Source: an uncultured delta proteobacterium (lineage in GTDB: Bacteria > Desulfobacterota > Syntrophia > Syntrophales > UBA8958). From it: a stretch of 64,000 nt of DNA. Below are positions 1-64,000 of the stretch, piece by piece. The DNA lies in the NCBI GenBank assembly GCA_903885795.1, contig CAISJV010000027.1, positions 22,943 through 86,942 of the forward strand, written 5' to 3'. The notes beneath the pieces are model-generated. The model saw only the letters and a list, made by a program, of their open reading frames with translations, ran no database searches and was not told the origin of the DNA. The position numbers and the translations under genes are program-made. The first letter of the stretch is position 1. Each line of letters begins with the position of its first letter.

Positions 1-702
1 ATGCACCTGGCTTCTACTGAACGTTTCGACGATGAGATCGACCCCGCTATTCTCCAATATGAGGGGGCGACCTATTTTGCAAACATCCTGCTTCCCTATT
101 CTCCCCTCGTAAACAAGTTGCTCGGACGGGTTGGATCTTCAGGGATGACCTTTAAATACATCGCACCGGATCATGGACCTGTCTGGCGCAAGGATATCGG
201 GGGAATTATCGGTAAATACGGCGAATGGTCGGCTCAAAAACAGACCCGGAAGGCCATCGTTGTTTACGGTACCATGTGGCACAGCACGGAACATATGGCC
301 AGGGCGATCAGTGAAGGACTTGCGAACGGCGGTGCGATTACCAGATGCATGTCCCTGGACGTTTTTCATCGTAGTGATGTTGCATATGAAATCCTTGATG
401 CCGGCGCCCTGGTGATCGGTTCTTCAACCCTCAACAACAACATGTTACCCCAGGTAGCCGATGTACTGACCTATTTGAAAGGTCTCCGGCCGATGAATCT
501 AATGGGAGCATCTTTCGGCTCTTACGGCTGGAGTGGCGAGGCGCCGGGACAGATTACGGACATTTTGAGGGATATGAAAGTGGAAGTGATGGCTGACCCC
601 ATCAAAGTTCAACATGTGCCCCGGGAAAATGATCTTGCCCGCTGCTATGCCCTGGGGGAGGAGATAGCATTGCAATTGAAGAGAAATAAGGAGGTTGCAT
701 GA
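1..702 (+). CDS. flavodiiron protein (FprA / rubredoxin:oxygen oxidoreductase type), C-terminal part; 5' end lies outside the window
   Basis: Frame is open from base 1. It carries a flavodoxin-like module (KAIVVYGTMWHSTEHMA, GALVIGSSTLNNNMLP, FGSYGWSGEA). Rubredoxin and rubrerythrin genes follow on the same strand. Confidence 0.8.
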   Translation: MHLASTERFDDEIDPAILQYEGATYFANILLPYSPLVNKLLGRVGSSGMTFKYIAPDHGPVWRKDIGGIIGKYGEWSAQKQTRKAIVVYGTMWHSTEHMARAISEGLANGGAITRCMSLDVFHRSDVAYEILDAGALVIGSSTLNNNMLPQVADVLTYLKGLRPMNLMGASFGSYGWSGEAPGQITDILRDMKVEVMADPIKVQHVPRENDLARCYALGEEIALQLKRNKEVA

Positions 703-1430
703 AAAAGTTGAAAAAATCGTTCATTGTAATGTCGGCATTTGTTTTTCTGATTGTTGGGGCCTTTGCTGCTCAGGCGGAGAAGTACATTCCGGAAAAGGTT
801 GTTGGGGCCGTGGCGAACTGGGGAAACGGGAAGGTATATTTCTTTAAAGGCGATCGCTATGTGCGTTATTCCGCGAAGCCGGACATGGCTGAAGATCTCA
901 TGGGAGACAGGGCTGATCCTGGCTATCCAAAAACCATCAGCAAGGAAACTTGGCCGGGGTTGAACTGGACGGATATTGACGCCGTGGTCTTTATGGGCAA
1001 CGGTAAGGTTTGTTTTTTTAAGGGAAAAGAATACATCCAGTACGACATCAATGCCGATAAGGCAGATCCGGGATACCCGAAACCTATCAATGAGCAGACC
1101 TGGCCGGGTCTGATCTGGACAGACGGTGTTGACGCGGCGGTGAACTGGGGCAATGGCAAGATCTTTTTTTTCAAAGGCAACGAATACATCCGTTATGGTA
1201 TTTCAAAGGGTCGGGCCGACTACGGCTACCCCAAACTGATTGAAGAACGTAACTGGCCAGGAATGATCTGGACAGACGGCATTGACGATGTAGTGAACTG
1301 GGGCAACGGCAAGGCCTATTTTTTCAAAGGCAATGAATATATACGCTATGATATTCAGGATGATAGGGCGGACCCTGGTTATCCAAAACCTATAAACCGG
1401 CAGACTTGGCCGGGGCTCATTAATTGGTGA
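699..1430 (+). CDS. secreted protein built from four hemopexin-like repeats
   Basis: ATGA overlap with the upstream stop. Sec signal MKKLKKSFIVMSAFVFLIVGAFAAQA/EK. Four ~47-aa repeats follow the pattern NWGNGK-x-(Y/F)FFKG-x-x-Y-(I/V)-(R/Q)Y ... ADPGYPK-x-I ... TWPGL, which matches the hemopexin/MMP blade consensus. Confidence 0.75.
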   Translation: MKKLKKSFIVMSAFVFLIVGAFAAQAEKYIPEKVVGAVANWGNGKVYFFKGDRYVRYSAKPDMAEDLMGDRADPGYPKTISKETWPGLNWTDIDAVVFMGNGKVCFFKGKEYIQYDINADKADPGYPKPINEQTWPGLIWTDGVDAAVNWGNGKIFFFKGNEYIRYGISKGRADYGYPKLIEERNWPGMIWTDGIDDVVNWGNGKAYFFKGNEYIRYDIQDDRADPGYPKPINRQTWPGLINW

Positions 1431-1457
1431 CGGCTTCACAAAAAGGAGACTTCAGAA

Positions 1458-1616
1458 ATGGAAAAATACGTTTGTAATATTTGCGGTTATGTCTATGACC
1501 CTGAACAGGGTGATCCGGACGTCGGAATTTCGCCGGGGACGACATTTACGGATCTGCCCGATGACTGGATTTGTCCAATCTGCGGGTCGGGGAAGGACGA
1601 ATTCGTGATCGAATAA
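1458..1616 (+). CDS. rubredoxin (52 aa)
   Basis: Not in the supplied ORF track because it is under 60 aa. Hand translation: [52 protein letters not shown]. It has both CxxCG knuckles, and AAGGAG lies 9 nt upstream of the ATG. Confidence 0.9.
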
Positions 1617-1646
1617 TAAAGGGGTTCATCTCTAGAGGAGCTGGTA

Positions 1647-2141
1647 ATGGATGAGTTGAAGAAGGTATTGTATGAGGCGTATGTGGGCGAAGCAAAAGCT
1701 GCGTTGCGCCTGAAGGTCTTCGCTGATAAGGCCAAGAAGGAAGGCTACCCGCAGATTGCTAAGCTGTTCGGTGTTATTTCCTTTTCCGAAGAGATACATG
1801 GGACCCGGGCGCTGAAACTGCTCAGAGAAGTAAAATCGACGGAAGAGAATCTCGCGGCCAGTTTTGAATCGGAACAGAAGGTTGCCGGCGTCGCTTATGA
1901 CGAATTCATAAAAATGGCGGAACGGGCAGGGAACAAGGCGGCGGTCCTTCACTTCAGCCAGAGCCGGGATGTGGAAGAGGTTCATGCCAAACTCTATAAA
2001 GAGGCGATGAACCACTTTCTGGAGGAACGGGAAACAACATACTATGTATGCAAGGTATGCGGTTTCGTATCCGATGGAGTCCTGCCTGATGAATGTCCCT
2101 TCTGCGGCGCCAAAAAGGAGCAGTTTGAACATTTCGGATAG
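1647..2141 (+). CDS. rbr: rubrerythrin
   Basis: Ferritin-like di-iron ExxH motifs (SEEIHG, VEEVHA) plus a C-terminal rubredoxin-like CKVCG...CPFCG. Confidence 0.85.
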   Translation: MDELKKVLYEAYVGEAKAALRLKVFADKAKKEGYPQIAKLFGVISFSEEIHGTRALKLLREVKSTEENLAASFESEQKVAGVAYDEFIKMAERAGNKAAVLHFSQSRDVEEVHAKLYKEAMNHFLEERETTYYVCKVCGFVSDGVLPDECPFCGAKKEQFEHFG

Positions 2142-2182
2142 TAAGGCGAGTGCCCATCAACAAGGAGAGAAGAGGAGCGATA

Positions 2183-2533
2183 ATGAAAGGACTGATCGTT
2201 CGCTGGCTGATTCTGACCATTGCCATTCTGTCTGCCGCCTATTTGATCCGGGGCATTTCCGTCAATAGTTTCGCAGCCGCCTTTTTTGCCGCGGCGGTTC
2301 TTGGAATTCTGAACGCCCTCTTCAGGCCTGTTCTCATCCTTCTCACCCTGCCCATAAATATCCTGACTCTGGGCCTATTCACCTTTATCATCAATGCGGT
2401 TCTTTTGAAAGTGACCGCCAGCCTCATTCCCGGATTTGATCTTCAGGGATTCTGGCCCGCCATTCTTGGCGCCCTTGTCATCAGTATCGTTAACTGGCTT
2501 CTTCACGTCTTGATCGCCGATTCCAGGAAATGA
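2183..2533 (+). CDS. DUF360 / phage-holin-4-like small membrane protein
   Basis: [25 protein letters not shown]...[30 protein letters not shown] is the typical DUF360 pattern. I prefer the ATG at 2183, which has an AG-rich RBS, over the ORF-track start at 2150. The stop overlaps the mutS ATG (ATGA). Confidence 0.7.
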
Positions 2534-5202
2534 AGATACAGGGATCTGAAACGGACAAAAGGGTGACTGGGACGAGCGATCTTACTCCGGCGATGAAGCA
2601 GTACATGGAGCTGAAGTCTCGTTATCAGGACAGTATCCTGTTTTTCAGGATGGGAGATTTCTATGAAATGTTTTTTGAGGATGCCGTCATTGCATCGAAG
2701 ATTCTCGATATTACTCTTACCTCAAGAAATAAAAATAAAGAGGGCAGCATCCCTCTTTGCGGGTTTCCCTATCATGCCGCCCCTTCCTACATTGCCAAAC
2801 TGATTGAAAAGGGACGTAAAGTCGCCATATGTGAACAGATTGAAGATCCGAAGCAGGCCACGGGTGTTGTTAAGAGAGATGTTGTCCGGGTCATAACACC
2901 GGGGCTGATGGCTGACCCCAACCATCTGGATGGCACGGAGAATCATTTCATCGCCTCCTTAACTGTTGAGAAGGGGAGCTTCGGCATGGCGTTCATGGAC
3001 ATTTCTACGGGAGAATTCCGGGTGATGGAGTTTCAAGACCGTGACATGTTCATGGCCGAAATAACGGGGCTTCGATTCCGGGAAATAATCATTTCCGATG
3101 ATTTTCAGGATCAGAGCCTGGTAAAAGCCCTTTCCCGGAACGAGCACATAGCCGTCATCAATTCATTTCCTCCGGAATACTTTGACCGGTACGAAGCCCT
3201 CCAGCGCCTGCGTAACTATTTTCCTCAGGAAAATATCGCCGAAGTCAACATTGAAAACCGTCCGGCCATCATCGGGCCGGCCGGGGCCATCCTCCGCTAT
3301 TTAGAGGAGACGCAAAAAGAACATCTTGCCCACGTCAACCATTTGGAGGAGATGGCATGGAATCATGTGCTGCTCCTCGATGAGATTGCCAAGGGAACGC
3401 TGGAATTATTCCATACAATCCAGGAGCGCAAGAAAAAGGGTTCCCTTTTTTCTGTTCTCGACGAAACGATGACAGCCATGGGAGCAAGACGGTTGCGATG
3501 GTGGCTCCACTATCCCCTTACAGAACCGGCAAGGATACAACAGCGTCTTGGTTCGGTTGGAGAGATCAAGGAGCATCATCTGCTTCGAGGGGAACTGCGC
3601 AAGATCCTGGAGAAGATTTATGATCTTGAACGTCTGAGTGGGCGTGTGGCGATGGATATGGCCCATGCGAGAGATCTGGCGGCTCTGAAGACGTCTCTGC
3701 AGGTTATCCCACAGCTTAAAGCGCTCCTCCTCCAATCTCTGACATCGCCGCTGATCCATTCTCTTCTGGCCAGAATGGATGATCTGCCGGAGACGGCGGT
3801 GCTAATTGACCGCGCCATTGTTGACGACCCTCCCCTGACAATTCGCGAAGGGGGGATAATCAAGGATGGTTTTGATGAAGAGCTTGACCAGCTTCTGTCT
3901 CTGTCCCGGAATGGCAAGCAGAACATTGCCGCCCTTGAAGAACGGGAGCGCAAGAAAACAGGAATCCAGTCCCTCAAGGTAGGATTTAATCAAATATTTG
4001 GATATTATATCGAGGTGACCAAGGCCAATACCCATCTGGTCCCCGGCGACTATATCCGCAAACAGACCCTGGTGAATGCCGAACGTTATATCAACCAGGA
4101 ATTGAAGGAATTTGAGCAGACCGTCCTTCATGCCGAGGAAAACGGCAGACAGCGGGAATATGAACTATTTCTCCGGATTCGGGGAGAAATCGCCCGGCAT
4201 ATCAGACAGATTCAAGAAACAGCGTCCTGTCTGGCCGATCTGGATGCGTTGACCTCTCTGGCTGAGGTAGCGGAAAAATACGGTTATTGCTGTCCTGTCG
4301 TCGATGATGGCGAAGTAATCGAAATCGCCGATGGCCGACATCCGGTGGTGGAGAGAATGCCGCTGGCAGAAGGATTCGTACCCAATGACACTTATCTGGA
4401 CCTGAACCAAAACCGGCTCCTCATAATCACCGGACCCAATATGGCTGGTAAATCAACCTTCATCCGTCAGGTTGCCCTGATGGTCATTATGGCTCAGATG
4501 GGTGGTTTTGTCCCCGCAAAAAAGGCCCATATCGGAGTTACTGACCGTATTTTTACCCGTATCGGCGCCGCTGATAGTCTTGCCCGGGGGCAGAGCACCT
4601 TCATGGTGGAAATGAAGGAGATGGCAAATATCCTGAATCACGCAACCTGCCGAAGTTTGATCATTCTGGACGAAGTAGGTCGGGGAACCAGTACTTTTGA
4701 CGGCCTAAGCATTGCGTGGGCGGTGGCCGAGTACATCCATGACGAAAAACATGTCGGTGCCAGGACCTTATTTGCCACCCATTATCATCAGCTGACCGAA
4801 CTCGCCCTGACCAATGAAGGGGTCAGGAATTATAACATTGCCGTCCGGGAGTGGGGAGATAGGATTATCTTTCTCCGAAAGATCATGGAAGGCGGGACAA
4901 GCAGAAGCTACGGCATTCAGGTAGCCAGATTGGCCGGTGTTCCCGATGAAGTGATCCGGCGCTCCCAGGAAATCCTTAAAAATCTGGAAAAGGGGGAACT
5001 GGATGATATGGGCGTCCCCAGGATAGCCCATGGGAAAAAAACCACCGCCAAAGGTCGGATGAAAAATCAGCTTAGCCTCTTTATGGATGACAGGGATATC
5101 ATTTTCAACGAACTGAAGGAACTCGACACAACTCGTCTCACGCCCCTCGAAGCCTTAAATCGACTTCACGAGTGGCAAAACAGGATTGGGGGCGGAGCAT
5201 GA
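2530..5202 (+). CDS. mutS: DNA mismatch repair protein MutS
   Basis: 890 aa. N-terminal [30 protein letters not shown], Walker [17 protein letters not shown] and [11 protein letters not shown] motifs. Confidence 0.95.
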
Positions 5203-6119
5203 GGAAAATTGGGATCATTTCCAGTTCTCTGATATTAGTCTTTATTTTCTCCTTCCCGGCACTGGCGGCTGACTGGTCGCCCCTGATGAAGCGACTGATA
5301 AATGATGGGTTCGAAGAAAAATCGATGCGAACACTTTTCAGTCGTAATGACGTCCAGTTTGATCCGGAACCAATGGCAACGAAAATGAATGAAATATTAC
5401 GACGCTCATCCAATAATCCGGCGTCGCTAAAGCCTTTTGTAAGCAGAGAAATTCATAAACGTTATCTTCGCTCCAGCATGATCAATCAGGCGCGCGCATA
5501 CATGATACGGAACCGCACAACTCTGGAGCGAATTAGCCGGACCTACTGTGTCCCGAAGGAGGTGGTGGTGTCCATCCTCCTGGTAGAAACCCACCTGGGG
5601 TCCAATACGGGGAAAAGAAAGGCCTTTCATGTCCTTTCCAGTATGGCCCTGAGCCCGGAGCTAGAACAGGTCAGATCTTTTGTCCCGTCGGGGACCATAC
5701 GCAACGATAATGAAGAATATGCCCGGACGCGCTGCCGGGAAAAATCGGACTGGGCCTACAATGAGCTGAAATTTCTATTGGAATATTCGCGAAGCAACAA
5801 CACGGATCCCCTTTCCATTCCCGGGTCGATCTATGGAGCGATAGGTCTTTGCCAGTTTATGCCGTCCAATGTCTTTCTCTATGGGGTCGATGCGGATGGC
5901 AACGGGCGAATCGATCTTTTTTCCGCTCCCGACGCTTTGAACAGTATTGCCAATTATCTTCACCAGAATGGTTGGGGATGCCGGATAGAAAAGAAGGACC
6001 GGCGTCAGGTAGTTATGACCTATAATCATAGTCAGGTTTATGCCAATACCGTTCTGGCCGTCGCCGACCGGTTGCAGGCAAAGAAACGGGAGCGAGGACG
6101 ATCAAACCGGTCAACGTAG
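5199..6119 (+). CDS. lytic murein transglycosylase (MltB/SLT_2-like), secreted
   Basis: Signal peptide [26 protein letters not shown]. Catalytic-region motifs [11 protein letters not shown] and [12 protein letters not shown]. The ATG at 5199 overlaps the mutS stop (ATGA). Confidence 0.7.
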
Positions 6120-6205
6120 AACCTCGGCACGAGCGCCGCCGAGGCACTGCCATGGGGAAACTGCCAAAAAAATGATTGTAGATGTTTATCAGGTCCTGCA
6201 GAAAA

Positions 6206-8503
6206 CTACTTGATACAGACCCGGCGGACCTGTTTGAAATCGGTCATGCCTTGAATTGACTTCTGGATGCCATCCTGAAGAAGAGTCGTCATACCTTCGG
6301 ACATGGATTTCTCCCTCAGGTTTTCCACGGGTTCGTGTTTCTGGATCATCCGTTTGATATCGTCAGAAGCGACCAATAGTTCATGGATGCCCATCCTTCC
6401 CTTATATCCTGTTTTATCACAGATATCGCAGCCTTTAGGGCGGTAAAGTTTGAGGTCGTCCGTATAAGCGACGTTGAGCTTCTTAAAGTCTTCTTCACCA
6501 TAGCTCTCCACAATCTCGTTATATTCCTGTTGGGTTGGATGATAAGGTTCCTTGCAGTTCTTGCAGAGGGTGCGCACCAGGCGCTGGGCAAGGATGCCCA
6601 GGAGGGCGTCGGCGAAATTCAGTGGGTCGATCCCCATATCCAGGAGCCTGGTGATGGTTTCCGGGGCGCTGTTGGTATGGAGGGTGCTGAAGACGAGATG
6701 TCCCGTCAGGGACGCCTCGACGCCTGTCTTGGCGGTTTCGAAATCCCGCATTTCGCCGACCATGATGACATCCGGATCTGCCCGCAGGAAGGCCCTCATG
6801 GCCGCTGCGAAATCGAAGCCGATTTTTGATTGCACCTGAACCTGCCGGAGTCCGTACTGGGTAATTTCGACGGGATCTTCGGCGGTCCAGATCTTCCGGT
6901 CCGGAGTGTTGATATGGTGCAGGGCGGCATGGAGGGTGGTGGTTTTGCCGGAACCGGTGGGACCCACCACCAGGATCATTCCATAGGGCTTTTCGCAGAT
7001 GTCGAGGAGTCCCTTGTAATTTCGAGGCAACATGCCCATCGCCTCCAGAGGAAGGGTTTCTCCCTTGGCCAGAATACGCATAACGACGTCCTCGACGCCG
7101 CCTTGAGTCGGGATTGTTGCCACGCGCAATTCAATTTCATCTCCGCCAGATCTTCTGAATTTTATTTTGCCGTCCTGGGGAAGGCGTTTGATGGTGATAT
7201 CAAGATTGGACATGATCTTGATCCTCGATATCAGTGCTGCCCGATAGCTGTAAGGAACCGTCTGATAGAGGGCGCAGTCCCCATCGACCCGGAATCTTAC
7301 TTCTACATTCTTTTTGCCAACATTGGGCTCGATATGAATGTCTGAAGTACGCCGGACGTAGGCGTCATTGATAATCTTGTTGACCAGCTGCATTATGGCG
7401 CTGTCTGATTCGGTTACGATGTCTCCTTCTTCATCCTCATCGCCTTCATCCTCATCGGCATCCATTTTTCCAAGGATGTCGGAAATAGAGGTTTCATCTT
7501 CCGGAGACTGGTAAAAATAATTAATGAACTTAATTATATCACCAGTGAGGGCCACATCATACCGGATTGTTTTGGTTTTCATGAGGTTTTCGATCATGTC
7601 CCGCTTGAGGATGTTATTAGGGTCGTCCACAAGGATATTGATGCTGCCGTCTTCCGTCCTTCCTATGGGCACCCATAACTCTCTGCGAAGGTAGTCCTTC
7701 TTAAGGTTCTTGATGAGATCTCCGGGGATGGGAATTTTATCGTTGTACTGGACAAACTTGCAATGATAGAACTCGGCGAAAGACTTCCCCAGATCATCCT
7801 TGGAGATCTTGTATTTCTTCATGAGGTAGACTTCCATTGTTTCCTTCTGCTCCCGGGATTCTTCCCACGCAGCATCCAGCCCATCCTCCTTTAGGAGATC
7901 ACGGCTAATCAGGTAATCGAAGCGGGTCTTGCGTTTCCGGGCAAAACGCTCCTGATTGAAAAAGGCGACGCCGAGGACATCACATATTTCTTGCATAAAA
8001 CCTTTTTCATCTTCTGAAAACCTGCCGATCCCCCCTTTTTTGTTGAGAATCTGAACTACGCCCATGAGCTTACCGTTGTGATATACCGGGGCGGTAAGAA
8101 TCTGTTTGGTCCGGAAACCTGATTTATTGTCCCAACTGGCGTCGAAGGTCAGCTCCTTGTCAATCGCCTTCAATTCCTTGTCATCGTAAGCATCGGCAAT
8201 ATTGGCAATTTTCCCTGTATTGGCCACATAGCCGGCAATACTGCAATTGCTGATAGGGACCCTGATTTCGTTAATCTTTGATCCGTAAAGAAACATGGAA
8301 AAGATCTCGTTTCTCAGGTGGTCGATGATATAGATGGTAATTGAGTGAGCTTCAAAGAGATTGAGGATGCCGTCCTTCAGATCTACGAGTATCTGCTTGA
8401 TGTTTTGGGCGGAGTGGATCCGATTGGTAATATCCTGAAGCTTCTTACGGCGTTGAAGTTGTTCTTCAAGTTCGTTGATCTGTTGGGAAGCGGGACCAGC
8501 CAT
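6206..8503 (-). CDS. GspE/PilB-family secretion ATPase with an N-terminal GAF domain
   Basis: 765 aa. GAF-like segment (ITIYIIDHLRNEIF...CSIAGYVANTGKIANIADAY...LTAPVYHNGKLMGVVQILNKKG). T2SS-E N-domain-like middle. Walker A GPTGSGKTTT, GEMRD, and the tetracysteine CKNCKEPY...CDICDKTGYKGR. Confidence 0.85.
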   Translation of the reverse strand: MAGPASQQINELEEQLQRRKKLQDITNRIHSAQNIKQILVDLKDGILNLFEAHSITIYIIDHLRNEIFSMFLYGSKINEIRVPISNCSIAGYVANTGKIANIADAYDDKELKAIDKELTFDASWDNKSGFRTKQILTAPVYHNGKLMGVVQILNKKGGIGRFSEDEKGFMQEICDVLGVAFFNQERFARKRKTRFDYLISRDLLKEDGLDAAWEESREQKETMEVYLMKKYKISKDDLGKSFAEFYHCKFVQYNDKIPIPGDLIKNLKKDYLRRELWVPIGRTEDGSINILVDDPNNILKRDMIENLMKTKTIRYDVALTGDIIKFINYFYQSPEDETSISDILGKMDADEDEGDEDEEGDIVTESDSAIMQLVNKIINDAYVRRTSDIHIEPNVGKKNVEVRFRVDGDCALYQTVPYSYRAALISRIKIMSNLDITIKRLPQDGKIKFRRSGGDEIELRVATIPTQGGVEDVVMRILAKGETLPLEAMGMLPRNYKGLLDICEKPYGMILVVGPTGSGKTTTLHAALHHINTPDRKIWTAEDPVEITQYGLRQVQVQSKIGFDFAAAMRAFLRADPDVIMVGEMRDFETAKTGVEASLTGHLVFSTLHTNSAPETITRLLDMGIDPLNFADALLGILAQRLVRTLCKNCKEPYHPTQQEYNEIVESYGEEDFKKLNVAYTDDLKLYRPKGCDICDKTGYKGRMGIHELLVASDDIKRMIQKHEPVENLREKSMSEGMTTLLQDGIQKSIQGMTDFKQVRRVCIK

Positions 8504-8515
8504 GTCGATATTCCT

Positions 8516-10588
8516 CTAAAAATCTGTAACAAGCTTAGAAAAATCGGCGACTCTGCGAAACAGAGACGAGATTTCTTCCAGAAGAGAGAGACGGTTATAT
8601 TTTATCTCCTCCTCTTTGGCCATGATCATTACGGCATCAAAGAACGAATCAACAGGAGCGCGCAAACTGGCCATCTCCACGAGGGCTGATTCATAATCAC
8701 GCCCGTCGAGATACATCAGGGCCTTGTTACGGATGGCAAGAAAGATCCGGTAAAGTTCCCGTTCCTCTCCTGCCTGAAACAGACTTTCCTGAACGGCGCC
8801 GCCCTGGAAATCCTTGAGAATGTTGGATACGCGCTTGAAGGCGACGGCCAGAGGCTGGAAATCAATGTGCTTCCTGAATGTTTCCATGGCCGTGATCTTC
8901 TTCAGAGTCTCCGTTAAATCAGAAAAACCGGCGGCGACAACGGCATCAACGACATCATAAGGATGTCCCTGGGTGATCAGTTGATTCTCGAAACGGGCCT
9001 TAAAGAACTCCATGACATCATTCTTTACGTCCATGGCTGGCCGCTTGATCCGATCTTGCAGGTTATCGATACTGTGGGCGATCAGCTCGTCCAGTTTCAG
9101 GGGATATGCCTTGTCAAGGATGATGTTGATGATGCCAAGGGCTTGCCTACGCAGGGCGTAGGGATCGGCCGTTCCTGAGGGGATGAGGTTGACGCTGAAG
9201 AAACCAGTAATAGTGTCCAGTTTGTCAGCAATACTGACAATGGCCCCTTCATCGGTTGCCGGCAGCTCCCCGCCCGCAGCCAGGGGAAGATAATGCTCGT
9301 AAACAGCTTTGGCTACCAGCGGATTTTCTCCGGCCAGGAGGGCGTATTCACGACCCATTACTCCCTGAAGCTCGGAGAATTCTCCCACCATCTGCGTATC
9401 CAGATCAGCCTTGGCAAGAACAGCGGTGCGGTCAACAGAGGCCTTCAGGGTCGGATTGATCTTTTCGGCGATAAAGGCTGCCAAATTCCGGAAACGCAGC
9501 ACCTTTTCGTAGGATGTGCCCAACAGGGTATGATAGACGACTTTCTGCAGATCTTCAAAGCGCTTATCTAGGGATATTTTCTGGTCCTCTTCAAAAAAGA
9601 ACCGTGCGTCGGACAACCTTGCCCGGATAACCTTTTCGTTTCCTCTGGTCACCACCGAAGGATCACGGGCCAGCGTGTTGTTGATCGTGATGAAATGAGG
9701 GAGGAGTTTGCCATTGTCATCGACAACGGGGAAATACTTCTGGTGGGACATCATGGTCGTTATCAGGACTTCCCGGGGAAGATCCAGATAGGACGGATCG
9801 AAACTGCCGCAGACCGCGGTAGGGTATTCTACAAGAAAAGTGACTGTCTGAAGCAGATCATCATCTATGAATGGTTCTCCGGAAACCTTTGCTGCTACCC
9901 GCCGAGCTTCTTCGATAATGGTCTTTTTCCTATCTTCCGGATCAACAATCACATAGGCGCTCTTTGTCTTTTCAAGATAGTCCTGGTAGTCGGACACGGC
10001 AAAGGAACCGGGACTCATAAAGCGGTGTCCCCGGGACGTATTGCCGCTCTGAATGTTCTCGATCCTAAAGGGGATTACGGCACCGCCGTACAGGGCCAGA
10101 ATCCAATGAATAGGTCTGGCGAAACGGATTTCCAGATTCGACCAGCGCATGGCTTTTTTAAAGGGAATGGATAATATCAGTTTGGAAAGAAGTCCGGGCA
10201 AAAGTTCGGCTGTGGGACCACCGGCAATTTTCTTGCGGGCACAGAGATTTTCTCCCTTGTCGGTGGTAATGATTTCAATTTCCGATAGTTCCATCCCCTG
10301 TCCCTTGGCAAAACCGATCGCGGCCTTGGTCGGGGCGCCCTGATCGTCAAAAGCTGCTTTCCTGGTGGGACCGAGTTTTTCGATAACCTGATCTTCCTGC
10401 ATTTCTGATAAATTCGCCACGCACAGGAAAAGACGTCTCGGCGTGGACATGGTCATGACCTGCCCGTACGTGACCCTTTCGCCGCTGAGGGCCTTGCGGA
10501 TGAGATCATCCATATCGGCCATGGCCTTGGGTAGAAAGGCAGCCGGAATTTCTTCCGTCCCTATTTCAAGCAGCAATTCTTTTCCCAT
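8516..10588 (-). CDS. glyS: glycine--tRNA ligase beta subunit
   Basis: 690 aa with the N-terminus LLEIGTEEIPA typical of GlyS. It lies immediately downstream of glyQ. Confidence 0.95.
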   Translation of the reverse strand: MGKELLLEIGTEEIPAAFLPKAMADMDDLIRKALSGERVTYGQVMTMSTPRRLFLCVANLSEMQEDQVIEKLGPTRKAAFDDQGAPTKAAIGFAKGQGMELSEIEIITTDKGENLCARKKIAGGPTAELLPGLLSKLILSIPFKKAMRWSNLEIRFARPIHWILALYGGAVIPFRIENIQSGNTSRGHRFMSPGSFAVSDYQDYLEKTKSAYVIVDPEDRKKTIIEEARRVAAKVSGEPFIDDDLLQTVTFLVEYPTAVCGSFDPSYLDLPREVLITTMMSHQKYFPVVDDNGKLLPHFITINNTLARDPSVVTRGNEKVIRARLSDARFFFEEDQKISLDKRFEDLQKVVYHTLLGTSYEKVLRFRNLAAFIAEKINPTLKASVDRTAVLAKADLDTQMVGEFSELQGVMGREYALLAGENPLVAKAVYEHYLPLAAGGELPATDEGAIVSIADKLDTITGFFSVNLIPSGTADPYALRRQALGIINIILDKAYPLKLDELIAHSIDNLQDRIKRPAMDVKNDVMEFFKARFENQLITQGHPYDVVDAVVAAGFSDLTETLKKITAMETFRKHIDFQPLAVAFKRVSNILKDFQGGAVQESLFQAGEERELYRIFLAIRNKALMYLDGRDYESALVEMASLRAPVDSFFDAVMIMAKEEEIKYNRLSLLEEISSLFRRVADFSKLVTDF

Positions 10589-10621
10589 TCGATAATACTC
10601 CCGTGATTACCTGTCTCTAAA

Positions 10622-11488
10622 TTATTTAATGAGAGGATAACCCATTTTCTCACGCTGTTTCATGTATAATTCGGCGCTGAACCTAGCAAGATTTCTGACC
10701 CTGCCGATGTAACTTGTCCGTTCCGCGACGCTGATAGCCCCCCGGGCGTTGAGCATGTTAAAGGTATGGGAGCATTTGAGGCAGCAGTCATAAGTTGGCA
10801 GGACCAGCTCCATTTCTGCGGTGCGGATGCCTTCGGCTTCGTACATATCAAAGATTTTCCTCAGCATTTCCACGTTCGCCTTTTCGAAGTTATAAGTGGA
10901 CCATTCCACCTCACCCTGATGGTGAACCTCGCCGTAAGTAACCCGATCGTTCCATAGCAGATCGTAGACATTGTCGATTCCCTGGATATACATGGCAATT
11001 CGTTCGATGCCGTAAGTAAGCTCGGCGCTTACGGGGTGGAGATCCACGCCGCCGACCTGCTGGAAATAGGTGAACTGGGAGATCTCCATGCCGTCCAGCC
11101 ATACTTCCCACCCTAAACCCCACGCTCCCACTGTCGGTGATTCCCAGTCATCTTCGACAAACCGGATATCATGATCAAGGGGATCGATGCCGAAACTCCT
11201 CAGTGAGTCAAGATAGAGCTCCTGAATGTTCAGGGGCGACGGTTTCATGATTACCTGGTATTGGTAGTAATGCTGCAGGCGGTTCGGATTTTCGCCGTAA
11301 CGTCCGTCCGTCGGTCGTCGCGAAGGTTCCACGTAGGCCACATTCCAAGGCTCCGGACCCAGGGATCTCAAAAATGTTGCCGGATTGAAAGTCCCTGCCC
11401 CTACCTCTAGGTCGTATGGCTGCTGGACAACACAACCATGGTCTGCCCAGTATCTTTCCAGTGAAAATACCAACTCCTGAAAGGTCAC
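10622..11488 (-). CDS. glyQ: glycine--tRNA ligase alpha subunit
   Basis: 288 aa. [19 protein letters not shown]...[26 protein letters not shown] is highly conserved GlyQ sequence. Confidence 0.95.
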
Positions 11489-11561
11489 TATAACCTCCTT
11501 ACTGTTTAAAGATTCTGCATGGTTATTGAGGGTCGTCGAATAACACGGTAAATGATGGGTG

Positions 11562-12350
11562 TCAATAGGTATTTCTGCCGATAGCTCCTATCTTCCGGAG
11601 CTGCTGGAGGACCTGCAGCGATTTCAATTCCCGCCCCAGGAGATGCTGAATAAAATGGACGAGTAGTTGTCTGCTTTCCTGTGCGGACTGACGGGAAAGA
11701 ATGAGTTGAGAAAGCCTGTTGACGGGAATATCCTTGGCGTGAATAAGACTGCGGAGCGTTCCAATGGATAATGACGGCGCGGCGGGGTGAAAGGCTTCAC
11801 AACGGTTGCACTTGACCCCCCCCCGGCTATTACTAAAGCGATATGAACTTTCAGCTTCCAACGCCCTGTTACAGAGGGCGCAACGGTCAAGAACGGGTTC
11901 GTAGCCGGAGAGGTGAAGCAAGCGGATTTCAAAGAAGGACAATAAACCGGGGATAAATGGTCTGTTGTCCATAATGGACAGAAAGTCGATTAACAACTTG
12001 AAAATCGGCTCGTTTTTTTTACCTTCCACTGTAAAGGCGCCGGTCAGTTCAACCAGATATGAGGCGGACATGCTTTTTTCAAGATCTGAGCGGATGGTTG
12101 GAAAATGATTGATCATATCACATTGATCAACGAAGGCCAAGGAATCGCCTTTTTTGGAGAAGCGAATGTCGGCGCATGAAAAAGGTTCGAGGGCGTTGAC
12201 AAAACGGCGGCGGCTGCGCCGAGCCCCTTTGGCAATCCCCTTTACCTTGCCGAACTCCAGGGTGAAGAAGGTCGCGATGCGGTCCGATTCTCCATAGTCA
12301 AGGGTATGGAGGACGACGGCCCTGGTTTTATGAATGGTCCGACTGTTCAT
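11562..12350 (-). CDS. recO: DNA repair protein RecO
   Basis: 262 aa with an OB-fold N-terminus ([20 protein letters not shown]) and zinc finger CALCNR...KCNRC. Confidence 0.85.
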
Positions 12351-12351
12351 G

Positions 12352-13641
12352 TCAATTGTGAAGCTCGTCGAAGGTTACTACGCCGTCCTTCATGGTCAAG
12401 ACGGCCTTACCGGTCAGGTCCCAGCCGAGGAAGGGCGTGTTTTTGCTGAGTGAACGAATCGTCTCGCGGTCGACCGTCCATGAGTGCTGCAAATCGATGA
12501 TTGTCAGGTCGGCAGGGGCGCCTGGCAGCAGGCTGCCTCCGGGAATACGCAGTATCCTGGCTGGATGGGTACTCATTTTCTCGATCAGCTGATTCAGGGT
12601 CAGGACGTCCGCGGAGACGAGTCTCAGACTCAAGGCCAGGGATGTTTCCAGTCCGATCATACCGCTGGCGGCATATTCGAATTCCACTTCTTTGTCCGTG
12701 AGGGCATGGGGGGCATGATCACTGGCAATCGCATCAATGGTTCCGTCCCGGAGGCCTTCCTTTATTGCCTCGACATCGTCCTTGCCCCGCAAAGGAGGGT
12801 AGACCTTGGCATTAACATTATAGGTTCTCAGGTCATCGTCGGTCAGGGTAAAGTAATGAGGGGCCGTTTCGGCGGTGACCTTGATCCCTCTGTTCTTGGC
12901 GTCTCTGATCAGGCGCACGGAACCGGCCGTACTGACATGGGCGATATGGATGGACGACCGGGTGTATTCGGCAAGCAACAAGTCTCTGGCCACCATAATA
13001 TCTTCGGCAATGCCCGGTATTCCCGGCAGGCCCAGTTCCGTGGATGGGAATCCCTCATTCATGGCGCCACCGGATGAGAGACAGGTATCCTCGCAGTGGG
13101 AGATGATCGGGAGACCAAGGGAATCGGCATATTCCAGCGCCCGGCGCATGACAGCGCTATCCATGACCGGTTTCCCATCGTCGGACAGTGCGATGGCCCC
13201 AGCTTCTTTGAGATCCCAGAACTCGGCAAGTGATTTCCCCTGAGATTGCATAGTAATGGCGGCAATGGGATAAACATTGACGAGATTTGTTTCCGCCGCT
13301 TTTCTGAGAATAAATTCTGTAACGGAACGGGTATCATTCACTGGATTCGTGTTGGCCATACAGGCAATGCCAGTGAATCCCCCGGCACAGGCGGCTTCAG
13401 AGCCGGTCTTAATGGTTTCCTTGTATTCGAAGCCCGGTTCCCGCAGATGGGTGTGCATATCGACAAGTCCAGGGGTGACGACAAGGCCGGCAAGCTCCAT
13501 GATCTCCATCCCCCTTTTTTTTGACGGCGACAGGTTGTGTCCGAGTTTGACGATCTTGCCGTCTTCGATCAAGATATCCATCTTGTCGTCGATATGTTGG
13601 GACGGGTCGATAATTCGGGCGCCCTTGATAAGCCAGTTCAT
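12352..13641 (-). CDS. pyrC: dihydroorotase
   Basis: MNWLIKGARIIDP..., GLVDMHTHLREPG and SDHAPH motifs. Start is trimmed to the ATG at 13641, directly abutting the pyrB stop. The 52 extra N-terminal codons of the track ORF overlap pyrB. Confidence 0.9.
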   Translation of the reverse strand: MNWLIKGARIIDPSQHIDDKMDILIEDGKIVKLGHNLSPSKKRGMEIMELAGLVVTPGLVDMHTHLREPGFEYKETIKTGSEAACAGGFTGIACMANTNPVNDTRSVTEFILRKAAETNLVNVYPIAAITMQSQGKSLAEFWDLKEAGAIALSDDGKPVMDSAVMRRALEYADSLGLPIISHCEDTCLSSGGAMNEGFPSTELGLPGIPGIAEDIMVARDLLLAEYTRSSIHIAHVSTAGSVRLIRDAKNRGIKVTAETAPHYFTLTDDDLRTYNVNAKVYPPLRGKDDVEAIKEGLRDGTIDAIASDHAPHALTDKEVEFEYAASGMIGLETSLALSLRLVSADVLTLNQLIEKMSTHPARILRIPGGSLLPGAPADLTIIDLQHSWTVDRETIRSLSKNTPFLGWDLTGKAVLTMKDGVVTFDELHN

Positions 13642-13642
13642 A

Positions 13643-14566
13643 TTATGCTTTGCCTCCTGTGAGAAGATATAAAAGGGCCATGCGTACCGCCACCCCGTTG
13701 GTGACCTGATTGAGAATGACCGAGTAGGGACCATCGGCAATATCCGAGGAGATTTCCACCCCCCGATTGATTGGTCCCGGATGCATGACGAGGACATCCT
13801 TTTTCGCCAGGGAAATATTCTTTTTGCTCAGGCAGAAACGTTGGCCATATTCACGGATTGAGGGGAAAATTGTCTGATGCTGCCGCTCAAGCTGAATCCT
13901 GAGCATCATGATTACATCTACCTCTTTGATGGCCTCATCCAGGGAGGAATGCACAGCAACCCCCATTTGTTCGATATCTCTGGGGATCATGGTTGCCGGT
14001 CCGGCGACTGTGACCTGGGCGCCCATTTTTTTGAGCCCGTATATGTTGGAGCGGGCGACACGGCTATGGGCGATGTCGCCCACAATGGCGATATTAAGAT
14101 TTTCAATATGCCCCTTTTTCGCCCGGATTGTCATCATATCCAGCAGCGCCTGGGTGGGATGCTCATGGGCGCCATCGCCGGCGTTGATGATGGACTGTTT
14201 AACCATTCCTGCCAACATGTGGGGGGCTCCGGCAGCGCTGTGACGGATGACGATCACATCAGGATTCATGGCCTCCAGGTTCCTGGCCGTATCTAAAAGT
14301 GTTTCCCCTTTTACCACGCTGCTTGTCGAAGCTGAGATGTTGATCGTATCGGCACTGAGGCGCTTTCCGGCAATCTCGAAAGAAGTCCTCGTACGCGTAG
14401 AGGCCTCGTAAAAAAGGTTAATGATCGTTTTTCCTCTTAAAGTGGGAACCTTTTTGATTTCCCGCGTGGATATCTCTATGAAGGAATCGGCTGTATCAAG
14501 GATAAGAAGGATTTCATCCTTTGAAAGCTCCTTGATGCCCAGGATGTCTTTTCTCTCTAATATCAT
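13643..14566 (-). CDS. pyrB: aspartate carbamoyltransferase catalytic subunit
   Basis: 307 aa with the STRTR, HPTQ and HPGP motifs. Confidence 0.95.
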
Positions 14567-14570
14567 ATCG

Positions 14571-15131
<561 letters not shown>

Positions 15132-15174
15132 TTATTAGCAACAACAAAACATCAACAAATATGAGCGTATGATT

Positions 15175-15213
15175 AAAAAACAAAAAAGCCCCCCCTTGGT
15201 ATTCGGGGAGGCT
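15175..15213 (-). terminator. intrinsic terminator / attenuator in the pyrR leader
   Basis: Minus-strand RNA reads GCCUCCCC-GAAUACCAA-GGGGGGGC followed by UUUUUUGUUUUUU. The stem is 8 bp with one G-U pair. It sits ~55 nt upstream of the pyrR ATG. Confidence 0.75.
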
Positions 15214-15252
15214 ATCTAATGACAATTTTTGATTATCACATCACTCACATAT

Positions 15253-15289
15253 TTCCTTTTTCAATCTCTCAGGATTAAATTAAAAGGTC
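15253..15289 (-). promoter_or_regulatory. candidate PyrR-binding anti-antiterminator hairpin
   Basis: Minus-strand RNA reads GACCUUUUAAUUUAAUCCUGAGAGAUUGAAAAAGGAA. Lower stem CCUUUU/AAAAGG, upper stem UAAUC/GAUUG. The AAUCCUGAGAGAUU core resembles the PyrR box ARUCCAGAGAGGYU. It lies between the promoter and the terminator. Confidence 0.45.
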
Positions 15290-15311
15290 ACACCACTTCA
15301 AAACCGGCTCA

Positions 15312-15340
15312 CATATAAAAGAACAATTACTTTTTGTCAA
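15312..15340 (-). promoter_or_regulatory. sigma-70-type promoter for the pyrR operon
   Basis: Minus strand reads TTGACA, a 17-nt spacer, then TATATG. It lies just upstream of the putative PyrR hairpin. Confidence 0.5.
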
Positions 15341-15394
15341 GTTTTTAAGAGACCGGCCAAAGTGAATAAAAAAATGGCAACATGCAATCCGAAG

Positions 15395-17323
15395 TCATCT
15401 ATCCATTCTCATCAGCAGTTCCAGATTCTTTCGGGCGGCCTGATAATCAGGCTTTAACCGCAGGGCTTCCTGGAGATGATCAGTGGCCTCCTGCTTCCGG
15501 CCCAAGCGTCCCAGTGCCAATCCCAAATTGGAGTGCGCTGCGGCATAGTCAGGTTTCAGGCGTAGCGCATACTCCAACTGAACCACGGCTTCGTTTAATC
15601 TTCCCGATCGGCCGAAAGCCACCCCGAGGTTGGAATAGGCCTCTGCATAATCCGGCTTGAGGCGAATCGCCTCCTTTAGATAACGAATCCCTTCATCAGT
15701 TTTCCCGAGGTTCGTCAGGACATTTCCCATATTGTTGTAGGCCCCCGCATAATCCGGTTTGAGGCGAATCGCCTCCTGTAGATAGCGAATCGCGTCATCT
15801 ATTTTTCCTAGGTTAGCCAGGACATTTCCCATATTGGAATAGGCCCCAGCCTGATCCGGCTCGAGTCGGATGGCATCCTCGAAATGCCGGATTGCCTCAT
15901 AGGGATTTCCTGCATGATCCAGTGCGACGCCCAGGTTCAGATGGGCACGGCTGTTTCGTGGCGCTTTCTGCACCGTATCCGTCCATATTGACACCTCATC
16001 GGCATACACACTGTTGCGTTTGTATGTAATACCACCCAGTAGCAGAGCCAACACGAGCACGCCGATAACCACGGCAATAAGCGTTTTGTCTCTCCCCACG
16101 GCATACCGCGCCTGTAAGATCAGACCCACCCGATACACCCCGACAACTCCCAGCACGACAAGCGCCGCCAGGGACAGATACATGCGATGTTCAAAGGCGG
16201 GGTCAGGAAGAGTCACAAGGGACGTAGGGGCAAGAATAGCAAAAAACCACGCCCCGAGAAAGCCTACGGGTTTGCGCCCTAAAACCGCCCAGCCGGTGAG
16301 CGCCATCAGCGCCGACAAGATCAGAATGGAGGACCACGCCTGTTGCAATGTAGTAAAGGGCCAGGCATAATCGAGACAAAGGGTATCTGGCCATACTACA
16401 AGGCGTAAATAATGGAGAATTACTCCTGGTTGTGTCTGCCAATACTCCACCAGCGGTAGAGACTCCTTTAATCCTGCCCCCTGCCAAACCTTCAATCCCA
16501 TCATCACAAGAAAGCCCATCACAATCAGACCGCCGGCCAATCCGCCATAGAGAGGCCAAGATGTCCTGAACGTTTCCCTCCATCCTTTTTTCATAAAGAT
16601 CGCATCATAGATGAACAACAGGGGCGGTGCCGCGACGATCACTTCCTTGCTGCCCACACCGAGCAGAAAAAACAGAACCGCCGCACCATGCCATGGTCCG
16701 GATCGTGATGACTGCCAGCCACGGATGGCGCAGTAGAAGGTCAACAGAAAAAACAGGCCCATCATCGATTCGCAGCGCTGAATGATATAGGTAATTGCCT
16801 GGGTCTGGATGGGATGGAGCAGCCAGATCAGGGCGCAAGCAAATCCGAGCAGAGTCGCCGCTGGTCCATAGATGGCCTTCATTCTTTCGGTCAGGAGCGT
16901 TCTGCGGGCAATGCCGAAAAGGGTAATTCCGGCCAGGAGATGAACGGCCAGGTTCAGGATATGGTACCCCCGGACATAATTTCCGCCTAGGGCGTAATTG
17001 ATGGCGAAAGAGAACCGGATGACAGGCCGGATATAGAGACCCGCACTGGTCGTTTCCAGAGATGGATTCACAGACTTGAGGATGTTATGTATGACCTGGT
17101 TATCGACAATATTGGGGATGTCATCGTAAATAAAAGGGCCGTGAAGGCTATTTCCATAGGCCAGAATACCCGCAGCAATCAAGAATAATGCCGCAAAATA
17201 TACGCCCGAAGAACGAGTCAGAGAGTTTGTCGGGCGGGGCATGGCAAGCTCTTTTTTTTCTTTTCGGGTTTTCTTCATTTTTTTCCCAATCGACGGTCTG
17301 ACCAAAAGGGACCATATCGTCAT
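15395..17323 (-). CDS. TMTC/PMT-like GT-C membrane glycosyltransferase fused to C-terminal TPR repeats
   Basis: 642 aa. Multi-pass membrane N-terminal half with FIYDDIPNIVDN just after the first helix (DD motif of TMTC/DUF1736-type GT-C enzymes). C-terminal run of ~34-aa TPR units (AIRLKPDYAGAYNNMGNVLTNLGK...). The true start may be an internal Met. Confidence 0.7.
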   Translation of the reverse strand: MTIWSLLVRPSIGKKMKKTRKEKKELAMPRPTNSLTRSSGVYFAALFLIAAGILAYGNSLHGPFIYDDIPNIVDNQVIHNILKSVNPSLETTSAGLYIRPVIRFSFAINYALGGNYVRGYHILNLAVHLLAGITLFGIARRTLLTERMKAIYGPAATLLGFACALIWLLHPIQTQAITYIIQRCESMMGLFFLLTFYCAIRGWQSSRSGPWHGAAVLFFLLGVGSKEVIVAAPPLLFIYDAIFMKKGWRETFRTSWPLYGGLAGGLIVMGFLVMMGLKVWQGAGLKESLPLVEYWQTQPGVILHYLRLVVWPDTLCLDYAWPFTTLQQAWSSILILSALMALTGWAVLGRKPVGFLGAWFFAILAPTSLVTLPDPAFEHRMYLSLAALVVLGVVGVYRVGLILQARYAVGRDKTLIAVVIGVLVLALLLGGITYKRNSVYADEVSIWTDTVQKAPRNSRAHLNLGVALDHAGNPYEAIRHFEDAIRLEPDQAGAYSNMGNVLANLGKIDDAIRYLQEAIRLKPDYAGAYNNMGNVLTNLGKTDEGIRYLKEAIRLKPDYAEAYSNLGVAFGRSGRLNEAVVQLEYALRLKPDYAAAHSNLGLALGRLGRKQEATDHLQEALRLKPDYQAARKNLELLMRMDR

Positions 17324-17334
17324 ATTTCCAATGG

Positions 17335-18468
17335 TTATAACTTGGTATTATTCAAGCAAACCCTTTCCAGAATCGCAATAAATTCTTCCGCCGTCCGATC
17401 CCACGTCAGCGTCCGGCTCCAAGCCAGGGCGCGCTCGGCATAAATCGTCCGGAGACCGGAGTTCCGAATTAGCTTTATCGCCATATGGGCCATGGCTTCC
17501 GGATTTGGTTGCACAAGGCAGCCCGTCTGCCCGTCGCGGATCGAATCCCGGAGGCCAGGGACGTCGTAACCGATAGCCGGGGTCCCGCAGGCATTCGCTT
17601 CCGTCACTACTAGACCCCACCCTTCACGAACGGCGGGCATGAGGAGCAGATGGGCCCTTTGCATCCGCCGGATCTTTTCCTCCTCGCTAACATAACCAAG
17701 TAACGTCACATCCATGTCTTCAGCCAGCCTTTTGAGCCTGACAAGTTCGGGGCCGCGACCGGCGATCCAGAGGCGGGCATGGGGGAAAGACCTGCAGACG
17801 AGCCGGAAAGCTTCGATGGCGTGGTCGGCCAGGTTCGTTTCCTTGAGCAATCCTACAAACAGCAGCGTCGGGAGGTCTTCTTTTGCGGGAATCTCGGCAA
17901 CAGGTTCAAACCCGACCCCCATGGGCACAATAGTAACATCCGAAAACCCCAGATTCTCAAGATCACTCTGCGTGGAGCGGCTGATGGTCAACGTGGGAAA
18001 GGCCTTGTAGTGCCTCATCCAGGAAGGTTCGATCCACCATTGGAAGAAGTGGCTGAGGACAGGCGGCAGAACATGGCCGTACTTCTCCCCGGCCAGCTCG
18101 TTGACAAGAAATACGAGGGGTTCCCGGACAAAGCGGGGGGTCATGAAAGGACGACAAGTATATTCGTCGATGACGACATCGAAACAGCCCCTGAGTTTCT
18201 CCTTATAAAATCTTCTGGCCAGGGGATAGACGGTGAGAGAATTTCCCATGCGAATGACGGTGACGCCTTCGAGCACTTCCCGTTGGCGCGCATTCTGGAA
18301 CGAAGAAGAAACAAGTGTTGCCTCGTGTCCTCCCGCCGCCCATCTTTTTGCGACTTCATGTATGAAGACCTCCGCGCCCCCCGCTTCGGGATTGGCCCTG
18401 TCCCTTAGATTGAAAATCAGAATCCGCAGGGACATATCATCCTGCACCGTGAAGGCGTTTTTTTTCAC
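17335..18468 (-). CDS. glycosyltransferase family 4 (GT-B)
   Basis: 377 aa. C-terminal EGWGLVVTEANACGTPAIGYDVPGLRDSI is the Glycos_transf_1 signature. Confidence 0.8.
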   Translation of the reverse strand: MKKNAFTVQDDMSLRILIFNLRDRANPEAGGAEVFIHEVAKRWAAGGHEATLVSSSFQNARQREVLEGVTVIRMGNSLTVYPLARRFYKEKLRGCFDVVIDEYTCRPFMTPRFVREPLVFLVNELAGEKYGHVLPPVLSHFFQWWIEPSWMRHYKAFPTLTISRSTQSDLENLGFSDVTIVPMGVGFEPVAEIPAKEDLPTLLFVGLLKETNLADHAIEAFRLVCRSFPHARLWIAGRGPELVRLKRLAEDMDVTLLGYVSEEEKIRRMQRAHLLLMPAVREGWGLVVTEANACGTPAIGYDVPGLRDSIRDGQTGCLVQPNPEAMAHMAIKLIRNSGLRTIYAERALAWSRTLTWDRTAEEFIAILERVCLNNTKL

Positions 18469-19147
18469 AGAGATGATAAACCTGAAACTGCCAGCTCAGG
18501 GGCCAGACGATTAGTGCCGCCGCCTGTAGAGCGCGGAAGGGAATATGCCACCCCTTCGATAGGGATATCCAACGCCAGGAAAGGATATGGAGATCGCGCC
18601 AGCGTTTTTTTACATGAAGTCCGGCCTCTTCAAAAACCCGCTTCCACTGGTCAGTGTTCATCGTGACCTCGCATATATCGCTCTGGATCGTCCCCTTGTA
18701 AAAACCGAGGCGGCGTGTGAGAAAACCGGCATTGGGGACAAGGATGAGGATAGGGGAGTCATCTCTGGCCACCCGGACCATTTCGAGAAGGGCTTGCTTC
18801 ATATCCATAAAATGCTCCAGCGAACCCATGCAGGTGACCATATCGAACTGCCCCTCTCCGAAGGGCAGGCTTTCGGCGCATCCCGTCAGCAGGATGCCTT
18901 CATGCAGCGAGATTCGTCCGATTGATATGGCCCGCTGGGACAGATCGATCCCGATGGGAATCGCCCCCTGATCATGCGCGGCCCGGAGCCATTCAGCAGT
19001 TCCGCATCCCACGTCAAGAATACGTTGCCCTTGCGATACGGCCATACGCAGGGCAAGACGCCGGTAATGCCGGGATATCTTCCCTGGTCGTGGAACATCA
19101 CGGTAATACACCCCGTCATAGAAGCGGCGCATCGTTTCCATGTTCAT
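18437..19147 (-). CDS. class I SAM-dependent methyltransferase
   Basis: 236 aa with SAM motif I, ILDVGCGTAEW. ATGA overlap with the upstream GT2 gene. Confidence 0.8.
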   Translation of the reverse strand: MNMETMRRFYDGVYYRDVPRPGKISRHYRRLALRMAVSQGQRILDVGCGTAEWLRAAHDQGAIPIGIDLSQRAISIGRISLHEGILLTGCAESLPFGEGQFDMVTCMGSLEHFMDMKQALLEMVRVARDDSPILILVPNAGFLTRRLGFYKGTIQSDICEVTMNTDQWKRVFEEAGLHVKKRWRDLHILSWRWISLSKGWHIPFRALQAAALIVWPLSWQFQVYHLCEKKRLHGAG

Positions 19148-19959
19148 CTGGTTACCCCACGCCCGGTTTTGTCCGCCTGGGGCGTGACATATTTCCGGAT
19201 GATCCGGGAGAAGAAGCCCGCGATGAGCTTGGGGGGGAATGTCCAGATGATCTGGGAGATCCTCAGGGATGACATCTCTCCGCCATAGCGGGCGGGAACA
19301 TACATTTCGGCAACACGACCTCCCAAAACGTTGATCTCGATCAACATGCTGTTTTCAAAAAAATATCCCCTGTCAATCCTGTTCAGGGGAATACGGGAAA
19401 GCATTTGACGAGTGATGAGGACGTAGCCGTTCTGGGGATCCGAGATCTCCCGGAACCCTGACGCCATCCTTGTCAGGAACGCCAGCACGAGATTTCCCAC
19501 CAGACGGATGGGGGGCATCTCCGGAAGGGGACCTCTTTTTTGAAAGCGGTTTGCCTTGACATAGTCATACCTCTGCTCGATGGCAAGTCCTGCCATTTTG
19601 TTAAGGTAATCCGCTTCCATCTGGCCATCGGCATCAATTTTCACCACAAGATCGACCCCTGCGGCCAGGGCGGCCTTGAATCCTGTTACCATGGCGCCGC
19701 CTACCCCCTGATTGCGATTATGACAAAGGAGTATGATCCTCGGATCATCCAGGGATCTGACCGCTTCACTCGTCTGGTCCACCGACCCGTCATCGACAAC
19801 GATGATCCGTTCAACATTCACCGGCAAAGAAAGGATGACCGACCGGATGCTTGTCTCTGCGTTATAGGCCGGAATGATAACGGCAAGGTGGTAACTGTCG
19901 ATTAGACAAGACATTGTTTTCCATGGGTCGAAGCACAAAGGGCCGATTTTGCCTATCAA
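19144..19959 (-). CDS. glycosyltransferase family 2 (polyprenyl-phosphate sugar synthase-like)
   Basis: LAVIIPAYNAE..., IVVDDGSVDQT and DADGQ motifs. An alternative start is the Met at 19914. Confidence 0.8.
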   Translation of the reverse strand: MIGKIGPLCFDPWKTMSCLIDSYHLAVIIPAYNAETSIRSVILSLPVNVERIIVVDDGSVDQTSEAVRSLDDPRIILLCHNRNQGVGGAMVTGFKAALAAGVDLVVKIDADGQMEADYLNKMAGLAIEQRYDYVKANRFQKRGPLPEMPPIRLVGNLVLAFLTRMASGFREISDPQNGYVLITRQMLSRIPLNRIDRGYFFENSMLIEINVLGGRVAEMYVPARYGGEMSSLRISQIIWTFPPKLIAGFFSRIIRKYVTPQADKTGRGVTR

Positions 19960-20021
19960 GGGGCTATCCCTGTCAAGAAATAGCCCCTTGATTTATTATG
20001 ATTTGATATCTGGTTATATAC

Positions 20022-21296
20022 TCAGAAGCCAAATATGCCCCGCAGTCGATCTTTCACTCCTTCTTTGGATTTTACAGAATCGGAACCAGAATCCTCGTCC
20101 ACAGTCTGGGAGCCGCTTGGATCATCATCCTGGGATTTGGGTTGTTGTCTGCTTTTTGTTGAGGAATTACCTCTTCTGCTGCCATCATCAGTTGCCATCA
20201 ATGAAGTCATACCAGTTGATTTGAGACGAACCTTGACCGACCATTTGGGATCCCATGACTGCCTGGGATCCTTGGGCTTGGGCGGGTGAATCAGGTTCAG
20301 CTCTTCGCCATAGGCGATGAACTGCAACATGGCCCCTTGCGAATTCTTGAAGATGGGAGGTATGGTACAGGTTGTGCGGGAGGCATCCAGCACCACCTTT
20401 TCCTTAATAAAACGGTTCACATCACCGGGTGTCAGATAATCCTGCAGCGCAAAACCGATCTCGGGCACCTCACTGGCAGACCAGAATATTGAGTCACCGG
20501 ATAGCTGGTCATGCCCCATGGCGGCGGCAAAATATCCGATTGCTGTGGTAATTGGCTGCCATTCCACCTTCATGGCACCGGACGGAGTCGCTTGGATCGG
20601 TAAAAACTCCACCGATTCCATGAAGTCACGTTTCTTGTCCAGCACAAACGAAATATCCGGCAGATAATTTCCTTTAACCAGATGGCTTCCAACCAGCGAA
20701 CTGTCCTTGGGAACATCAGTCCGTTCTTCACTATTGGGCCATTCTCCATATATCCAGCCCTTATGGGCAGAAGGCGGAATCTGGCGCGTCGGTGATCTGC
20801 CGGCAAAGGCCTTGCCGAAATCGGCGGGGCTCATCTTGGCAGTGTCAATCACTCTGGGCTGGCCTTTGCCCACTGTCTCGCCACAACCCCAGTAAATCAG
20901 CATGCGTACCTTCGGTTTTTCAAGCTTCTCCGGTTTTTCCCCCTTACTCGGCATATATTCATGCTTCTCCACCTGCGGCGTCACAAGAGGCAGCGACGCT
21001 CCCATGTTCAGGCCGGGAGGGATCACGTGAGATGCCTGTGGCTTGTCGGTTACCACCAGAGGTGATTCGGTCTTCAGAAGCAGTTCACGACGCGGACCAA
21101 GGCCCATTTTCCCGCCCATCAGAGCTGCCATGCCGGTCATCTGTCCCGACATCCCGGGGATACTCTGATTGGTTGTGGCAATACTCATCCAGTAATGGGG
21201 ATAGGGCTTGATTTTTTCGGCTGCATGGCCGGGTATCGCTATGAGCAACAACAAACAGCAAGGGGCTAAAAGATCAACTAAGCGGAAACCTCTCAT
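20022..21296 (-). CDS. secreted protein of unknown function
   Basis: 424 aa. Signal peptide MRGFRLVDLLAPCCLLLLIAIPGHAAE. Met/Gly-rich stretch SIPGMSGQMTGMAALMGGKMG. Acidic/Ser-rich C-terminal tail ending RGIFGF. I recognise no family. Confidence 0.6.
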   Translation of the reverse strand: MRGFRLVDLLAPCCLLLLIAIPGHAAEKIKPYPHYWMSIATTNQSIPGMSGQMTGMAALMGGKMGLGPRRELLLKTESPLVVTDKPQASHVIPPGLNMGASLPLVTPQVEKHEYMPSKGEKPEKLEKPKVRMLIYWGCGETVGKGQPRVIDTAKMSPADFGKAFAGRSPTRQIPPSAHKGWIYGEWPNSEERTDVPKDSSLVGSHLVKGNYLPDISFVLDKKRDFMESVEFLPIQATPSGAMKVEWQPITTAIGYFAAAMGHDQLSGDSIFWSASEVPEIGFALQDYLTPGDVNRFIKEKVVLDASRTTCTIPPIFKNSQGAMLQFIAYGEELNLIHPPKPKDPRQSWDPKWSVKVRLKSTGMTSLMATDDGSRRGNSSTKSRQQPKSQDDDPSGSQTVDEDSGSDSVKSKEGVKDRLRGIFGF

Positions 21297-21769
21297 AATT
21301 CCTCCTTCACATGAGTATTGGAAACTCCAACTTGTGATACGCGATGTTCCATCGACAAACTAATGTGTGTAGACCTGAATCGCTCGGCACGTCTTCTGAC
21401 ACTCAACTATAACAGATCACGCATTTTATCAAACGCAATTTTTCATGCACGCAATTTTTCATGCACGCCTTTTTCCATGATGCGTTATAAATGGATGTAG
21501 CCATCCCGGGAGTGGTCTGGTCTTGATAGGGGTGATCAATAAGCATCTAAATCTTCTGCCCATGCAAGAAAGGCATGCCTGTTGTTTTCAGTAAATGCTC
21601 TTTAGCAGGATAAACCCGTCATATCTTCATCCCTGAATGTCAAGATGAGAATATGGAAGACTAGCGGGTAGGGGAATCGAGTAACATCAAATTGACATTA
21701 TCACCAAAAAATGTCTTTCCGCTGAGCTTGGGACTGTGCTATATACCTCGCCGCCTGGAGGTGTGAATC

Positions 21770-23038
21770 GTGGCTATAAATGCTGAGCCTCAGGTTTTTT
21801 TGTTTTTAAGCGAAATCCTGGGACAACCAATCATAGGGCCGGAAGGCCAGTCGATGGGCAAGATTATGGATCTGGTAGCGACTCTGGCCGAGCCCTATCC
21901 CATTGTCACCGACGCCCTGCTCTCCCCCGAGGAGGGTCAGAAGACGGCGCTGTTTTATCGTTTCCCCGGTATTGAGGAAGGGCAGCGTCCATTCAAGGCG
22001 AATAGCGTCTGTCCCGATGATTTCCGGGCGCCATTCTTGCGGGACAACGAGCTGCTCCTGAAGGATGCCCTCCTGGACAAGCAGATTGTGGATACCCACG
22101 GCGCCAAGGTACTCCGGGTCAACGATCTACAGTTTCTCACGGCCCGTCAGGGACTCCACCTGGTTCATGTGGATGTAGGATTCCGGGGTCTCATGCGTCG
22201 CTCCGGACTGGAGAAGGTGGTTGATCTTTTTCTCCGTGGGCTTTTCGACTACGACCTGCCCAATCAGTTCATCTCATGGAGGTTTGTCCAACCCATTTCC
22301 TCGCCTGATCTCCTGCGCCTGAAGATCGCTCAGGACCGTCTCTCCCGAATTCATCCGGCTGATCTGGCAGATATTATTGAAGACCTTGATATGCGTCAGC
22401 GTAGCGCTGTTTTCCAGTCTCTCGATGTGGAAACAGCGGCAGAGACTCTTGAGGAAACGGATCCGAAGATTCAGGTCAGTCTGATCGAAAACATGAATGC
22501 TGCCGAAGCATCGGACATTATAGAAGAAATGTCTTTGAGTGAAGCGGCTGATCTTTTGGGCGATCTATCCAAAGAGAAGGCGGAAGGGATCTTGAAGGAG
22601 ATGGAGCAGGATATGGCGGATGACGTCAAGGAGCTTCTCACTCACCCTGAAGAAGAGGCGGGGGGGCTGATGACTTCTGCCTTTCTTCATTTCTTGCCTT
22701 CGGCGACGGTTGACAAAGTCATTTCAACCATCCGGCACGAAGCCGAGGATATGGATTTTATCTATTATGTTTATGTTGTTGACGAGGACGAGCATCTCCT
22801 GGGAATGATCAGTCTAAAAGAACTCCTCGTGGCGCCAGGTGAGGCCCTGCTGGCAGAACTTATGGAAGACAGGGTGGTTTCCGTCCATCTTGATGAGGAT
22901 AAAGATGAAATCGCCGATCTTTTTGCAAAATATGGCATGATGGCAATTCCGGTTGTAGATGATGGGAATAGAATCAAGGGGGTGATCCTTTTCAAGAATC
23001 TCCTCGAAGTCGTGGCCCCCCACTTGGGTAAGAAATAA
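21770..23038 (+). CDS. soluble MgtE-like protein: PRC-barrel-like N-terminus, MgtE N-domain and CBS pair, no membrane domain
   Basis: GTG start 8 nt after GGAGG. IHPADLADIIEDLDMRQRSAVFQSLDVETAAETLEE... matches the MgtE_N domain. A CBS pair follows (YVYVVDEDEHLLGMISLKELL..., MMAIPVVDDGNRIKGVILFKNLL). The protein ends without any TM segment. Confidence 0.8.
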   Translation: MAINAEPQVFLFLSEILGQPIIGPEGQSMGKIMDLVATLAEPYPIVTDALLSPEEGQKTALFYRFPGIEEGQRPFKANSVCPDDFRAPFLRDNELLLKDALLDKQIVDTHGAKVLRVNDLQFLTARQGLHLVHVDVGFRGLMRRSGLEKVVDLFLRGLFDYDLPNQFISWRFVQPISSPDLLRLKIAQDRLSRIHPADLADIIEDLDMRQRSAVFQSLDVETAAETLEETDPKIQVSLIENMNAAEASDIIEEMSLSEAADLLGDLSKEKAEGILKEMEQDMADDVKELLTHPEEEAGGLMTSAFLHFLPSATVDKVISTIRHEAEDMDFIYYVYVVDEDEHLLGMISLKELLVAPGEALLAELMEDRVVSVHLDEDKDEIADLFAKYGMMAIPVVDDGNRIKGVILFKNLLEVVAPHLGKK

Positions 23039-23063
23039 TCATGGACGAAGGCGAAGGTCATCA

Positions 23064-24344
23064 ATGCCGGAAAATGAAGATAAATCACCAAAGAATATCT
23101 TTCATCGCCTTTCCCGGCGGGGATTCTGGCGATCCATGGGATTGCTTTTTGCTCTCATCGGGCCGGGGATCATTACCTCCAACGTGGACAATGACGCAGG
23201 CGGCATTACCACCTATTCTCTGGCCGGGGCTCAATTTGGTCTCTCCCTCATCTGGATACTCCTTCCGATCACCATTGCCCTGATCATTATTCAGGAGATG
23301 TGCGCCCGGATGGGCGTCGTTTCCGGGAAAGGATTGTCAGACCTCATTCGGGAACGTTTCGGAGCCAGGATTACGGTCTATCTTATGATCGTCCTTTTTT
23401 TAGCCAATCTCGGCAACACTATTTCCGAGTTTGCCGGAATTGCTGCCAGCCTGGAGATCTTCGGTGTCAGTAAATATATCTCTGTTCCTTTCGGGGCTTT
23501 TTTCGTCTGGTGGCTAGTCGTCAAAGGCAATTATAAATCCGTTGAGAAGGTCTTTCTGGTTGCCTGTCTTTTCTATGTCTCTTACATTATTTCCGGTTTT
23601 ATGGGGAAGCCGGACTGGGGACAGATTGGCAAGGCGCTGATCACGCCTACAATCCATTCCGATCCCGCTTTTCTGACCATGGCCGTTGGTATTGTTGGAA
23701 CCACCATTGCCCCGTGGATGCAGTTTTATCTCCAGTCCTCTGTGGTAGATAAGGGACTCAAGGCTGAAGACTATGCCTATACAAGGGTCGATATTATTGT
23801 CGGTTCTTTTACGGTCAACATCGTGGCTTTCTTCATTATCATGCTGTGTGCCGTGACGCTGTTTCAGCAGGGTATCAAGATTGAAACAGCCAAAGACGCG
23901 GCTCAGGCCTTGGCCCCTCTTGCCGGTGCGTACTGTACCTGGCTTTTCGCTTTTGGCCTGTTGAACGCTTCCCTCTTTGCCGCTTCGATCCTGCCTTTAT
24001 CGACAGCCTATACGATCTGTGAGGCCTTTGGGTGGGAATCCAGTGTAAATCACAAGTTCACTGAAGCACCTCAATTTTATTGGCTTTATTCCCTGATGAT
24101 CTTTCTCGGCGCTGCGATTATTCTGTTTCCGAACATGCCCCTTGTTGCCATCATGTTTTACTCCCAGGTCATCAACGGGATGCTTTTACCCTTCATTCTG
24201 ATTTTTATGCTCCTGTTGATTAACGATCGTCGGATCATGGGCGATTATGTGAACAGTAAATTCATGAATGGCGTAACCTGGCTCACGGTAGGCGTTTTGA
24301 TTATGCTATCGGTGGCGATGGTGATCAGCGCCGTGTTTTCATGA
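23064..24344 (+). CDS. NRAMP/SLC11-family transporter with an NRMT-type (putative Mg2+) metal site
   Basis: 426 aa with ~11 TM segments. The TM1 motif reads NVDNDAGG, where canonical NRAMPs have DPGN. The TM6 motif reads GTTIAPWMQFYLQS, where canonical NRAMPs have GA-x-IMPHNLYLHS. Confidence 0.85.
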   Translation: MPENEDKSPKNIFHRLSRRGFWRSMGLLFALIGPGIITSNVDNDAGGITTYSLAGAQFGLSLIWILLPITIALIIIQEMCARMGVVSGKGLSDLIRERFGARITVYLMIVLFLANLGNTISEFAGIAASLEIFGVSKYISVPFGAFFVWWLVVKGNYKSVEKVFLVACLFYVSYIISGFMGKPDWGQIGKALITPTIHSDPAFLTMAVGIVGTTIAPWMQFYLQSSVVDKGLKAEDYAYTRVDIIVGSFTVNIVAFFIIMLCAVTLFQQGIKIETAKDAAQALAPLAGAYCTWLFAFGLLNASLFAASILPLSTAYTICEAFGWESSVNHKFTEAPQFYWLYSLMIFLGAAIILFPNMPLVAIMFYSQVINGMLLPFILIFMLLLINDRRIMGDYVNSKFMNGVTWLTVGVLIMLSVAMVISAVFS

Positions 24345-24352
24345 TGGTGGTT

Positions 24353-24477
24353 ATTCCGATTCTAAATCAAAGACGATATCAAAGCGGCGAGGAAGAGGCG
24401 ACGCAGGCGTATTGTTTATACGCCGAAGAGCCGATGACGATGCCAACGAAGATAGCGCTTTGATTTAGAATCGGAAT
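24353..24477. repeat. 125-bp palindromic intergenic element (REP/MITE-like, probable bidirectional terminator)
   Basis: Perfect 20-bp inverted repeat: attccgattctaaatcaaag (24353-24372) and ctttgatttagaatcggaat (24458-24477). Inner hairpin ggcgtat-tgttt-atacgcc. It fills the whole gap between two convergent genes. Its right 28 nt recur at 55869-55896. Confidence 0.8.
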
Positions 24478-25097
24478 TAATGAAGAAGGCTGCCGAGACG
24501 ACTCCAGCGGACAGAATTATCTTCCTTGTTCCATGACCAGTAGATAACAAAGGCCTTGCCCATGACATCCTTGAGATCGACAAAGCCCCAAAATCTACTG
24601 TCGTAACTCTGATCGCGGTTGTCTCCCATGGTGAATATGGCGCCCTTGGGGACGGTTATGGGGCCGAAATTGTCCCTTGGCTGGATGGCCCCGGGGATGA
24701 TGAAGTCATCGACATAGACGCCGTGCTTATCCTCATAGGGCATGCCATTTAGGAAGATCTTTTTGTTTTTGATCTCAATGGTGTCCCCGCTTACCCCGAT
24801 AACCCGCTTGATGAAATCTTTGGACCTGTCTTCGGGATAAATAAAAACGACAATTTCTCCTCTTTTGGGGTTACTGATCGGCACCAGGGTGTTCCGAAAA
24901 TAGGGCACCTTGATCCCGTAGCTGAACTTGCTGACCAGGATGTGGTCGCCGACCAGCAAGGTTGGTTTCATGGAACCGGAAGGGATCTTGAAGGCCTGTA
25001 CCACAAAGGTGCGGATGAAGAAGGCAATGAGAATGGCAATGATTATCGCTTCTGCGTATTCCTGAATCTTCGATTTGGTTTTAGTCATAACAGACAA
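24477..25097 (-). CDS. lepB: signal peptidase I
   Basis: 206 aa with the catalytic Ser box IPSGSMKPTL, then GDHILV and GDNRDQSYDSRFWG. Confidence 0.9.
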   Translation of the reverse strand: MSVMTKTKSKIQEYAEAIIIAILIAFFIRTFVVQAFKIPSGSMKPTLLVGDHILVSKFSYGIKVPYFRNTLVPISNPKRGEIVVFIYPEDRSKDFIKRVIGVSGDTIEIKNKKIFLNGMPYEDKHGVYVDDFIIPGAIQPRDNFGPITVPKGAIFTMGDNRDQSYDSRFWGFVDLKDVMGKAFVIYWSWNKEDNSVRWSRLGSLLH

Positions 25098-25115
25098 GAA
25101 TTCCTCTTTAAGGTT

Positions 25116-25628
25116 TTATGAGTAGATAGTGGTCAGTGAAATGACAACCATCGTAAAGGCGAGAGAGCCCTTTACGCAAATTCCCGCGATCCGTCCTAAA
25201 ATCATTCCGTAGCCGGCCCGAAATGCCGGTTTCAAACGCCGCTGCCTGATCATTTCAACAGCGAATACCCCGGCGAATCCCCCCAAAAAAGCCCCGGCAA
25301 TAGACCCGAAGCCAAGAAAGAAGGGGGTCAGCAGCGTTGCCCCGATCATGCTTCCCAGAATAGACGCCCAGAATCCTTTCACAGACAGGCCAAACTGCAA
25401 GGCAACAGACATGCCGATAAAAAATTCCAGCGTTTCTGCTAGGACCGCGAGCACCAACATGATCAGGATCACCTTCCAGCCAATCGGGTTGAAGCCGGTT
25501 ACCACTGCATAGATGATGACGTCGGCGGCAATGATGATGGTCCCCGGCAGTCCGAAAATAATCGAAAAGAACCCTGAGAAAAGAACGATGATAAACAGGC
25601 TTATGCCGATGATCTCTATTGGCGACAA
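25116..25628 (-). CDS. DUF456-family membrane protein
   Basis: Hydrophobic protein with the FGLPGTIIIAADVIIY motif. I prefer a TTG start at 25628 (GAAGGA 9 nt upstream), which abuts the secF stop. The longer track ORF would overlap secF by 62 nt. Confidence 0.6.
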   Translation of the reverse strand: MSPIEIIGISLFIIVLFSGFFSIIFGLPGTIIIAADVIIYAVVTGFNPIGWKVILIMLVLAVLAETLEFFIGMSVALQFGLSVKGFWASILGSMIGATLLTPFFLGFGSIAGAFLGGFAGVFAVEMIRQRRLKPAFRAGYGMILGRIAGICVKGSLAFTMVVISLTTIYS

Positions 25629-25632
25629 TTTG

Positions 25633-26538
25633 TCATTTCCTTCTTGGGCGCGATGGCCAGTATTTTTCCCAGGCAAGGACCACGGGACTGGCAATGAACA
25701 CGGAGGAGTAGGTTCCGAAGATTACTCCAACGAGGAGGGCGAAGGCAAAGTCATTGATCACAGCCCCACCGAATACATATAGAACCGCTACGACCAGAAC
25801 TACGGTGAATGATGTCAGAATGGTCCGGCTCAGGGTCTGGTTGATGCTCTCGTTCATCACCGTAGGCAGGTCCTTTTTCATATTTTTAGGGATATTTTCC
25901 CGGACACGGTCGAAAACGACGATGGTATCGTGGATAGAGTATCCGATGATAGTCAGCAGAGCAGCTACAATGGTGAGGGTGAACTCTTTCCCCAAAAGGG
26001 AAAAGATGCCCAGGACCACGATGACATCATGAATGACCCCGACGATGCCACCCACGGCGAAGCGCAATTCGAAACGGATGGCGATATAGATGAGCATGCC
26101 GACCCAGGAGAAGACCACCGCCAAAATGGCTTTTTTCGTCAGATCCTTACCCACCTTCGGGCCGACAACCTCCACCCGCTGGACCTCCAGGTTTCCTTTT
26201 CCATAAGTGGCGTTGAGGGCCTCTTCGATGCGGCCGGCCAGTCCTTTCACGTCGGAAGTGGATTCGGCGGTTCGGACCACGACTTCATTGACGCCAAAGG
26301 GCTGAATGATAGCGTCCATGATGCCAATTCCCGTCATGACCTTTCTGATGCCGTCGGCAGATGTCTCCTGTTTGAATTTGATCTGCACGAGGGTGCCCCC
26401 CGCAAAATCTATCCCGTAGGTAAATCCCTTCCATACAAAGGATACGACGCACAGCATTGTCAGCACAAGTGAAAAGATGATGCACCATTTCATTGCACCG
26501 ACGAAATTTATATTGATACCTGGTTTGACGAGTTCCAT
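25633..26538 (-). CDS. secF: protein translocase subunit SecF
   Basis: 301 aa. GINFVG..GIDFAGGT and the conserved C-terminal TM bundle. It lies downstream of secD. Confidence 0.95.
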   Translation of the reverse strand: MELVKPGININFVGAMKWCIIFSLVLTMLCVVSFVWKGFTYGIDFAGGTLVQIKFKQETSADGIRKVMTGIGIMDAIIQPFGVNEVVVRTAESTSDVKGLAGRIEEALNATYGKGNLEVQRVEVVGPKVGKDLTKKAILAVVFSWVGMLIYIAIRFELRFAVGGIVGVIHDVIVVLGIFSLLGKEFTLTIVAALLTIIGYSIHDTIVVFDRVRENIPKNMKKDLPTVMNESINQTLSRTILTSFTVVLVVAVLYVFGGAVINDFAFALLVGVIFGTYSSVFIASPVVLAWEKYWPSRPRRK

Positions 26539-26551
26539 GTCTGCTCCTTAG

Positions 26552-28156
26552 TTATACGCTAATCGCGGAGATCTTGCGATTCCAGATAAAGTAGTCGAAG
26601 ATGATCCGGGTGACGAATACCGCCGTAAAAAGACTGGCGACAATACCAACGCTCAGGGTCATGGCAAAACCCTTGACTGGCCCTGTTCCGAACCCGAAGA
26701 GAAAAAGGCAGGCAATCAGGGCATTGACATTTGTATCCAGAATAGTGAGAAACGCCTTGCCGTATCCCGTTTCCACTGCCACCCGGGGCGTTTTCCCCGC
26801 TCGGAGTTCTTCCCGTATCCTTTCAAAGATCAGCACATTGGCGTCCACCGACATACCGATGATCAAGACAATGCCGGCGATACCGGGCAAGGTCAGGGTG
26901 GCCCGAAATGCTGCGAGAAACCCCAGGAGAAGGACCATATTCAAAATCAGAGCGATATTGGCCACGATCCCGGAGAGTTTGTAATAGACGATCATGAACA
27001 GGGCGACGGCAAATAAGCCGATAGCGGCTGCCCAGGCGCCCTTGTCTATGGAATCCTGTCCTAGGGAAGGCCCGACAGTCCTTTCCTCCAGGATGGTGAC
27101 CGGGGCCGGCAACGCGCCCGCCCGAAGAACGATGGACAGGTCTTTGGCCTCATCCATACTGAAGGACCCGGTTATCTGAGCGTTGCCACCGGAAATTCTT
27201 TCCTGAATTACCGGGGCGGAATACACAGCGCCGTCCAGAACGATAGCCATGCGCTTTTTGACGTTTTCTCCCGTAATCCGGTCGAAATCCTGGGCGCCCT
27301 GGGCATTAAACTTCAATGAAACGTGGGGTTCGCCAAACCGATCGCCGATAGCGACCTTGGCGCTCTCAAGGGCGCTTCCGGTCATGACGGTTTTGGCCTT
27401 CAGCAGGATCGGGCTGTTGGCTCGGCGCCCCGATGCCCGGTCGATCCTGTATTCATAGGCCAACTGGCTGCCCTCGGGAACGTTTCCCCGCACTGCCTCT
27501 TCAAGGGAGTGTTCTTCGTCAACGATTTTGAATTCCAGAAGGGCAGTCTTGCCGATGAGGTTTTTCGCCCGGACCGTGTCTTTGATGCCGGGCAGCTGGA
27601 TAACGATGCGGTCCTTTCCTTCCGGGATGATTTCCGGTTCGGTAACTCCGAATTGGTCAACACGGTTGCGGATAGTTTCGAGACTTTGCTCTATGGCGTG
27701 TTTTTTGAGTTCACCGACCCGTTTTTCCTTGATGCGGACAGTAACAGTTTCCCGTCCATCACGGATTTCGGAGGAGCCAGCTTCCAGATCAGGGTAAGAA
27801 TCTTTCAGGATTGTTTCAAATGCTGCCTTGGATTGGCTGTCGGGAAACTCATAGGCTGCGGACAGATTACCTCCCGTTCTCTCGACATACCTGAAACGGA
27901 CCTTTTTTTCCATAAGGGTTTCTTTCAGGCTTTCCGCAGACCGAGACAGAATTGCTTCCACCGCTTTGTTGGTGTCTACCTCCAGAACCAGATGGATGCC
28001 TCCCTGAAGGTCAAGACCTAATGGAATCTTATCTGCCGGAAGATTCTTTTTCCAAAATTCCGGCAGATTATCCGTCATGGATGGAATGAGATAAAAAAGG
28101 GCGGCAAGACAGACCACAGCCGTTATGGCCGCCCGAATGCTAATGCTTTTAATCAT
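26552..28156 (-). CDS. secD: protein translocase subunit SecD
   Basis: 534 aa with the LGLDLQGGIHLVLEV, PGIAGIVLIIGMSVDANVLIFERIREE motifs. Confidence 0.95.
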   Translation of the reverse strand: MIKSISIRAAITAVVCLAALFYLIPSMTDNLPEFWKKNLPADKIPLGLDLQGGIHLVLEVDTNKAVEAILSRSAESLKETLMEKKVRFRYVERTGGNLSAAYEFPDSQSKAAFETILKDSYPDLEAGSSEIRDGRETVTVRIKEKRVGELKKHAIEQSLETIRNRVDQFGVTEPEIIPEGKDRIVIQLPGIKDTVRAKNLIGKTALLEFKIVDEEHSLEEAVRGNVPEGSQLAYEYRIDRASGRRANSPILLKAKTVMTGSALESAKVAIGDRFGEPHVSLKFNAQGAQDFDRITGENVKKRMAIVLDGAVYSAPVIQERISGGNAQITGSFSMDEAKDLSIVLRAGALPAPVTILEERTVGPSLGQDSIDKGAWAAAIGLFAVALFMIVYYKLSGIVANIALILNMVLLLGFLAAFRATLTLPGIAGIVLIIGMSVDANVLIFERIREELRAGKTPRVAVETGYGKAFLTILDTNVNALIACLFLFGFGTGPVKGFAMTLSVGIVASLFTAVFVTRIIFDYFIWNRKISAISV

Positions 28157-28213
28157 GCCTTACCTCGCTTATCGTTGCTCGTCTTTAATTGATAGTTTGT
28201 AAGTTTTCATTTC

Positions 28214-28540
28214 TTATTCCTTGTTTGCCTTCTGGAGCACGGCGCCGATGAAACTTCTCGAAATCTTGATTCTGATTTTATCGGCAATCTCAAGGGTAAC
28301 AATGGCGTCTGTCAATGCTACGACCTTCCCATGAATCCCCCCGGAGGTTACTACCGTATCCCCATGGGCCAGGTTATCGAGCATGGACTTCAATTCCTTC
28401 TGTTTCTGCTGTTGTGGCCTAATGAGGAGAAAATAAAAGATGGCGAACAGAATCGCCATCACCAACATGAAACTCCAGTCTCCTCCGGCCCCTGGCATGC
28501 CGCCGCCCATCCCCCCCATCGCATAAGCTGTATCGATCAA
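28214..28540 (-). CDS. yajC: preprotein translocase subunit YajC
   Basis: 108 aa. FYFLLIRPQQQKQKELKSML..L..GD.V.T.GGI.G is the YajC signature. Confidence 0.9.
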   Translation of the reverse strand: MIDTAYAMGGMGGGMPGAGGDWSFMLVMAILFAIFYFLLIRPQQQKQKELKSMLDNLAHGDTVVTSGGIHGKVVALTDAIVTLEIADKIRIKISRSFIGAVLQKANKE

Positions 28541-28608
28541 TTACCTTTCCTCCTTAATTTGAATCCCCCCCATCGATTCATACCGGGGGAGAGGATTATC
28601 CCCTTTCC

Positions 28609-29700
<1,092 letters not shown>

Positions 29701-29774
29701 TTATTGATCCCTGTTACCGTGAGAATTATTGCATAGCCGGAGAAAGATGGTTCGCAATCGGCGAATCAAATATC

Positions 29775-30812
29775 TCAATGTATGAACATACAATCGCCGT
29801 AGCTATAAAAACGGTAACCCAGAGCTATGGCTTGCCGGTAAGCTGATTCAATCTGCTCCTTTCCCCCGAATGCACAAGTCAGGAGGTAAAGAGAAGATTT
29901 CGGAAGATGGAAATTAGTCAGAAGGGCCTGTACCCGTTTGAATCGATACCTGGGATACACATACAATGATGTCCATCCCGATGCAGGTTTCAACAGCCCC
30001 TTGTCATCGGCAACTGTTTCAATTACCCGGGTGGCCGTCGTTCCGACGGCAACTACCCGTGAGGCGCTGTTGATTATTTCCGCGGATTCCTCTCCGATTT
30101 CGAAATATTCGGCCTCCATTTCATGGTCCTCGATCTCCGTCACGGTGAGGGGTAGAAATGTCCCATAGCCGACATGAAGCGTGACGGGAGCCACGCGGAT
30201 GCCCTTGTCCACAAGTTCAGCCAGGACGGCAGGAGAAAAGTGGAAACCTGCCGTAGGGGCCGCCACGGACCCTGGAACCCGGGCGTAAACAGTCTGGTAC
30301 CGGTCCAGGTCGTAAGCGGCGTCTTCTCCATCCTTTTCTCTCTTAATATAGGGAGGCAAGGGCGCCCGGCCATAGTTGCGCAGAAAGTCAGAAAAAGGGG
30401 CGGGGCAAAAAAAGCAGACCCGCCATTTTTTATCCGATAGCCGGTCCACGACGATACCTTCCGCATCGGGCGCAAAGTGAATCCTGGACCCGATTCGCAT
30501 CCGTTTCGCCGGTTTGAGGAGTACGTCCCAAGCCTCTTCCCCCCCTGAGTCCAGGCTTTTTGAAAGCAGGAGGATTTCGATCCGTCCTCCAGTGTCCTTA
30601 TTTCCTGTCAGCCGCGCTGGAATTACCTGGGAATCATTTATAACCACTACGTCCCCGGCCCTGAGATAGTGGGGAAATTCATAGAAGTGGTGATGGTGAT
30701 TTTGCCCGGTTCCCGTATCCACGACGAGCATTCGGGAGTGATCGCGTTTCTCCAGAGGGGACTGGGCGATCGATGCTGACGGCAGATCGTAAGCAAATTC
30801 CGACAGCTTCAT
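29775..30812 (-). CDS. queA: S-adenosylmethionine:tRNA ribosyltransferase-isomerase
   Basis: 345 aa. MKLSEFAYDLP...IAQ.P, VAAPTAGFHF, AVGTTATR. Confidence 0.95.
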   Translation of the reverse strand: MKLSEFAYDLPSASIAQSPLEKRDHSRMLVVDTGTGQNHHHHFYEFPHYLRAGDVVVINDSQVIPARLTGNKDTGGRIEILLLSKSLDSGGEEAWDVLLKPAKRMRIGSRIHFAPDAEGIVVDRLSDKKWRVCFFCPAPFSDFLRNYGRAPLPPYIKREKDGEDAAYDLDRYQTVYARVPGSVAAPTAGFHFSPAVLAELVDKGIRVAPVTLHVGYGTFLPLTVTEIEDHEMEAEYFEIGEESAEIINSASRVVAVGTTATRVIETVADDKGLLKPASGWTSLYVYPRYRFKRVQALLTNFHLPKSSLYLLTCAFGGKEQIESAYRQAIALGYRFYSYGDCMFIH

Positions 30813-30997
30813 TCTGTTCTTCCAAAATAGACGAGAACCAGCCCCGCAATAATGGCGGTCAATCCCATGATGCGCAGGGAGGAATCTGGTACCTCCGCCA
30901 TCTTGGCAAGATAAACCTTGAGTTTTTCCGGGAAAGCGAAGTAGGGAAGGCCTTCAATTATAAAGACCATGCCGATGACACAGAAAAAAAATTTCAT
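30809..30997 (-). CDS. DUF2065-like small membrane protein
   Basis: MKFFFCVIGMVFIIEGLPYFAFPEKLKVYLAKMAEVPDSSLRIMGLTAIIAGLVLVYFG. The stop overlaps the queA ATG (ATGA). Start is taken at the Met preceding the first TM helix. Confidence 0.6.
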   Translation of the reverse strand: MKFFFCVIGMVFIIEGLPYFAFPEKLKVYLAKMAEVPDSSLRIMGLTAIIAGLVLVYFGRTE

Positions 30998-31279
30998 AAA
31001 CCACTCCTCACGGAGGCCGTAGTAACACATTCGACTTTCCGTGACAATGACCAAGCATGATTTTTTACAAAATACTTGACACTGTCGACTGTTTCATATA
31101 CGTAGACCCGGTTTTTCAGGGTCATCGATATTTCTACCCCATGAGCTGCTACAGGGAACAACGGCGTTCCTTCCGACAACGAGAAAACCTCGTGATTTCT
31201 GCGAAGAGGCTTTGATAAGGTGGAAAGGTGTAATGTCATGAAACTGGATGATTCATCCAATAAATAGGAGGAGGTAGGT

Positions 31280-32959
31280 ATGGCAGAAGAAGAGAAAAAA
31301 CCAAGGTTGACAAGGGCTGAAAGACTCGAGAAAGATCGGGAAAAGAATATTCAGCACTGGTTGGAGCAGGACGAGCTCCTGTTCAAACACCGGAATGAGG
31401 CTCTCAACATCGGCGGGGACGACCAGGTAGCGCGGCTGGCCAAGCAAAACAAGAAGCCTATGCGTGATCTCATTTCACAGCTTATCGATCCGGGAACGGA
31501 TTTTTTTGAGGTGGGTCTGGATGCGGGCTACGACATCGGGGAAAAGCGCCTCTACGGCGGTGAGATCTATCAGTCAGAAAAACGCGGCAACATCCCCGGC
31601 GGCGGTATGGTTACTGGTATTGGCGTCGTACACGGCAAAGACTGCATGATTTTCGCCAATGAGAACCGCTATGCAGCAGGGACCTATTTCCCCATCACCC
31701 TGAAGAAGCACATGCGGGCTCAGGCTATAGCCGAGGCCTCACGGCTTCCCTGTATTTACATCGCCGATTCCGGCGGCATCAATCTGCCTCTTCAGGTCGG
31801 CTGTTTCGCTGACGAAGGTCATTTTGGCAGCATGTTCTACAACATGTGCCGCATGTCCGCCATGGGTATCAAGCAGTTTACCCTCTCCACGGGTGGCAAC
31901 ACGGCGGGCGGAGCCTATATTGTTTATCTGGCCACTGAATCGATCATGATCGAGAAGATGTCCTTTGCCTTCCTGGCCGGTCCCCCCATGGTCAAGTCGG
32001 CTATCGGCGAGACCGTTTCCCCCGAAGATCTGGGCGGCGCTTACGTCCATACCCAGCACTCCGGTGGTTGCGATCACATTGTCCGGACCCAGGACGAAGG
32101 TATTCAGAAAATTCGTGATATGATGGAGTTCGAGCCTTCCCAGCAGTTGTTCATTGATCGCCGCGAGACGAGAGAGCCGAAATTCGATTTCAAAGAGATG
32201 ATGCGCGCCACCCCCACGGACACGTATCAATACATCAACATCAAAGACACGATCAAGTGTCTTGCCGACGACAGTTATTTCCATGAGTACAAACCGACTT
32301 ACGGCCCCGGCCGCGGCGACTCCGTTGTTTGCGGCAAGATGTGGATGAAGGGCATCCCGGTCGGCGTCGTAGCCTCCAACGCCAGCGGTGTTATATATAT
32401 CGATGCGGCAAGGAAGGCGACCGAGTGGATGATCCGTTGCGGCAATTCCAATCTGCCCGTTCTGTTCCTCCAGGGTTCCCCCGGATACATGGTCGGTAAG
32501 GCGGAAGAGTGGGGCGGCATCGGCAAGTATGGATCAGACATGGTCAGGGCCTGCAGTTGCCTCATGTCTCCCAAAGTGACCTACGTTATCGGCCCCGACC
32601 ACGGTGCCGCCAACTACGGGATGAATGGCCGGGCATTCAAGCCAAGATTTGCTTTCACGAACATGCGGGGCCGTACGACCGTCATGTCCGGTGAAACGGC
32701 GGGTTTCATCGTGGAGACGGTGCGCCGGAAGAATATCGAAGCCAAGGGATTGCCGGTTAATGAAGATGAAATGACCCAGTTCCGTCAGATGATGAGAGAT
32801 CGTTATGACTCCGAAGGGCATCCCTTCTATACGGGATCCCTCCTGTTCCATGACGGTGTCGTCGCCTTCAGTGAAGCCCGTGACAAGATTGCCCGGGCCT
32901 TCGAAATCGCCCTGCGCGTTCCCGTTGCCCATTCCGACTGGGGCGACCTGAAGGTTTAG
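31280..32959 (+). CDS. biotin-dependent acyl-CoA carboxyltransferase subunit (MccB / GcdA / 12S-like)
   Basis: 559 aa with AGGAGGAGG upstream. GGGMVTGIGVVHGKDCMIFANE...TLKKHMRAQAIAEASRLPCIYIADSGGINLP is the Carboxyl_trans signature. Confidence 0.85.
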   Translation: MAEEEKKPRLTRAERLEKDREKNIQHWLEQDELLFKHRNEALNIGGDDQVARLAKQNKKPMRDLISQLIDPGTDFFEVGLDAGYDIGEKRLYGGEIYQSEKRGNIPGGGMVTGIGVVHGKDCMIFANENRYAAGTYFPITLKKHMRAQAIAEASRLPCIYIADSGGINLPLQVGCFADEGHFGSMFYNMCRMSAMGIKQFTLSTGGNTAGGAYIVYLATESIMIEKMSFAFLAGPPMVKSAIGETVSPEDLGGAYVHTQHSGGCDHIVRTQDEGIQKIRDMMEFEPSQQLFIDRRETREPKFDFKEMMRATPTDTYQYINIKDTIKCLADDSYFHEYKPTYGPGRGDSVVCGKMWMKGIPVGVVASNASGVIYIDAARKATEWMIRCGNSNLPVLFLQGSPGYMVGKAEEWGGIGKYGSDMVRACSCLMSPKVTYVIGPDHGAANYGMNGRAFKPRFAFTNMRGRTTVMSGETAGFIVETVRRKNIEAKGLPVNEDEMTQFRQMMRDRYDSEGHPFYTGSLLFHDGVVAFSEARDKIARAFEIALRVPVAHSDWGDLKV

Positions 32960-32988
32960 GATCGTTTCAACGACAGAGGAGGAAAATC

Positions 32989-33789
32989 ATGTCTGATGTT
33001 TTATTGAAGGAAAGGACCGAAGACGGCATCCTGATTCTTACCCTGAATCGTCCGGATGCCATGAACTGTTTCAATTTTGACCTCCTGGCAGTCTTGGCGG
33101 ACACAATCCGGGAAGCCAATTTCGATATGGATCTCCGTTGCATCATCATCACTGGTTGCAAAGCCGGTGATGAGCCCAAGAAGTGGTCATTTTCCACAGG
33201 GGCTGACCTGAAGGAGAGAAGGACACTAACGCAGGATCAGGTTCGCCGTTTCATCTTCACGATCCGCAACACCTTCACGGCGGTAGAGCAGGTGCGAGTA
33301 CCAGTTATCGCCGCCATCAACGGTTTTGCCTTCGGCGGCGGCACGGAACTGGCTTTGGCATGCGATATTCGCATTGCTTCGTCCAATGTCCTCATGGGGC
33401 TGACAGAGACCTCTCTGGCAATCATCCCTGGAGCCGGCGGTACGCAGCGCTTGCCGAGGATCATCGGTGTGGCCAAGGCCAAAGAGCTGATTTACACGGC
33501 CCGCCGGTTCAATGCCCAGACAGCCCTGGATATCGGTCTGGTCAGCAAGGTTGTCGATCCTGATAAACTCATGGAGGCAGCTCTCGAGTTAGCGAGGGAG
33601 ATTGCCAAAAATGGTCCCATCGGCGTGGCCCAGGCAAAGTTTGTTCTCAATTATGGTATGGAGGCAAGCCTTGGCGTTGCCCTGCCTTTGGAATCGAAGG
33701 CTTATGAAGTAACTATCCCGACGAAGGACCGCCTGGAAGCACTGGCTGCCTTTGTAGAAAAGCGGAAACCTGTTTTCAAGGGTGAGTAG
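32989..33789 (+). CDS. enoyl-CoA hydratase/isomerase (crotonase) family, methylglutaconyl-CoA-hydratase-like
   Basis: 266 aa. LNRPDAMNCF, VIAAINGFAFGGGTELALACDIRIAS and GLTETSLAIIPGAGGTQRLPR. Confidence 0.85.
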   Translation: MSDVLLKERTEDGILILTLNRPDAMNCFNFDLLAVLADTIREANFDMDLRCIIITGCKAGDEPKKWSFSTGADLKERRTLTQDQVRRFIFTIRNTFTAVEQVRVPVIAAINGFAFGGGTELALACDIRIASSNVLMGLTETSLAIIPGAGGTQRLPRIIGVAKAKELIYTARRFNAQTALDIGLVSKVVDPDKLMEAALELAREIAKNGPIGVAQAKFVLNYGMEASLGVALPLESKAYEVTIPTKDRLEALAAFVEKRKPVFKGE

Positions 33790-33886
33790 TTGACGGATTA
33801 ACCATTTCCCCTTCTCCATCCTGCCGCCGGAGGAGGGGAATTTAATCTTAACAAAGCACAAAATATAACTAAGGAGGATGTTTTTT

Positions 33887-35077
33887 ATGGCGACAGAGTA
33901 TGATTATTGGAAGATTTTCCCGAGAATGCCAAAGAAGGTAACACTTGGCGACATTACGATCCGCGATGGTTTTCAGCATTGTGAGAAGTTTGTCTCCACG
34001 GCCGCCAAGATTTTTTACGGCCAGGAAATGATTCTTGCTGGTGCAAAGGAGATTGAGATTACCAATCTTGGGAGCGCTGTTACGACGCCCCAGTTCAGTG
34101 ATGCGGAAGAGGTTCTGACGGCCATGCGCAGTGATTCATTCAAGAAGACCTGCGCCCGCGCCGGAATCAACTACGATGAATTAAGCATGACGGCGGTCAG
34201 TATCCGCGAAACCGCTGTGGACCGGGCTATCGAATTAAAGAAGAAAGGGATCGGTCCCGACCGCATCCTCATGATGGTCTCCACGGATCCAGAGCATCAT
34301 TTTGCCAATTCCGGTACGACATTGTCTCAGTATTGGCGGGAGGCGGAGCGTTGCATCAAGAAGGCGCGCGATGCGGGTCTGAAGATGTGCGGCACCGTCA
34401 GCACCATTTGGGGGAGCCCCATCAGCGGCGCCACGGAATTGAAAGACGCCGTGGAATTCACGAAACGCTGGTTCCAGATCGGCGCCCATGATATCGAGCA
34501 TGCCGACCATGACGGTTCTGCCAATGCGGCGGATGTTTACCGTTATTGCTCCATGATCCTAGACGCCATGCCGAATCCGGAAGGCCACCTGCTCCACCTC
34601 CATGAGACGAAGAGAATTGCTTCTTCGTCTATCCTGGCGGCTCTCCAGGCCGGTTTCACGCGGTTTGAGGGGACTCTGGGCGGCCTGGGCGGGCAGCCGG
34701 CCAACTTCCTTGACGATTGCCCCATCCGGGGTACCGGCGAGTACTACTATGATGATCCCCGTTTCGTCGGCCTGATCACCTTTGAAGATCTCCTGGTCCA
34801 GATCGATGAATTGGGCATTGAACATGGTTTTAACGTAGACCGCGTCCTGTGGCTGGGCAAAAAGATGGAGAAGACCTTGAACATGAGACTCCGTTCGGAA
34901 GCCATTTACAATGGCCGGACGCAGAAGGCGGGGCACATGGAATTTGCCCGTCCCGGTCTGAAGAAACTGATCGACAAAGTCGGTGAAAAGGTCGGTCAGC
35001 GGGTTCCGGCGGAATGGTCAGCCAAGGCTATTGTCCCCAAAAAATGGGGTCCTGCGGATCCTATCTGGAAGAAATAG
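33887..35077 (+). CDS. DRE-TIM metallolyase (HMGL-like) family protein, divergent
   Basis: DITIRDGFQH (compare RDGLQN in HMG-CoA lyase), HLHET (HxH metal site), and GLGGQPA where HMG-CoA lyases have GLGGCPYA. About 100 aa longer than typical lyases. Start is at the second ATG, 9 nt after AAGGAGG. Confidence 0.7.
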   Translation: MATEYDYWKIFPRMPKKVTLGDITIRDGFQHCEKFVSTAAKIFYGQEMILAGAKEIEITNLGSAVTTPQFSDAEEVLTAMRSDSFKKTCARAGINYDELSMTAVSIRETAVDRAIELKKKGIGPDRILMMVSTDPEHHFANSGTTLSQYWREAERCIKKARDAGLKMCGTVSTIWGSPISGATELKDAVEFTKRWFQIGAHDIEHADHDGSANAADVYRYCSMILDAMPNPEGHLLHLHETKRIASSSILAALQAGFTRFEGTLGGLGGQPANFLDDCPIRGTGEYYYDDPRFVGLITFEDLLVQIDELGIEHGFNVDRVLWLGKKMEKTLNMRLRSEAIYNGRTQKAGHMEFARPGLKKLIDKVGEKVGQRVPAEWSAKAIVPKKWGPADPIWKK

Positions 35078-35096
35078 TTTTAGGATGAAAGAAACT

Positions 35097-35127
35097 AATC
35101 AGGGGGAGCTTGTTTGCTCCCCCTGAT
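35097..35127 (+). other. strong intra-operon stem-loop between the HMGL-like and biotin-carrier genes
   Basis: atcagggggagc-ttgttt-gctccccctgat, a 12-bp perfect stem. It is followed only by a short cttt. Confidence 0.6.
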
Positions 35128-35201
35128 CTTTAAAATGTTTTGTCATGGCGCGGCGACAAGCCACGCTTAAGTTTTTAAATAATTTCAAGGAGGTTTATCA
35201 A

Positions 35202-35417
35202 ATGGCAATAGAAGTCGTAGCCCCTATGCCCGGAACGATTGCTGAGATTCTGGTTTCGGTTGGTGACGAAGTGCAGGCTGATGAAGAACTTATTATTCTT
35301 GAGGCCATGAAAATGGAAAACCCCATTGTTGCCCCGAAAGGCGGCAAAGTGGCGGAGATCAAAGTAGCCGAGAAGGACAAGGTTGATACCAATCAGGTGC
35401 TCCTCGTCCTCGAATAA
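35202..35417 (+). CDS. biotin carboxyl carrier / biotinyl domain protein (71 aa)
   Basis: AAGGAGG upstream. MAIEVVAPMPGTIAEILV...LIILEAMKMENPIVAPKGG carries the EAMKM biotinylation motif. Start is trimmed from the track ORF at 35145. Confidence 0.85.
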   Translation: MAIEVVAPMPGTIAEILVSVGDEVQADEELIILEAMKMENPIVAPKGGKVAEIKVAEKDKVDTNQVLLVLE

Positions 35418-35443
35418 ACGCCTAAAGTTTCGATAAGAAAGAG

Positions 35444-35491
35444 ACGCCGAATCAGTGGACCCTGTGGGGCCTAACTGATTCGGCGTTTTTA
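35444..35491. terminator. intrinsic terminator between convergent operons
   Basis: acgccgaatcagt (35444-35456) pairs with actgattcggcgt (35474-35486), followed by ttttt on the plus strand. It sits 27 nt after the biotin-carrier stop and just beyond the end of the minus-strand CMD gene. Confidence 0.8.
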
Positions 35492-35497
35492 TTCATA

Positions 35498-35890
35498 CTA
35501 TTTGACGGGCCATTCCCCCCGTTCCTTGAGAACCTCACGGTATACTTCGAGTGCCTCGTTGACGGCAGGCATACCGGCATAAGTTGCCACCTGGAAAAAA
35601 ATCTCTGCCAACTTTTTAGGATCGCAACCTACATTGAGCGCCGCATTCACGTGGAGCTTCAGCTCTCCCGTTGCCCTCAGAGCTGCTAACATGGCGCAGG
35701 CGGCCATCTGCCTTTCCGGGAGGGTTAATACTGTTCGCGAATAAAGATTGCCCGTAATGAATTTAGAGAATTCATTGGCCAGATCCTTGTCGAATTCCCG
35801 CCACATAAGATAGGGGGGATCCATCTTGACGCCCTTGCCAAAAAGGGTTTTTGCTGTTTCCTGGGTTCTTTTTACAATTTCATCTGACAT
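35498..35890 (-). CDS. carboxymuconolactone decarboxylase (CMD/AhpD-like) family protein
   Basis: 130 aa. LPERQMAACAMLAALRATGELKLHVNAALNVGCDPKKLAEIFFQVATYAGMPA is the typical CMD-family core. Confidence 0.75.
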   Translation of the reverse strand: MSDEIVKRTQETAKTLFGKGVKMDPPYLMWREFDKDLANEFSKFITGNLYSRTVLTLPERQMAACAMLAALRATGELKLHVNAALNVGCDPKKLAEIFFQVATYAGMPAVNEALEVYREVLKERGEWPVK

Positions 35891-35923
35891 AATAAAAGTA
35901 CTCCTCTCTCATTTATTGTTTGT

Positions 35924-37234
35924 CTATTTATTGATGAAGATGTCCCGGTCCCGATCCTGGAAGTAGAGGTGACGATATTTACCCTTCTGCATACTGTCAA
36001 AAAAGGCTTCCCCCTCCTCTCTGCAGACAGGGCAGCTCTGACCGGGAATGATTACGGCGTGGATTCGCGTCCCCGTGTCGGCAAAGGAATCGATCATGAC
36101 CAGACCGCCGCAATCGTCACAGACCCGGACCGTTTCTTCCTGCTGTTCAGAGATGCCGTCCGTATCATAGTAAATTTGTTTCTTCCGTTTGATATATTTA
36201 TTCGTTCCCACAAGCGATTTTTTCATGTCCCGGCGCTTTTTCCAGAGCATCATGACTTCCGAGGAGGTCCGTTCTATGTACTGGGTGATCTGCTCGGATT
36301 GTCTGAGCGCCTCTGCATTATAATCCGGCTCCCGGACGGCGCTGTAGTCCAGACCTGCCATGGCCAGAATGATGCCTACATTTACGTAGGGCAGGGCCTT
36401 TTCGATGGAATAGCCCCCTTCGAGGACGGCGATGTCCGGTGCCAGGCGCTCATTCAGTCGGGCATAACCCTGGGCGCTGAAACGCATATTGGTGATCGGA
36501 TCCGTATAATGATTGTCCTGCCCGGCGGAGTTGATGACGATATCCGGCTTGAACTCGGCAAGGATCGGCATGATAACGTTTTCGAGGACATAGAGAAATC
36601 CCTCGTCCGAGGTCCGGGGCGGCAGTGGCACATTGATCGTTGTCCCCAGGGCGTTAGGCCCTCCGAATTCGTCGGTGGACCCCGTGCCCGGGTACAGGGT
36701 CCGGCCGTCCTGGTGGATGGAGATACATAGGGTGTTGGGATCGTGCCAGTAAATCTCCTGGGTGCCGTCGCCGTGATGGCAATCCGTATCGACAATGGCG
36801 ATCCGCTTGGGGCCGTAATGTTTCCGTATATATTCCACCATGATGGCTTCGATGTTGACGTTACAAAAGCCACGGGCGCCGTGGACGACCTTCATGGCAT
36901 GATGTCCCGGCGGTCTGACTAGGGCAAAGGCGTTGTCCACTTCCTTGGTCATGACCTTTTGGGCTGCTGTGATGGCGCCCCCCGCCGAGATGAGATGGGA
37001 TTCCGTAATGACGCTGCTTGCCTGGGGTACGCAGATGTGGATACGGTTAATGTCCTCCACTGTTGCCAGCCCGGGTTTGTATTCGATGATGTTCTCAAAA
37101 TCGAGAAGCCCCTCTTCAAAAACCTGATCCTGGGTATAGAGAAGCCTCTCCTCCCGTTCCGGATGGGTCGGAGAGATGGCCCAATCGAAGGCGGGGAAAA
37201 AGATCAGACCCGTTTTGCGCTCCTTTTTACTCAT
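35924..37234 (-). CDS. histone deacetylase / acetylpolyamine amidohydrolase family protein with a C-terminal zinc ribbon
   Basis: 436 aa. VRPPGHHA, DTDCHHGDGTQ and EGGY motifs. C-terminal CDDCGG...CPVCREEG. The ATG overlaps the upstream stop (ATGA). Confidence 0.85.
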   Translation of the reverse strand: MSKKERKTGLIFFPAFDWAISPTHPEREERLLYTQDQVFEEGLLDFENIIEYKPGLATVEDINRIHICVPQASSVITESHLISAGGAITAAQKVMTKEVDNAFALVRPPGHHAMKVVHGARGFCNVNIEAIMVEYIRKHYGPKRIAIVDTDCHHGDGTQEIYWHDPNTLCISIHQDGRTLYPGTGSTDEFGGPNALGTTINVPLPPRTSDEGFLYVLENVIMPILAEFKPDIVINSAGQDNHYTDPITNMRFSAQGYARLNERLAPDIAVLEGGYSIEKALPYVNVGIILAMAGLDYSAVREPDYNAEALRQSEQITQYIERTSSEVMMLWKKRRDMKKSLVGTNKYIKRKKQIYYDTDGISEQQEETVRVCDDCGGLVMIDSFADTGTRIHAVIIPGQSCPVCREEGEAFFDSMQKGKYRHLYFQDRDRDIFINK

Positions 37235-38904
37235 AACATCTTACCCCTCGTGAACCCTGAAATCAGCCCCGGTTTGATTTGAACCTTAACCCGAATATTT
37301 TTTCCCGCCGTATATGAATCCCGGATCATATTGAATTCCTGATTCTCAATGACTTCGATTTCGAGGTCTTCATCTTTTGCACCCATGGCCAGGGCCTTTT
37401 CACGAAGCCTTTCCCTGCCGACGGCAATGGCCTCTTCAGATGTGAATCGTGAGGGGATCGGTATTTGCAGCCCTTCCTCGCCAATGGTCAACAAACGTCT
37501 TTCCGTATCGGCAAGTATTGTCAATTCCGCCGTGGTTCTGGCCAGGGCCGCTCCTATGGCGTTGGCCACTTCCGAATGCTCAGGGATGAAGGGTGTACAG
37601 GCCAGATAGCCCCCCAGGGGACCTGCCATAGCCGCTGCCGGCCCGCCCACCACATATAGGGCCTTGGGGGAGATCTTTCTCCCTTCCAGCATTTCGTGAA
37701 TCGTATATACGGGCTGATTATTTATTTCTTCGGTGAATGAAAGCACCGCAGCAACAATCTTCCTGCAGGCTTCCTCAAAAATCTGCTGCGCCGTTTCCTT
37801 AACGGACCTGCCCAATAGACGGGCAATGGGTTCCAGAGCGATTACGGCCTTGTCCCGCTCGCCGATAGTTGTCATATTCAAAACGATCATAGCGTCGGTC
37901 GGAGTGGGGAAAGGTCCTCCCAAGGCGGCCGCCGGACCTTCCCGCTGGGGACCGATCATAAGTTTCCCATTTTCACAACGGACAATGCTGTCTCCGCCGA
38001 GGCCTATAGATCTTGTCCTCAGTCCCCGGATCAAGGTTTTATGGCCTTCAATAGTAACACCCAGATTCTCTAGGAGCGGAACTCCATCGGCAAAAATGGC
38101 GATATCCGTGGTTGTGCCGCCGATGTCCAGGGCGATAGCGTCCTCGTTGCATTTGACCATACTGAGAACACCCATGATGCTTGCCGCCGGTCCGGAAAGG
38201 ATAGTCTGGGCCGGGTAGTCGGCCGACTTGGCAACTTCGAAGGTTCCCCCGTCGGCTTTCAATATATAGATGGGGACGTTGATTCCCTGCTGCTTGACGA
38301 ATTGAAGAACGTCTTGGACGAAGCGTTGGTAGAGGTCCCAGATGGCGCTGTTAAGATAGGTAGTTGCAATCCGCCGCCGAAAATTGAGATGCCCGGACAT
38401 GCGATGACCAAGGGATGCATGGTAGAAATGGTTGCTCAGAATCTCGGCAATCTTCAGCTCCTGTTCGGGATTGCGGGTGCAAAACTTACCTACAATGCCA
38501 ATATGATCAATGCCTTCCTGTCTCAGTTTGGCGCCGACGTCCTTAATCTCTTCCGTATTGATATCGGCGGCGATAATACCGCGGTGATTCACATAGCCTT
38601 CAATGAAGTGGGCATTATGAGGAACAGGGAGCAGGGAGGGTGGCAAACCGGGACCGCTGGCAATAATCATCCCCACTCTCTTAATCTTGTTCTGAACAAT
38701 AGCGTTGGTAGAAAGGGTGGTACTGAGAACCACCCGCTGGAGTTTGGCCGGATCTTCTGCTGCAAGGATTGTGGTTGTAACCTGGAGCAGTGAATTCAAT
38801 AAATGGTGAGCATCCGTGGGAACCTTGGCCTTCTTCCTGATTTTGAAATGATCGATAAGAACCGCATCCGTATGCGTCCCGCCAACATCAATCCCTAAGA
38901 TCAT
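37231..38904 (-). CDS. hydantoinase/oxoprolinase-family (ASKHA-fold) protein
   Basis: MILGIDVGGTHTDAVLI N-terminus and a second phosphate loop, ALDIGGTTTDIA. Start is at the ATG at 38904, preceded by GGAGGA. The track ORF adds 38 unsupported codons. Confidence 0.8.
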   Translation of the reverse strand: MILGIDVGGTHTDAVLIDHFKIRKKAKVPTDAHHLLNSLLQVTTTILAAEDPAKLQRVVLSTTLSTNAIVQNKIKRVGMIIASGPGLPPSLLPVPHNAHFIEGYVNHRGIIAADINTEEIKDVGAKLRQEGIDHIGIVGKFCTRNPEQELKIAEILSNHFYHASLGHRMSGHLNFRRRIATTYLNSAIWDLYQRFVQDVLQFVKQQGINVPIYILKADGGTFEVAKSADYPAQTILSGPAASIMGVLSMVKCNEDAIALDIGGTTTDIAIFADGVPLLENLGVTIEGHKTLIRGLRTRSIGLGGDSIVRCENGKLMIGPQREGPAAALGGPFPTPTDAMIVLNMTTIGERDKAVIALEPIARLLGRSVKETAQQIFEEACRKIVAAVLSFTEEINNQPVYTIHEMLEGRKISPKALYVVGGPAAAMAGPLGGYLACTPFIPEHSEVANAIGAALARTTAELTILADTERRLLTIGEEGLQIPIPSRFTSEEAIAVGRERLREKALAMGAKDEDLEIEVIENQEFNMIRDSYTAGKNIRVKVQIKPGLISGFTRGKML

Positions 38905-39058
38905 TGTTCCTCCAGCCAAGAAAATCAATATCTGCATTGCCCTATATAATGATAAATTTATCTTGACAAGGTAAAAAAAAAGCGTATGGTCTCCTTCACT
39001 AAAGGTGATTAGTATCATCCCAAGGTAATGAAATTATTGGAAAGGAGGTGACGCTTTA

Positions 39059-39319
39059 ATGAAGAAGGTATTTGCCATTATTCTTTCGCTGCTTTTCGTT
39101 GTGACGTTTTCGCTTGCAGTCGTTGGTTGCAAGAAGGCCGAAGAGCAGAAACCGGCTGAGCCGGCTAAGACCGAGGCTCCTGCCCCCGCTCCCGCGGCTC
39201 CTGGTGCTCCTGGTGCTCCCGCAGCTCCTGGTGCGGCTCCGGCGGCTCCTGGTGCGGCTCCCGCGGCTCCTGGTGCAGCTCCGGCAGCTCCGGCGCCCGC
39301 AGCTCCAGCGGCAAAGTAA
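39059..39319 (+). CDS. small lipoprotein with an Ala/Pro-rich tandem-repeat tail
   Basis: Signal plus lipobox MKKVFAIILSLLFVVTFSLAVVGC. Then KPAEPAKTEAPAPAPAAPGAPGAPAAPGAAPAAPGAAPAAPGAAPAAPAPAAPAAK. RBS GGAGG upstream and a terminator downstream. Confidence 0.6.
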   Translation: MKKVFAIILSLLFVVTFSLAVVGCKKAEEQKPAEPAKTEAPAPAPAAPGAPGAPAAPGAAPAAPGAAPAAPGAAPAAPAPAAPAAK

Positions 39320-39345
39320 TATAGAACCAAAAGTTCATCTTGAAG

Positions 39346-39380
39346 ACCGGGCATTTGATATTCGAATGCCCGGTTTTTTA
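39346..39380 (+). terminator. intrinsic terminator
   Basis: accgggcat-ttgatattcga-atgcccggt followed by tttttt. Confidence 0.8.
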
Positions 39381-39450
39381 GTGCCTTAAAATGGCTTGAC
39401 AGCTGCCCGTCAATTGCTTAATAAAAAAGAAAAAACGGGAGGTGAAAAAT

Positions 39451-39825
39451 ATGTCAGACAGAGCAGGTGATTTTTTAAAGGGATTGTTTATCGGTGGACT
39501 CGTTGGCGCCGTCATCGGTATTCTTTACGCTCCCAAGAGCGGCAAAGAAACCCGAGAGGAAATTGGGAAAAAAGCGGAAGAGCTACTTGCCAAGGCGAAA
39601 GAGGAATACGAACAGGCCCTGGAAAAGAGCCGCAAGACCTATGAGACGGCTGTCAGCCGCCTGAAGAAAATTGAAGAAGTTGCCAGGGAAAAGGTTGGCG
39701 AGTTGGAAACCAAAGCCGGCGAAATGGTTGATAAGGGAAAAGTAAGTCTGGAAGACAATAAGAGCCGTTTAAAGAAGGCCATAGATGCGGGCGTGGAAGC
39801 CTTCAAGGAAGAAAAATCGTCATAA
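39451..39825 (+). CDS. YtxH-domain protein
   Basis: GDFLKGLFIGGLVGAVIGILYAPKSGKETREEI followed by a long charged helix. ATG lies 8 nt after GGGAGG. Confidence 0.7.
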   Translation: MSDRAGDFLKGLFIGGLVGAVIGILYAPKSGKETREEIGKKAEELLAKAKEEYEQALEKSRKTYETAVSRLKKIEEVAREKVGELETKAGEMVDKGKVSLEDNKSRLKKAIDAGVEAFKEEKSS

Positions 39826-39911
39826 GAAGGGCATTCCCGCCGTCTTTTCCAAAGCGGACGGCAGCGCCGTTCATTTCATAACGACAGTGTTTGTTTTTTT
39901 GTGAGATCATC

Positions 39912-40313
39912 ATGTACGTCGAAATCAGTTTGTTATGTTTGAGTTTGGCCGTTCTTCTCATTGTAGCTTTTACAGTTCCTCTTCTCTGGCAGGTCAGGAA
40001 GGTGGTTCAGGGGCTCTCCTTGACTCAGGAGATGCTCCAAAAAAGACTGCCGGCGATTCTTCAAAACCTGGAAGAATCCTTGGTAACGGTGAAAAGAACG
40101 GCTCATATCGTCAACGAGCAAGTAGAAGTTGCAGCCGTGGCCATGAAAAGGTTACAGGCCGTCTTGGGCGTCTTGATGGAACTGGAGAATGTCGCGCGAC
40201 TGGGGATAAAATTGCCCTTCTTCAGATTCCTGCGGAATACCAACGCGGTTGTGAGAGGCGTCAAGGTCTTCCTGAATGTCTACACCTCCAGACCTCATCA
40301 ATTGGGGCAATAG
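39912..40313 (+). CDS. DUF948-like membrane-anchored coiled-coil protein
   Basis: MYVEISLLCLSLAVLLIVAFTVPLLWQVRKVVQGLSLTQEML... has one N-terminal TM helix followed by helical sequence. It is a typical partner of YtxH genes. Confidence 0.6.
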   Translation: MYVEISLLCLSLAVLLIVAFTVPLLWQVRKVVQGLSLTQEMLQKRLPAILQNLEESLVTVKRTAHIVNEQVEVAAVAMKRLQAVLGVLMELENVARLGIKLPFFRFLRNTNAVVRGVKVFLNVYTSRPHQLGQ

Positions 40314-40327
40314 GGTCCGCGGCAGCG

Positions 40328-40792
40328 ATGGCAAAGATGACCTTTGGCAATAAGGGGGGGCGTGTCCGGGCAGCAGTCCAAAGACCGGCCGGTGTTGTAG
40401 CGCGGCCTGTCGAAGATATCGTCAGAGAACTCAAGAAGGCGAATCAGAAGTCGCCAGGCGAAGATTATCGGGAGCGTTCCCTGGCCATTCATGGCCTTAT
40501 CTGTGCCCGGTGCGCCCGGGAATTCTCGGGAGTGCAAAGGCAGCTCCTGACGGTTCATCATAAAGACGGTAACCACCACAATAATCCTTCTGACGGCAGT
40601 AATTGGGAAAATCTCTGTGTATACTGTCATGACGATACCCACAGCCGCGGTCTTCTGGGTGACTATCTGGAAGGGGCGCCCGGCTCACAAGAGATCGGCG
40701 TTGCTTATCGGGATGTGGGGCACACTGATATGTCTCCGGGACGATCGGCTTTGGGAGACAAACTGCAACAGGCACTGCAAAGAAAGAAATAG
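40328..40792 (+). CDS. yajD: HNH nuclease YajD
   Basis: YRERSLAIHGLICARCAREF...LTVHHKDGNHHNNPSDGSNWENLCVYCHDDTH aligns closely by eye with E. coli YajD. Only the 3' part of track ORF 39935..40792 is taken. Confidence 0.75.
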   Translation: MAKMTFGNKGGRVRAAVQRPAGVVARPVEDIVRELKKANQKSPGEDYRERSLAIHGLICARCAREFSGVQRQLLTVHHKDGNHHNNPSDGSNWENLCVYCHDDTHSRGLLGDYLEGAPGSQEIGVAYRDVGHTDMSPGRSALGDKLQQALQRKK

Positions 40793-41033
40793 CTTAAGAT
40801 ATCTTTTCATAATTATATTCATGGTTACCTTTTGCACTAAGAACAATAGGGGGCGGGTGTGTAATTTTTAGTTGATTCCCGCCGTTTCTTATGTTATGGA
40901 GGCACCCGCTTTCGTGACTAATATTAACCCCGTCTGGTTTCCCATATTCAAATAAGAATGAAGCAACATACAAAAACTGTATGAGTGAAAGGTGGTTAAG
41001 GATAACACTAAATAAGAGAAGGAGGTAGGTTCA

Positions 41034-42026
41034 GTGGATGTTATTGAACAAGGAGTAGGAAGGATCTTTACGGATCCGGATGCGGATAAGGCGAGGGAGT
41101 TTTTCCGCCATAAAAGCCGCGCCCTCGTGAGCAAACTCACAACAGTCAAAGAAGCAGTGCAGAAGTATGTGACCGATGGTGATTATGTCTCCATCGGCGG
41201 TTTTGGGGTTAACAGAATCCCGGCAGCCGTACTTCATGAAATTGTCAGGCAGGGCAAGAAGAATCTTGGCTTGGCTGGTCATACTGCAACACATGACTTC
41301 CAGATTCTTTCCGCTGGAAAATGTTTCAACAAGGTTGATGCGGCCTATATCATTGGCCTGGAAGCAAGAGGATTGTCCCCCAACGCCCGGCAGTATATGG
41401 AAAGCGGTGAGGTTGAAGTTTCCGAGTGGACCAATTATACCCTTGCCGTGCGCTATAAGGCTGCCTGTGCGGGGGTTTCTTTCCACCCCATCCGCAATAT
41501 GATGGGTACGGATACCTTCAAGTACAGTGGCGCCAAGAAAGTAAAGTGCCCCTTCACAGGGGTCAATTACGCTCTGGTTCCCGCCCTGTATTCGGATGTG
41601 GGACTGATTCATGTCCATGAGGCGGACATTTACGGCAACTGCCGGACCAAAGGCATTCTCATGTCGGATTATGACATTGCCCGTTCCTCGAAAAAACTTA
41701 TTGTGACCTGCGAGCGTCTGATCACGAACGACGAAATCCGCAGAGATCCCACCTCGACCTTTATCCCCTACTGGTGCGTCGATGCCCTGATTGAAGTACC
41801 CTACGGCAGCTATCCCGGCAACATGTATGCCGAGTATTTCTCGGATGAGGAACATCTCCGGGAATGGCTGAAGGTGGAGAAGGATCCGGACGAGTTCAAG
41901 GCGTTCCTCGACAAGAACATTTACGGTGTAAAGGATCACTTTGAGTACATCGAAAGAAACGGCGGCATTGGTAAGATGAACAGACTCAGACAAAAAGAGT
42001 GGCTGTTTGTCGGCGCCAGGGCATAG
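41034..42026 (+). CDS. class I CoA-transferase, subunit A (glutaconate CoA-transferase GctA-like)
   Basis: 330 aa. GTG start 7 nt after AAGGAGG. DGDYVSIGGFGVNRIPAAVLHEIVRQG..., typical of the A subunit. Confidence 0.8.
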   Translation: MDVIEQGVGRIFTDPDADKAREFFRHKSRALVSKLTTVKEAVQKYVTDGDYVSIGGFGVNRIPAAVLHEIVRQGKKNLGLAGHTATHDFQILSAGKCFNKVDAAYIIGLEARGLSPNARQYMESGEVEVSEWTNYTLAVRYKAACAGVSFHPIRNMMGTDTFKYSGAKKVKCPFTGVNYALVPALYSDVGLIHVHEADIYGNCRTKGILMSDYDIARSSKKLIVTCERLITNDEIRRDPTSTFIPYWCVDALIEVPYGSYPGNMYAEYFSDEEHLREWLKVEKDPDEFKAFLDKNIYGVKDHFEYIERNGGIGKMNRLRQKEWLFVGARA

Positions 42027-42049
42027 AGAGAGGAGGATAAATACGAATT

Positions 42050-42820
42050 ATGGCTAACTATAACACAATGGAGTTGATGATTTGTACGGCTGCGAGGGAG
42101 CTTGAAGATGGCGCCAGTGTCGGCGTGGGTACCGGCGCCCCCTGTGCCGCCGCCATGCTTGCACAAATGACGAAGTCTCCCAACCTGGTGATTCTTTTCG
42201 AGGCGGGTGGGGCGGCCCCGTTGATTCCGGAGATGCCGATTTCCGTCGGCGACTCACGGACGACCTGGAAAGCTCTTATGGCAAGCAGCATGGCGGAAAT
42301 TATGGAAACCGCTTGCCGCGGGCAGCTCGACTACACCTTCCTCGGCGGGGCGCAGATCGATATGTATGGAAACCTGAATTCCACACGGATCGGTAATGAT
42401 CACCAGAAACCCAAGGTCCGTTTCCCGGGGAGCGGCGGGGCCAACGACTTTGCGTCCTTCTGCTGGCGCATGATGGTCATGACCCCTCAGGACCCCAAGC
42501 GTTTTACCGAGAAGTGTTCTTACATCACTTCGCCAGGGTGGCTGGAAGGCGGCGACTCCCGCGCGAAGTCCGGTCTGCCCCTGGGCGCAGGCCCCTACAA
42601 GATCATTACCAATATGGCTGTTATGGACTTTGAACCGACATCCAAGCGGATGCGGCTCATTGCCGTCAATCCCGGTTATTCCGAGAAGGACGTACAGGAC
42701 AATTGCGGTTTCGAGCTTCTCAAGGCCCCGAAGATAGCCGAGAATCCGGGCCCGAGCGAGAACGAGCTGTCCATTCTCCGCGACAAGATAGATCCCTACC
42801 GCTATGTCATCGGGCGTTAA
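42050..42820 (+). CDS. class I CoA-transferase, subunit B (GctB-like)
   Basis: 256 aa. VGVGTGAPCAAAMLAQ...LVILFEAGG contains a Glu at the position of the catalytic glutamate loop. FLGGAQIDMYGNLNST also present. Confidence 0.8.
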   Translation: MANYNTMELMICTAARELEDGASVGVGTGAPCAAAMLAQMTKSPNLVILFEAGGAAPLIPEMPISVGDSRTTWKALMASSMAEIMETACRGQLDYTFLGGAQIDMYGNLNSTRIGNDHQKPKVRFPGSGGANDFASFCWRMMVMTPQDPKRFTEKCSYITSPGWLEGGDSRAKSGLPLGAGPYKIITNMAVMDFEPTSKRMRLIAVNPGYSEKDVQDNCGFELLKAPKIAENPGPSENELSILRDKIDPYRYVIGR

Positions 42821-42904
42821 TTAATCTTTAATGTCCCCTGTGGGGATGGTTGAAGTCCCTCGAATTAATATCGAGGATAAGTTTAATTCAGTGAAGAAAA
42901 AACG

Positions 42905-42940
42905 AAGGCCGCTGCTTTCCCAAGCAGCGGCCTTTTTTCT
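42905..42940. terminator. bidirectional intrinsic terminator
   Basis: aaggccgctgctt-tccc-aagcagcggcctt, flanked by an A-run upstream and ttttttt downstream. It lies between convergent genes. Confidence 0.85.
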
Positions 42941-42949
42941 GGTAATGTT

Positions 42950-43150
42950 TTACCTGAGCAGGATTTTTGGGCCATCCGTTTCCTTAACGATTTTATCCCC
43001 CGCGGACGTTCCGCAGAAAACACAGGTATAATCGTACTTTTCTCCCTCGGATAAGACAAGCAGTAGCCGCTTCCGGACGGGTACAGCCCGGCGGCAACGG
43101 GGACAAAAGAGTTCCGTGGCGTCAAAATCCTTGAATTGCTGTCTTTTCAT
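42950..43150 (-). CDS. small zinc-ribbon protein (66 aa), function unknown
   Basis: CPRC...CVFCG pairs. The ATG overlaps the nadE stop (ATGA), and a terminator follows. No family recognised. Confidence 0.45.
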
Positions 43151-45225
43151 CGTATTTCATCCTCGTCTTTGTCAGGTATGAGTTTTGCGTTATCAAGCCA
43201 GACGGTGGCCTCGCTGTCGCTGGGGGCCCGGTAATCGCCCCGGGGAGACAGTGATCCTCCGGAACCAACCTTGGGACTGTTGGGGATGCAGGAGCGCTTG
43301 AACTGGCTGGTTTTGAAGAAGCGGTAGAGATACACCTCCAGCCAGTGCTTGATCTCCCCGATGGTGTATTCATGGCGTTTGCTTTCCGGGATATTCGGCC
43401 AGAGGCCCCGGTTGCCATCCCGCCAGGTACAATAGGCCATAAAGGCGATTTTGGTGGGCAGATAACCGAAGCGGGTTATGTAAAAATTATGGAAATCCTG
43501 GAGTTCATAGGGGCCGATGACCGATTCTGTTTTTTGCGCTGGCTGGGAGCCCTCTAAACCGGGGATAAGTTCCGGGCTGATCTCTGTTGCGAGGATATCG
43601 ATTAGAATCGCGGAGGTTTCCTTCGAGAAGACAACTGAATCCGCCACCCAGTGGATAAGATGTTGAATGAGGGTCTTGGGGACGCTAGCATTGACATTGT
43701 AGTGAGACATGTGATCCCCGACGCCGTAAGTGCACCAGCCTAAAGCCAATTCGCTGAGGTCTCCTGTTCCGACAACCAGGGCCTTCCGCATGTTGGCCAA
43801 ACGAAACAGATGGGAAGTCCTTTCCCCAGCCTGGATATTTTCAAAAGTCACATCGTAAACAGGTTTTCCTTTTGCAAAGGGATGGCCGATATCTTTCAGC
43901 ATTTGAATACAACTGGGCTTGATATCGATTTCGTTAGCTTCCACCCCCAGGACCTTCATCAACCGGATGGAGTTGGTGTAAGTCTTGTCAGTGGTTGCAA
44001 ATCCGGGCATTGTATAGGCCTTGATATTGGCGCGGGGCCACTTGAGAAGATCCATGGTCCGCGCCGTGACGATCAAGGCATGGGTTGAATCGAGTCCTCC
44101 GGAGACGCCGATGACGATGTTTTTGATGTCCGCAGCCTGAAGTCGCTTCGCCAATCCCTGAACCTGGATATTATAGGCCTCGTAGCAACGCTGATCCAGC
44201 TTGTTCGCATCGGCGGGAATATAGGGAAAGCGGGGATACTCACGCACAAGGAGGATGCGTTGTGTTTCCGGCAGGTCAACGGCGAAGTCAATATTGCGGA
44301 AGGCGGTTATACGGTCCCGGTGGGTTCGGGCGTTCTGGCTGAAGCTGGTCAGGCGCATCCGATCCTGTGCCAGACGGTCGAGATCGATATCCGAGTAGAT
44401 TACCTGAGGCTGTTGTGAAAAGCGCGTCGATTCAGCGAGGAGATTGCCATTTTCATGAATCATGGCATGGCCGTCCCAGGCAAGATCCGTCGTCGATTCT
44501 CCCGGGCCTGCCGCAGCATACAGATAGGCGGCCACACAGCGGGCCGACTGGTTGGCGGCGAGGCTCTGGCGATATTCCGATTTACCGATGGTTATATTGG
44601 ACGCCGATAAGTTGCCGATCAAGGTCGCTCCGGCCATAGCGGCGAAACTTGAGGGGGGAATCGGGACCCAGACATCCTCGCAGATCTCAATGAAAAATTT
44701 AAAATTGGGAATGTTCCGAACATGAAAAAGAAGGTCAGCCCCGAAGGGGATGTCTTGCTGGCCGCAAAGATCGATTGTCTTTGTCAGGGCTTCTTCCGCC
44801 GGTGTGAACTGGCGGCGTTCGTAGAATTCCCGGTAATTCGGCAAATAAGATTTGACGGCCGCACCCAGAATACGTCCCCGGTATATCACCACTCCACAGT
44901 TGTATAGGCGGTTATCCGCCTGTAGAGGAGCGCCGACCACGACGATGAGCTTCAGCTTCCGTGAAGCCGCGACTATTTGCTGCAGTGCCGCCTGGACAGC
45001 ATGGAGAAGGGCGTCCTGGTGGAAAAGGTCTTCATTGGAATAGGCGGAGATCCCAAGTTCCGGGAAAAGGGCGAAGACGGCATGGTTATCCGCCGCCTTA
45101 CGGGCCATCTTCAGGGTTGACTTGACGTTAAATTCCGTATCCGCCACCTTTACTTCCGGGACGCATACTGCCGCACGGATGAATCCATGCCGGTATATAT
45201 TGAAATAATTATTCATCGTCATCAT
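43147..45225 (-). CDS. nadE: glutamine-dependent NAD+ synthetase (large form)
   Basis: 692 aa with an N-terminal CN-hydrolase domain ([16 protein letters not shown]) and a C-terminal NAD synthase domain ([11 protein letters not shown]). Confidence 0.9.
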
Positions 45226-45992
45226 GAGTCTCCCTCTACATAGGCGTAGGCGCTATGATTATGGATACTTTCGTGATTCTCCGCCTCCACCGTGTAGGAG
45301 GGGAAATTTTCATGTGCCTTCAGACGGGCGGCGACATTCCGGACGACATCCTCGACGAACATGGGATTTTCATAGGCCCGCTCCGTTACGAATTTTTCAT
45401 CCGGTCTTTTGAGGAGGGAATACACTTCGCCGCTTGCTGATTCTTCGACAATGCGGATGAGGTCTTCGATCCAGAAGAATTTCTTGAAACGGACCTTGAC
45501 CGTTACCATGCTGCGCTGATTATGGGCTCCCATATTGCTGATTTCCTTGGAACAGGGACAGACCGTTGTCACCGGCACGATTATGCCTACTTGGAAGTCC
45601 GCCCCATTGTCATTGAGGGCGCCGCAAAACAGGCATTTATACTCCATCAAGCTTTTTGCGCCCGTCACGGGCGCCGCTTTCTCTATGAAGTAAGGGAATA
45701 GGATTTCCATGTGGGCCGATTGGGCCTTGAGTTTCTGTCGTGTTTTTTCCAGGATCAGATGAAACGTCTTGATGTTGATCTGTCCTCTGAATTCATTGAG
45801 GATTTCAATGAAGCGACTCATGTGGGCCCCCTTGAAATGATGGGGCAGGTTGACATACATGTTGATAGCAGCGTTTACCGCCTGAGTTCCCTGGGCGCGG
45901 TCGAGGACGATAATGGGGTACTTGATCCCCTTTACCCCCACCTTGGTAATTTCTATATTCCGATGATCTTTGAGGTTTTGTACGTCGATCAT
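45222..45992 (-). CDS. folE2: GTP cyclohydrolase FolE2/MptA family
   Basis: [27 protein letters not shown]...HMSRF..., CPCSKEIS. Start at 45992 forms an ATGA overlap with the queD stop. The stop overlaps the nadE ATG. Confidence 0.85.
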
Positions 45993-46363
45993 GCGGTATA
46001 CGTCACCCGGGCGTTGTCCGATTCCCATACGGTCACTCCGGATACCATCAAACTCAGGTTCAAGGATTTGATTTTTTCCGTCAGGAGATCATAAATAAAT
46101 TTCGCAACTCGCTCCGAAGAGGGGTTTATGTCCCTGAACGCCTCTACTTCATTCAGATATTTGTGATCAAGATGTTCAAGAATCTCCTTGATCCACTTTT
46201 TCAGATCCCGGAAATCGATGAGGAGATCCTCCCCGTTCAAGGCGTCGCCCGCCACTGTAACCTCGACGAGGAAATTATGTCCATGAAGGCTTTCGCACTT
46301 TCCACCGATCTCCTTGAGGACATGGGCGGCGGAAAAATATTTTTTGATCGTAACTTCGTACAT
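45989..46363 (-). CDS. queD: 6-carboxytetrahydropterin synthase / 6-pyruvoyl-tetrahydropterin synthase family
   Basis: 124 aa. FSAAHVLKEIGGKCESLHGHNFLVEVTV is the QueD/PTPS signature. Confidence 0.85.
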   Translation of the reverse strand: MYEVTIKKYFSAAHVLKEIGGKCESLHGHNFLVEVTVAGDALNGEDLLIDFRDLKKWIKEILEHLDHKYLNEVEAFRDINPSSERVAKFIYDLLTEKIKSLNLSLMVSGVTVWESDNARVTYTA

Positions 46364-46512
46364 AAATTACCTCTTTTTATCTGCTGGTTTGTAAGGGCTG
46401 TCGGCCCCTGCTTGTCAACAAGTACAATTTAATAATCATTTTGTCAAAGTTGTTATAGTGTGAATGCACGAAGGGGAGGGATACCTGCGTTTTCAGGCGT
46501 AAAGGTCCGTGC

Positions 46513-47667
46513 CTATTTGTGCTGGAGTTCCTTGTCCACCGCCATATTATCCCGGTGAATCACCTCGTCGTAGTCTTTATACCCCAGTACCTGCTGAATC
46601 CTAGAAGTTTTGAGTCCCATAATCTTGCGAACTTCCTCTGCACCATAATTGGTGAGTCCCTTGGCGAGTATTTTTCCACTGGTGTCTAAACAGAGGACGG
46701 GATCGCCGACATGGAAATCCCCTTCTACATCGATAACGCCGGAAGGAAGTAGACTCTTGCCCTCTTCGATGAGTGCCTTTTTCGCACCGTCATCGACAGT
46801 CAGTTTCCCCCGGGATCTGAGGGTAAAGGCAATCCAGTATTTACGACTGTTGAGATGTTCTTTCATAGGCAGAAAGAGGGTACCCCGCTCTTTTCCGGCG
46901 CAGAGATCCCTGAGTATCCCCTTTTCCTTGCCCGCAGCGATGATATAAGGGATGCCGAAGGCTGTAACTTTCTTGGCGGCCAGGACTTTACTTTTCATGC
47001 CTCCCGAACCGACATCGGAGGTTTCATCCGTTGCCGCCTGCTCGATCACATCGGAGATCTCATGGACGATAGGGATGACCTTGGCCTTCTTGGAGCGATT
47101 GGGATTACGGTCATAGAGACCGTCGGTGTTGGTCAGGTTGATCAGAAGATGGGCTTCCGTAATATTGGCAATCATGGCGGCCAGCTGATCGTTGTCTCCG
47201 AATTTGATTTCATCGACCGCGACGGTATCATTTTCGTTGATGACGGGTATCACTCCCCATTCCATAAGGGTTGTCAGGGTATTGCGGATGTTAAGGAAAC
47301 GCTTCCGATCCGTAAGATCGCTCATGGTGAGAAGGATCTGGGCAACATAGATGCCGTGCTTGCCAAAGGCATTGGAATAGACGCGCATCAGCCGTCCTTG
47401 ACCAATAGCGGCGGCCGCCTGTTTCTGGGGCATGCTTTTCAACGGCCCGCTGATGCCCATACGGTGTTTTCCCGAGGCGATTGCCCCAGAGGTGACAATG
47501 ACGATGTGGTATCCGCGCTTCTTCAGATCAACCATGTCATCGACAAGTTGTTCGATGATATCAAGATCAAGACCGTTATCTCCCGTTAGGACAGCACTAC
47601 CGATCTTGATCAGGACTTTTTTGACGTCCTTAAGGATTTCCTTTCTCGTCATCAGGCTTCCCTTCAC
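46513..47667 (-). CDS. proB: glutamate 5-kinase
   Basis: 384 aa. VLIKIGSAVLT, VIVTSGAIA and a C-terminal PUA domain. The true start may be the Met at 47652. Confidence 0.95.
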   Translation of the reverse strand: MKGSLMTRKEILKDVKKVLIKIGSAVLTGDNGLDLDIIEQLVDDMVDLKKRGYHIVIVTSGAIASGKHRMGISGPLKSMPQKQAAAAIGQGRLMRVYSNAFGKHGIYVAQILLTMSDLTDRKRFLNIRNTLTTLMEWGVIPVINENDTVAVDEIKFGDNDQLAAMIANITEAHLLINLTNTDGLYDRNPNRSKKAKVIPIVHEISDVIEQAATDETSDVGSGGMKSKVLAAKKVTAFGIPYIIAAGKEKGILRDLCAGKERGTLFLPMKEHLNSRKYWIAFTLRSRGKLTVDDGAKKALIEEGKSLLPSGVIDVEGDFHVGDPVLCLDTSGKILAKGLTNYGAEEVRKIMGLKTSRIQQVLGYKDYDEVIHRDNMAVDKELQHK

Positions 47668-48706
47668 CTATTTGTTCTTCCCGTGCTTGGGCGGATCGCT
47701 CTAATTGCTCCGTGATACGACCGAGTACTCCGTCGAGACCTTCACCCGTAACTGCTGAAAAAGTGGATACTTCTATGCCCTTTTCACGAAAGATGTCAAT
47801 GTCTTTTTTCATCCTTTCCCGGGTAATGGGCAGGTCGATCTTGTTAATGACAACAATCTGTGGTTTGTTTATTAAGGTGGTGTTGAAGAGTCCCAGTTCC
47901 CGATTGATGGATTCATAGAGATCCCATGCCCCCTGGTAATCTTCATCAGAAATATCGAGAATATGAAGAAGGATTGATGTTCTTTCCACATGTTTCAGAA
48001 ACTGGACGCCCATACCGGCGCCAGCGTGAGCCCCGGTGATCAGGCCGGGAATATCGGCGATGACGAAACCCTGATTCTGTCCATAAGAAACAACGCCAAG
48101 GTTGGGAACAAGGGTAGTGAACGGGTAATCGGCAATCTTCGGTCGGGCCGCCGAAACTCTTGATATAAATGTAGATTTTCCTACGTTGGGACGGCCGATA
48201 ATTCCTACATCAGCCAGTAGTTTAAGTTCGAGAATGATCCATCGCTCCTCGCCGGGCATGCCATCCTGAGCAAAACGGGGGGCGCGATTTGTGGAAGAAG
48301 TGAAATGGGCGTTACCCTTGCCCCCGATTCCTCCCTTGGCGCCGATAAACCGCTCACCGTCATGGGTAAGATCCGCGAGTATTGTCTGACTTTCGGCTTC
48401 TTTGAAGACAGTGCCGACAGGAACAGCGATCTCTATATCTTCCCCGCTGCGACCCGTTCGATTGTTCCCCTCGCCGCTTGCACCGTTAGGGGCGGCGTGG
48501 CGCGGACGGTATCTAAAGTCGAGCAGGGTGGCGAGATTGTGGGAGGCGTGAAAGGTAATATCTCCTCCTTTGCCCCCGTCGCCGCCGTTTGGCCCCCCTC
48601 TGGGGACAAACTTTTCCCGCCGAAAACTCACACAACCGCGACCGCCATGGCCTGCTTGGATGTATATTTTCGCTTCGTCGATAAATTTCATCTGAAAATA
48701 CACCAA
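47630..48706 (-). CDS. obg: GTPase Obg/CgtA
   Basis: MKFIDEAKIYIQAGHGGRGCVSFRREKF..., G1 motif GRPNVGKST, DIPGLI, NKID. Probable start is the Met at 48691. Confidence 0.95.
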   Translation of the reverse strand: MVYFQMKFIDEAKIYIQAGHGGRGCVSFRREKFVPRGGPNGGDGGKGGDITFHASHNLATLLDFRYRPRHAAPNGASGEGNNRTGRSGEDIEIAVPVGTVFKEAESQTILADLTHDGERFIGAKGGIGGKGNAHFTSSTNRAPRFAQDGMPGEERWIILELKLLADVGIIGRPNVGKSTFISRVSAARPKIADYPFTTLVPNLGVVSYGQNQGFVIADIPGLITGAHAGAGMGVQFLKHVERTSILLHILDISDEDYQGAWDLYESINRELGLFNTTLINKPQIVVINKIDLPITRERMKKDIDIFREKGIEVSTFSAVTGEGLDGVLGRITEQLERSAQAREEQIGEGKPDDEKGNP

Positions 48707-48710
48707 TCTC

Positions 48711-48752
48711 CCTCCCCTTTAAGGGGAAGGTTGGGGTGGGGATGGGTTAATA
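48711..48752. repeat. G-rich interspersed repeat, copy 1
   Basis: tctccctcccctttaaggggaaggttggggtggggatgggttaata. The 19-nt core tggggtggggatgggttaa (48732-48750) recurs in inverted orientation at 62168-62186, with similar flanks. Confidence 0.75.
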
Positions 48753-48764
48753 TCTTGATTTTCA

Positions 48765-48799
48765 TAAAAAAATAAAGGCGCTCATATCAAGCGCCTTTT
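48765..48799 (-). terminator. intrinsic terminator/attenuator after rpmA
   Basis: Minus strand reads aaaggcgct-tgatatg-agcgccttt followed by atttttt. It lies between rpmA and obg. Confidence 0.75.
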
Positions 48800-48865
48800 G
48801 ATGGTGATAGTATTTGCGATACCCGCTATGGGATACTGTGTCCTCTTCAGGGCTGACGTTAACGT

Positions 48866-49120
48866 CTATGCCGCGTAGACACTTACTTTCTTTCTTGTTT
48901 TGTCGAGTCTTTCAAATTTAACGAAGCCGTCTATTTTTGCAAAAATGGTGTAGTCTCTGCCGAGGCCGACATTTTTTCCGGGGTGAACCTTTGTTCCAAC
49001 CTGACGGATGATAATCCCGCCGGCGTTGATTGCCTCACCACCGAAGACCTTCACACCCCGACGCTGGGAGTTGCTGTCCCGGCCGTTCCGTGAGCTTCCC
49101 TGTCCTTTTTTGTGTGCCAT
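48866..49120 (-). CDS. rpmA: 50S ribosomal protein L27
   Basis: [24 protein letters not shown]... Confidence 0.97.
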
Positions 49121-49138
49121 GAATCTCTCCCTATTACC

Positions 49139-49450
49139 TTAAAAAGAAATGTCCCGAATAACCATACGGGTCAGCGGCTGGCGATGGCCAGTTTTTTTCT
49201 TGAAACCCTTCCGCCGTTTCATGTGGAAAACGGCAATCTTCTCAGCCTTTGTCTGGGCGATGATTTCTCCCACAACCTTTGCCCCGTTTACCGTGGGGGT
49301 TCCGATACAGATCGCCTCGTCCGTTGCAACCATAAGGACGTTATCAAACACCACCGTATCTCCCTTGCTTCCGTCGAGCTTCTCTGTGGCAACCATGTCT
49401 CCCACGGAAACCCGATGCTGCTTTCCGCCTGTCTTTATCACTGCGTACAT
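49139..49450 (-). CDS. rplU: 50S ribosomal protein L21
   Basis: [14 protein letters not shown]... Confidence 0.97.
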
Positions 49451-49502
49451 CGTTTCATCCTTGTTGAAAAATTTTGAACAGGTTATCTACTCGAAAAGGC
49501 AT

Positions 49503-52028
49503 TTATTTGTCAACAAAAAAAGTTGCCGTTTTCGTCAGTCTGGTTTCGAGAGTGGTGGCAACATCCAGGCAAAGGGCATGGACAAGAATATCCTCGGCAC
49601 GGACAGCGCCTTCGTTACAGAAACGGACATCCATTATGATCTCGCGGACGGAACGATCAAAGGCAAGATAGGAAACGAGGGGCCGGATATCCCTGATCAC
49701 TGTCCGTTCCTTGATCGTCTTCGTGATAGGAAATTGTTGAGTATTTAAAAAGGTATCTATATGTTCTTCCAGACAAACCAGCCTATTTTCGTCAAGGGTG
49801 TCCGGCAGGAGGGCGCGATATTGGAAACCCCGGATCAATTCGTTCAGAGAACGGGCACCCTGGGGAAGCTCCGCCATTTCAAACACCGTCATCCCCTCAG
49901 GAAGATAACGATTGATCAGTTCCGGCAGCGCCGCGACTGCCGACGCCGGTTTGATAACCTGGATGTCGCAATATTCCCCTTCACTTTCCAGTCCAACGGC
50001 GGCGGCGACGGCAAAAGAGATCTTGGGATGGGGGTGGAAACCCTCCGAATAGATGAACTGCAGGCCGCTCTGGACTATCCCCCGGGTCAGGGCGGAGGCG
50101 CTCTCCAGGTGAGACAGATAGCGGGACAGACCCTTTTTCTTGAAGCTTAATCGGAACCGGCGAGAATCTATAGAAAGGGAAACCGTTTCCCGGGTGGCCG
50201 GTTCAGCAGCGGGGGTGGTGTCACCGATGGGGGCGGGTGCTCCCGCCGCTTCTTCCTCGGCGCGGACGGGCCGGATGTCGATATGGTCGCAGACGCCGCA
50301 TTGATAACAGCCGTCAAGGCGGCAGTCCGCCGTCAGAGTTTCATTATGTGCCTTTTGCGCTTCTTCCAGGAGGAATTGACGGTCGAGACCGCAGTCGATA
50401 TGGTCCCAGGGGAAAGCAGTCTCCGGGGGGCGCTCGCAAAGAAATGCGGCTGGTTCGATTCCGAGCTGGGCTATGGCATTTTCCCAGTGATCATTGCGGA
50501 ATTGGTCGCTCCAGCCGTCGAAACGGCAGCCGTTGCGATAGGCGGCCTCAACAAGTGGGCCCAGGGATTCATCTCCCCGGGAAAACAGCCCTTCGAGAAG
50601 GCTCATCCGGGCGTCATGCCATTTGATCTGGATGTTGCGATGGCGCAATCGGGATTTGAAAAAGGACTGCTTCGCGAAGATTTCTTCCAGGCCGACCTGG
50701 CGTTCCCATTGAAAAGGGGTGTGGGGTTTGGGGACGAAAGTGGAAAGGCTGACCGTGACCTGCCCACGGTTTTTTGACGTCCGCAGCACCTTATGGGCCA
50801 GAGACGCTATTCCCTCCAGGTCCGCAGCTTCCTCTCCCGGGAGACCGATCATGAAATAGAGCTTGACCGCCCGCCATCCCGCATCAAAGACCAATGCCGA
50901 GGTTTTCAGGAGATCCTCTTCCGTGTTTCCCTTGTTGATGGAATTTCTCAGCCGCTGGGTTCCCGCTTCGGGGGCCAAGGTGAAACTCGTCTTTCGGACC
51001 CGTTTGATGGCCTCGATGAGGGAGACGCTCAAGGTCTCGACGCGCAGGGAGGGCAGGGCGAGGGCAATCCGCTGGGAGTAATATCGATCCATCAGCACCG
51101 GCAGGAGGGTCTCGATGCAGGAATAATCGCCGGAACTCAGGGACAGGAGGGATAGTTCTTCCTGTCCGGTGGCGGCGAGCATGGCGTCGGCCATATTTTG
51201 AAGGAGGGCGGGATGTCTTTCCCGGACCGGGCGCCAGACCATGCCGGCCTGGCAGAACCGGCAGCCCCGGGTGCAGCCCCGGGCAATCTCCAGCACTACC
51301 CGGTCGTGAATGGTTTTCATCAGAGGGGTCAGCGGTTTTACCGGCCCTATCCAGGCGTTCAGATCGGCAACAATCCGTTTCCCGATCTTCCGCTCGGGGC
51401 TGTGGACGGCGGGGACATATACCCCTTCGATATCGGCAAGGGCGGCAAGGATCACGTTCCGGCGTGTGTTCCTTCCCTTTTCCCTGATCATAGCGGCGGC
51501 AATCTCCATGATGACCTCTTCCCCTTCGCCGATGACGAAGGCGTCGATAAAGGCAGACATGGGGGCGGGGTTGAAACAGCAGGGCCCCCCGGCGATCACG
51601 ACGGGGTCGCCGTCCCTTCTGTCTTCGCGGCGGATGGAGATACCGCCCAGGTCGAGCATAGCGAGGACATTTGTGAAGGAGAGCTCATATTGGAGGGAAA
51701 ACCCTACCAGATCAAAGGCCTGCAAGGGGGTTCGGGATTCGATGGTAGGGAGGAGGATGCCGTAACGGCGCATCTGGCCTTCCATGTCGGGCCAGGGGGC
51801 GTAACAGCGCTCGGCGACGATATCGTCCTGTCTGTTCAAGATCTCATACAAGATCTGGATGCCCAGGTGGGACATCCCGACTTCGTAAGTATCCGGAAAG
51901 GCAAGGGCAACGCTGAGCCGGCAGAAATGTCGATCCTTGTGGACGGCGTTGATTTCCCCGCCGATATAGCGACTGGGCTTGGAGCAGGCGAGCAGAACGT
52001 CGTCCAGTGTTTTTTGATAATCAGGCAT
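49503..52028 (-). CDS. B12-binding-domain radical SAM protein fused to a DUF2344-like C-terminal domain
   Basis: 841 aa. The CTRGCRFC cluster motif lies after a B12-binding-like N-terminus. The C-terminal ~230 aa (FRLSFKKKGLSRYLSHLE...) resembles the DUF2344 module often fused or adjacent to this radical SAM family. Confidence 0.75.
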   Translation of the reverse strand: MPDYQKTLDDVLLACSKPSRYIGGEINAVHKDRHFCRLSVALAFPDTYEVGMSHLGIQILYEILNRQDDIVAERCYAPWPDMEGQMRRYGILLPTIESRTPLQAFDLVGFSLQYELSFTNVLAMLDLGGISIRREDRRDGDPVVIAGGPCCFNPAPMSAFIDAFVIGEGEEVIMEIAAAMIREKGRNTRRNVILAALADIEGVYVPAVHSPERKIGKRIVADLNAWIGPVKPLTPLMKTIHDRVVLEIARGCTRGCRFCQAGMVWRPVRERHPALLQNMADAMLAATGQEELSLLSLSSGDYSCIETLLPVLMDRYYSQRIALALPSLRVETLSVSLIEAIKRVRKTSFTLAPEAGTQRLRNSINKGNTEEDLLKTSALVFDAGWRAVKLYFMIGLPGEEAADLEGIASLAHKVLRTSKNRGQVTVSLSTFVPKPHTPFQWERQVGLEEIFAKQSFFKSRLRHRNIQIKWHDARMSLLEGLFSRGDESLGPLVEAAYRNGCRFDGWSDQFRNDHWENAIAQLGIEPAAFLCERPPETAFPWDHIDCGLDRQFLLEEAQKAHNETLTADCRLDGCYQCGVCDHIDIRPVRAEEEAAGAPAPIGDTTPAAEPATRETVSLSIDSRRFRLSFKKKGLSRYLSHLESASALTRGIVQSGLQFIYSEGFHPHPKISFAVAAAVGLESEGEYCDIQVIKPASAVAALPELINRYLPEGMTVFEMAELPQGARSLNELIRGFQYRALLPDTLDENRLVCLEEHIDTFLNTQQFPITKTIKERTVIRDIRPLVSYLAFDRSVREIIMDVRFCNEGAVRAEDILVHALCLDVATTLETRLTKTATFFVDK

Positions 52029-52036
52029 GGGAGATC

Positions 52037-52426
52037 TTATATGTTTCCGAGGAGATCTTTGTATTTATAAGGGTTCTGGACGATGTCGCGATATTTTGAC
52101 CGGGAATACCGCCGGGGGAACTCGTCCTTGGCCAGATAGGGCAGGGCGTCCCTTTTGAAGTCTTCGACAAGATTCCGGAAGACTGTTTCAGTTTCGGCGT
52201 TATGCACGAAGGTCCTTTCCTTCCGGTATTCGTAATTGCCCACCGGTCCGAAGACCCGGCGGGTCTTCAAATAGTGATCCTCTTCCTCAAAATGGGAGAT
52301 TTCGAATGCCACGTCCATTTTGATGACCAGTTCCACCTTGACCGTATCTGCGGCAATCTGACGGGAAGCATCCCAGATTTCCATGGTCAGACCGTTGGGA
52401 AGGTTTAAATATTCAATATGTTTCAT
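52037..52426 (-). CDS. hypothetical protein (about 129 aa)
   Basis: ORF ends 8 nt upstream of the radical SAM start. Start is taken at MKHIEYLNLPNG. No family recognised. Confidence 0.5.
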   Translation of the reverse strand: MKHIEYLNLPNGLTMEIWDASRQIAADTVKVELVIKMDVAFEISHFEEEDHYLKTRRVFGPVGNYEYRKERTFVHNAETETVFRNLVEDFKRDALPYLAKDEFPRRYSRSKYRDIVQNPYKYKDLLGNI

Positions 52427-52503
52427 GGCGACACACCTTCTTTGAGATGCCTTGTCCCTTAGCATCTTTAATCTTGACCTGCAATGTCAATCCTCATATA
52501 TGA

Positions 52504-52624
52504 CGGCTTCGTAAAAAGTTTGGATGCTGCGTTGCGATGCATCCTTCGTCACTGCGACGTACAACAAGTACGCCTCATTCCCCAGGACTTACGCGCCTTG
52601 CCTGCGGATCTTTTTGCGAAGCCG
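52504..52624. repeat. MITE/REP-like structured intergenic element
   Basis: 15-bp terminal inverted repeats: cggcttcgtaaaaag (52504-52518) and ctttttgcgaagccg (52610-52624), 14/15 complementary. Internal hairpins ggatgc...gcatcc and gtac-aacaa-gtac. Confidence 0.6.
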
Positions 52625-52711
52625 TCGATTATGACTATTGTTTTGACTTTTTACGAGTTCATCATATACAATTCTTACCATTCCCATTAGGGGAACAGAT
52701 GAGAGGAAGCC

Positions 52712-53578
52712 ATGACCGAAGAACGAAGCGCCAATGCCATTTTATTGCTCTCCTGTCAAGACCAGAAGGGCCTGGTCTATAATATCTCCAACTTTATTTA
52801 TCGCCATAACGGCAATATTGTCCATGCGGCGCAGCACACCTCGGTGACAAGAAAGATCTTTTTCATGCGGATCGAATGGGAACTAAACGGCTTTGTCATT
52901 CCCCGCGAGGAAATCGCCCTGGTCTTCAGGCATGTGGCCAGCCAGTTCGATATGAACTGGGAGCTGCATTTCACCGATACGATTCCCAGGATGGCAATTT
53001 TCGTGTCCCGCCATCCCCATTGCCTCTACGATCTCATTCTGAGACGGCAGATGGGAGAATTCCGGGCGGAGATCCCCTTGGTCATCAGCAATCATCTGGA
53101 TCTTAAGCCCATGATCGAGCAGTTTGGCTTAAAGTTCATGCACTTTCCCATTACCCGGGAAAACAAGGAGGAGCAGGAACAGCGAGAGCTTGAGGAAATA
53201 AGGAAACGCAATATCGACCTGATTGTCCTTGCCCGGTACATGCAGGTCCTGTCGAACCGCTTCGTAGGGGAATATCCGAACAAAATTATAAACATTCACC
53301 ATTCATTTCTTCCCGCCTTTGCCGGCTCGAATCCCTACCAGCAGGCCTATGACCGGGGGGTGAAGATCATCGGCGCCACAAGCCATTATGTGACGGAACA
53401 GCTTGACGACGGACCAATCATTGCCCAGGATGTCATCAAGATTAGCCATCGGGATGCCCTGGATGATATCAAGCTAAAAAGCCGGGATCTGGAAAGAACG
53501 GTCCTGGCCAAAGCCGTCCGCCTGCAACTCGAGAACCGGATCCTGGCCTACGGTTCCAAGACCGTCGTTTTCGAATAA
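52712..53578 (+). CDS. purU: formyltetrahydrofolate deformylase
   Basis: 288 aa with an ACT domain N-terminus and a formyltransferase core (INIHHSFLPAF.G..PY..A, GATSHYVT). Confidence 0.9.
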   Translation: MTEERSANAILLLSCQDQKGLVYNISNFIYRHNGNIVHAAQHTSVTRKIFFMRIEWELNGFVIPREEIALVFRHVASQFDMNWELHFTDTIPRMAIFVSRHPHCLYDLILRRQMGEFRAEIPLVISNHLDLKPMIEQFGLKFMHFPITRENKEEQEQRELEEIRKRNIDLIVLARYMQVLSNRFVGEYPNKIINIHHSFLPAFAGSNPYQQAYDRGVKIIGATSHYVTEQLDDGPIIAQDVIKISHRDALDDIKLKSRDLERTVLAKAVRLQLENRILAYGSKTVVFE

Positions 53579-53587
53579 CTGTTCAAA

Positions 53588-54403
53588 ATGATGAAAAATT
53601 CCGACCCCCATCTCTGTCAGCCCGACGAGTGTAAATCCTGCGGGGCCTGTTGTGGGCTCTATAACTATGCCGACTCTTCCCGTGAATCGCTTATTTTGCG
53701 GCTGAGGCGGAGAACGAAACTGTTTCGCCACGCCGATAAATCCCCGGAGGGGCTTCAGGCTTTCTCCTCCATGATTCAGGCTGCGGAAGACATGGCCAAG
53801 CGCTACGAGGTTATCTACTGCTGTGAGTACCTGGGATTTCTCGATGCGGGAGAGAAGCGCGTCGGCTGTCTTCTCCACCCCCTTCAGAATGGCGGCGTGG
53901 ATCACCGGGAGGTCTCTTTTTACGGCCGTGAGCTCTGTGATGGCCATTTCTGCCCAAGTTATCACTATATCTCCCGGGAAGAAAAACAGTCGCTCCTGAA
54001 TACTATCGATGACTGGTACCTCTTCGGACTGGTCATTACGGATATCGATCTGGTCAAATCATATTTCCAGCTGATCAGCGACGGGGTCTATGAGACGCCC
54101 TCGCCGGAACGGTTCAAAGAAGTCCTGCTCCGCAAAAAGGTTTTGTCCTTCTTTGATCTCAAGCTATCATGGCCCTTCCGTTCCGCCGATGTACATCGCC
54201 TGGGGAAATATTATTTTGACGGTTCCCAGTACATGATCAACCATATCGATTACGAGGACCTTGATTCGGAAAGATCTCGTTTCGACAGGATATTCCTGAG
54301 CCTGACCTCCGATTTTCGCAGTCGGGAAGACCTCCGGCAGGCGGAAGACCTGATTCAGGGTCATCTGGATGCCTTTATCCATGCTTATCAGGATAACCAT
54401 TGA
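53588..54403 (+). CDS. YkgJ-like CxxCxxCC (putative Zn/Fe-chelating) domain protein
   Basis: 271 aa. N-terminal CKSCGACCGLYNY, then further Cys/His motifs (YCCEYLGF, GCLLHP, CDGHFCPSYH). Confidence 0.55.
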   Translation: MMKNSDPHLCQPDECKSCGACCGLYNYADSSRESLILRLRRRTKLFRHADKSPEGLQAFSSMIQAAEDMAKRYEVIYCCEYLGFLDAGEKRVGCLLHPLQNGGVDHREVSFYGRELCDGHFCPSYHYISREEKQSLLNTIDDWYLFGLVITDIDLVKSYFQLISDGVYETPSPERFKEVLLRKKVLSFFDLKLSWPFRSADVHRLGKYYFDGSQYMINHIDYEDLDSERSRFDRIFLSLTSDFRSREDLRQAEDLIQGHLDAFIHAYQDNH

Positions 54404-54484
54404 TTTTTCGTTGACAAAGGACGTCATGTCGATTAGCATCCCTCGCATTATCTGGATGCTGGAACGGTTCCAAGGGGGGATCAC

Positions 54485-55012
54485 ATGGAAGCTATGCAAA
54501 AGGAGATTCTGTTCTCCCGGGATAACATCAATCAGCGCGTAACGGAGCTTGCCGCCGACATCTCCCGGGATTACGCCGGGAAAGAGCTGGTCGTTGTCGG
54601 CGTCCTCAAAGGGGCCTTCGTCTTTATGGCCGATCTTATTCGCTGCATCCAGACCCCCTGTGTCATCGATTTTGCGAGATTGGCGAGCTACGGATCGGGA
54701 TCGACAAGTTCCGGTCAGATCGTCATTACCAAGGACATTGAAATGGAGATTAAAGACAGGGACGTCTTGATTGTTGAGGATATCGTGGATACGGGTCTGA
54801 CCCTGTCTTTCCTTGTCCAGGCCTTTAAGAAGAGACACCCTCGTTCCCTGAAGATCTGTGCCTTCATGGATAAGAGGTTGCGCCGCAAGGTTGCCTTCGA
54901 AGCGGATTATGTAGGCTTTACCATTGACGATGGTTTTGTGGTCGGCTATGGTCTCGATTTCAATGAGAAGGCAAGATATTTTCCGGATGTTTACATCGTG
55001 ACGAATTTGTAG
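54485..55012 (+). CDS. hpt: hypoxanthine phosphoribosyltransferase
   Basis: 175 aa. VVVGVLKGAFVFMADL, VLIVEDIVDTGLTL. Confidence 0.9.
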   Translation: MEAMQKEILFSRDNINQRVTELAADISRDYAGKELVVVGVLKGAFVFMADLIRCIQTPCVIDFARLASYGSGSTSSGQIVITKDIEMEIKDRDVLIVEDIVDTGLTLSFLVQAFKKRHPRSLKICAFMDKRLRRKVAFEADYVGFTIDDGFVVGYGLDFNEKARYFPDVYIVTNL

Positions 55013-55019
55013 AGGCCTT

Positions 55020-55844
55020 ATGATTATTCAATGCCGAACCTGTCGAACAAAATACCGTTTTGATGAAGCCAAGATTCCTCATGATGGCGCCTGGGTCCGC
55101 TGTACCCGTTGCCAGAAGGTCTTTCTTCAGCATCCGCCCCTGCTGACGTTGGAAGCGGATAAGCGCGATGTTTCCGATCAGGCCGTTACCGCGGACCTGA
55201 AAACGATGGATATGGGCAATTTGGATGAAATTCAAGAATTTTCCGAAATCTCCGGGATTTCCGATCCCCGCCCCTCCGCAAAAAGGGCATGGATTTGGGT
55301 TCTGAGTGCGATCCTGCTGTTGCTGGCGGCGGGCGGAGGCAGTCTTTTCCTGTTCCCGGAATACGGTCGGATGGCAATAAAGGAATTGAATGCCCTTTTC
55401 CCGGGTCTGGCGTCGCTTATCTCCCAGGAAGCGCCGGCGCCTCTGGTCGGACCTGCCCAGGTCAAAATTGTGGATGTGAAACAACGTTTCGTCAGCAATG
55501 CCCTCCTCGGCAATGTCCGCATTGTCGAAGGCGTTGCCATGAACACCTCCCCTTATCCCATGACCAGGATAAAGGTCAGGGGGGAACTCTCGGATACGAC
55601 CGGGACAGTGGTGCGGGAGAGCTCGGCCTTTTGCGGGAATCTGCTGACAGATGAAGAGCTGGGGATCATGTCGGAGGAACAGATTTTACGGGAGTTGGCC
55701 AATCCCCAAGGCAGCGACATACCCAATGACAAGATCGCCCCGAATGGAACGATTCTCTTTATGATCGTCTTTATCCGGGAGCCCCCAGGGGTGATCAGGA
55801 CACTTGTTCTGCCCATCGCCGCTGAACGGCTCCTTTCTTCGTAA
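55020..55844 (+). CDS. MJ0042-type zinc-ribbon protein with one TM helix and a DUF3426-like C-terminal domain
   Basis: MIIQCRTCRTKYRFDEAKIPHDGAWVRCTRCQKVF. TM helix AWIWVLSAILLLLAAGGGSLFLF. C-terminal V.IVDV...V.G...N....P...IKV.G.L. Confidence 0.7.
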   Translation: MIIQCRTCRTKYRFDEAKIPHDGAWVRCTRCQKVFLQHPPLLTLEADKRDVSDQAVTADLKTMDMGNLDEIQEFSEISGISDPRPSAKRAWIWVLSAILLLLAAGGGSLFLFPEYGRMAIKELNALFPGLASLISQEAPAPLVGPAQVKIVDVKQRFVSNALLGNVRIVEGVAMNTSPYPMTRIKVRGELSDTTGTVVRESSAFCGNLLTDEELGIMSEEQILRELANPQGSDIPNDKIAPNGTILFMIVFIREPPGVIRTLVLPIAAERLLSS

Positions 55845-55868
55845 ATATCTCCGGGTGATATTCCCCCA

Positions 55869-55896
55869 CCAACGAAGATAGCGCTTTGATTTAGAA
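55869..55896. repeat. second copy (right arm only) of the 24.4 kb palindromic element
   Basis: ccaacgaagatagcgctttgatttagaa is identical over 28 nt to 24443-24470. It also lies between convergent gene ends. Confidence 0.8.
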
Positions 55897-55902
55897 ACGT
55901 AA

Positions 55903-56448
55903 TTATCTTTTCTGGGTATCGTAGAGCTTTAGTATCCTGTCCGTGATATCGATGCTTTCCTCCGCGGTAATTACGGCCATGCGGTCCAGAATGATGGTGA
56001 AACGCTCACCCCGGGCATAATTCCTCAGGACCTGCATGATCTCGCCGATAACCTTCTGGGTTATTTCCATTTCTTTACGTTTGAGTTCCCCTTCCGCATC
56101 CTCGCGCAGGTACTGAAGTTCCCGCATTTCGTGCTTGATCTGATCTCCTTTTTTCTTCCGCGCATCCATGGCGCCGGGTTCGAGGCCTTTGAATTCTTCC
56201 TCCAGTTTCCGGACTTCCCCTTCCTTGGCGACAATGGCGGCCTGTTTTTTCTCAACATCCTTCATGAAGACGTTACGGACCTTCTGGGAGTTCTTTGATT
56301 CCCTGAGGATTTTCTGCATATCCACCATGCCGATCTTCTGGGGCCCACCGCCGACCGCCGCCTTTGGCGCCGCCCCGGCAGGCAGGGCCAGTAGCATAAT
56401 CATCAATAAAAAGGCCATCCACACTAAACATCTCATCTCTTTTTTCAC
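55903..56448 (-). CDS. OmpH/Skp-family periplasmic chaperone
   Basis: Signal peptide (MRCLVWMAFLLMIMLLALPAGAAP). QKIGMVDMQKILRESKNSQKVRNVF... is coiled-coil, Skp-like sequence. GTG start at 56448 lies 8 nt after GGAGGAG, with an alternative ATG at 56436. Confidence 0.8.
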   Translation of the reverse strand: MKKEMRCLVWMAFLLMIMLLALPAGAAPKAAVGGGPQKIGMVDMQKILRESKNSQKVRNVFMKDVEKKQAAIVAKEGEVRKLEEEFKGLEPGAMDARKKKGDQIKHEMRELQYLREDAEGELKRKEMEITQKVIGEIMQVLRNYARGERFTIILDRMAVITAEESIDITDRILKLYDTQKR

Positions 56449-56595
56449 TATCCTGACTCCTCCTTCGTTGGCTTGGGATGCTCTTAACTTCTTTTGCCCA
56501 TGAATGTAAATGGGGGGAAACAGATATGTCGGTCTGTTTCCCCCCATGGAAAGTTGTCGTCGGGGAGAGTCATAAAAAGGGTAATGACCTCCCCC

Positions 56596-59196
56596 TTACT
56601 TGCTCCCCTGGAACCCTCCGACTGCACGGCCGTAAGCTGAGTCGCCGGCTTTCCAGACGCCGCCTATGTATTTTCCTGCATCAGCCTTGTTTCCGTAAAC
56701 AGTCCCGGAGGCGCCCTTTTCGGTGGCAGTTCCTATGCCGTTGATCATCCAAGTACCGGAACTAGGGTTGATGGTAAAGGTGCTCGTCTGACCGGTCCCA
56801 CTGTTGAAGCTCCCACTGGCGCCTGCTATAGCGACGCTGTTCCCACCGCCGGAAACGTTGACGTTGAAGCCGGTGACGGCCGGGCTTGCAAAATTGACAG
56901 TGCCGCTGAAGGTTCCGGTCATGGCCGTCCCGGGACTGTTACCCACGAAGTACGTCCCCCAGGCGTTGCCGCTATAATTGGCCGTAATCATGTTAGACTT
57001 CAATGTAGCCATTTCGCTGTCCGTTGTCGCACTGCCCCAGACGTAGGCCCCTTGATTCATGAAGTCATAACTCGATCCGCTACCGCCCATTGACATGGTG
57101 TTGCTCTGCGTCCAGGTTCCCCATTCCATATATTCATTGGAGCCAACTTGGGAGATCGTGACGGGCTGACTTCCCGTCCATGTGCCACCACTGGTACCCA
57201 ATGCTACCATGTTCTTTGTTGCGCCCGTTCCGTCTATTTGGGTGGAATAGGTGTTGGCGTTATTCATGGCGTAGGCGTTGCTCGATTTGAAGTCTTCTAG
57301 CCCCGTGGTCAAATACGTATCCGCATAAGATCCCCCCGTGTACTCGAGCATCCCTGCAAAGTGGCCCATCTGTCCCATTTGTATAACGGATTTATTGCCC
57401 TGGAAAACACCGACGGCCCCCGTATTGTTAGTACTATTGCCCATGCCCCAGGCGCCGCCCATGTTGTCGCTGCTGGGCCCGTAGAGGGAGCCGTTTAAGT
57501 AAGTCTTGTCGGGGGTAACGCCGTTCAGGTTCCAGGTGCCGGTGCTTTGTCCCATTTGGAGGGAGGCGTCACTCGCGATAGTTCCGTAGGCGCCGTTAAT
57601 GGAGGCGTAGGCCCCGGGGCCCGAAACGTCAAGTTTAAAATTGGTCACTCTGGCGCTTGTGAAGTTTACATCGCTGCTGAAGCTACCCGTCATATTTATG
57701 CCCCCCGCTGATGTCCAGTAGGTGCCATAGGCAGGACCGCTGTAGGTTGCTACCACTGAGGCTGTCACCAGGGAAGGCGTATTGTAGCCGGAAATCCAGT
57801 AGGTCCGGTTGTCGAAGGCGTAGCTGGTGTTATCGACGGTAAAGGAACCCGGGACCGTCGCGTATCCCCATTCCATGTATGAGTTTTCTCCAATCGTGGT
57901 GCTGGAGATAGCGGAACTCAACTCTCCCGAGTTTTTGGTCCCTGAATCGAAAACTACCCACTTCAAGGTGGGGGTGCCGAATCCTCCCCCGCCGCTGTTG
58001 CCTAGAACCCGGGTATAATCCGTGCTGCTTTTAGCCCCTTCAGCCCAGATATTGGAATTCATGTCGTAGCGGTAGCGGCTGCCGAATCCCTCCATGAGGG
58101 TGCCACCCGTGAGGTTCGAAAGCATAGTTGCGAAGTACCCGACTTTGTTGCCCGAGGCGTTCGTTTTCGGGTCTGTCACGGGATCTTTTGCGGCGGCCTG
58201 TTGTTGTAAGATATTGTCATTCTGTTGCTGGGCTATACTCGATGTGTCAACCGTATTGGTTGTCGGAGCCCCCGTGCCGTCCGCAGTTGTTCTCGCATTC
58301 GGGGCGTTGCCGCTTGAGCTACCGCCACTGCTCTGGCCGTCGCTGCCTCCGCCACCCGGCGGCGGCACGTTTGTTTCGGCCTGGAAGCGCTGGGAAACCT
58401 GGGGGGGAGTAGGCATGAGAGTTCCGATTCCCAGGGGAGAGGACGACACCGTCTGCCCTGGTCCCACGTTCTGCGTTCTTCCGTCCACGGTCGAAGTGAC
58501 GGCCACCGTGCCATCGAAGCCGTGGACTGTCGTCGTGATAACCGGCGGCTGGTTCGCCTGGGCCAAAAGGAGGTGGCGCCCCCAATCGTCAGAGGCGTCG
58601 GCAAGAAGGAGGGGAAGCGCCCCGAAAGTCTTTTCGCCTTCTATGGTTACCTCCATACCGAATTTCGTCCCTCGGACGCCGGCAACGGCAGTCGGGCTTC
58701 CCACGGTCATGGTCGTGCCCTTCTGGCTGAGGAGGCGGATCGCATAGAACATGGCCTTGCCCCGGGCCATGGAGAGGTCAGATTTCTTTTCTGTCATGTT
58801 TTTATTTCCCGTCACCTCCTTGACGGTTATGCGGGTATGGTCACCGAGGGTGATGATGTCGTTGTTAAGGAGCTTGACGCGGCATTTGGAGGCCTTCAAT
58901 GTAAGGACGATATCCTGCTCGTAAAGTTTGTCGCCGTTTGCCGCAAAATAGGCCTGGCTGAGATCACCGCGGGCCACGACCACATGGCCTGTAGCCGTCT
59001 GAATCACCCCGGCTTCTTTGGTCTTTCCCGGTAGGAAGTAGTCCTTGACGCTGACGTTCTTCAATTCCCTGGGCAGGGCATCTGCAGGGGCCACGCGACC
59101 CCGGTTCTCAGCGGCGAGGCTGACGCCAGCCATCCCTACGCAGGCGATGATCGTGACGAGGATGATCAGGGTGAAAATACGCTTGTGGCAGTTCAT
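56596..59196 (-). CDS. secreted (possibly lipidated) protein: N-terminal FecR domain, Gly/Ser/Pro-rich linker, two TbpB-like handle + beta-barrel lobes
   Basis: 866 aa. FecR-like sequence (VIQTATGHVVVARGD...GDKLYEQDIVLT...GTTMTVGSPTAVAGVRGTKFGMEV). Linker PPPGGGGSDGQSSGGSSSGN. Two copies of the pattern YMEWG-x-(W/A) ... A-x-YSG-x-A-x-GTY ... MTG-x-FS-x-x-VNF-x-x-x-x-VT-x-F ... GG-x-W ... AVG-x-FQG-x-K. Confidence 0.7.
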   Translation of the reverse strand: MNCHKRIFTLIILVTIIACVGMAGVSLAAENRGRVAPADALPRELKNVSVKDYFLPGKTKEAGVIQTATGHVVVARGDLSQAYFAANGDKLYEQDIVLTLKASKCRVKLLNNDIITLGDHTRITVKEVTGNKNMTEKKSDLSMARGKAMFYAIRLLSQKGTTMTVGSPTAVAGVRGTKFGMEVTIEGEKTFGALPLLLADASDDWGRHLLLAQANQPPVITTTVHGFDGTVAVTSTVDGRTQNVGPGQTVSSSPLGIGTLMPTPPQVSQRFQAETNVPPPGGGGSDGQSSGGSSSGNAPNARTTADGTGAPTTNTVDTSSIAQQQNDNILQQQAAAKDPVTDPKTNASGNKVGYFATMLSNLTGGTLMEGFGSRYRYDMNSNIWAEGAKSSTDYTRVLGNSGGGGFGTPTLKWVVFDSGTKNSGELSSAISSTTIGENSYMEWGYATVPGSFTVDNTSYAFDNRTYWISGYNTPSLVTASVVATYSGPAYGTYWTSAGGINMTGSFSSDVNFTSARVTNFKLDVSGPGAYASINGAYGTIASDASLQMGQSTGTWNLNGVTPDKTYLNGSLYGPSSDNMGGAWGMGNSTNNTGAVGVFQGNKSVIQMGQMGHFAGMLEYTGGSYADTYLTTGLEDFKSSNAYAMNNANTYSTQIDGTGATKNMVALGTSGGTWTGSQPVTISQVGSNEYMEWGTWTQSNTMSMGGSGSSYDFMNQGAYVWGSATTDSEMATLKSNMITANYSGNAWGTYFVGNSPGTAMTGTFSGTVNFASPAVTGFNVNVSGGGNSVAIAGASGSFNSGTGQTSTFTINPSSGTWMINGIGTATEKGASGTVYGNKADAGKYIGGVWKAGDSAYGRAVGGFQGSK

Positions 59197-59214
59197 CGTA
59201 ACCTCCCGTGATAA

Positions 59215-60672
59215 TCAGAAATAGAACCCGACACTCAAGGTGTAGGTCTCTTTGGTAAAGCTGTAAAGCTCATCGTTTGAATGATTGTCGATATAGTTGA
59301 AGGCAAAGGATGTAAAATAATGCTTCAGGAACTCCTGGCTTACGACGGCGGAGACGCTTTGACGGCGGTCCACCCGGGAGTCATTATAAAGGACGGGCGC
59401 CGCCTTGTAGTTTCTTTCGCCGAGCTGGTATCTCAGAAAGAAATCCGTCTTCGTAGGAAAGCGGGTATAGTAAGATATTGCCCCATAAGGCGCCGTATAG
59501 GTGAAGTTTCGGGCATCAGCGATGGATAATTCATAGCCGATATTAAGGGAAACGATGTGGCGGCGGTTCATGAAAAAGAAGTTCGGTGTGATCTCGTAGC
59601 GCGTCGTAGTATTGTTCAGGTTGTAGTTGTCGCTATCCATGAAGCTCTCCTTGCTCCATGAAAACAAGCCCCTGACACTGAAATAAGGCGTGAAATAGTG
59701 TTCCATGGTCGGCCGGAAATAAGAAATACTTGACAGTGGTGAACTGCCATACTCCTGTTTGGCAAAACCAACGGGCAGTTTCAGGATGTCGTTTGGTCCC
59801 ACCCACCAGGGGCCCGTCGAGACGTCTCCGAGGAGGTAGTTGTATTGCCCGTAGTGGAAATAAGCCTGGTTGTAAACATCGGCAGTAGTATTCCACATGA
59901 AACCCCCTTTATCTCCGAAATCATAGAGGACGTTTCCAGAGAAATTCTCGATGGAGGCCCAATCGCCAAGCTTTTTCGTTTCGTCTTTGAGGGTCAGGGT
60001 TCCACCGGTCACAGAGAGTTCCTTCTGGTCCGGTCCACTCGATATATTGCTGTCCCATTGGAAACCCTGGGAGAATCGAACATTCCAGAACACAGTTTTG
60101 GTGCTTTCGTCGATCGCGGCAAGAAGGCGGTCGATATTTTTTTGGACATCTTGCGGCGGCTTGGACTGCTTGACGATTTCCAGTTCCCGGCGGGCCTCGT
60201 TGTATTGCTTCGCCTGGAAATAGGCCGCTGCCAGTTCGAGGCGTACCCGGTGCAGCCCGGGGTCAATGGCCAGCATCTTTTGAAATTTCACGATGGCAAG
60301 CTTCGTATCCCCGGTATTCATGGCGGATGTTCCCAGCCACCACATGAGATCCATCGTTTCCACGTCGGCGGAAATGCTGTTGAAGATGGGCAGGGCTTGG
60401 GCAAATTTCCCGTCGTAATAAAGGGTCAGGGCCTCTGCAAGCTTGTCATCCAGGCTTGCCACCTTTTCCGGCGACATCTTGCGAAGATTTTCGACGGCCT
60501 CCTTGTTGGTCGTCTGGAAATCCATATCCCCGGTGGGCTTTTCCGTTTCTGCCAAGGCCGGTGAGGTGTTGGGCGTTTGGGAATGGGCCTTTACGGTTAT
60601 GGTGAGGTTAATGGAGGTAAGGAGGATAAAGCAGAGCAGATATGGAAAAAGCCGTTCATACATGAGAGTCAC
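59215..60672 (-). CDS. Slam-like outer-membrane protein (N-terminal TPR region + DUF560-type beta-barrel)
   Basis: 485 aa with a signal peptide. TPR-like helices (LTLYYDGKFAQALPIF, AIVKFQKMLAIDPGLHRVRLELAAAYFQAKQYNEARRELE). About 300 aa of amphipathic beta-strand sequence ends ...FNYIDNHSNDELYSFTKETYTLSVGFYF. It sits 18 nt upstream of a TbpB-like gene. Confidence 0.55.
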   Translation of the reverse strand: MTLMYERLFPYLLCFILLTSINLTITVKAHSQTPNTSPALAETEKPTGDMDFQTTNKEAVENLRKMSPEKVASLDDKLAEALTLYYDGKFAQALPIFNSISADVETMDLMWWLGTSAMNTGDTKLAIVKFQKMLAIDPGLHRVRLELAAAYFQAKQYNEARRELEIVKQSKPPQDVQKNIDRLLAAIDESTKTVFWNVRFSQGFQWDSNISSGPDQKELSVTGGTLTLKDETKKLGDWASIENFSGNVLYDFGDKGGFMWNTTADVYNQAYFHYGQYNYLLGDVSTGPWWVGPNDILKLPVGFAKQEYGSSPLSSISYFRPTMEHYFTPYFSVRGLFSWSKESFMDSDNYNLNNTTTRYEITPNFFFMNRRHIVSLNIGYELSIADARNFTYTAPYGAISYYTRFPTKTDFFLRYQLGERNYKAAPVLYNDSRVDRRQSVSAVVSQEFLKHYFTSFAFNYIDNHSNDELYSFTKETYTLSVGFYF

Positions 60673-60821
60673 CTTAAAGAATGTTTGGAATTATTTCCGT
60701 TTTTAACAAAAAATGTTCCAAATGCTCGCACGCTGCAAAGGACACAAAGAAATCATGACGCCGTATGGCAGCAATGACTTTTAATGGCGGTGAACCTTAC
60801 CTCCCTTGCTTTGTGTCTTGT

Positions 60822-60851
60822 CATATAGAGTATACTTCATGAAATTGTCAA
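60822..60851 (-). promoter_or_regulatory. candidate sigma-70 promoter of the Slam-like operon
   Basis: Minus strand reads TTGACA, an 18-nt spacer, then TATATG. It lies ~150 nt upstream of the 60672 start, in the 234-bp gap after tsaC. Confidence 0.35.
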
Positions 60852-60906
60852 TAGGTTTATATGCTTCAGCATGAAATTTTGAAATAAATATTTGAAAGAA
60901 TTGTAT

Positions 60907-61539
60907 TTACCTCCTCAAGGCGACTCTGAGCGCTGCGTCTTGGATCGCCCCTTCCCGAAGCAGGGCCGGGGGATCGGCGGTTACGTCAAGAAAAGTCGAT
61001 CCCCTGCCGCCAGGGGTGGGGCCGCCGTCGATGACAGTGATTTGCACGTTTGTCATTTGCCCCCTGACCTCTTCGGCGGATGTGCATTCTCTTTCCCCGG
61101 AAAGATTCGCGCTGGTGGCGGTGATCGGACGGCCAAGACCTGCGGCTAGGGCATTGGCGATGGGGTGGCTGGAGATGCGAACTCCAATTTTACTGGTACC
61201 TGCCGTCAGACGCGGGCTGACCGATGGGGATGCCTCGAATACTATGGTCAAAGGCCCTGGCCAGAATGCAGTCATAAGTGTTTTGGCTTCTTCCGGGATG
61301 TTGTTCGTAATTAGATCAAGATCATCCTTTTTGGAAATGATCAGGGCGATGGGATTATTAAATGAGCGTCCTTTGATCTCAAAAATGCGATCAACAGCCC
61401 CTTCGTTCGCAGCATCGGCGGCGAGGCCGTAGAAGGTTTCCGTCGGGAAAGCGACAACGCCCCCTGCTTTTAATATTGTCACCACCTTTTCAATACTTGA
61501 GGGAGCAATATCGTTGGGATCGATATAGATAATGGCCAT
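60907..61539 (-). CDS. tsaC: L-threonylcarbamoyladenylate synthase (YrdC/TsaC family)
   Basis: 210 aa. [20 protein letters not shown]....P, SANLSGE. Confidence 0.85.
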
Positions 61540-61545
61540 AAATTA

Positions 61546-62058
61546 TCAAGACCTGATCCCCATAAGATTATCGTGTTTTAACGCCACATCCCTAGCCATA
61601 TCATCCACGAACTTTATCAATTTATTTCGCATGCTTTCATTTTCCAAGGCCAGAATCCTCACGGCGAACAAGGCCGCGTTTCTGGCCCCGGCCTTACCGA
61701 TGGCCATTGTCGCCACCGGAATGCCGCCGGGCATTTGTACGGTTGCCAGCAGCGCGTCAAGTCCCCGCAGAGATGTCGCATCGATGGGAACACCAATAAC
61801 TGGCAGCAGTGTTTCGGAGGCGATAACGCCGGCCAGGTGGGCCGCCGCCCCGGCCCCGACGATGATGACCTTTATTCCCCGTTGAGAAGCGTTTTTTGCG
61901 AACGTCGTCGTCCGCGCGGGGGAGCGATGGGCCGAAGTCAGGAATAATTCGTAGGGAATATCAAACTGCTCCAGGATTTTTGTGGCTTCTTCCATAACCG
62001 GAAGATCGGAGTCGCTTCCCATAACAACGCTGACGATGGGTTTGGCTTTAGGTTTCAT
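61546..62058 (-). CDS. purE: 5-(carboxyamino)imidazole ribonucleotide mutase
   Basis: [22 protein letters not shown]...TSAHR.P..., [14 protein letters not shown]. Start is at 62058, 9 nt after GGAGGA. The longer track ORF runs into a repeat hairpin. Confidence 0.9.
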
Positions 62059-62108
62059 TGATACGATTCCTCCTACAACTTTAGAGATCACGTGTTCGTA
62101 AATAAGTC

Positions 62109-62215
62109 CCCTTATCCTCTCCACGGGGAGAGGGTAAGGGCGGGGTTTATGTAGTCATTCCTAAATCTTAACCCATCCCCACCCCAGACCTTCCCTTGAA
62201 GGTGAGAGGGGAAAT
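62109..62215. repeat. G-rich interspersed repeat, copy 2 (inverted), plus an adjacent 14-bp-stem hairpin
   Basis: Hairpin cccttatcctctcc-acgg-ggagagggtaaggg (62109-62140). Positions 62165-62215 are the reverse complement of the 48.7 kb element, with core ttaacccatccccacccca at 62168-62186. Confidence 0.75.
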
Positions 62216-62219
62216 CTAT

Positions 62220-63788
62220 TTAGTGTTTGAAATGCCGTTTCCCCGTGAAAATCATCGTGATGCCGTGTTCATTTGCCGCCTGGATGGCCTCTTCGTCCCG
62301 GACGGAACCGCCTGGCTGGATGATGGCCGTAACCCCCGCTACGGCAGCCATGTCAATGCCGTCCCGGAAGGGGAAGAAGGCGTCCGAGGCCAGGACTGTT
62401 CCCTCCGTGGGCAGCAGTGACTTCATTTTGGCGATCTTGACGGAATCCACCCGGCTCATCTGGCCGGCCCCGACGCCGACGAGCTGATCCTTCGTAGCGT
62501 AGACGATAGCGTTGGATTTGACATGCTTGACGATCCGCCAGGCGAAATCGAGGGCCTGGTATTCCTCTTCCGTGGGCAGCCTCTTGGTGACGATCTGGGC
62601 CTTGCGGATGTCGAGATCATCTGTATCCCGCTCCTGGATGAGCAGTCCGCCAATAACCCGGCGAAAATCATAGCCTGTATGGGAGGAGGGGACGCTTTGA
62701 GGAATTTCCAGGACTCGGACGTTTTTCTTGGCCCCGAGAATGGCCTTGGCCTCATTGTCGAAGGCGGGGGCGATGATCACTTCTAGGAAAACCTTGGCTA
62801 ATTCTTCCGCTGTCTTCGCGTCCACGGTCCGGTTGAGGGCCACAATGCCGCCAAACGCCGACACGGGGTCAGTCTTCAAGGCCTTCTGATAGGCTGTCAC
62901 GAGATCGCCGTCCGAGGTCGCGGCGCCGCAGGGATTGGCGTGCTTGATTACCACCGCCGCCGGCAGGTTGAAATCCGAAACCATCTGCCAGGCCGCGTCG
63001 GAGTCCATGATGTTATTATAGGACAATTCCTTGCCCTGGAGCTGCCGGGCATTGGCGACGGCCGACAGGAGGGGATTATTTTCCGTGTAGAAGGCCGCCT
63101 TCTGGTGGGGGTTTTCCCCGTAGCGGAGATCCTGGGCCATGGCGAACTGGAAGGTGTAGGTTTCCGGGAATTCCTTCTTGCTGCCGTCGGGGTTTATCTT
63201 GCCGAGATAATTGGAGATGGCGCCATCGTAACGGGCCGTTAACTGAAAGGTCTTGGTCGCCAAGCGGAAATTTGTCGTTTCCGAGATCTTCCCGCCGGTC
63301 CGCTGCATTTCCTCAATTATTTTTGAGTAATCGCCGGGATCAGTGACAACACTGACGAAACGGTAATTCTTGGCCGACGCCCGGAGCATGGTGGGGCCGC
63401 CGATATCGACGTTCTCCACTGCTTCTTCCAGGGTGCACTCCTCTTTGGCCACGGTATCCTCAAAACGATAGAGATTGATGACGACCATGTCGATGAGGTC
63501 AATGCCATGGGCCTGCACAGCCTCGATATGTTTGGAATTGTCTCTGAGGGCGAGGAGTCCGCCGTGAATCTTGGGGTGAAGGGTCTTGAGGCGACCGTCC
63601 ATCATTTCCGGAAAGCCAGTATAATCGGACACATCACGCACTTCCAGACCGCTTTTCCGCAACTGCGCCGCCGTCCCCCCCGTAGAAAGGATTTCCACGC
63701 CAAATTTATTTAATTCCCTGGCAAAATCGATGATGCCATATTTGTCGGTGACGCTGATCAGTACCCGCTTGATGACGTTCAAATGCAT
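62220..63788 (-). CDS. purH: bifunctional AICAR transformylase / IMP cyclohydrolase
   Basis: 522 aa. [43 protein letters not shown], and a C-terminal ...TGKRHFKH. Confidence 0.95.
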
Positions 63789-63871
63789 AAATTATCTCCC
63801 TGTTTTTATTATAGGTACATGCAAACTAACCAGTAGCGAAAAAGATTTTTGAGCCGCTGCGAAGCCGTTTC

Positions 63872-64000
63872 TCAGAGGTTTCCTCGTATGGCCTCCATGT
63901 GGCGGACCCGCTTGTCGATGAGGGCTGCCGTACCGATGTCCGACCGGTGGGCGACGGGCCCCTGAATAGCGGAGACGGCATTTTCAGCCATGATTTCGGC
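63872..64000 (-). CDS. 3' end of an unidentified gene (last 42 codons only)
   Basis: Hand translation of the minus strand: AEIMAENAVSAIQGPVAHRSDIGTAALIDKRVRHMEAIRGNL*. The frame is open to the window edge. Too short to assign a function. Confidence 0.3.
   Translation of the reverse strand, partial: AEIMAENAVSAIQGPVAHRSDIGTAALIDKRVRHMEAIRGNL

Follow-up and report, generated by a model that had tools for sequence, protein, structure and literature searches.

Described type 11 secretion systems and FecR-domain proteins

Slam1 and Slam2 of Neisseria, outer-membrane proteins of the type 11 secretion system (T11SS), combine a TPR domain with a 14-strand DUF560 barrel and are encoded next to their cargo (Hooda 2016, 2017; Huynh 2022). 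Their cargo includes TbpB, LbpB, fHbp and HpuA. TbpB and LbpB consist of two lobes, each composed of a handle and an 8-strand barrel, and Slam1-dependent display of TbpB requires Skp as a holdase (PMC9090332). Soluble cargo is represented by HphA (Acinetobacter and others) and by HrpB/HrpC of Xenorhabdus, which are of the Sec/signal peptidase I type and non-lipidated (PMC8406197). In HphA-type cargo an N-terminal functional domain precedes a C-terminal 8-strand barrel, and the gene for the T11SS outer-membrane protein is adjacent. The survey by Grossman et al. 2025, which used the neighbourhood of outer-membrane protein genes and covered clusters 1 and 3 only, described about ten cargo architectures with a variable N-terminus and a common C-terminal barrel; its main text makes no mention of FecR, Desulfo- or Syntroph- (PMC12282271).

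The FecR domain (PF04773) is the periplasmic signalling domain of the FecR/PupR family, the anti-sigma regulators of cell-surface signalling (PMC5498481). Signal-peptide FecR-domain proteins are also encoded beside CHASE2 sensors, as in the Burkholderia pair of a LysM-FecR protein and a CHASE2 kinase (PMC5192318) and in Sinorhizobium meliloti, where SMc02177 lies near the CyaD1 cyclase (PMC5498481).

Both themes meet in the locus described here, which very probably encodes a two-gene, Slam-type T11SS module consisting of a translocon and a secreted, non-lipidated cargo with a FecR-like module and TbpB-type lobes.

Organisation of the locus

In the window, that is, the whole 64,000-nucleotide stretch analysed, the Slam gene, the cargo gene and an OmpH/Skp-like gene are consecutive on the minus strand (Table 1), exactly where a sequence-only reading had placed them. 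The 18-nt spacing between the first two genes was likewise reproduced. Two of the starts were revised because of ribosome-binding-site context and independent public gene calls. The Slam ORF reaches back to GTG 60672 (485 aa, the length first given), but its likeliest start is ATG 60663, which yields 482 aa; the public call has this length and the same Pfam families. GTG 56448 is taken as the start of the Skp-like gene, which thus lies 147 nt (previously 148 nt) from the cargo gene; the ATG of a 214-aa version of this ORF falls within an RNA hairpin. The host is a free-living, Syntrophus-like anaerobe.

Table 1. Features of the Slam-cargo locus (window coordinates)
Feature	Position	Strand	Basis
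Slam/type 11 secretion outer-membrane protein, 482 aa	59215..60663	-	Pfam, AF2 model, public gene call
Slam periplasmic TPR domain, residues 53-190 (485-aa numbering), eight helices	60103..60516	-	AF2 secondary structure; TPR_Slam
Slam 14-strand beta-barrel (DUF560/SlipAM), residues 194-485	59218..60093	-	SlipAM match; AF2 model
Cargo gene, 866 aa: signal peptide, FecR-like module, linker, two TbpB-type lobes	56596..59196	-	
Cargo signal peptide, residues 1-29	59110..59196	-	Family alignment, lipobox count
Cargo FecR-like module, residues about 30-275	58372..59109	-	Pfam FecR match at 97-187
Cargo linker, Gly/Ser/Thr/Pro/Gln-rich, low complexity, residues about 276-344	58165..58371	-	AF2 pLDDT, composition
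Cargo lobe 1, residues 345-610, beta-rich handle and 8-strand barrel	57367..58164	-	AF2; lobe HMM 351-602
Cargo lobe 2, residues 611-866, handle and C-terminal 8-strand barrel	56599..57366	-	AF2; internal repeat; lobe profile
Hairpin 1, directly after the cargo stop codon	56562..56595	-	RNA fold of spacer
Hairpin 2, perfect 15-bp stem, 8-nt loop, then UUUACAUU	56510..56547	-	RNA fold of spacer
OmpH/Skp-family paralogue, 181 aa, GTG start	55903..56448	-	Pfam OmpH E 1.2e-23; context comparison

The Slam-cargo module has purine and one-carbon genes as its neighbours, a setting that Grossman et al. 2025 report for clusters 1 and 3 as well (PMC12282271); the purine context also occurs without the module (L080). 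In contrast to the Neisseria systems, the pair has no gene for a TonB-dependent receptor nearby and its host is free-living; no ECF sigma factor gene is adjacent either. HphA loci, by comparison, contain TonB-dependent receptors, and their FecIR regulators have genes of their own, whereas here the cargo itself includes a fused FecR domain.

The translocon

Profile matches and the predicted structure identify the 482-aa protein as a Slam/T11SS outer-membrane protein. In Pfam, TPR_Slam matches residues 94-163 with 41.4 bits (gathering score 35.2) and SlipAM matches residues 196-485 with 35.6 bits (gathering score 22), spanning profile positions 1-288 of 288; most homologues among the matches listed have both families. 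The low SlipAM score indicates a distant subfamily, which distinguishes this translocon from Neisseria Slam. The AF2 model (pLDDT 89.9) contains eight TPR helices and 14 long strands, and the translation shows a signal peptide and the C-terminus ...VGFYF. The initial assignment to Slam/DUF560, including the signal peptide, the aromatic C-terminus typical of outer-membrane proteins and the TPR-plus-barrel fold, is thus borne out.

In Foldseek, the complete model matches BcsC and PelB best among PDB entries, and both of these likewise pair TPR with a barrel. This would be expected if the protein were not a protein translocon but a porin that exports exopolysaccharide or another polymer, in the manner of PgaA, BcsC and PelB, with a periplasmic or outer-membrane accessory encoded next to it. 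Because the PDB has no Slam structure, a fold search cannot distinguish the Slam barrel from such exporters; other evidence makes this identity highly unlikely. The barrel alone is closest to the 14-strand CymA and OmpG (TMt 0.5-0.74), whereas BcsC and PgaA barrels have 16 strands. No PgaA or BcsC barrel family was matched in Pfam, and the NCBIfam BcsC model reaches just 13.6 bits, in the TPR region. Moreover, the surroundings of Slam-cargo loci show no conserved genes for glycosyltransferases or synthases, and the conserved neighbour shares its fold with known T11SS cargo.

The cargo: TbpB-type lobes

The C-terminal part of the 866-aa protein is duplicated. All five motifs recognised in the sequence-only reading occur twice: YMEWG (positions 440 and 689), AxYSGxAxGTY (483 and 739), MTGxFSxxVNFxxxxVTxF (502 and 759), GGxW (580 and 845) and AVGxFQGxK (594 and 858). 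The internal repeat, residues 353-610 against 611-866 (E 2e-33, 33% identity), lies far beyond chance at the sequence level. AF2 modelled both copies as handle-plus-barrel lobes, with pLDDT of about 85-93 for lobe 1 and about 82-96 for lobe 2. Their 50 best Foldseek PDB matches comprise only TbpB, LbpB, NHBA, HphA (8gmm, 8glo, 6om5), fHbp and HpuA, all of them T11SS cargo, with E values down to 1e-11 and TMt of 0.70-0.76 on the NHBA barrel.

Profile searches lead to the same families. Against PDB sequences, lobe profile A3 retrieved the TbpB C-lobe (2.3e-8), LbpB (4e-5) and NHBA (1e-4), and T11SS cargo only at E up to 0.02; the independent profile A4 gave the same outcome. The C-terminal YGP..A.E.GG-type barrel strands align with those of Neisseria Slam cargo. 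Among the Pfam families anticipated for the three genes, those for Slam and FecR were found above threshold and OmpH was matched at E 1.2e-23; TbpB_B_D stayed below threshold, scoring 16.2 bits on lobe 1 (gathering score 26) and giving no match on lobe 2. Within the lobe family, 13/70 representatives match TbpB_B_D and 1/70 matches FHBP_C. Pfam FecR, AF2, Foldseek and the lobe profile nevertheless agree on the proposed composition, a FecR-like module and two TbpB-type lobes. The number of lobes per protein in this family ranges from 1 to 6, in contrast to Neisseria cargo; HphA, for its part, has just one lobe, together with a clamp that binds haem.

The cargo: signal peptide, FecR-like module and linker

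The cargo is probably cleaved by signal peptidase I after ...SLAA, to judge from the family alignment, in which ...AA and xNRG are conserved on either side of the predicted site. Cys19 is replaced by Trp in the closest relatives, and a lipobox-like motif is found in only 12/103 homologues; the family is therefore regarded as non-lipidated, and the cargo is no surface lipoprotein of the TbpB kind. The cargo thus differs from its Neisseria counterparts in lacking a lipobox and lipid anchor and in its additional N-terminal FecR-like module.

This module matches Pfam FecR with 30 bits (gathering score 24) and is poorly modelled by AF2; a search of PDB sequences with the family profile retrieved neither FecR nor PupR. 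Unlike FecR/PupR regulators, the cargo has no cytoplasmic anti-sigma domain, nor a transmembrane helix besides the signal peptide, and no gene for an ECF sigma factor or TonB-dependent transducer is adjacent. Residues 62-189 show weak similarity in NCBIfam to Lsa33 (E 2.9e-10) and LipL45 (E 8e-5), far under the cut-offs (39.8 vs 420). In these Leptospira envelope proteins, too, FecR occurs without an anti-sigma part, but they are lipoproteins; to our knowledge, neither has TbpB-type lobes. Downstream of the module, AF2 pLDDT falls below 50 over residues 274-334, and across the cargo family the 80 aa preceding the first lobe consist of a median 76% G/S/T/P/Q/N/A/D. The overall plan, in which a signal peptide and a FecR-like module are followed by a disordered linker and one to six lobes, appears to be new. 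No description of a cargo with FecR and TbpB lobes was found in the literature, in line with the early impression that this cargo resembles no known Slam substrate.

Conservation of the pair and proposed secretion route

As had been supposed, the gene pair is conserved. It is found across Syntrophales and Desulfobacterales, with Slam directly upstream of the cargo on the same strand in 45/57 Desulfobacterota loci and elsewhere within the locus in 5 more; in the remaining 7/57, Slam is absent from the flank examined. The novelty claimed on grounds of lineage was overstated, as Hooda 2017 had already listed homologues of Slam in Syntrophus aciditrophicus and in other "delta" lineages (Syntrophobacter, Desulfobacter and Geobacter).

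According to the favoured model, the 482-aa protein would be exported by Sec and inserted by BAM into the outer membrane, where it would form a 14-strand DUF560 barrel with its TPR domain pointing into the periplasm. The cargo would also follow the Sec route, be cut by signal peptidase I, and hence not be lipidated, and rely on a general holdase to stay unfolded while in the periplasm. Slam would then recognise the TbpB-type lobes, with the C-terminal 8-strand barrel of lobe 2, the presumed T11SS targeting domain, as its most likely contact. The lobes would cross the outer membrane, fold outside and serve as adhesive units or bind a putative ligand; by default, the FecR-like module and the linker of roughly 70 residues would exit after them. 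Precedents exist for T11SS cargo in soluble form and for a C-terminal barrel common to cargo types (PMC8406197, PMC12282271).

The N-terminal domains suggest a different arrangement. Across the wider family, the N-terminal domains joined to the lobes (FecR, OmpA, M23, CsgG-like) are as a rule periplasmic and fit awkwardly with secretion of the full cargo. In particular, an OmpA-type peptidoglycan-binding domain precedes FecR in the Slam-linked variants P0096, P0255 and L081, and TPR-CsgG-like N-termini occur in other variants, among them L082, also Slam-linked, which hints that the N-terminus may remain periplasmic. The cargo might then be a receptor spanning the outer membrane, with only the C-terminal lobes reaching the outside, either through the Slam barrel or alongside it, the linker across the membrane and the FecR module in contact with a periplasmic partner, for example a CHASE2 sensor domain or peptidoglycan. 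Such a protein would serve for anchoring or for outside-in signalling, and its topology would resemble that of an inverse autotransporter whose barrel is separate. A gene for a CHASE2-adenylate/guanylate cyclase lies convergently just downstream of the cargo in eight Desulfobacterales loci, recalling the Burkholderia and S. meliloti pairs; however, these eight loci are closely related rather than independent, no CHASE2 gene is present in the window, and the proteins of the known pairs have neither TbpB lobes nor a Slam partner. The length and disorder of the linker would suit a membrane crossing, but the anchor peptide of TbpB is also long and disordered, so this feature is not diagnostic. Furthermore, partial translocation by Slam is without precedent, the FecR module is poorly modelled, and NCBIfam names Lsa33 and LipL45 as surface adhesin and lipoprotein, so a FecR domain may also work extracellularly. 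The spanning arrangement is accordingly considered rather unlikely, and export of the whole cargo is preferred.

The OmpH/Skp neighbour

The sequence-only reading had described a complete module of cargo, translocon and dedicated chaperone. The OmpH-family gene lies on the same strand as the pair, the order Slam-cargo-OmpH recurs in four related genomes (L001, L002, L004/L076 and L075), and the Skp requirement of Slam1 offers a functional parallel. In addition, the protein is distinct from the bamA-linked Skp (31% identity) and could therefore be specialised. Comparison of gene contexts nevertheless makes a three-part operon improbable, and of the triplet only the Slam-cargo pair proved to be conserved: with an iterated HMM included, OmpH follows the cargo in only 3/49 loci with enough downstream sequence, confined to a narrow Syntrophus-like subclade. 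The same paralogue occupies the tsaC-purU site in L080 (tsaC-OmpH-Zn-ribbon-hpt-purU) without Slam or cargo, and in L077 it stands beside Zn-ribbon-hpt with unrelated genes upstream, again without the pair; in L078 the upstream side is lost at the contig end. Conversely, L025 and L037 have tsaC-Slam-cargo-Zn-ribbon without OmpH. From its sequence and context, the gene is best described as a Syntrophales-specific Skp paralogue located at this site independently of the Slam-cargo pair. Its product may serve the cargo as a holdase, a role to which gene linkage lends no support.

The spacer between cargo and skp also speaks against a three-part operon. It is predicted to fold into two RNA hairpins (MFE -57.5 kcal/mol, z -3.8), the second of which is terminator-like. 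Hairpin 2 is absent in L002, L004 and L075 and is kept in L001, where a G-C pair has undergone a compensatory change to A-U.

Gene Arrangement

Three minus-strand open reading frames (ORFs) are present, as the sequence-only reading had stated: a Slam gene for a predicted type 11 secretion system (T11SS) outer-membrane protein, a gene for an 866-aa putative cargo protein (signal peptide, FecR-like module, disordered linker, two TbpB-type lobes), and an OmpH/Skp-like gene 3' of the cargo gene (see the table). The gene coordinates of that reading hold, but two of its start codons are replaced by those of independent gene calls on public contigs encoding identical proteins, which give a Slam protein of 482 aa (ATG 60663), a cargo of 866 aa, and an OmpH protein of 181 aa (GTG 56448). 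The Slam and cargo genes are separated by 18 nt, as already reported, and a GGGAGG ribosome-binding site lies ahead of the cargo start. The window holds no additional copy of either gene.

Coordinates of the features discussed (window positions unless a related locus or contig, L plus number, is named)
Feature	Position	Strand	Remark
Slam gene	59215..60663	-	predicted T11SS outer-membrane protein
Cargo gene	56596..59196	-	866 aa
OmpH/Skp-like gene	55903..56448	-	3' of the cargo gene
Hairpin 1, cargo-skp spacer	56562..56595	-	RNA fold
Hairpin 2, cargo-skp spacer	56510..56547	-	perfect 15-bp stem, U-rich tail
Zn-ribbon + DUF3426 gene	55020..55844	+	convergent with the OmpH gene
Purine/one-carbon flanks	52712..55012, 60907..63788		purH, purE, tsaC upstream; hpt, purU downstream
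Tandem repeat	39171..39306		period 21/42, about 3-6 copies
Ala/Gly/Pro-rich ORF	39037..39417	-	contains the tandem repeat
Six-lobe orthologue	L075:11459-17338		Syntrophus sp. SKADARSKE-3
OmpA-FecR-lobe cargo variant	L081:8001-10337		Slam-linked
TPR-CsgG-like-lobe cargo variant	L082:934-3051		Slam-linked
CHASE2-cyclase genes	e.g., L031:3667-5925	-	L020, L022, L027, L031, L034, L035, L042, L053
Tandem OmpH-family genes	L078:571-1702		Zn-ribbon-hpt site, Syntrophales-like contig

The Predicted Slam Translocon

The assignment of the 485-aa ORF to the DUF560/Slam family, proposed from its sequence, is borne out by profile searches. In particular, the ORF scores above the gathering score in both Pfam families, with 41.4 bits against 35.2 for TPR_Slam (PF24575) and 35.6 bits against 22 for SlipAM/DUF560 (PF04575), the latter covering profile positions 1-288 of 288. 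At least 213 homologues were found; among the matches listed, most of 120 carry both TPR_Slam and SlipAM, and the named sources are Syntrophales and "Deltaproteobacteria" MAGs. The AF2 model, for which 62 homologues were the input (pLDDT 89.9), contains eight helices (residues 53-190) followed by 14 long strands (residues 194-484), in line with the anticipated TPR region and 14-strand barrel. In fold searches of the PDB, the barrel alone best matched the 14-strand proteins OmpG and CymA, and the whole model matched the TPR-plus-barrel exporters BcsC and PelB. As no Slam structure was found among the deposited entries, such a search is unable to confirm family membership; the predicted fold is in agreement with the assignment, and membership itself rests on the profile HMMs.

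Cargo Fold and Homology

As had been noted, the 866-aa protein carries two copies of each motif, and their positions correspond between its halves; moreover, residues 353-610 align with residues 611-866 at 33% identity (E 2e-33). Of the two domains expected from profile searches, FecR was recovered (residues 97-187, the only Pfam match of the whole protein), whereas TbpB_B_D (PF01298, gathering threshold 26 bits) was not: lobe 1 scored below threshold (16.2 bits, E 0.016), and lobe 2 gave no match. The threshold is passed by some relatives (e.g., the representative P0096, 28.5 bits), and 13 of 70 lobe-family representatives match TbpB_B_D at E <=1e-3. A search of PDB sequences with the single cargo sequence gave no matches, in contrast to family profiles. 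At E <=0.02, a profile of 34 lobes retrieved only T11SS cargo, namely the TbpB C-lobe (2.3e-8), LbpB (4e-5), and NHBA (1e-4), in alignments spanning the C-terminal YGP-A-E-GG strands, and a second, independent family profile agrees with it. Taken together, the sub-threshold Pfam scores, the relatives that pass, and the profile match to TbpB argue for true, if divergent, homology of the lobes to the TbpB barrel, as judged from sequence comparison.

The predicted structure points in the same direction. In the AF2 model, for which 26 two-lobe homologues were the input, residues 345-866 are confident (pLDDT about 85-95), and in each lobe a beta-rich handle precedes some eight barrel strands, as the sequence-only reading had anticipated. 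All of the best 50 Foldseek matches in the PDB are known Slam/T11SS cargo, namely TbpB (E 1e-11), LbpB, the NHBA C-domain (TMt 0.70-0.76), HphA hemophores, fHbp, and HpuA; TM-scores over the whole chain are low, as the lobes are placed differently relative to each other. The N-terminal third and the linker (residues 274-334) are poorly modelled, and the model of the FecR module was discarded (pLDDT <50).

Signal Peptide and Cargo Class

A lipoprotein reading of the cargo was considered, and its IIAC sequence at residue 19 does resemble a lipobox. However, Cys19 is unconserved even among close relatives (Trp in the nearest ones), a lipobox-like motif occurs in only 12 of 103 cargo family members, and what the family conserves instead is a signal peptidase I-type site (...AA|xxRG) followed by ....LP.EL. 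The lipoprotein reading was therefore rejected, and the family is placed nearer the soluble T11SS cargo (HphA, HrpC), with which it shares a signal peptidase I signal peptide, an N-terminal domain, a C-terminal barrel, and an adjoining gene for a T11SS outer-membrane protein. It resembles Slam-dependent surface lipoproteins of the TbpB, LbpB, fHbp, and HpuA type in its lobes of handle plus eight-strand barrel, but differs from them in having no conserved lipobox or lipid anchor. It also differs from FecR-type anti-sigma factors: PF04773 is the only one of their features, and it follows a cleavable signal peptide; the protein has neither a cytoplasmic anti-sigma domain nor a transmembrane helix beyond the signal peptide, and its gene does not adjoin genes for an ECF sigma factor and a TonB-dependent transducer.

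Linkage, Distribution, and Domain Architectures

A scan for the cargo in one genome per species yielded 72 loci, 69 of which encode relatives of the whole protein and three of which share the FecR region only. The 69 loci come from MAGs labelled Syntrophales/Syntrophaceae, Desulfobacterales, Desulfatiglandales, Desulfatibacillaceae, Ca. Desulfatibia, Thermodesulfobacteriota, or generically Delta- or Proteobacteria, and from Desulfobacterium sp. N47. The expected conservation of the Slam-cargo pair was found: a Slam gene lies immediately 5' of the cargo gene on the same strand in 45 of the 57 loci with enough upstream sequence and elsewhere in the locus in a further 5. Several loci carry two cargo genes. 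Gene clustering across the 69 loci returned three recurrent neighbour families and no others: Slam, a TPR membrane protein, and a CHASE2 cyclase. The TPR membrane protein recurs near 10 loci and is probably linked through TPR similarity only. The third family, a CHASE2 plus adenylate/guanylate cyclase gene (~750 aa), lies convergently and immediately 3' of the FecR-lobe cargo gene in eight Desulfobacterales-type loci.

The lobe is invariably C-terminal and varies in number, with one copy in 76 members, two in 26, and three, four, and six in one member each. The six-lobe protein, a 1,959-aa orthologue from Syntrophus sp. SKADARSKE-3 with its lobes in tandem, is encoded at the same chromosomal position. 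One protein of the representative library (P0337) has 5,730 aa and 17 matched stretches. FecR is present in 51 of 70 scanned representatives, and others have OmpA-FecR, TPR-CsgG-like, or M23 N-termini. A Slam gene stands immediately 5' of the OmpA-FecR-lobe and TPR-CsgG-lobe variants as well. A search of 1.84 billion representatives with the lobe profile gave 188 matching clusters (50% identity) at E <=1e-30 and 1,548 at E <=1e-3. The TbpB-type lobe is a portable C-terminal module, found in one to six copies and fused to FecR, OmpA-FecR, CsgG-like, or M23 domains. Published T11SS cargo combine a variable N-terminus with a common C-terminal barrel (PMC12282271), and the family fits this pattern with new N-terminal parts. 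The contig with the TPR-CsgG-like variant carries a second, convergent CsgG-family gene downstream of it.

The OmpH Gene

For Slam substrates, a holdase role of Skp is documented (PMC9090332), and the inclusion of a Skp gene as the third part of the module was an attractive idea. The third gene is indeed an OmpH homologue, as predicted (PF03938, 84.4 bits, E 1.2e-23); against NCBIfam Skp it scores 23 bits, with a cut-off of 237. It lies between the cargo gene and a Zn-ribbon gene rather than in the housekeeping bamA-skp-lpxD-fabZ-lpxA position, and it is 31% identical to a bamA-linked OmpH (P0405, L079). Its relatives form a tight group (48-100% identity) apart from the bamA-skp-lpxD gene.

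We reject Skp as a conserved module member on the basis of synteny counts, a search with an iterated Skp HMM, and the gene context. Even with the iterated HMM, OmpH is found 3' of the cargo gene in only 3 of 49 loci, all from close Syntrophaceae relatives with the entire purE-tsaC ... Zn-ribbon-hpt context in common. The order OmpH-Zn-ribbon-hpt is kept across Syntrophales contigs regardless of the Slam-cargo pair. Contig L080 reads purD-purH-purE-tsaC-OmpH-Zn-ribbon, with Slam and cargo absent there; L077 has OmpH beside Zn-ribbon/DUF3426-hpt with different upstream genes and no pair; and L078 has the same neighbours, its upstream side being lost at the contig end. Conversely, two loci (L025, L037) read tsaC-Slam-cargo-Zn-ribbon, with OmpH absent. 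The simplest account is that, in one subclade, the OmpH paralogue was already resident at the site and the pair sits between it and tsaC. This OmpH or another Skp may contribute functionally, though linkage gives no support.

The 147-nt spacer between the cargo and OmpH genes contains two strong RNA hairpins (MFE -57.5 kcal/mol, z -3.8), which likewise argue against OmpH as a module member. A related locus (L001) keeps hairpin 2, with an A-U pair in place of a G-C pair as a compensatory change; if read as 214 aa, the skp ORF has its ATG inside this hairpin. On contig L078, two OmpH-family genes stand in tandem, which suggests a local duplication of the Skp paralogue.

Proposed Translocation and Topology

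The best-supported reading of the locus is a two-gene T11SS. The cargo would be exported by Sec and then cleaved by signal peptidase I, a holdase would keep it unfolded, and Slam would recognise its C-terminal barrel lobes and move it across the outer membrane. Family membership, fold, homology, and gene linkage are shown by the analyses above, whereas the translocation itself, a targeting role for the last barrel, and the ligand are inferred.

The N-terminal partners raise the testable question of whether Slam moves the entire substrate or leaves part of it behind, since the periplasm is the usual site of action of FecR, OmpA, M23, and CsgG-like domains. The cargo might span the membrane, with its lobes outside and its FecR module inside; an OmpA peptidoglycan anchor ahead of FecR is hard to reconcile with full secretion. 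The CHASE2-cyclase gene adjoining the cargo in eight loci also allows for such a topology, and FecR-CHASE2 pairing is known in other systems (PMC5192318, PMC5498481). Yet those eight loci are closely related to one another, a CHASE2 gene is lacking from the window, and NCBIfam calls the Leptospira FecR-domain proteins weakly similar to the module "surface adhesin Lsa33" and "lipoprotein LipL45". Moreover, we know of no precedent for partial translocation by a Slam. For these reasons, a membrane-spanning cargo is considered unlikely. It is likewise improbable that Slam exports the lobes only, while a periplasmic FecR module, held to peptidoglycan via an OmpA domain in some relatives, relays surface ligand binding to periplasmic sensors such as CHASE2 cyclases. 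If true, such a two-compartment arrangement would amount to cell-surface signalling of a new kind that does not depend on TonB, and the cargo would be the first type 11 substrate to be translocated only in part.

Relation to Known Type 11 Systems

To our knowledge, nearly all work on type 11 secretion concerns host-associated Proteobacteria. The sequence-only reading had presented the lineage as one in which no such system is known to be characterised; novelty of lineage was overstated, since Slam homologues from Syntrophus aciditrophicus, Syntrophobacter, Desulfobacca, Desulfobacter, and Geobacter were already listed by Hooda 2017, and the T11SS network table of 2021 includes deltaproteobacterial nodes. 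A translocon in a Desulfobacterota-type lineage is therefore not new. In that network, all verified cargo come from one cluster, and nine non-cluster-1 clusters have no characterised member.

The claim that the cargo is unlike described Slam substrates fares better. The main text of the 2025 cargo survey (PMC12282271) mentions neither FecR nor Desulfo- or Syntroph- taxa, where T11SS papers mention FecR it is a regulator gene of its own close to HphA loci, and no description of a FecR-lobe fusion turned up in our literature search. The cargo architecture, together with its modular relatives, thus appears to be new, within an already known system type. Lipoprotein-centred searches missed FecR-lobe cargo because it is not lipidated. 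The locus provides the Desulfobacterota branch of T11SS with a large, well-defined predicted cargo family, that of the 188 clusters.

Genomic Surroundings

A sigma-70 promoter scan 5' of the Slam gene revealed no minus-strand site, with counts at or below those of shuffled controls, and PADLOC defence models gave zero matches. Upstream neighbours are tsaC and purE, and the OmpH and Zn-ribbon genes lie downstream; the profile scan of neighbours covered three genes. Purine and one-carbon genes flank the module on both sides, which echoes the co-occurrence of T11SS with nucleotide and one-carbon metabolism (Grossman 2025). As a functional clue, this neighbourhood was rejected, because L080 has the same context with neither Slam nor cargo. 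Elsewhere in the window, a tandem repeat lies within a possibly coding, Ala/Gly/Pro-rich ORF.

Follow-up and report, generated by a model that had tools for sequence, protein, structure and literature searches.

The locus described here raises the question of how a protein that joins a FecR-type domain to a pair of TbpB-like lobes leaves the cell, and on which side of the outer membrane each of its parts comes to lie. It is located on the reverse strand of a 64-kb stretch of DNA from an uncultured delta proteobacterium, hereafter denoted the window. The gene of interest (56596..59196, minus strand; hereafter the cargo) encodes 866 residues, starting with MNCHKRIFTLIILVTIIACVGMAGVSLAAENRG, and sequence inspection places a GGGAGG ribosome-binding site (59202..59207, minus strand) 5 nt 5′ of its ATG. 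The encoded protein comprises, in order, a signal peptide, a FecR-like module, a disordered linker and two paralogous lobes. Directly upstream on the same strand (59215..60672, minus strand) is the gene for a 485-residue Slam / type 11 secretion outer-membrane protein, the stop codon of which (59215–59217) lies 18 nt upstream of the cargo ATG; this protein has an N-terminal TPR domain (Pfam TPR_Slam, 41.4 bits; cutoff 35.2) and a SlipAM/DUF560 barrel (SlipAM, 35.6 bits; cutoff 22), the latter matching the whole model over aa 196–485. The reading that best accommodates the evidence jointly, and to which we give an even chance, is that the cargo is a lipid-free, SPase I-cleaved type 11 substrate, the lobes of which are exported whilst the FecR-like head probably stays in the periplasm.

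Lobe 1 (aa 351–602; 57391..58146, minus strand) is predicted to consist of a β-sheet handle followed by a TbpB_B_D-type β-barrel (about aa 480–602); lobe 2 (aa 609–866; 56599..57372, minus strand) repeats the handle and barrel and closes the protein with ...AVGGFQGSK. These boundaries come from a lobe HMM and give lengths of 252 and 258 aa, somewhat shorter than the approximately 270 aa proposed in the first-pass annotation of this DNA, although the motifs by which it delimited the lobes are all located (GYFATML at aa 353, GHFAGML at 611, VGVFQGNK at 595 and VGGFQGSK at 859). The internal duplication that it proposed is confirmed by self-alignment: with composition-corrected BLASTP, aa 676–866 of lobe 2 align to aa 427–602 of lobe 1 with 36% identity over 192 columns, far above chance (E = 6e-22).

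The proposed resemblance of the lobes to TbpB is upheld by profiles, by homologs and by the predicted fold, although the window protein itself remains below threshold in Pfam. None of the Pfam TbpB models reaches threshold on the whole protein, on the single lobes or on the single barrels; the best score is that of the N-lobe barrel (E = 0.0044; 18 bits, cutoff 26), and lobe 2, the C-lobe, has no match. A single-sequence phmmer search of the cargo against PDB sequences also gave no match and a family profile was needed, which retrieved TbpB chains (E = 1.9e-7) as well as NHBA. Pfam TbpB_B_D does exceed its cutoff in the homologs P0028, P0036, P0093 and P0096, at the region equivalent to the lobe. 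The AF2 model used for the lobe comparison (pLDDT 94.4; pTM 0.71) is all-β by DSSP, and in a Foldseek search of the PDB the first 28 places are taken by TbpB and LbpB (probability 1.00; lowest E 5e-12), with NHBA (TMt 0.69), the C-lobe of TbpB (TMt 0.52), HphA and fHbp ranking next, each a known Slam/T11SS cargo; the TM-score of the whole protein against TbpB is only 0.20–0.26, with a sequence identity of 11–16%.

Slam recognises a C-terminal specificity motif of its cargo (PMC9090332). In 75 of 101 family proteins the last lobe stops within 3 aa of the C-terminus, with the consensus A-x-G-x-F-Q-G-x-[RK], and the C-terminal end of lobe 2 is presumed to be the end that Slam recognises. A Slam gene lies directly upstream of the homologous cargo in 48 of the 65 evaluable species-representative genome loci and at another position of the locus in a further 9, with loci L003 to L006 reproducing the arrangement seen in the window. 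On the basis of this adjacency, and of homology to known cargo, the protein is very probably a Slam substrate with TbpB-like lobes.

TbpB and LbpB are themselves bilobed, transferrin- and lactoferrin-binding lipoproteins, and the cargo resembles them insofar as it too has two tandem lobes, each predicted to be a β-sheet handle with a TbpB_B_D barrel. The two-lobe state appears, however, not to have been inherited from TbpB: 75 of 104 clusters of relatives have a single lobe, and between 1 and 6 lobes occur across the family through several independent duplications (P0035, at genome locus L021, has three). As the ancestral state of the cargo family is apparently one lobe, the two lobes are probably an independent duplication separate from that of TbpB. 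The cargo further differs from TbpB and LbpB in having neither a conserved lipobox nor a TbpA partner, and in not being host-associated; binding of transferrin or lactoferrin is unlikely, since the hosts are environmental anaerobes.

The N-terminal module (about aa 38–276; 58369..59085, minus strand) is FecR/PupR-like. Its core (aa 97–187; 58636–58908, minus strand) matches Pfam FecR (PF04773) above cutoff (E = 7.3e-7; 30 bits, cutoff 24), in agreement with the FecR-type domain first reported there, and most of the module is modelled by AF2 with pLDDT >90. The significant structural relatives found by Foldseek are periplasmic anti-sigma domains, namely 4m0n (BDI_1681; E = 1.2e-5) and the PupR CCSSD (6ovk_R; E = 1.7e-5, TMt 0.52), both matched over approximately 180 columns, and an adhesin retention (anchoring) domain (5ix9; TMt 0.78, rmsd 1.2 Å), which is matched over 65 columns only. 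The nearest named relatives in NCBIfam are Leptospira Lsa33 (E = 2.9e-10) and LipL45, by name a surface adhesin and a lipoprotein, whilst the NCBIfam model retention_LapA is sub-threshold (E = 0.0018; 18.5 bits, cutoff 50).

Thus the module shares with FecR/PupR-type anti-sigma factors both the Pfam match and the fold of the PupR CCSSD and BDI_1681. Unlike in those proteins it is N-terminal, behind a cleavable signal peptide, and has no fecI- or fecA-type neighbour; neither a cytoplasmic anti-sigma domain nor a transmembrane helix is found in the cargo, the conserved mature N-terminus of which is preceded by nothing but the 29-residue signal peptide. With the LapA/MpIBP-type retention module it has in common the partial fold match to 5ix9 and the concept of a periplasmic N-terminal domain that tethers a secreted protein through an outer-membrane pore. 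The systems differ in that Slam takes the place of T1SS/LapE, and the cargo has no RTX repeats, LapG site or T1SS context; the resemblance, which concerns part of the module only, is a lead and not membership.

Between the module and the lobes is a linker rich in Gly, Ser, Thr, Pro and Ala (aa 277–350; 58147..58368, minus strand), which is disordered in the AF2 model (pLDDT <50 over aa ~292–335) and contains, at aa 278–297, the low-complexity stretch PPPGGGGSDGQSSGGSSSGN that the earlier reading had placed after the FecR domain. Head-to-lobe linkers across the family have a median length of 70 aa (IQR 56–84) and consist to 88% of small or polar residues; the gaps between lobes have a median of 6 aa.

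These features suggest a mechanism in which Sec would export the cargo to the periplasm, where Skp, encoded just downstream (55903..56547, minus strand; Pfam OmpH, E = 1.2e-23), would hold the chain unfolded, as Skp acts as a holdase in Slam-dependent translocation of TbpB (PMC9090332). Slam would recognise the C-terminal TbpB-type barrel and thread the chain out C-terminus first, such that both handle-plus-barrel lobes could fold at the cell surface and bind ligand. The FecR/PupR-like module would most likely fold and remain in the periplasm, with the disordered linker of approximately 70 aa spanning the outer membrane, and would thereby take over the role that a lipid anchor has in classical TbpB-like surface lipoproteins. 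From the periplasm it could dock to partners there: peptidoglycan, via the added OmpA domain of some relatives, or, in others, CHASE2 sensor domains.

That the module is retained in the periplasm, as an anchor or docking module, is a tentative proposal to which we give slightly less than an even chance; it is inferred from the OmpA-fused variants, the periplasmic fold relatives and the occasional CHASE2-cyclase neighbours. P0096 and the cargo of loci L038, L039, L048 and L068 carry an additional OmpA peptidoglycan-binding domain at the N-terminus, and in every one of these cases Slam remains upstream, although the window locus has no such domain within its 64 kb. The conserved long head linker, set against the short inter-lobe gaps, also counts in favour of a periplasmic module, as does the finding that lobes never occur without it in the genome loci, save where an ORF is truncated at a contig end or interrupted by a frameshift. 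N-modules also occur standalone, which counts against the preferred reading.

The strongest competitor, less probable than our preferred reading but a serious one, is that Slam exports the entire protein, the FecR-like module included, which would then be released in the manner of hemophilin or be held loosely at the surface; the module would then work outside the cell, as an effector or by binding ligand, with the lobes as pedestal and targeting domains. The N-terminal domains of characterised type 11 cargo are the exported effector part (PMC12282271), so that by default the FecR module, too, would be placed outside; such effector domains are variable and many of the proteins are soluble, disordered N-terminal regions are frequent among predicted cargo (both PMC12282271), the family has no conserved lipobox, and the nearest NCBIfam relatives of the module bear the names of a surface adhesin and a lipoprotein. 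However, the N-terminal OmpA domain of some members is sensible only in the periplasm, where all of the significant structural relatives of the module reside, and the variation from 1 to 6 lobes against a single N-module suits lobes that form the working part at the surface better than lobes that form a pedestal.

If the head is indeed periplasmic, as we prefer, it would constitute a new kind of tether for surface proteins, possibly with signal transfer across the outer membrane, and the question of whether a Slam substrate can remain threaded through its translocon would become directly testable. The first-pass annotation had imagined a surface receptor that carries its own signalling module, which is compatible with the evidence and may apply; a signalling role for the N-module nonetheless appears unlikely to us. 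Similarly doubtful is the most far-reaching version, a lipid-free receptor spanning the outer membrane, in which surface lobes would capture ligand and a threaded linker would connect them to a periplasmic FecR-like module docked either to sensors of the inner membrane, CHASE2 cyclases for example, or to peptidoglycan. Were it true, this would be the first Slam substrate to remain threaded through the outer membrane, and an instance of cell-surface signalling that dispenses with a TonB-dependent transducer.

The CHASE2 connection derives from 9 of 74 loci (12%) in which a CHASE2 cyclase gene is convergent with the cargo, and is not co-transcribed with it, the outer flanks being otherwise dissimilar; locus L051 of Desulfobacterium sp. 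N47 is an example of a cargo gene with a neighbouring CHASE2 cyclase. Secreted FecR proteins near a CHASE2 sensor enzyme are a feature shared with the LysM/OmpA-FecR + CHASE2 pairs (COG4254-type proteins, the Burkholderia ‘BiofilmReg’ operon and the CHASE2 cyclase clusters of Campylobacterota), in which the FecR protein is periplasmic, and an N-terminal peptidoglycan-binding domain is sometimes present; TbpB-like lobes or adjacency to Slam are not known for those proteins, and no CHASE2 gene is encoded anywhere in the 64-kb window. NsrA may offer a precedent for action of an outer-membrane protein upstream of CHASE2 cyclases. [quoted passage not shown] The FecR-domain protein SMc02177 of S. 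meliloti has been reported to be dispensable for signal perception, and is therefore not counted here as support.

The preferred reading also assumes that the cargo carries no lipid. The signal peptide (aa 1–29; 59110..59196, minus strand) is of the Sec type, with recognisable n-, h- and c-regions, and its N-terminus had been read in two ways. An I-I-A-C lipobox ending at Cys19 is formally present, whilst SPase I would probably cut at SLAA|ENRG or SLA|AENRG; the balance tips to SPase I, as Cys19 is not conserved among homologs. Of 85 homologs, 79 have an AxA-like site ahead of a conserved RG motif and 6 have a lipobox-like motif; Cys19 is replaced by Trp in P0005 to P0008 (62–64% identity), and many other homologs have Leu, Val or Ile at position −1, or no Cys. 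Because the lipobox is not conserved and the AxA site nearly always is, cleavage by SPase I, and not lipidation, is the probable fate of the cargo. [quoted passage not shown]

That the protein is instead purely periplasmic, a FecR-type regulator accessory or envelope tether with Slam as a structural partner or a coincidence, is the least probable reading of all: the FecR-like fold and the fusions to OmpA do point to the periplasm, but Slam is found directly upstream in 48 of 65 loci from divergent genomes with otherwise unrelated flanks, a TbpB-type barrel that closes the protein, as here, is a hallmark of Slam substrates, and the cytoplasmic anti-sigma domain, transmembrane helix and nearby ECF sigma factor or TonB-dependent transducer of a FecR-type regulator are absent.

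Among 92 flanking ORFs no general third gene accompanies the Slam–cargo pair; the only recurrent flank genes are those for MgsA, GNAT, Sua5 and CHASE2 cyclases (the last in 7 flanks and, overall, 9 loci), and the 25 commonest families include neither TonB-dependent receptors nor ECF sigma factors nor haem oxygenase. The 22-kb locus L001, which encodes an identical cargo protein, has no annotated TonB-dependent receptor (TbpA/LbpA), ECF sigma factor or transducer. Within the 64-kb window there is no second Slam, cargo or Skp gene, and a scan of 55.5–61.2 kb for promoters and terminators found no more sites than in shuffled sequence. We also considered iron uptake of the TbpA type as the default reading and rejected it, an FbpABC-like importer being near the cargo in one locus only (L003).

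Work on type 11 secretion has, to our knowledge, dealt almost exclusively with host-associated Proteobacteria, in which the cargo are lipoproteins or soluble haemophores linked to TonB-dependent uptake. At 50% identity the present family falls into about 300 clusters, every one of them from Desulfobacterota-type genomes, and it has so far been found only in relatives of sulfate reducers and syntrophs, which are free-living anaerobes; the nearest named relatives of the cargo are from Syntrophus and from Syntrophales and Syntrophaceae MAGs. The Slam translocon and its barrel signal therefore appear to be in use by free-living anaerobic Desulfobacterota as well, whereas the type 11 cargo studied belong to host-associated or marine Proteobacteria. 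With Slam/type 11 cargo in general (TbpB, LbpB, HpuA, fHbp, NHBA and HphA/Hpl) the family shares an adjoining Slam gene, a Sec signal peptide, lobes composed of a handle and an 8-stranded barrel (AF2-predicted here), a barrel at the extreme C-terminus and the involvement of Skp. It differs in its FecR/PupR-like N-module, absent from the roughly ten architectures described, in its variable lobe number without a conserved lipobox, and in lacking neighbours that encode a TonB-dependent receptor, a haem oxygenase or an ECF sigma factor. Proteins with several TbpBBD lobes are themselves among type 11 cargo, as Grossman et al. 2025 include multi-TbpBBD ‘Sphingomonas’ and ‘Psychrobacter’ surface proteins.

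The fusion of FecR and TbpB had been put forward as a new domain combination; it is already present in databases, in the clusters counted above, but our search of papers on type 11 secretion turned up no description of FecR-headed TbpB-like cargo. Even conservatively read, the family is thus a cargo architecture that those papers do not describe. Its members are labelled only ‘FecR family protein’ in databases, and few have precomputed FecR + TbpB_B_D matches, so that cargo screens based on the lipobox or on Pfam overlook them.

A Skp gene downstream of the cargo is confined to the closest loci, of Syntrophaceae type (L001, L002, L008, L009 and L010). In L001 Skp is called as a protein of 181 aa, and in the window the start that is actually used probably lies inside the ORF, close to the signal peptide MRCLVWMAFLL....

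The ORF at 56596–59196 (minus strand) is confirmed as real; a ribosome-binding site (GGGAGG) stands 5 nt before its ATG, just 18 nt separate that ATG from the preceding gene's stop codon, and the product has 866 aa. The N-terminus, FecR region, linker and four motifs picked out in the first-pass annotation are all in place in the translated ORF, with the linker PPPGGGGSDGQSSGGSSSGN at residues 278–297, GYFATML (residue 353) and VGVFQGNK (residue 595) in the first lobe, and GHFAGML (residue 611) and VGGFQGSK (residue 859) in the second. Pfam FecR matches residues 97–187 (E = 7.3e-7, 30 bits; cutoff 24). The proposed internal duplication is far above chance (residues 427–602 against 676–866, 36% identity, E = 6e-22 by composition-corrected BLASTP); a lobe HMM sets the repeat limits at residues 351–602 and 609–866, giving lobes of ~252 and ~258 aa rather than the ~270 aa first estimated.

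Direct tests of TbpB likeness on the window protein itself are weak. The whole protein has no match at threshold to the Pfam TbpB models; taken alone, the N-lobe barrel scores below the TbpB_B_D cutoff (E = 0.0044, 18 bits; cutoff 26), the C-lobe barrel has no match to that model, and a single-sequence phmmer search against PDB sequences gave none. Three other lines of evidence agree that the lobes are TbpB-like. Four homologous proteins (P0028, P0036, P0093 and P0096) exceed the TbpB_B_D cutoff, the matched region being the C-terminal half of each lobe. A family profile searched against the PDB matched TbpB chains (E = 1.9e-7) and the NHBA/GNA2132 barrel (~1e-3), one alignment running from the end of a barrel into the next handle motif ('eYleWGtWt' in the family, 'EYMKFGQLW' in TbpB). 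The AlphaFold2 model of residues 340–866 (mean pLDDT 94.4, pTM 0.71) is all-β, each lobe comprising about ten strands in a first block and eight to nine in a second. Its top 28 Foldseek matches in the PDB are full-length TbpB and LbpB (E 5e-12 to 5e-8, probability 1.00), followed by the NHBA C-domain (TMt 0.69), a TbpB C-lobe (TMt 0.52), the hemophilin HphA and fHbp; all of these proteins are Slam/type 11 cargo. The TbpB-like lobe pair proposed at first pass is thus borne out, and a fold unrelated to the TbpB barrel was not found.

The N-terminus had been given two readings, as a lipobox (I-I-A-C) or as an SPase I site. The lipobox pattern is present but not conserved: the position of Cys19 is Trp in homologues at 62–64% identity (P0005 to P0008), and in many others position −1 is Leu, Val or Ile, or Cys is missing altogether. 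Among 85 homologues with a complete N-terminus, only 6 carry a lipobox-like motif, and 79 have an AxA-like site at most 8 residues before a conserved mature N-terminus, (E/D/N)-x-R-G ... LPxEL. On this conservation we read the signal as Sec/SPase I, with predicted cleavage between SLAA and ENRG or one residue earlier.

In the AlphaFold2 model of residues 30–345, the N-terminal module is folded over residues ~37–276 (mainly pLDDT >90), and pLDDT falls below 50 C-terminal to this, over residues ~292–335. Its significant Foldseek matches are solely periplasmic domains of anti-sigma factors, namely BDI_1681 (4m0n; E = 1.2e-5) and the PupR CCSSD (6ovk_R; E = 1.7e-5, TMt 0.52, ~180 columns); a local match was also obtained to the 'cell surface anchoring domain' of an RTX ice-binding adhesin (5ix9; TMt 0.78, rmsd 1.2 Å, 65 columns, E = 0.037). 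Sub-threshold NCBIfam matches were to two Leptospira families, Lsa33 (E = 2.9e-10) and LipL45, and to the LapA retention module (E = 0.0018). Standalone N-modules exist; one of 282 aa (P0125, in L082:7001-14194), with 72% identity to the window's module, is encoded directly upstream of a 1084-aa WD40 β-propeller protein, near a 7TMR-DISMED2 sensor histidine kinase.

The cargo gene is preceded by that of a Slam/type 11 outer-membrane protein (59215–60672, minus strand; TPR_Slam and SlipAM above cutoff) and directly followed by a Skp/OmpH gene (55903–56547, minus strand; Pfam OmpH E = 1.2e-23), whose start differs between annotations (214 or 181 aa). A scan of species-representative genomes yielded 74 loci with homologous cargo, of which 65 were evaluable for Slam position: in 48 the Slam gene comes immediately before the cargo on the same strand, 9 have it at another place in the locus and 8 lack it. 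Loci L003 to L006 show the first of these arrangements. By testable criteria, the protein is a member of the Slam/type 11 cargo class that has TbpB-type barrels. A Skp gene after the cargo is confined to the closest loci, of Syntrophaceae type (L001, L002, L008–L010). No general third gene accompanies the Slam–cargo pair among 92 flanking ORFs, and TonB-dependent receptors, ECF sigma factors and haem oxygenase are not among the commonest families of these ORFs. The sole hint of metal, iron or haem uptake near any cargo comes from a one-lobe locus (L003:2181-6217), in which Slam is immediately preceded by an FbpABC-like ABC importer made up of a periplasmic binding protein, an ATPase with TOBE_2 and a double permease.

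A word-indexed search returned 104 clusters at 90% identity, all carrying a FecR domain, most of them without a name or called 'FecR family protein'; HMMER run exhaustively over 1.84 billion representatives recovered 304 at E ≤ 1e-30. Hosts of the 74 loci are Syntrophales, Syntrophaceae, Desulfobacterales, Desulfatiglandales and similar MAGs, or MAGs loosely labelled 'Deltaproteobacteria' or 'Pseudomonadota', the nearest named relatives being Syntrophus and Syntrophales MAGs. The clusters carry one lobe in 75 cases, two in 27, and three and four in 1 each; six tandem lobes occur in a 1959-aa protein (L009:2479-8355, plus strand), and other large members include P0226, P0225 and P0009, proteins of 1421–1973 aa showing four to six matched stretches. 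In most two-lobe proteins, lobes of like position are closer (N-lobes 51%, C-lobes 43%) than N- and C-lobes are to each other (32%), which points to a single old duplication behind most such members; P0093, P0009 and P0035 show more recent, independent duplications. Judged by this pattern, the bilobed state arose convergently with that of TbpB rather than by descent from it. Every lobe-bearing protein in the genome loci also has the N-module, the exceptions being ORFs truncated at a contig end or broken by a frameshift. The linker between head and lobes is likewise conserved (median 70 aa, IQR 56–84), with small or polar residues making up 88%, and the gap from one lobe to the next has a median of 6 aa. 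In 75 of 101 proteins the last lobe stops at most 3 residues short of the C-terminus (consensus A-x-G-x-F-Q-G-x-[RK]). In several loci one Slam is accompanied by two or three paralogous cargo genes (L010:2097-7599, L083:1006-8014, L027, L029, L047, L050, L064 and L066); the order in L083 is Slam, two-lobe cargo, one-lobe cargo and an N-module-only protein (337 aa).

Unlike TbpB, the cargo has neither a conserved lipobox nor a TbpA partner and its lobe duplication is independent, and identity with TbpB is rejected; nor is it a FecR anti-sigma factor, since it lacks a cytoplasmic anti-sigma domain and a transmembrane helix, and neither FecI nor FecA is encoded next to it. Multi-barrel cargo had already been predicted in Sphingomonas and Psychrobacter (PMC12282271), and Slam homologues were noted in delta-proteobacteria in 2017, with follow-up restricted to lipobox-bearing neighbours (PMC5449769). 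In the type 11 secretion literature searched, FecR appears solely as a separate neighbouring regulator and FecR-headed cargo was not found; such cargo is widespread in one phylum-level lineage, under-annotated, and poses an unusual, testable question of topology.

Slam translocates unfolded TbpB autonomously, with Skp acting as holdase in the periplasm; recognition involves a specificity motif at the C-terminus, and folding outside is thought to power transport (PMC9090332). Predicted Slam substrates share a C-terminal barrel of eight strands (PMC5449769; PMC12282271). By homology and context, the cargo would very probably be exported by Sec, cut by SPase I, kept unfolded in the periplasm by Skp, recognised through its C-terminal barrel by the adjacent Slam and threaded outward C-terminus first, the lobes folding on the surface; claims on transport, topology and function draw on sequence, predicted structure and gene neighbourhood. 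We tentatively favour retention of the N-module in the periplasm, because every significant match to its fold is a periplasmic module, the long disordered linker is conserved precisely at the head–lobe junction, and a cargo without a lipid anchor would otherwise have no hold on the cell. In addition, an OmpA peptidoglycan-binding domain is fused ahead of the FecR module in a subclade (P0096 in L006; L038:4251-6620; L039:4405-6768; L048:2261-4561; L068:1836-3926), Slam being directly upstream in all. The main rival, export of the whole chain, is possible if somewhat doubtful; it would make the FecR-like module an extracellular binding domain, a role suggested by the NCBIfam names of the Lsa33 and LipL45 families, and N-terminal domains of other type 11 cargo are effectors. 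A signalling role is unlikely, the observations behind it coming from loci other than the window's. CHASE2 proteins occur in 9 of the 74 loci (L021, L030, L034, L041, L044, L047, L051, L057 and L059), in six as a convergent adenylate/guanylate cyclase of ~750 aa, 30–100 nt past the cargo (for example L051:6846-9107, minus strand), with dissimilar outer flanks (ATP synthase, PBP1 or DNA methylase); the 64-kb window has no CHASE2 gene. Clusters that pair FecR with CHASE2 genes have been reported in Burkholderiales (PMC5192318) and Campylobacterota (PMC9239204). In Proteobacteria, hemophilin-type cargo is also often accompanied by separate FecR regulator genes (bioRxiv 10.1101/2023.03.15.532718). 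That the cargo is a lipid-free receptor threaded across the outer membrane and signalling to periplasmic sensors is similarly improbable.

The cassette is surrounded by housekeeping genes, among them genes of purine and one-carbon metabolism (purU-like, hpt-like, Sua5/TsaC, purE and purH, at 52712–55012, plus strand, and 60907–63788, minus strand), with mutS, glyS and secD farther off; in L001, whose cargo is identical, purD lies just past the purine and one-carbon genes. Grossman et al. 2025 report that type 11 genes co-occur statistically with genes for nucleotide synthesis and one-carbon metabolism, an association left unexplained. A type II/IV secretion ATPase (T2SSE; 6206–8503, minus strand) with N-terminal GAF and MshEN domains suggests a nucleotide-regulated pilus or secretion ATPase. 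A Cys-rich ORF of 271 aa (CKSCGACC and further Cys; 53588–54403, plus strand) has no recorded Pfam match and is called as a gene also in the identical loci L001 and L002. A distant member, P0100 (L007:5192-10730), aligns to the lobe model over its barrel part alone and follows molybdopterin/formate-dehydrogenase-like genes without a Slam neighbour; type 11 genes have been noted near formate dehydrogenase loci in a preprint.
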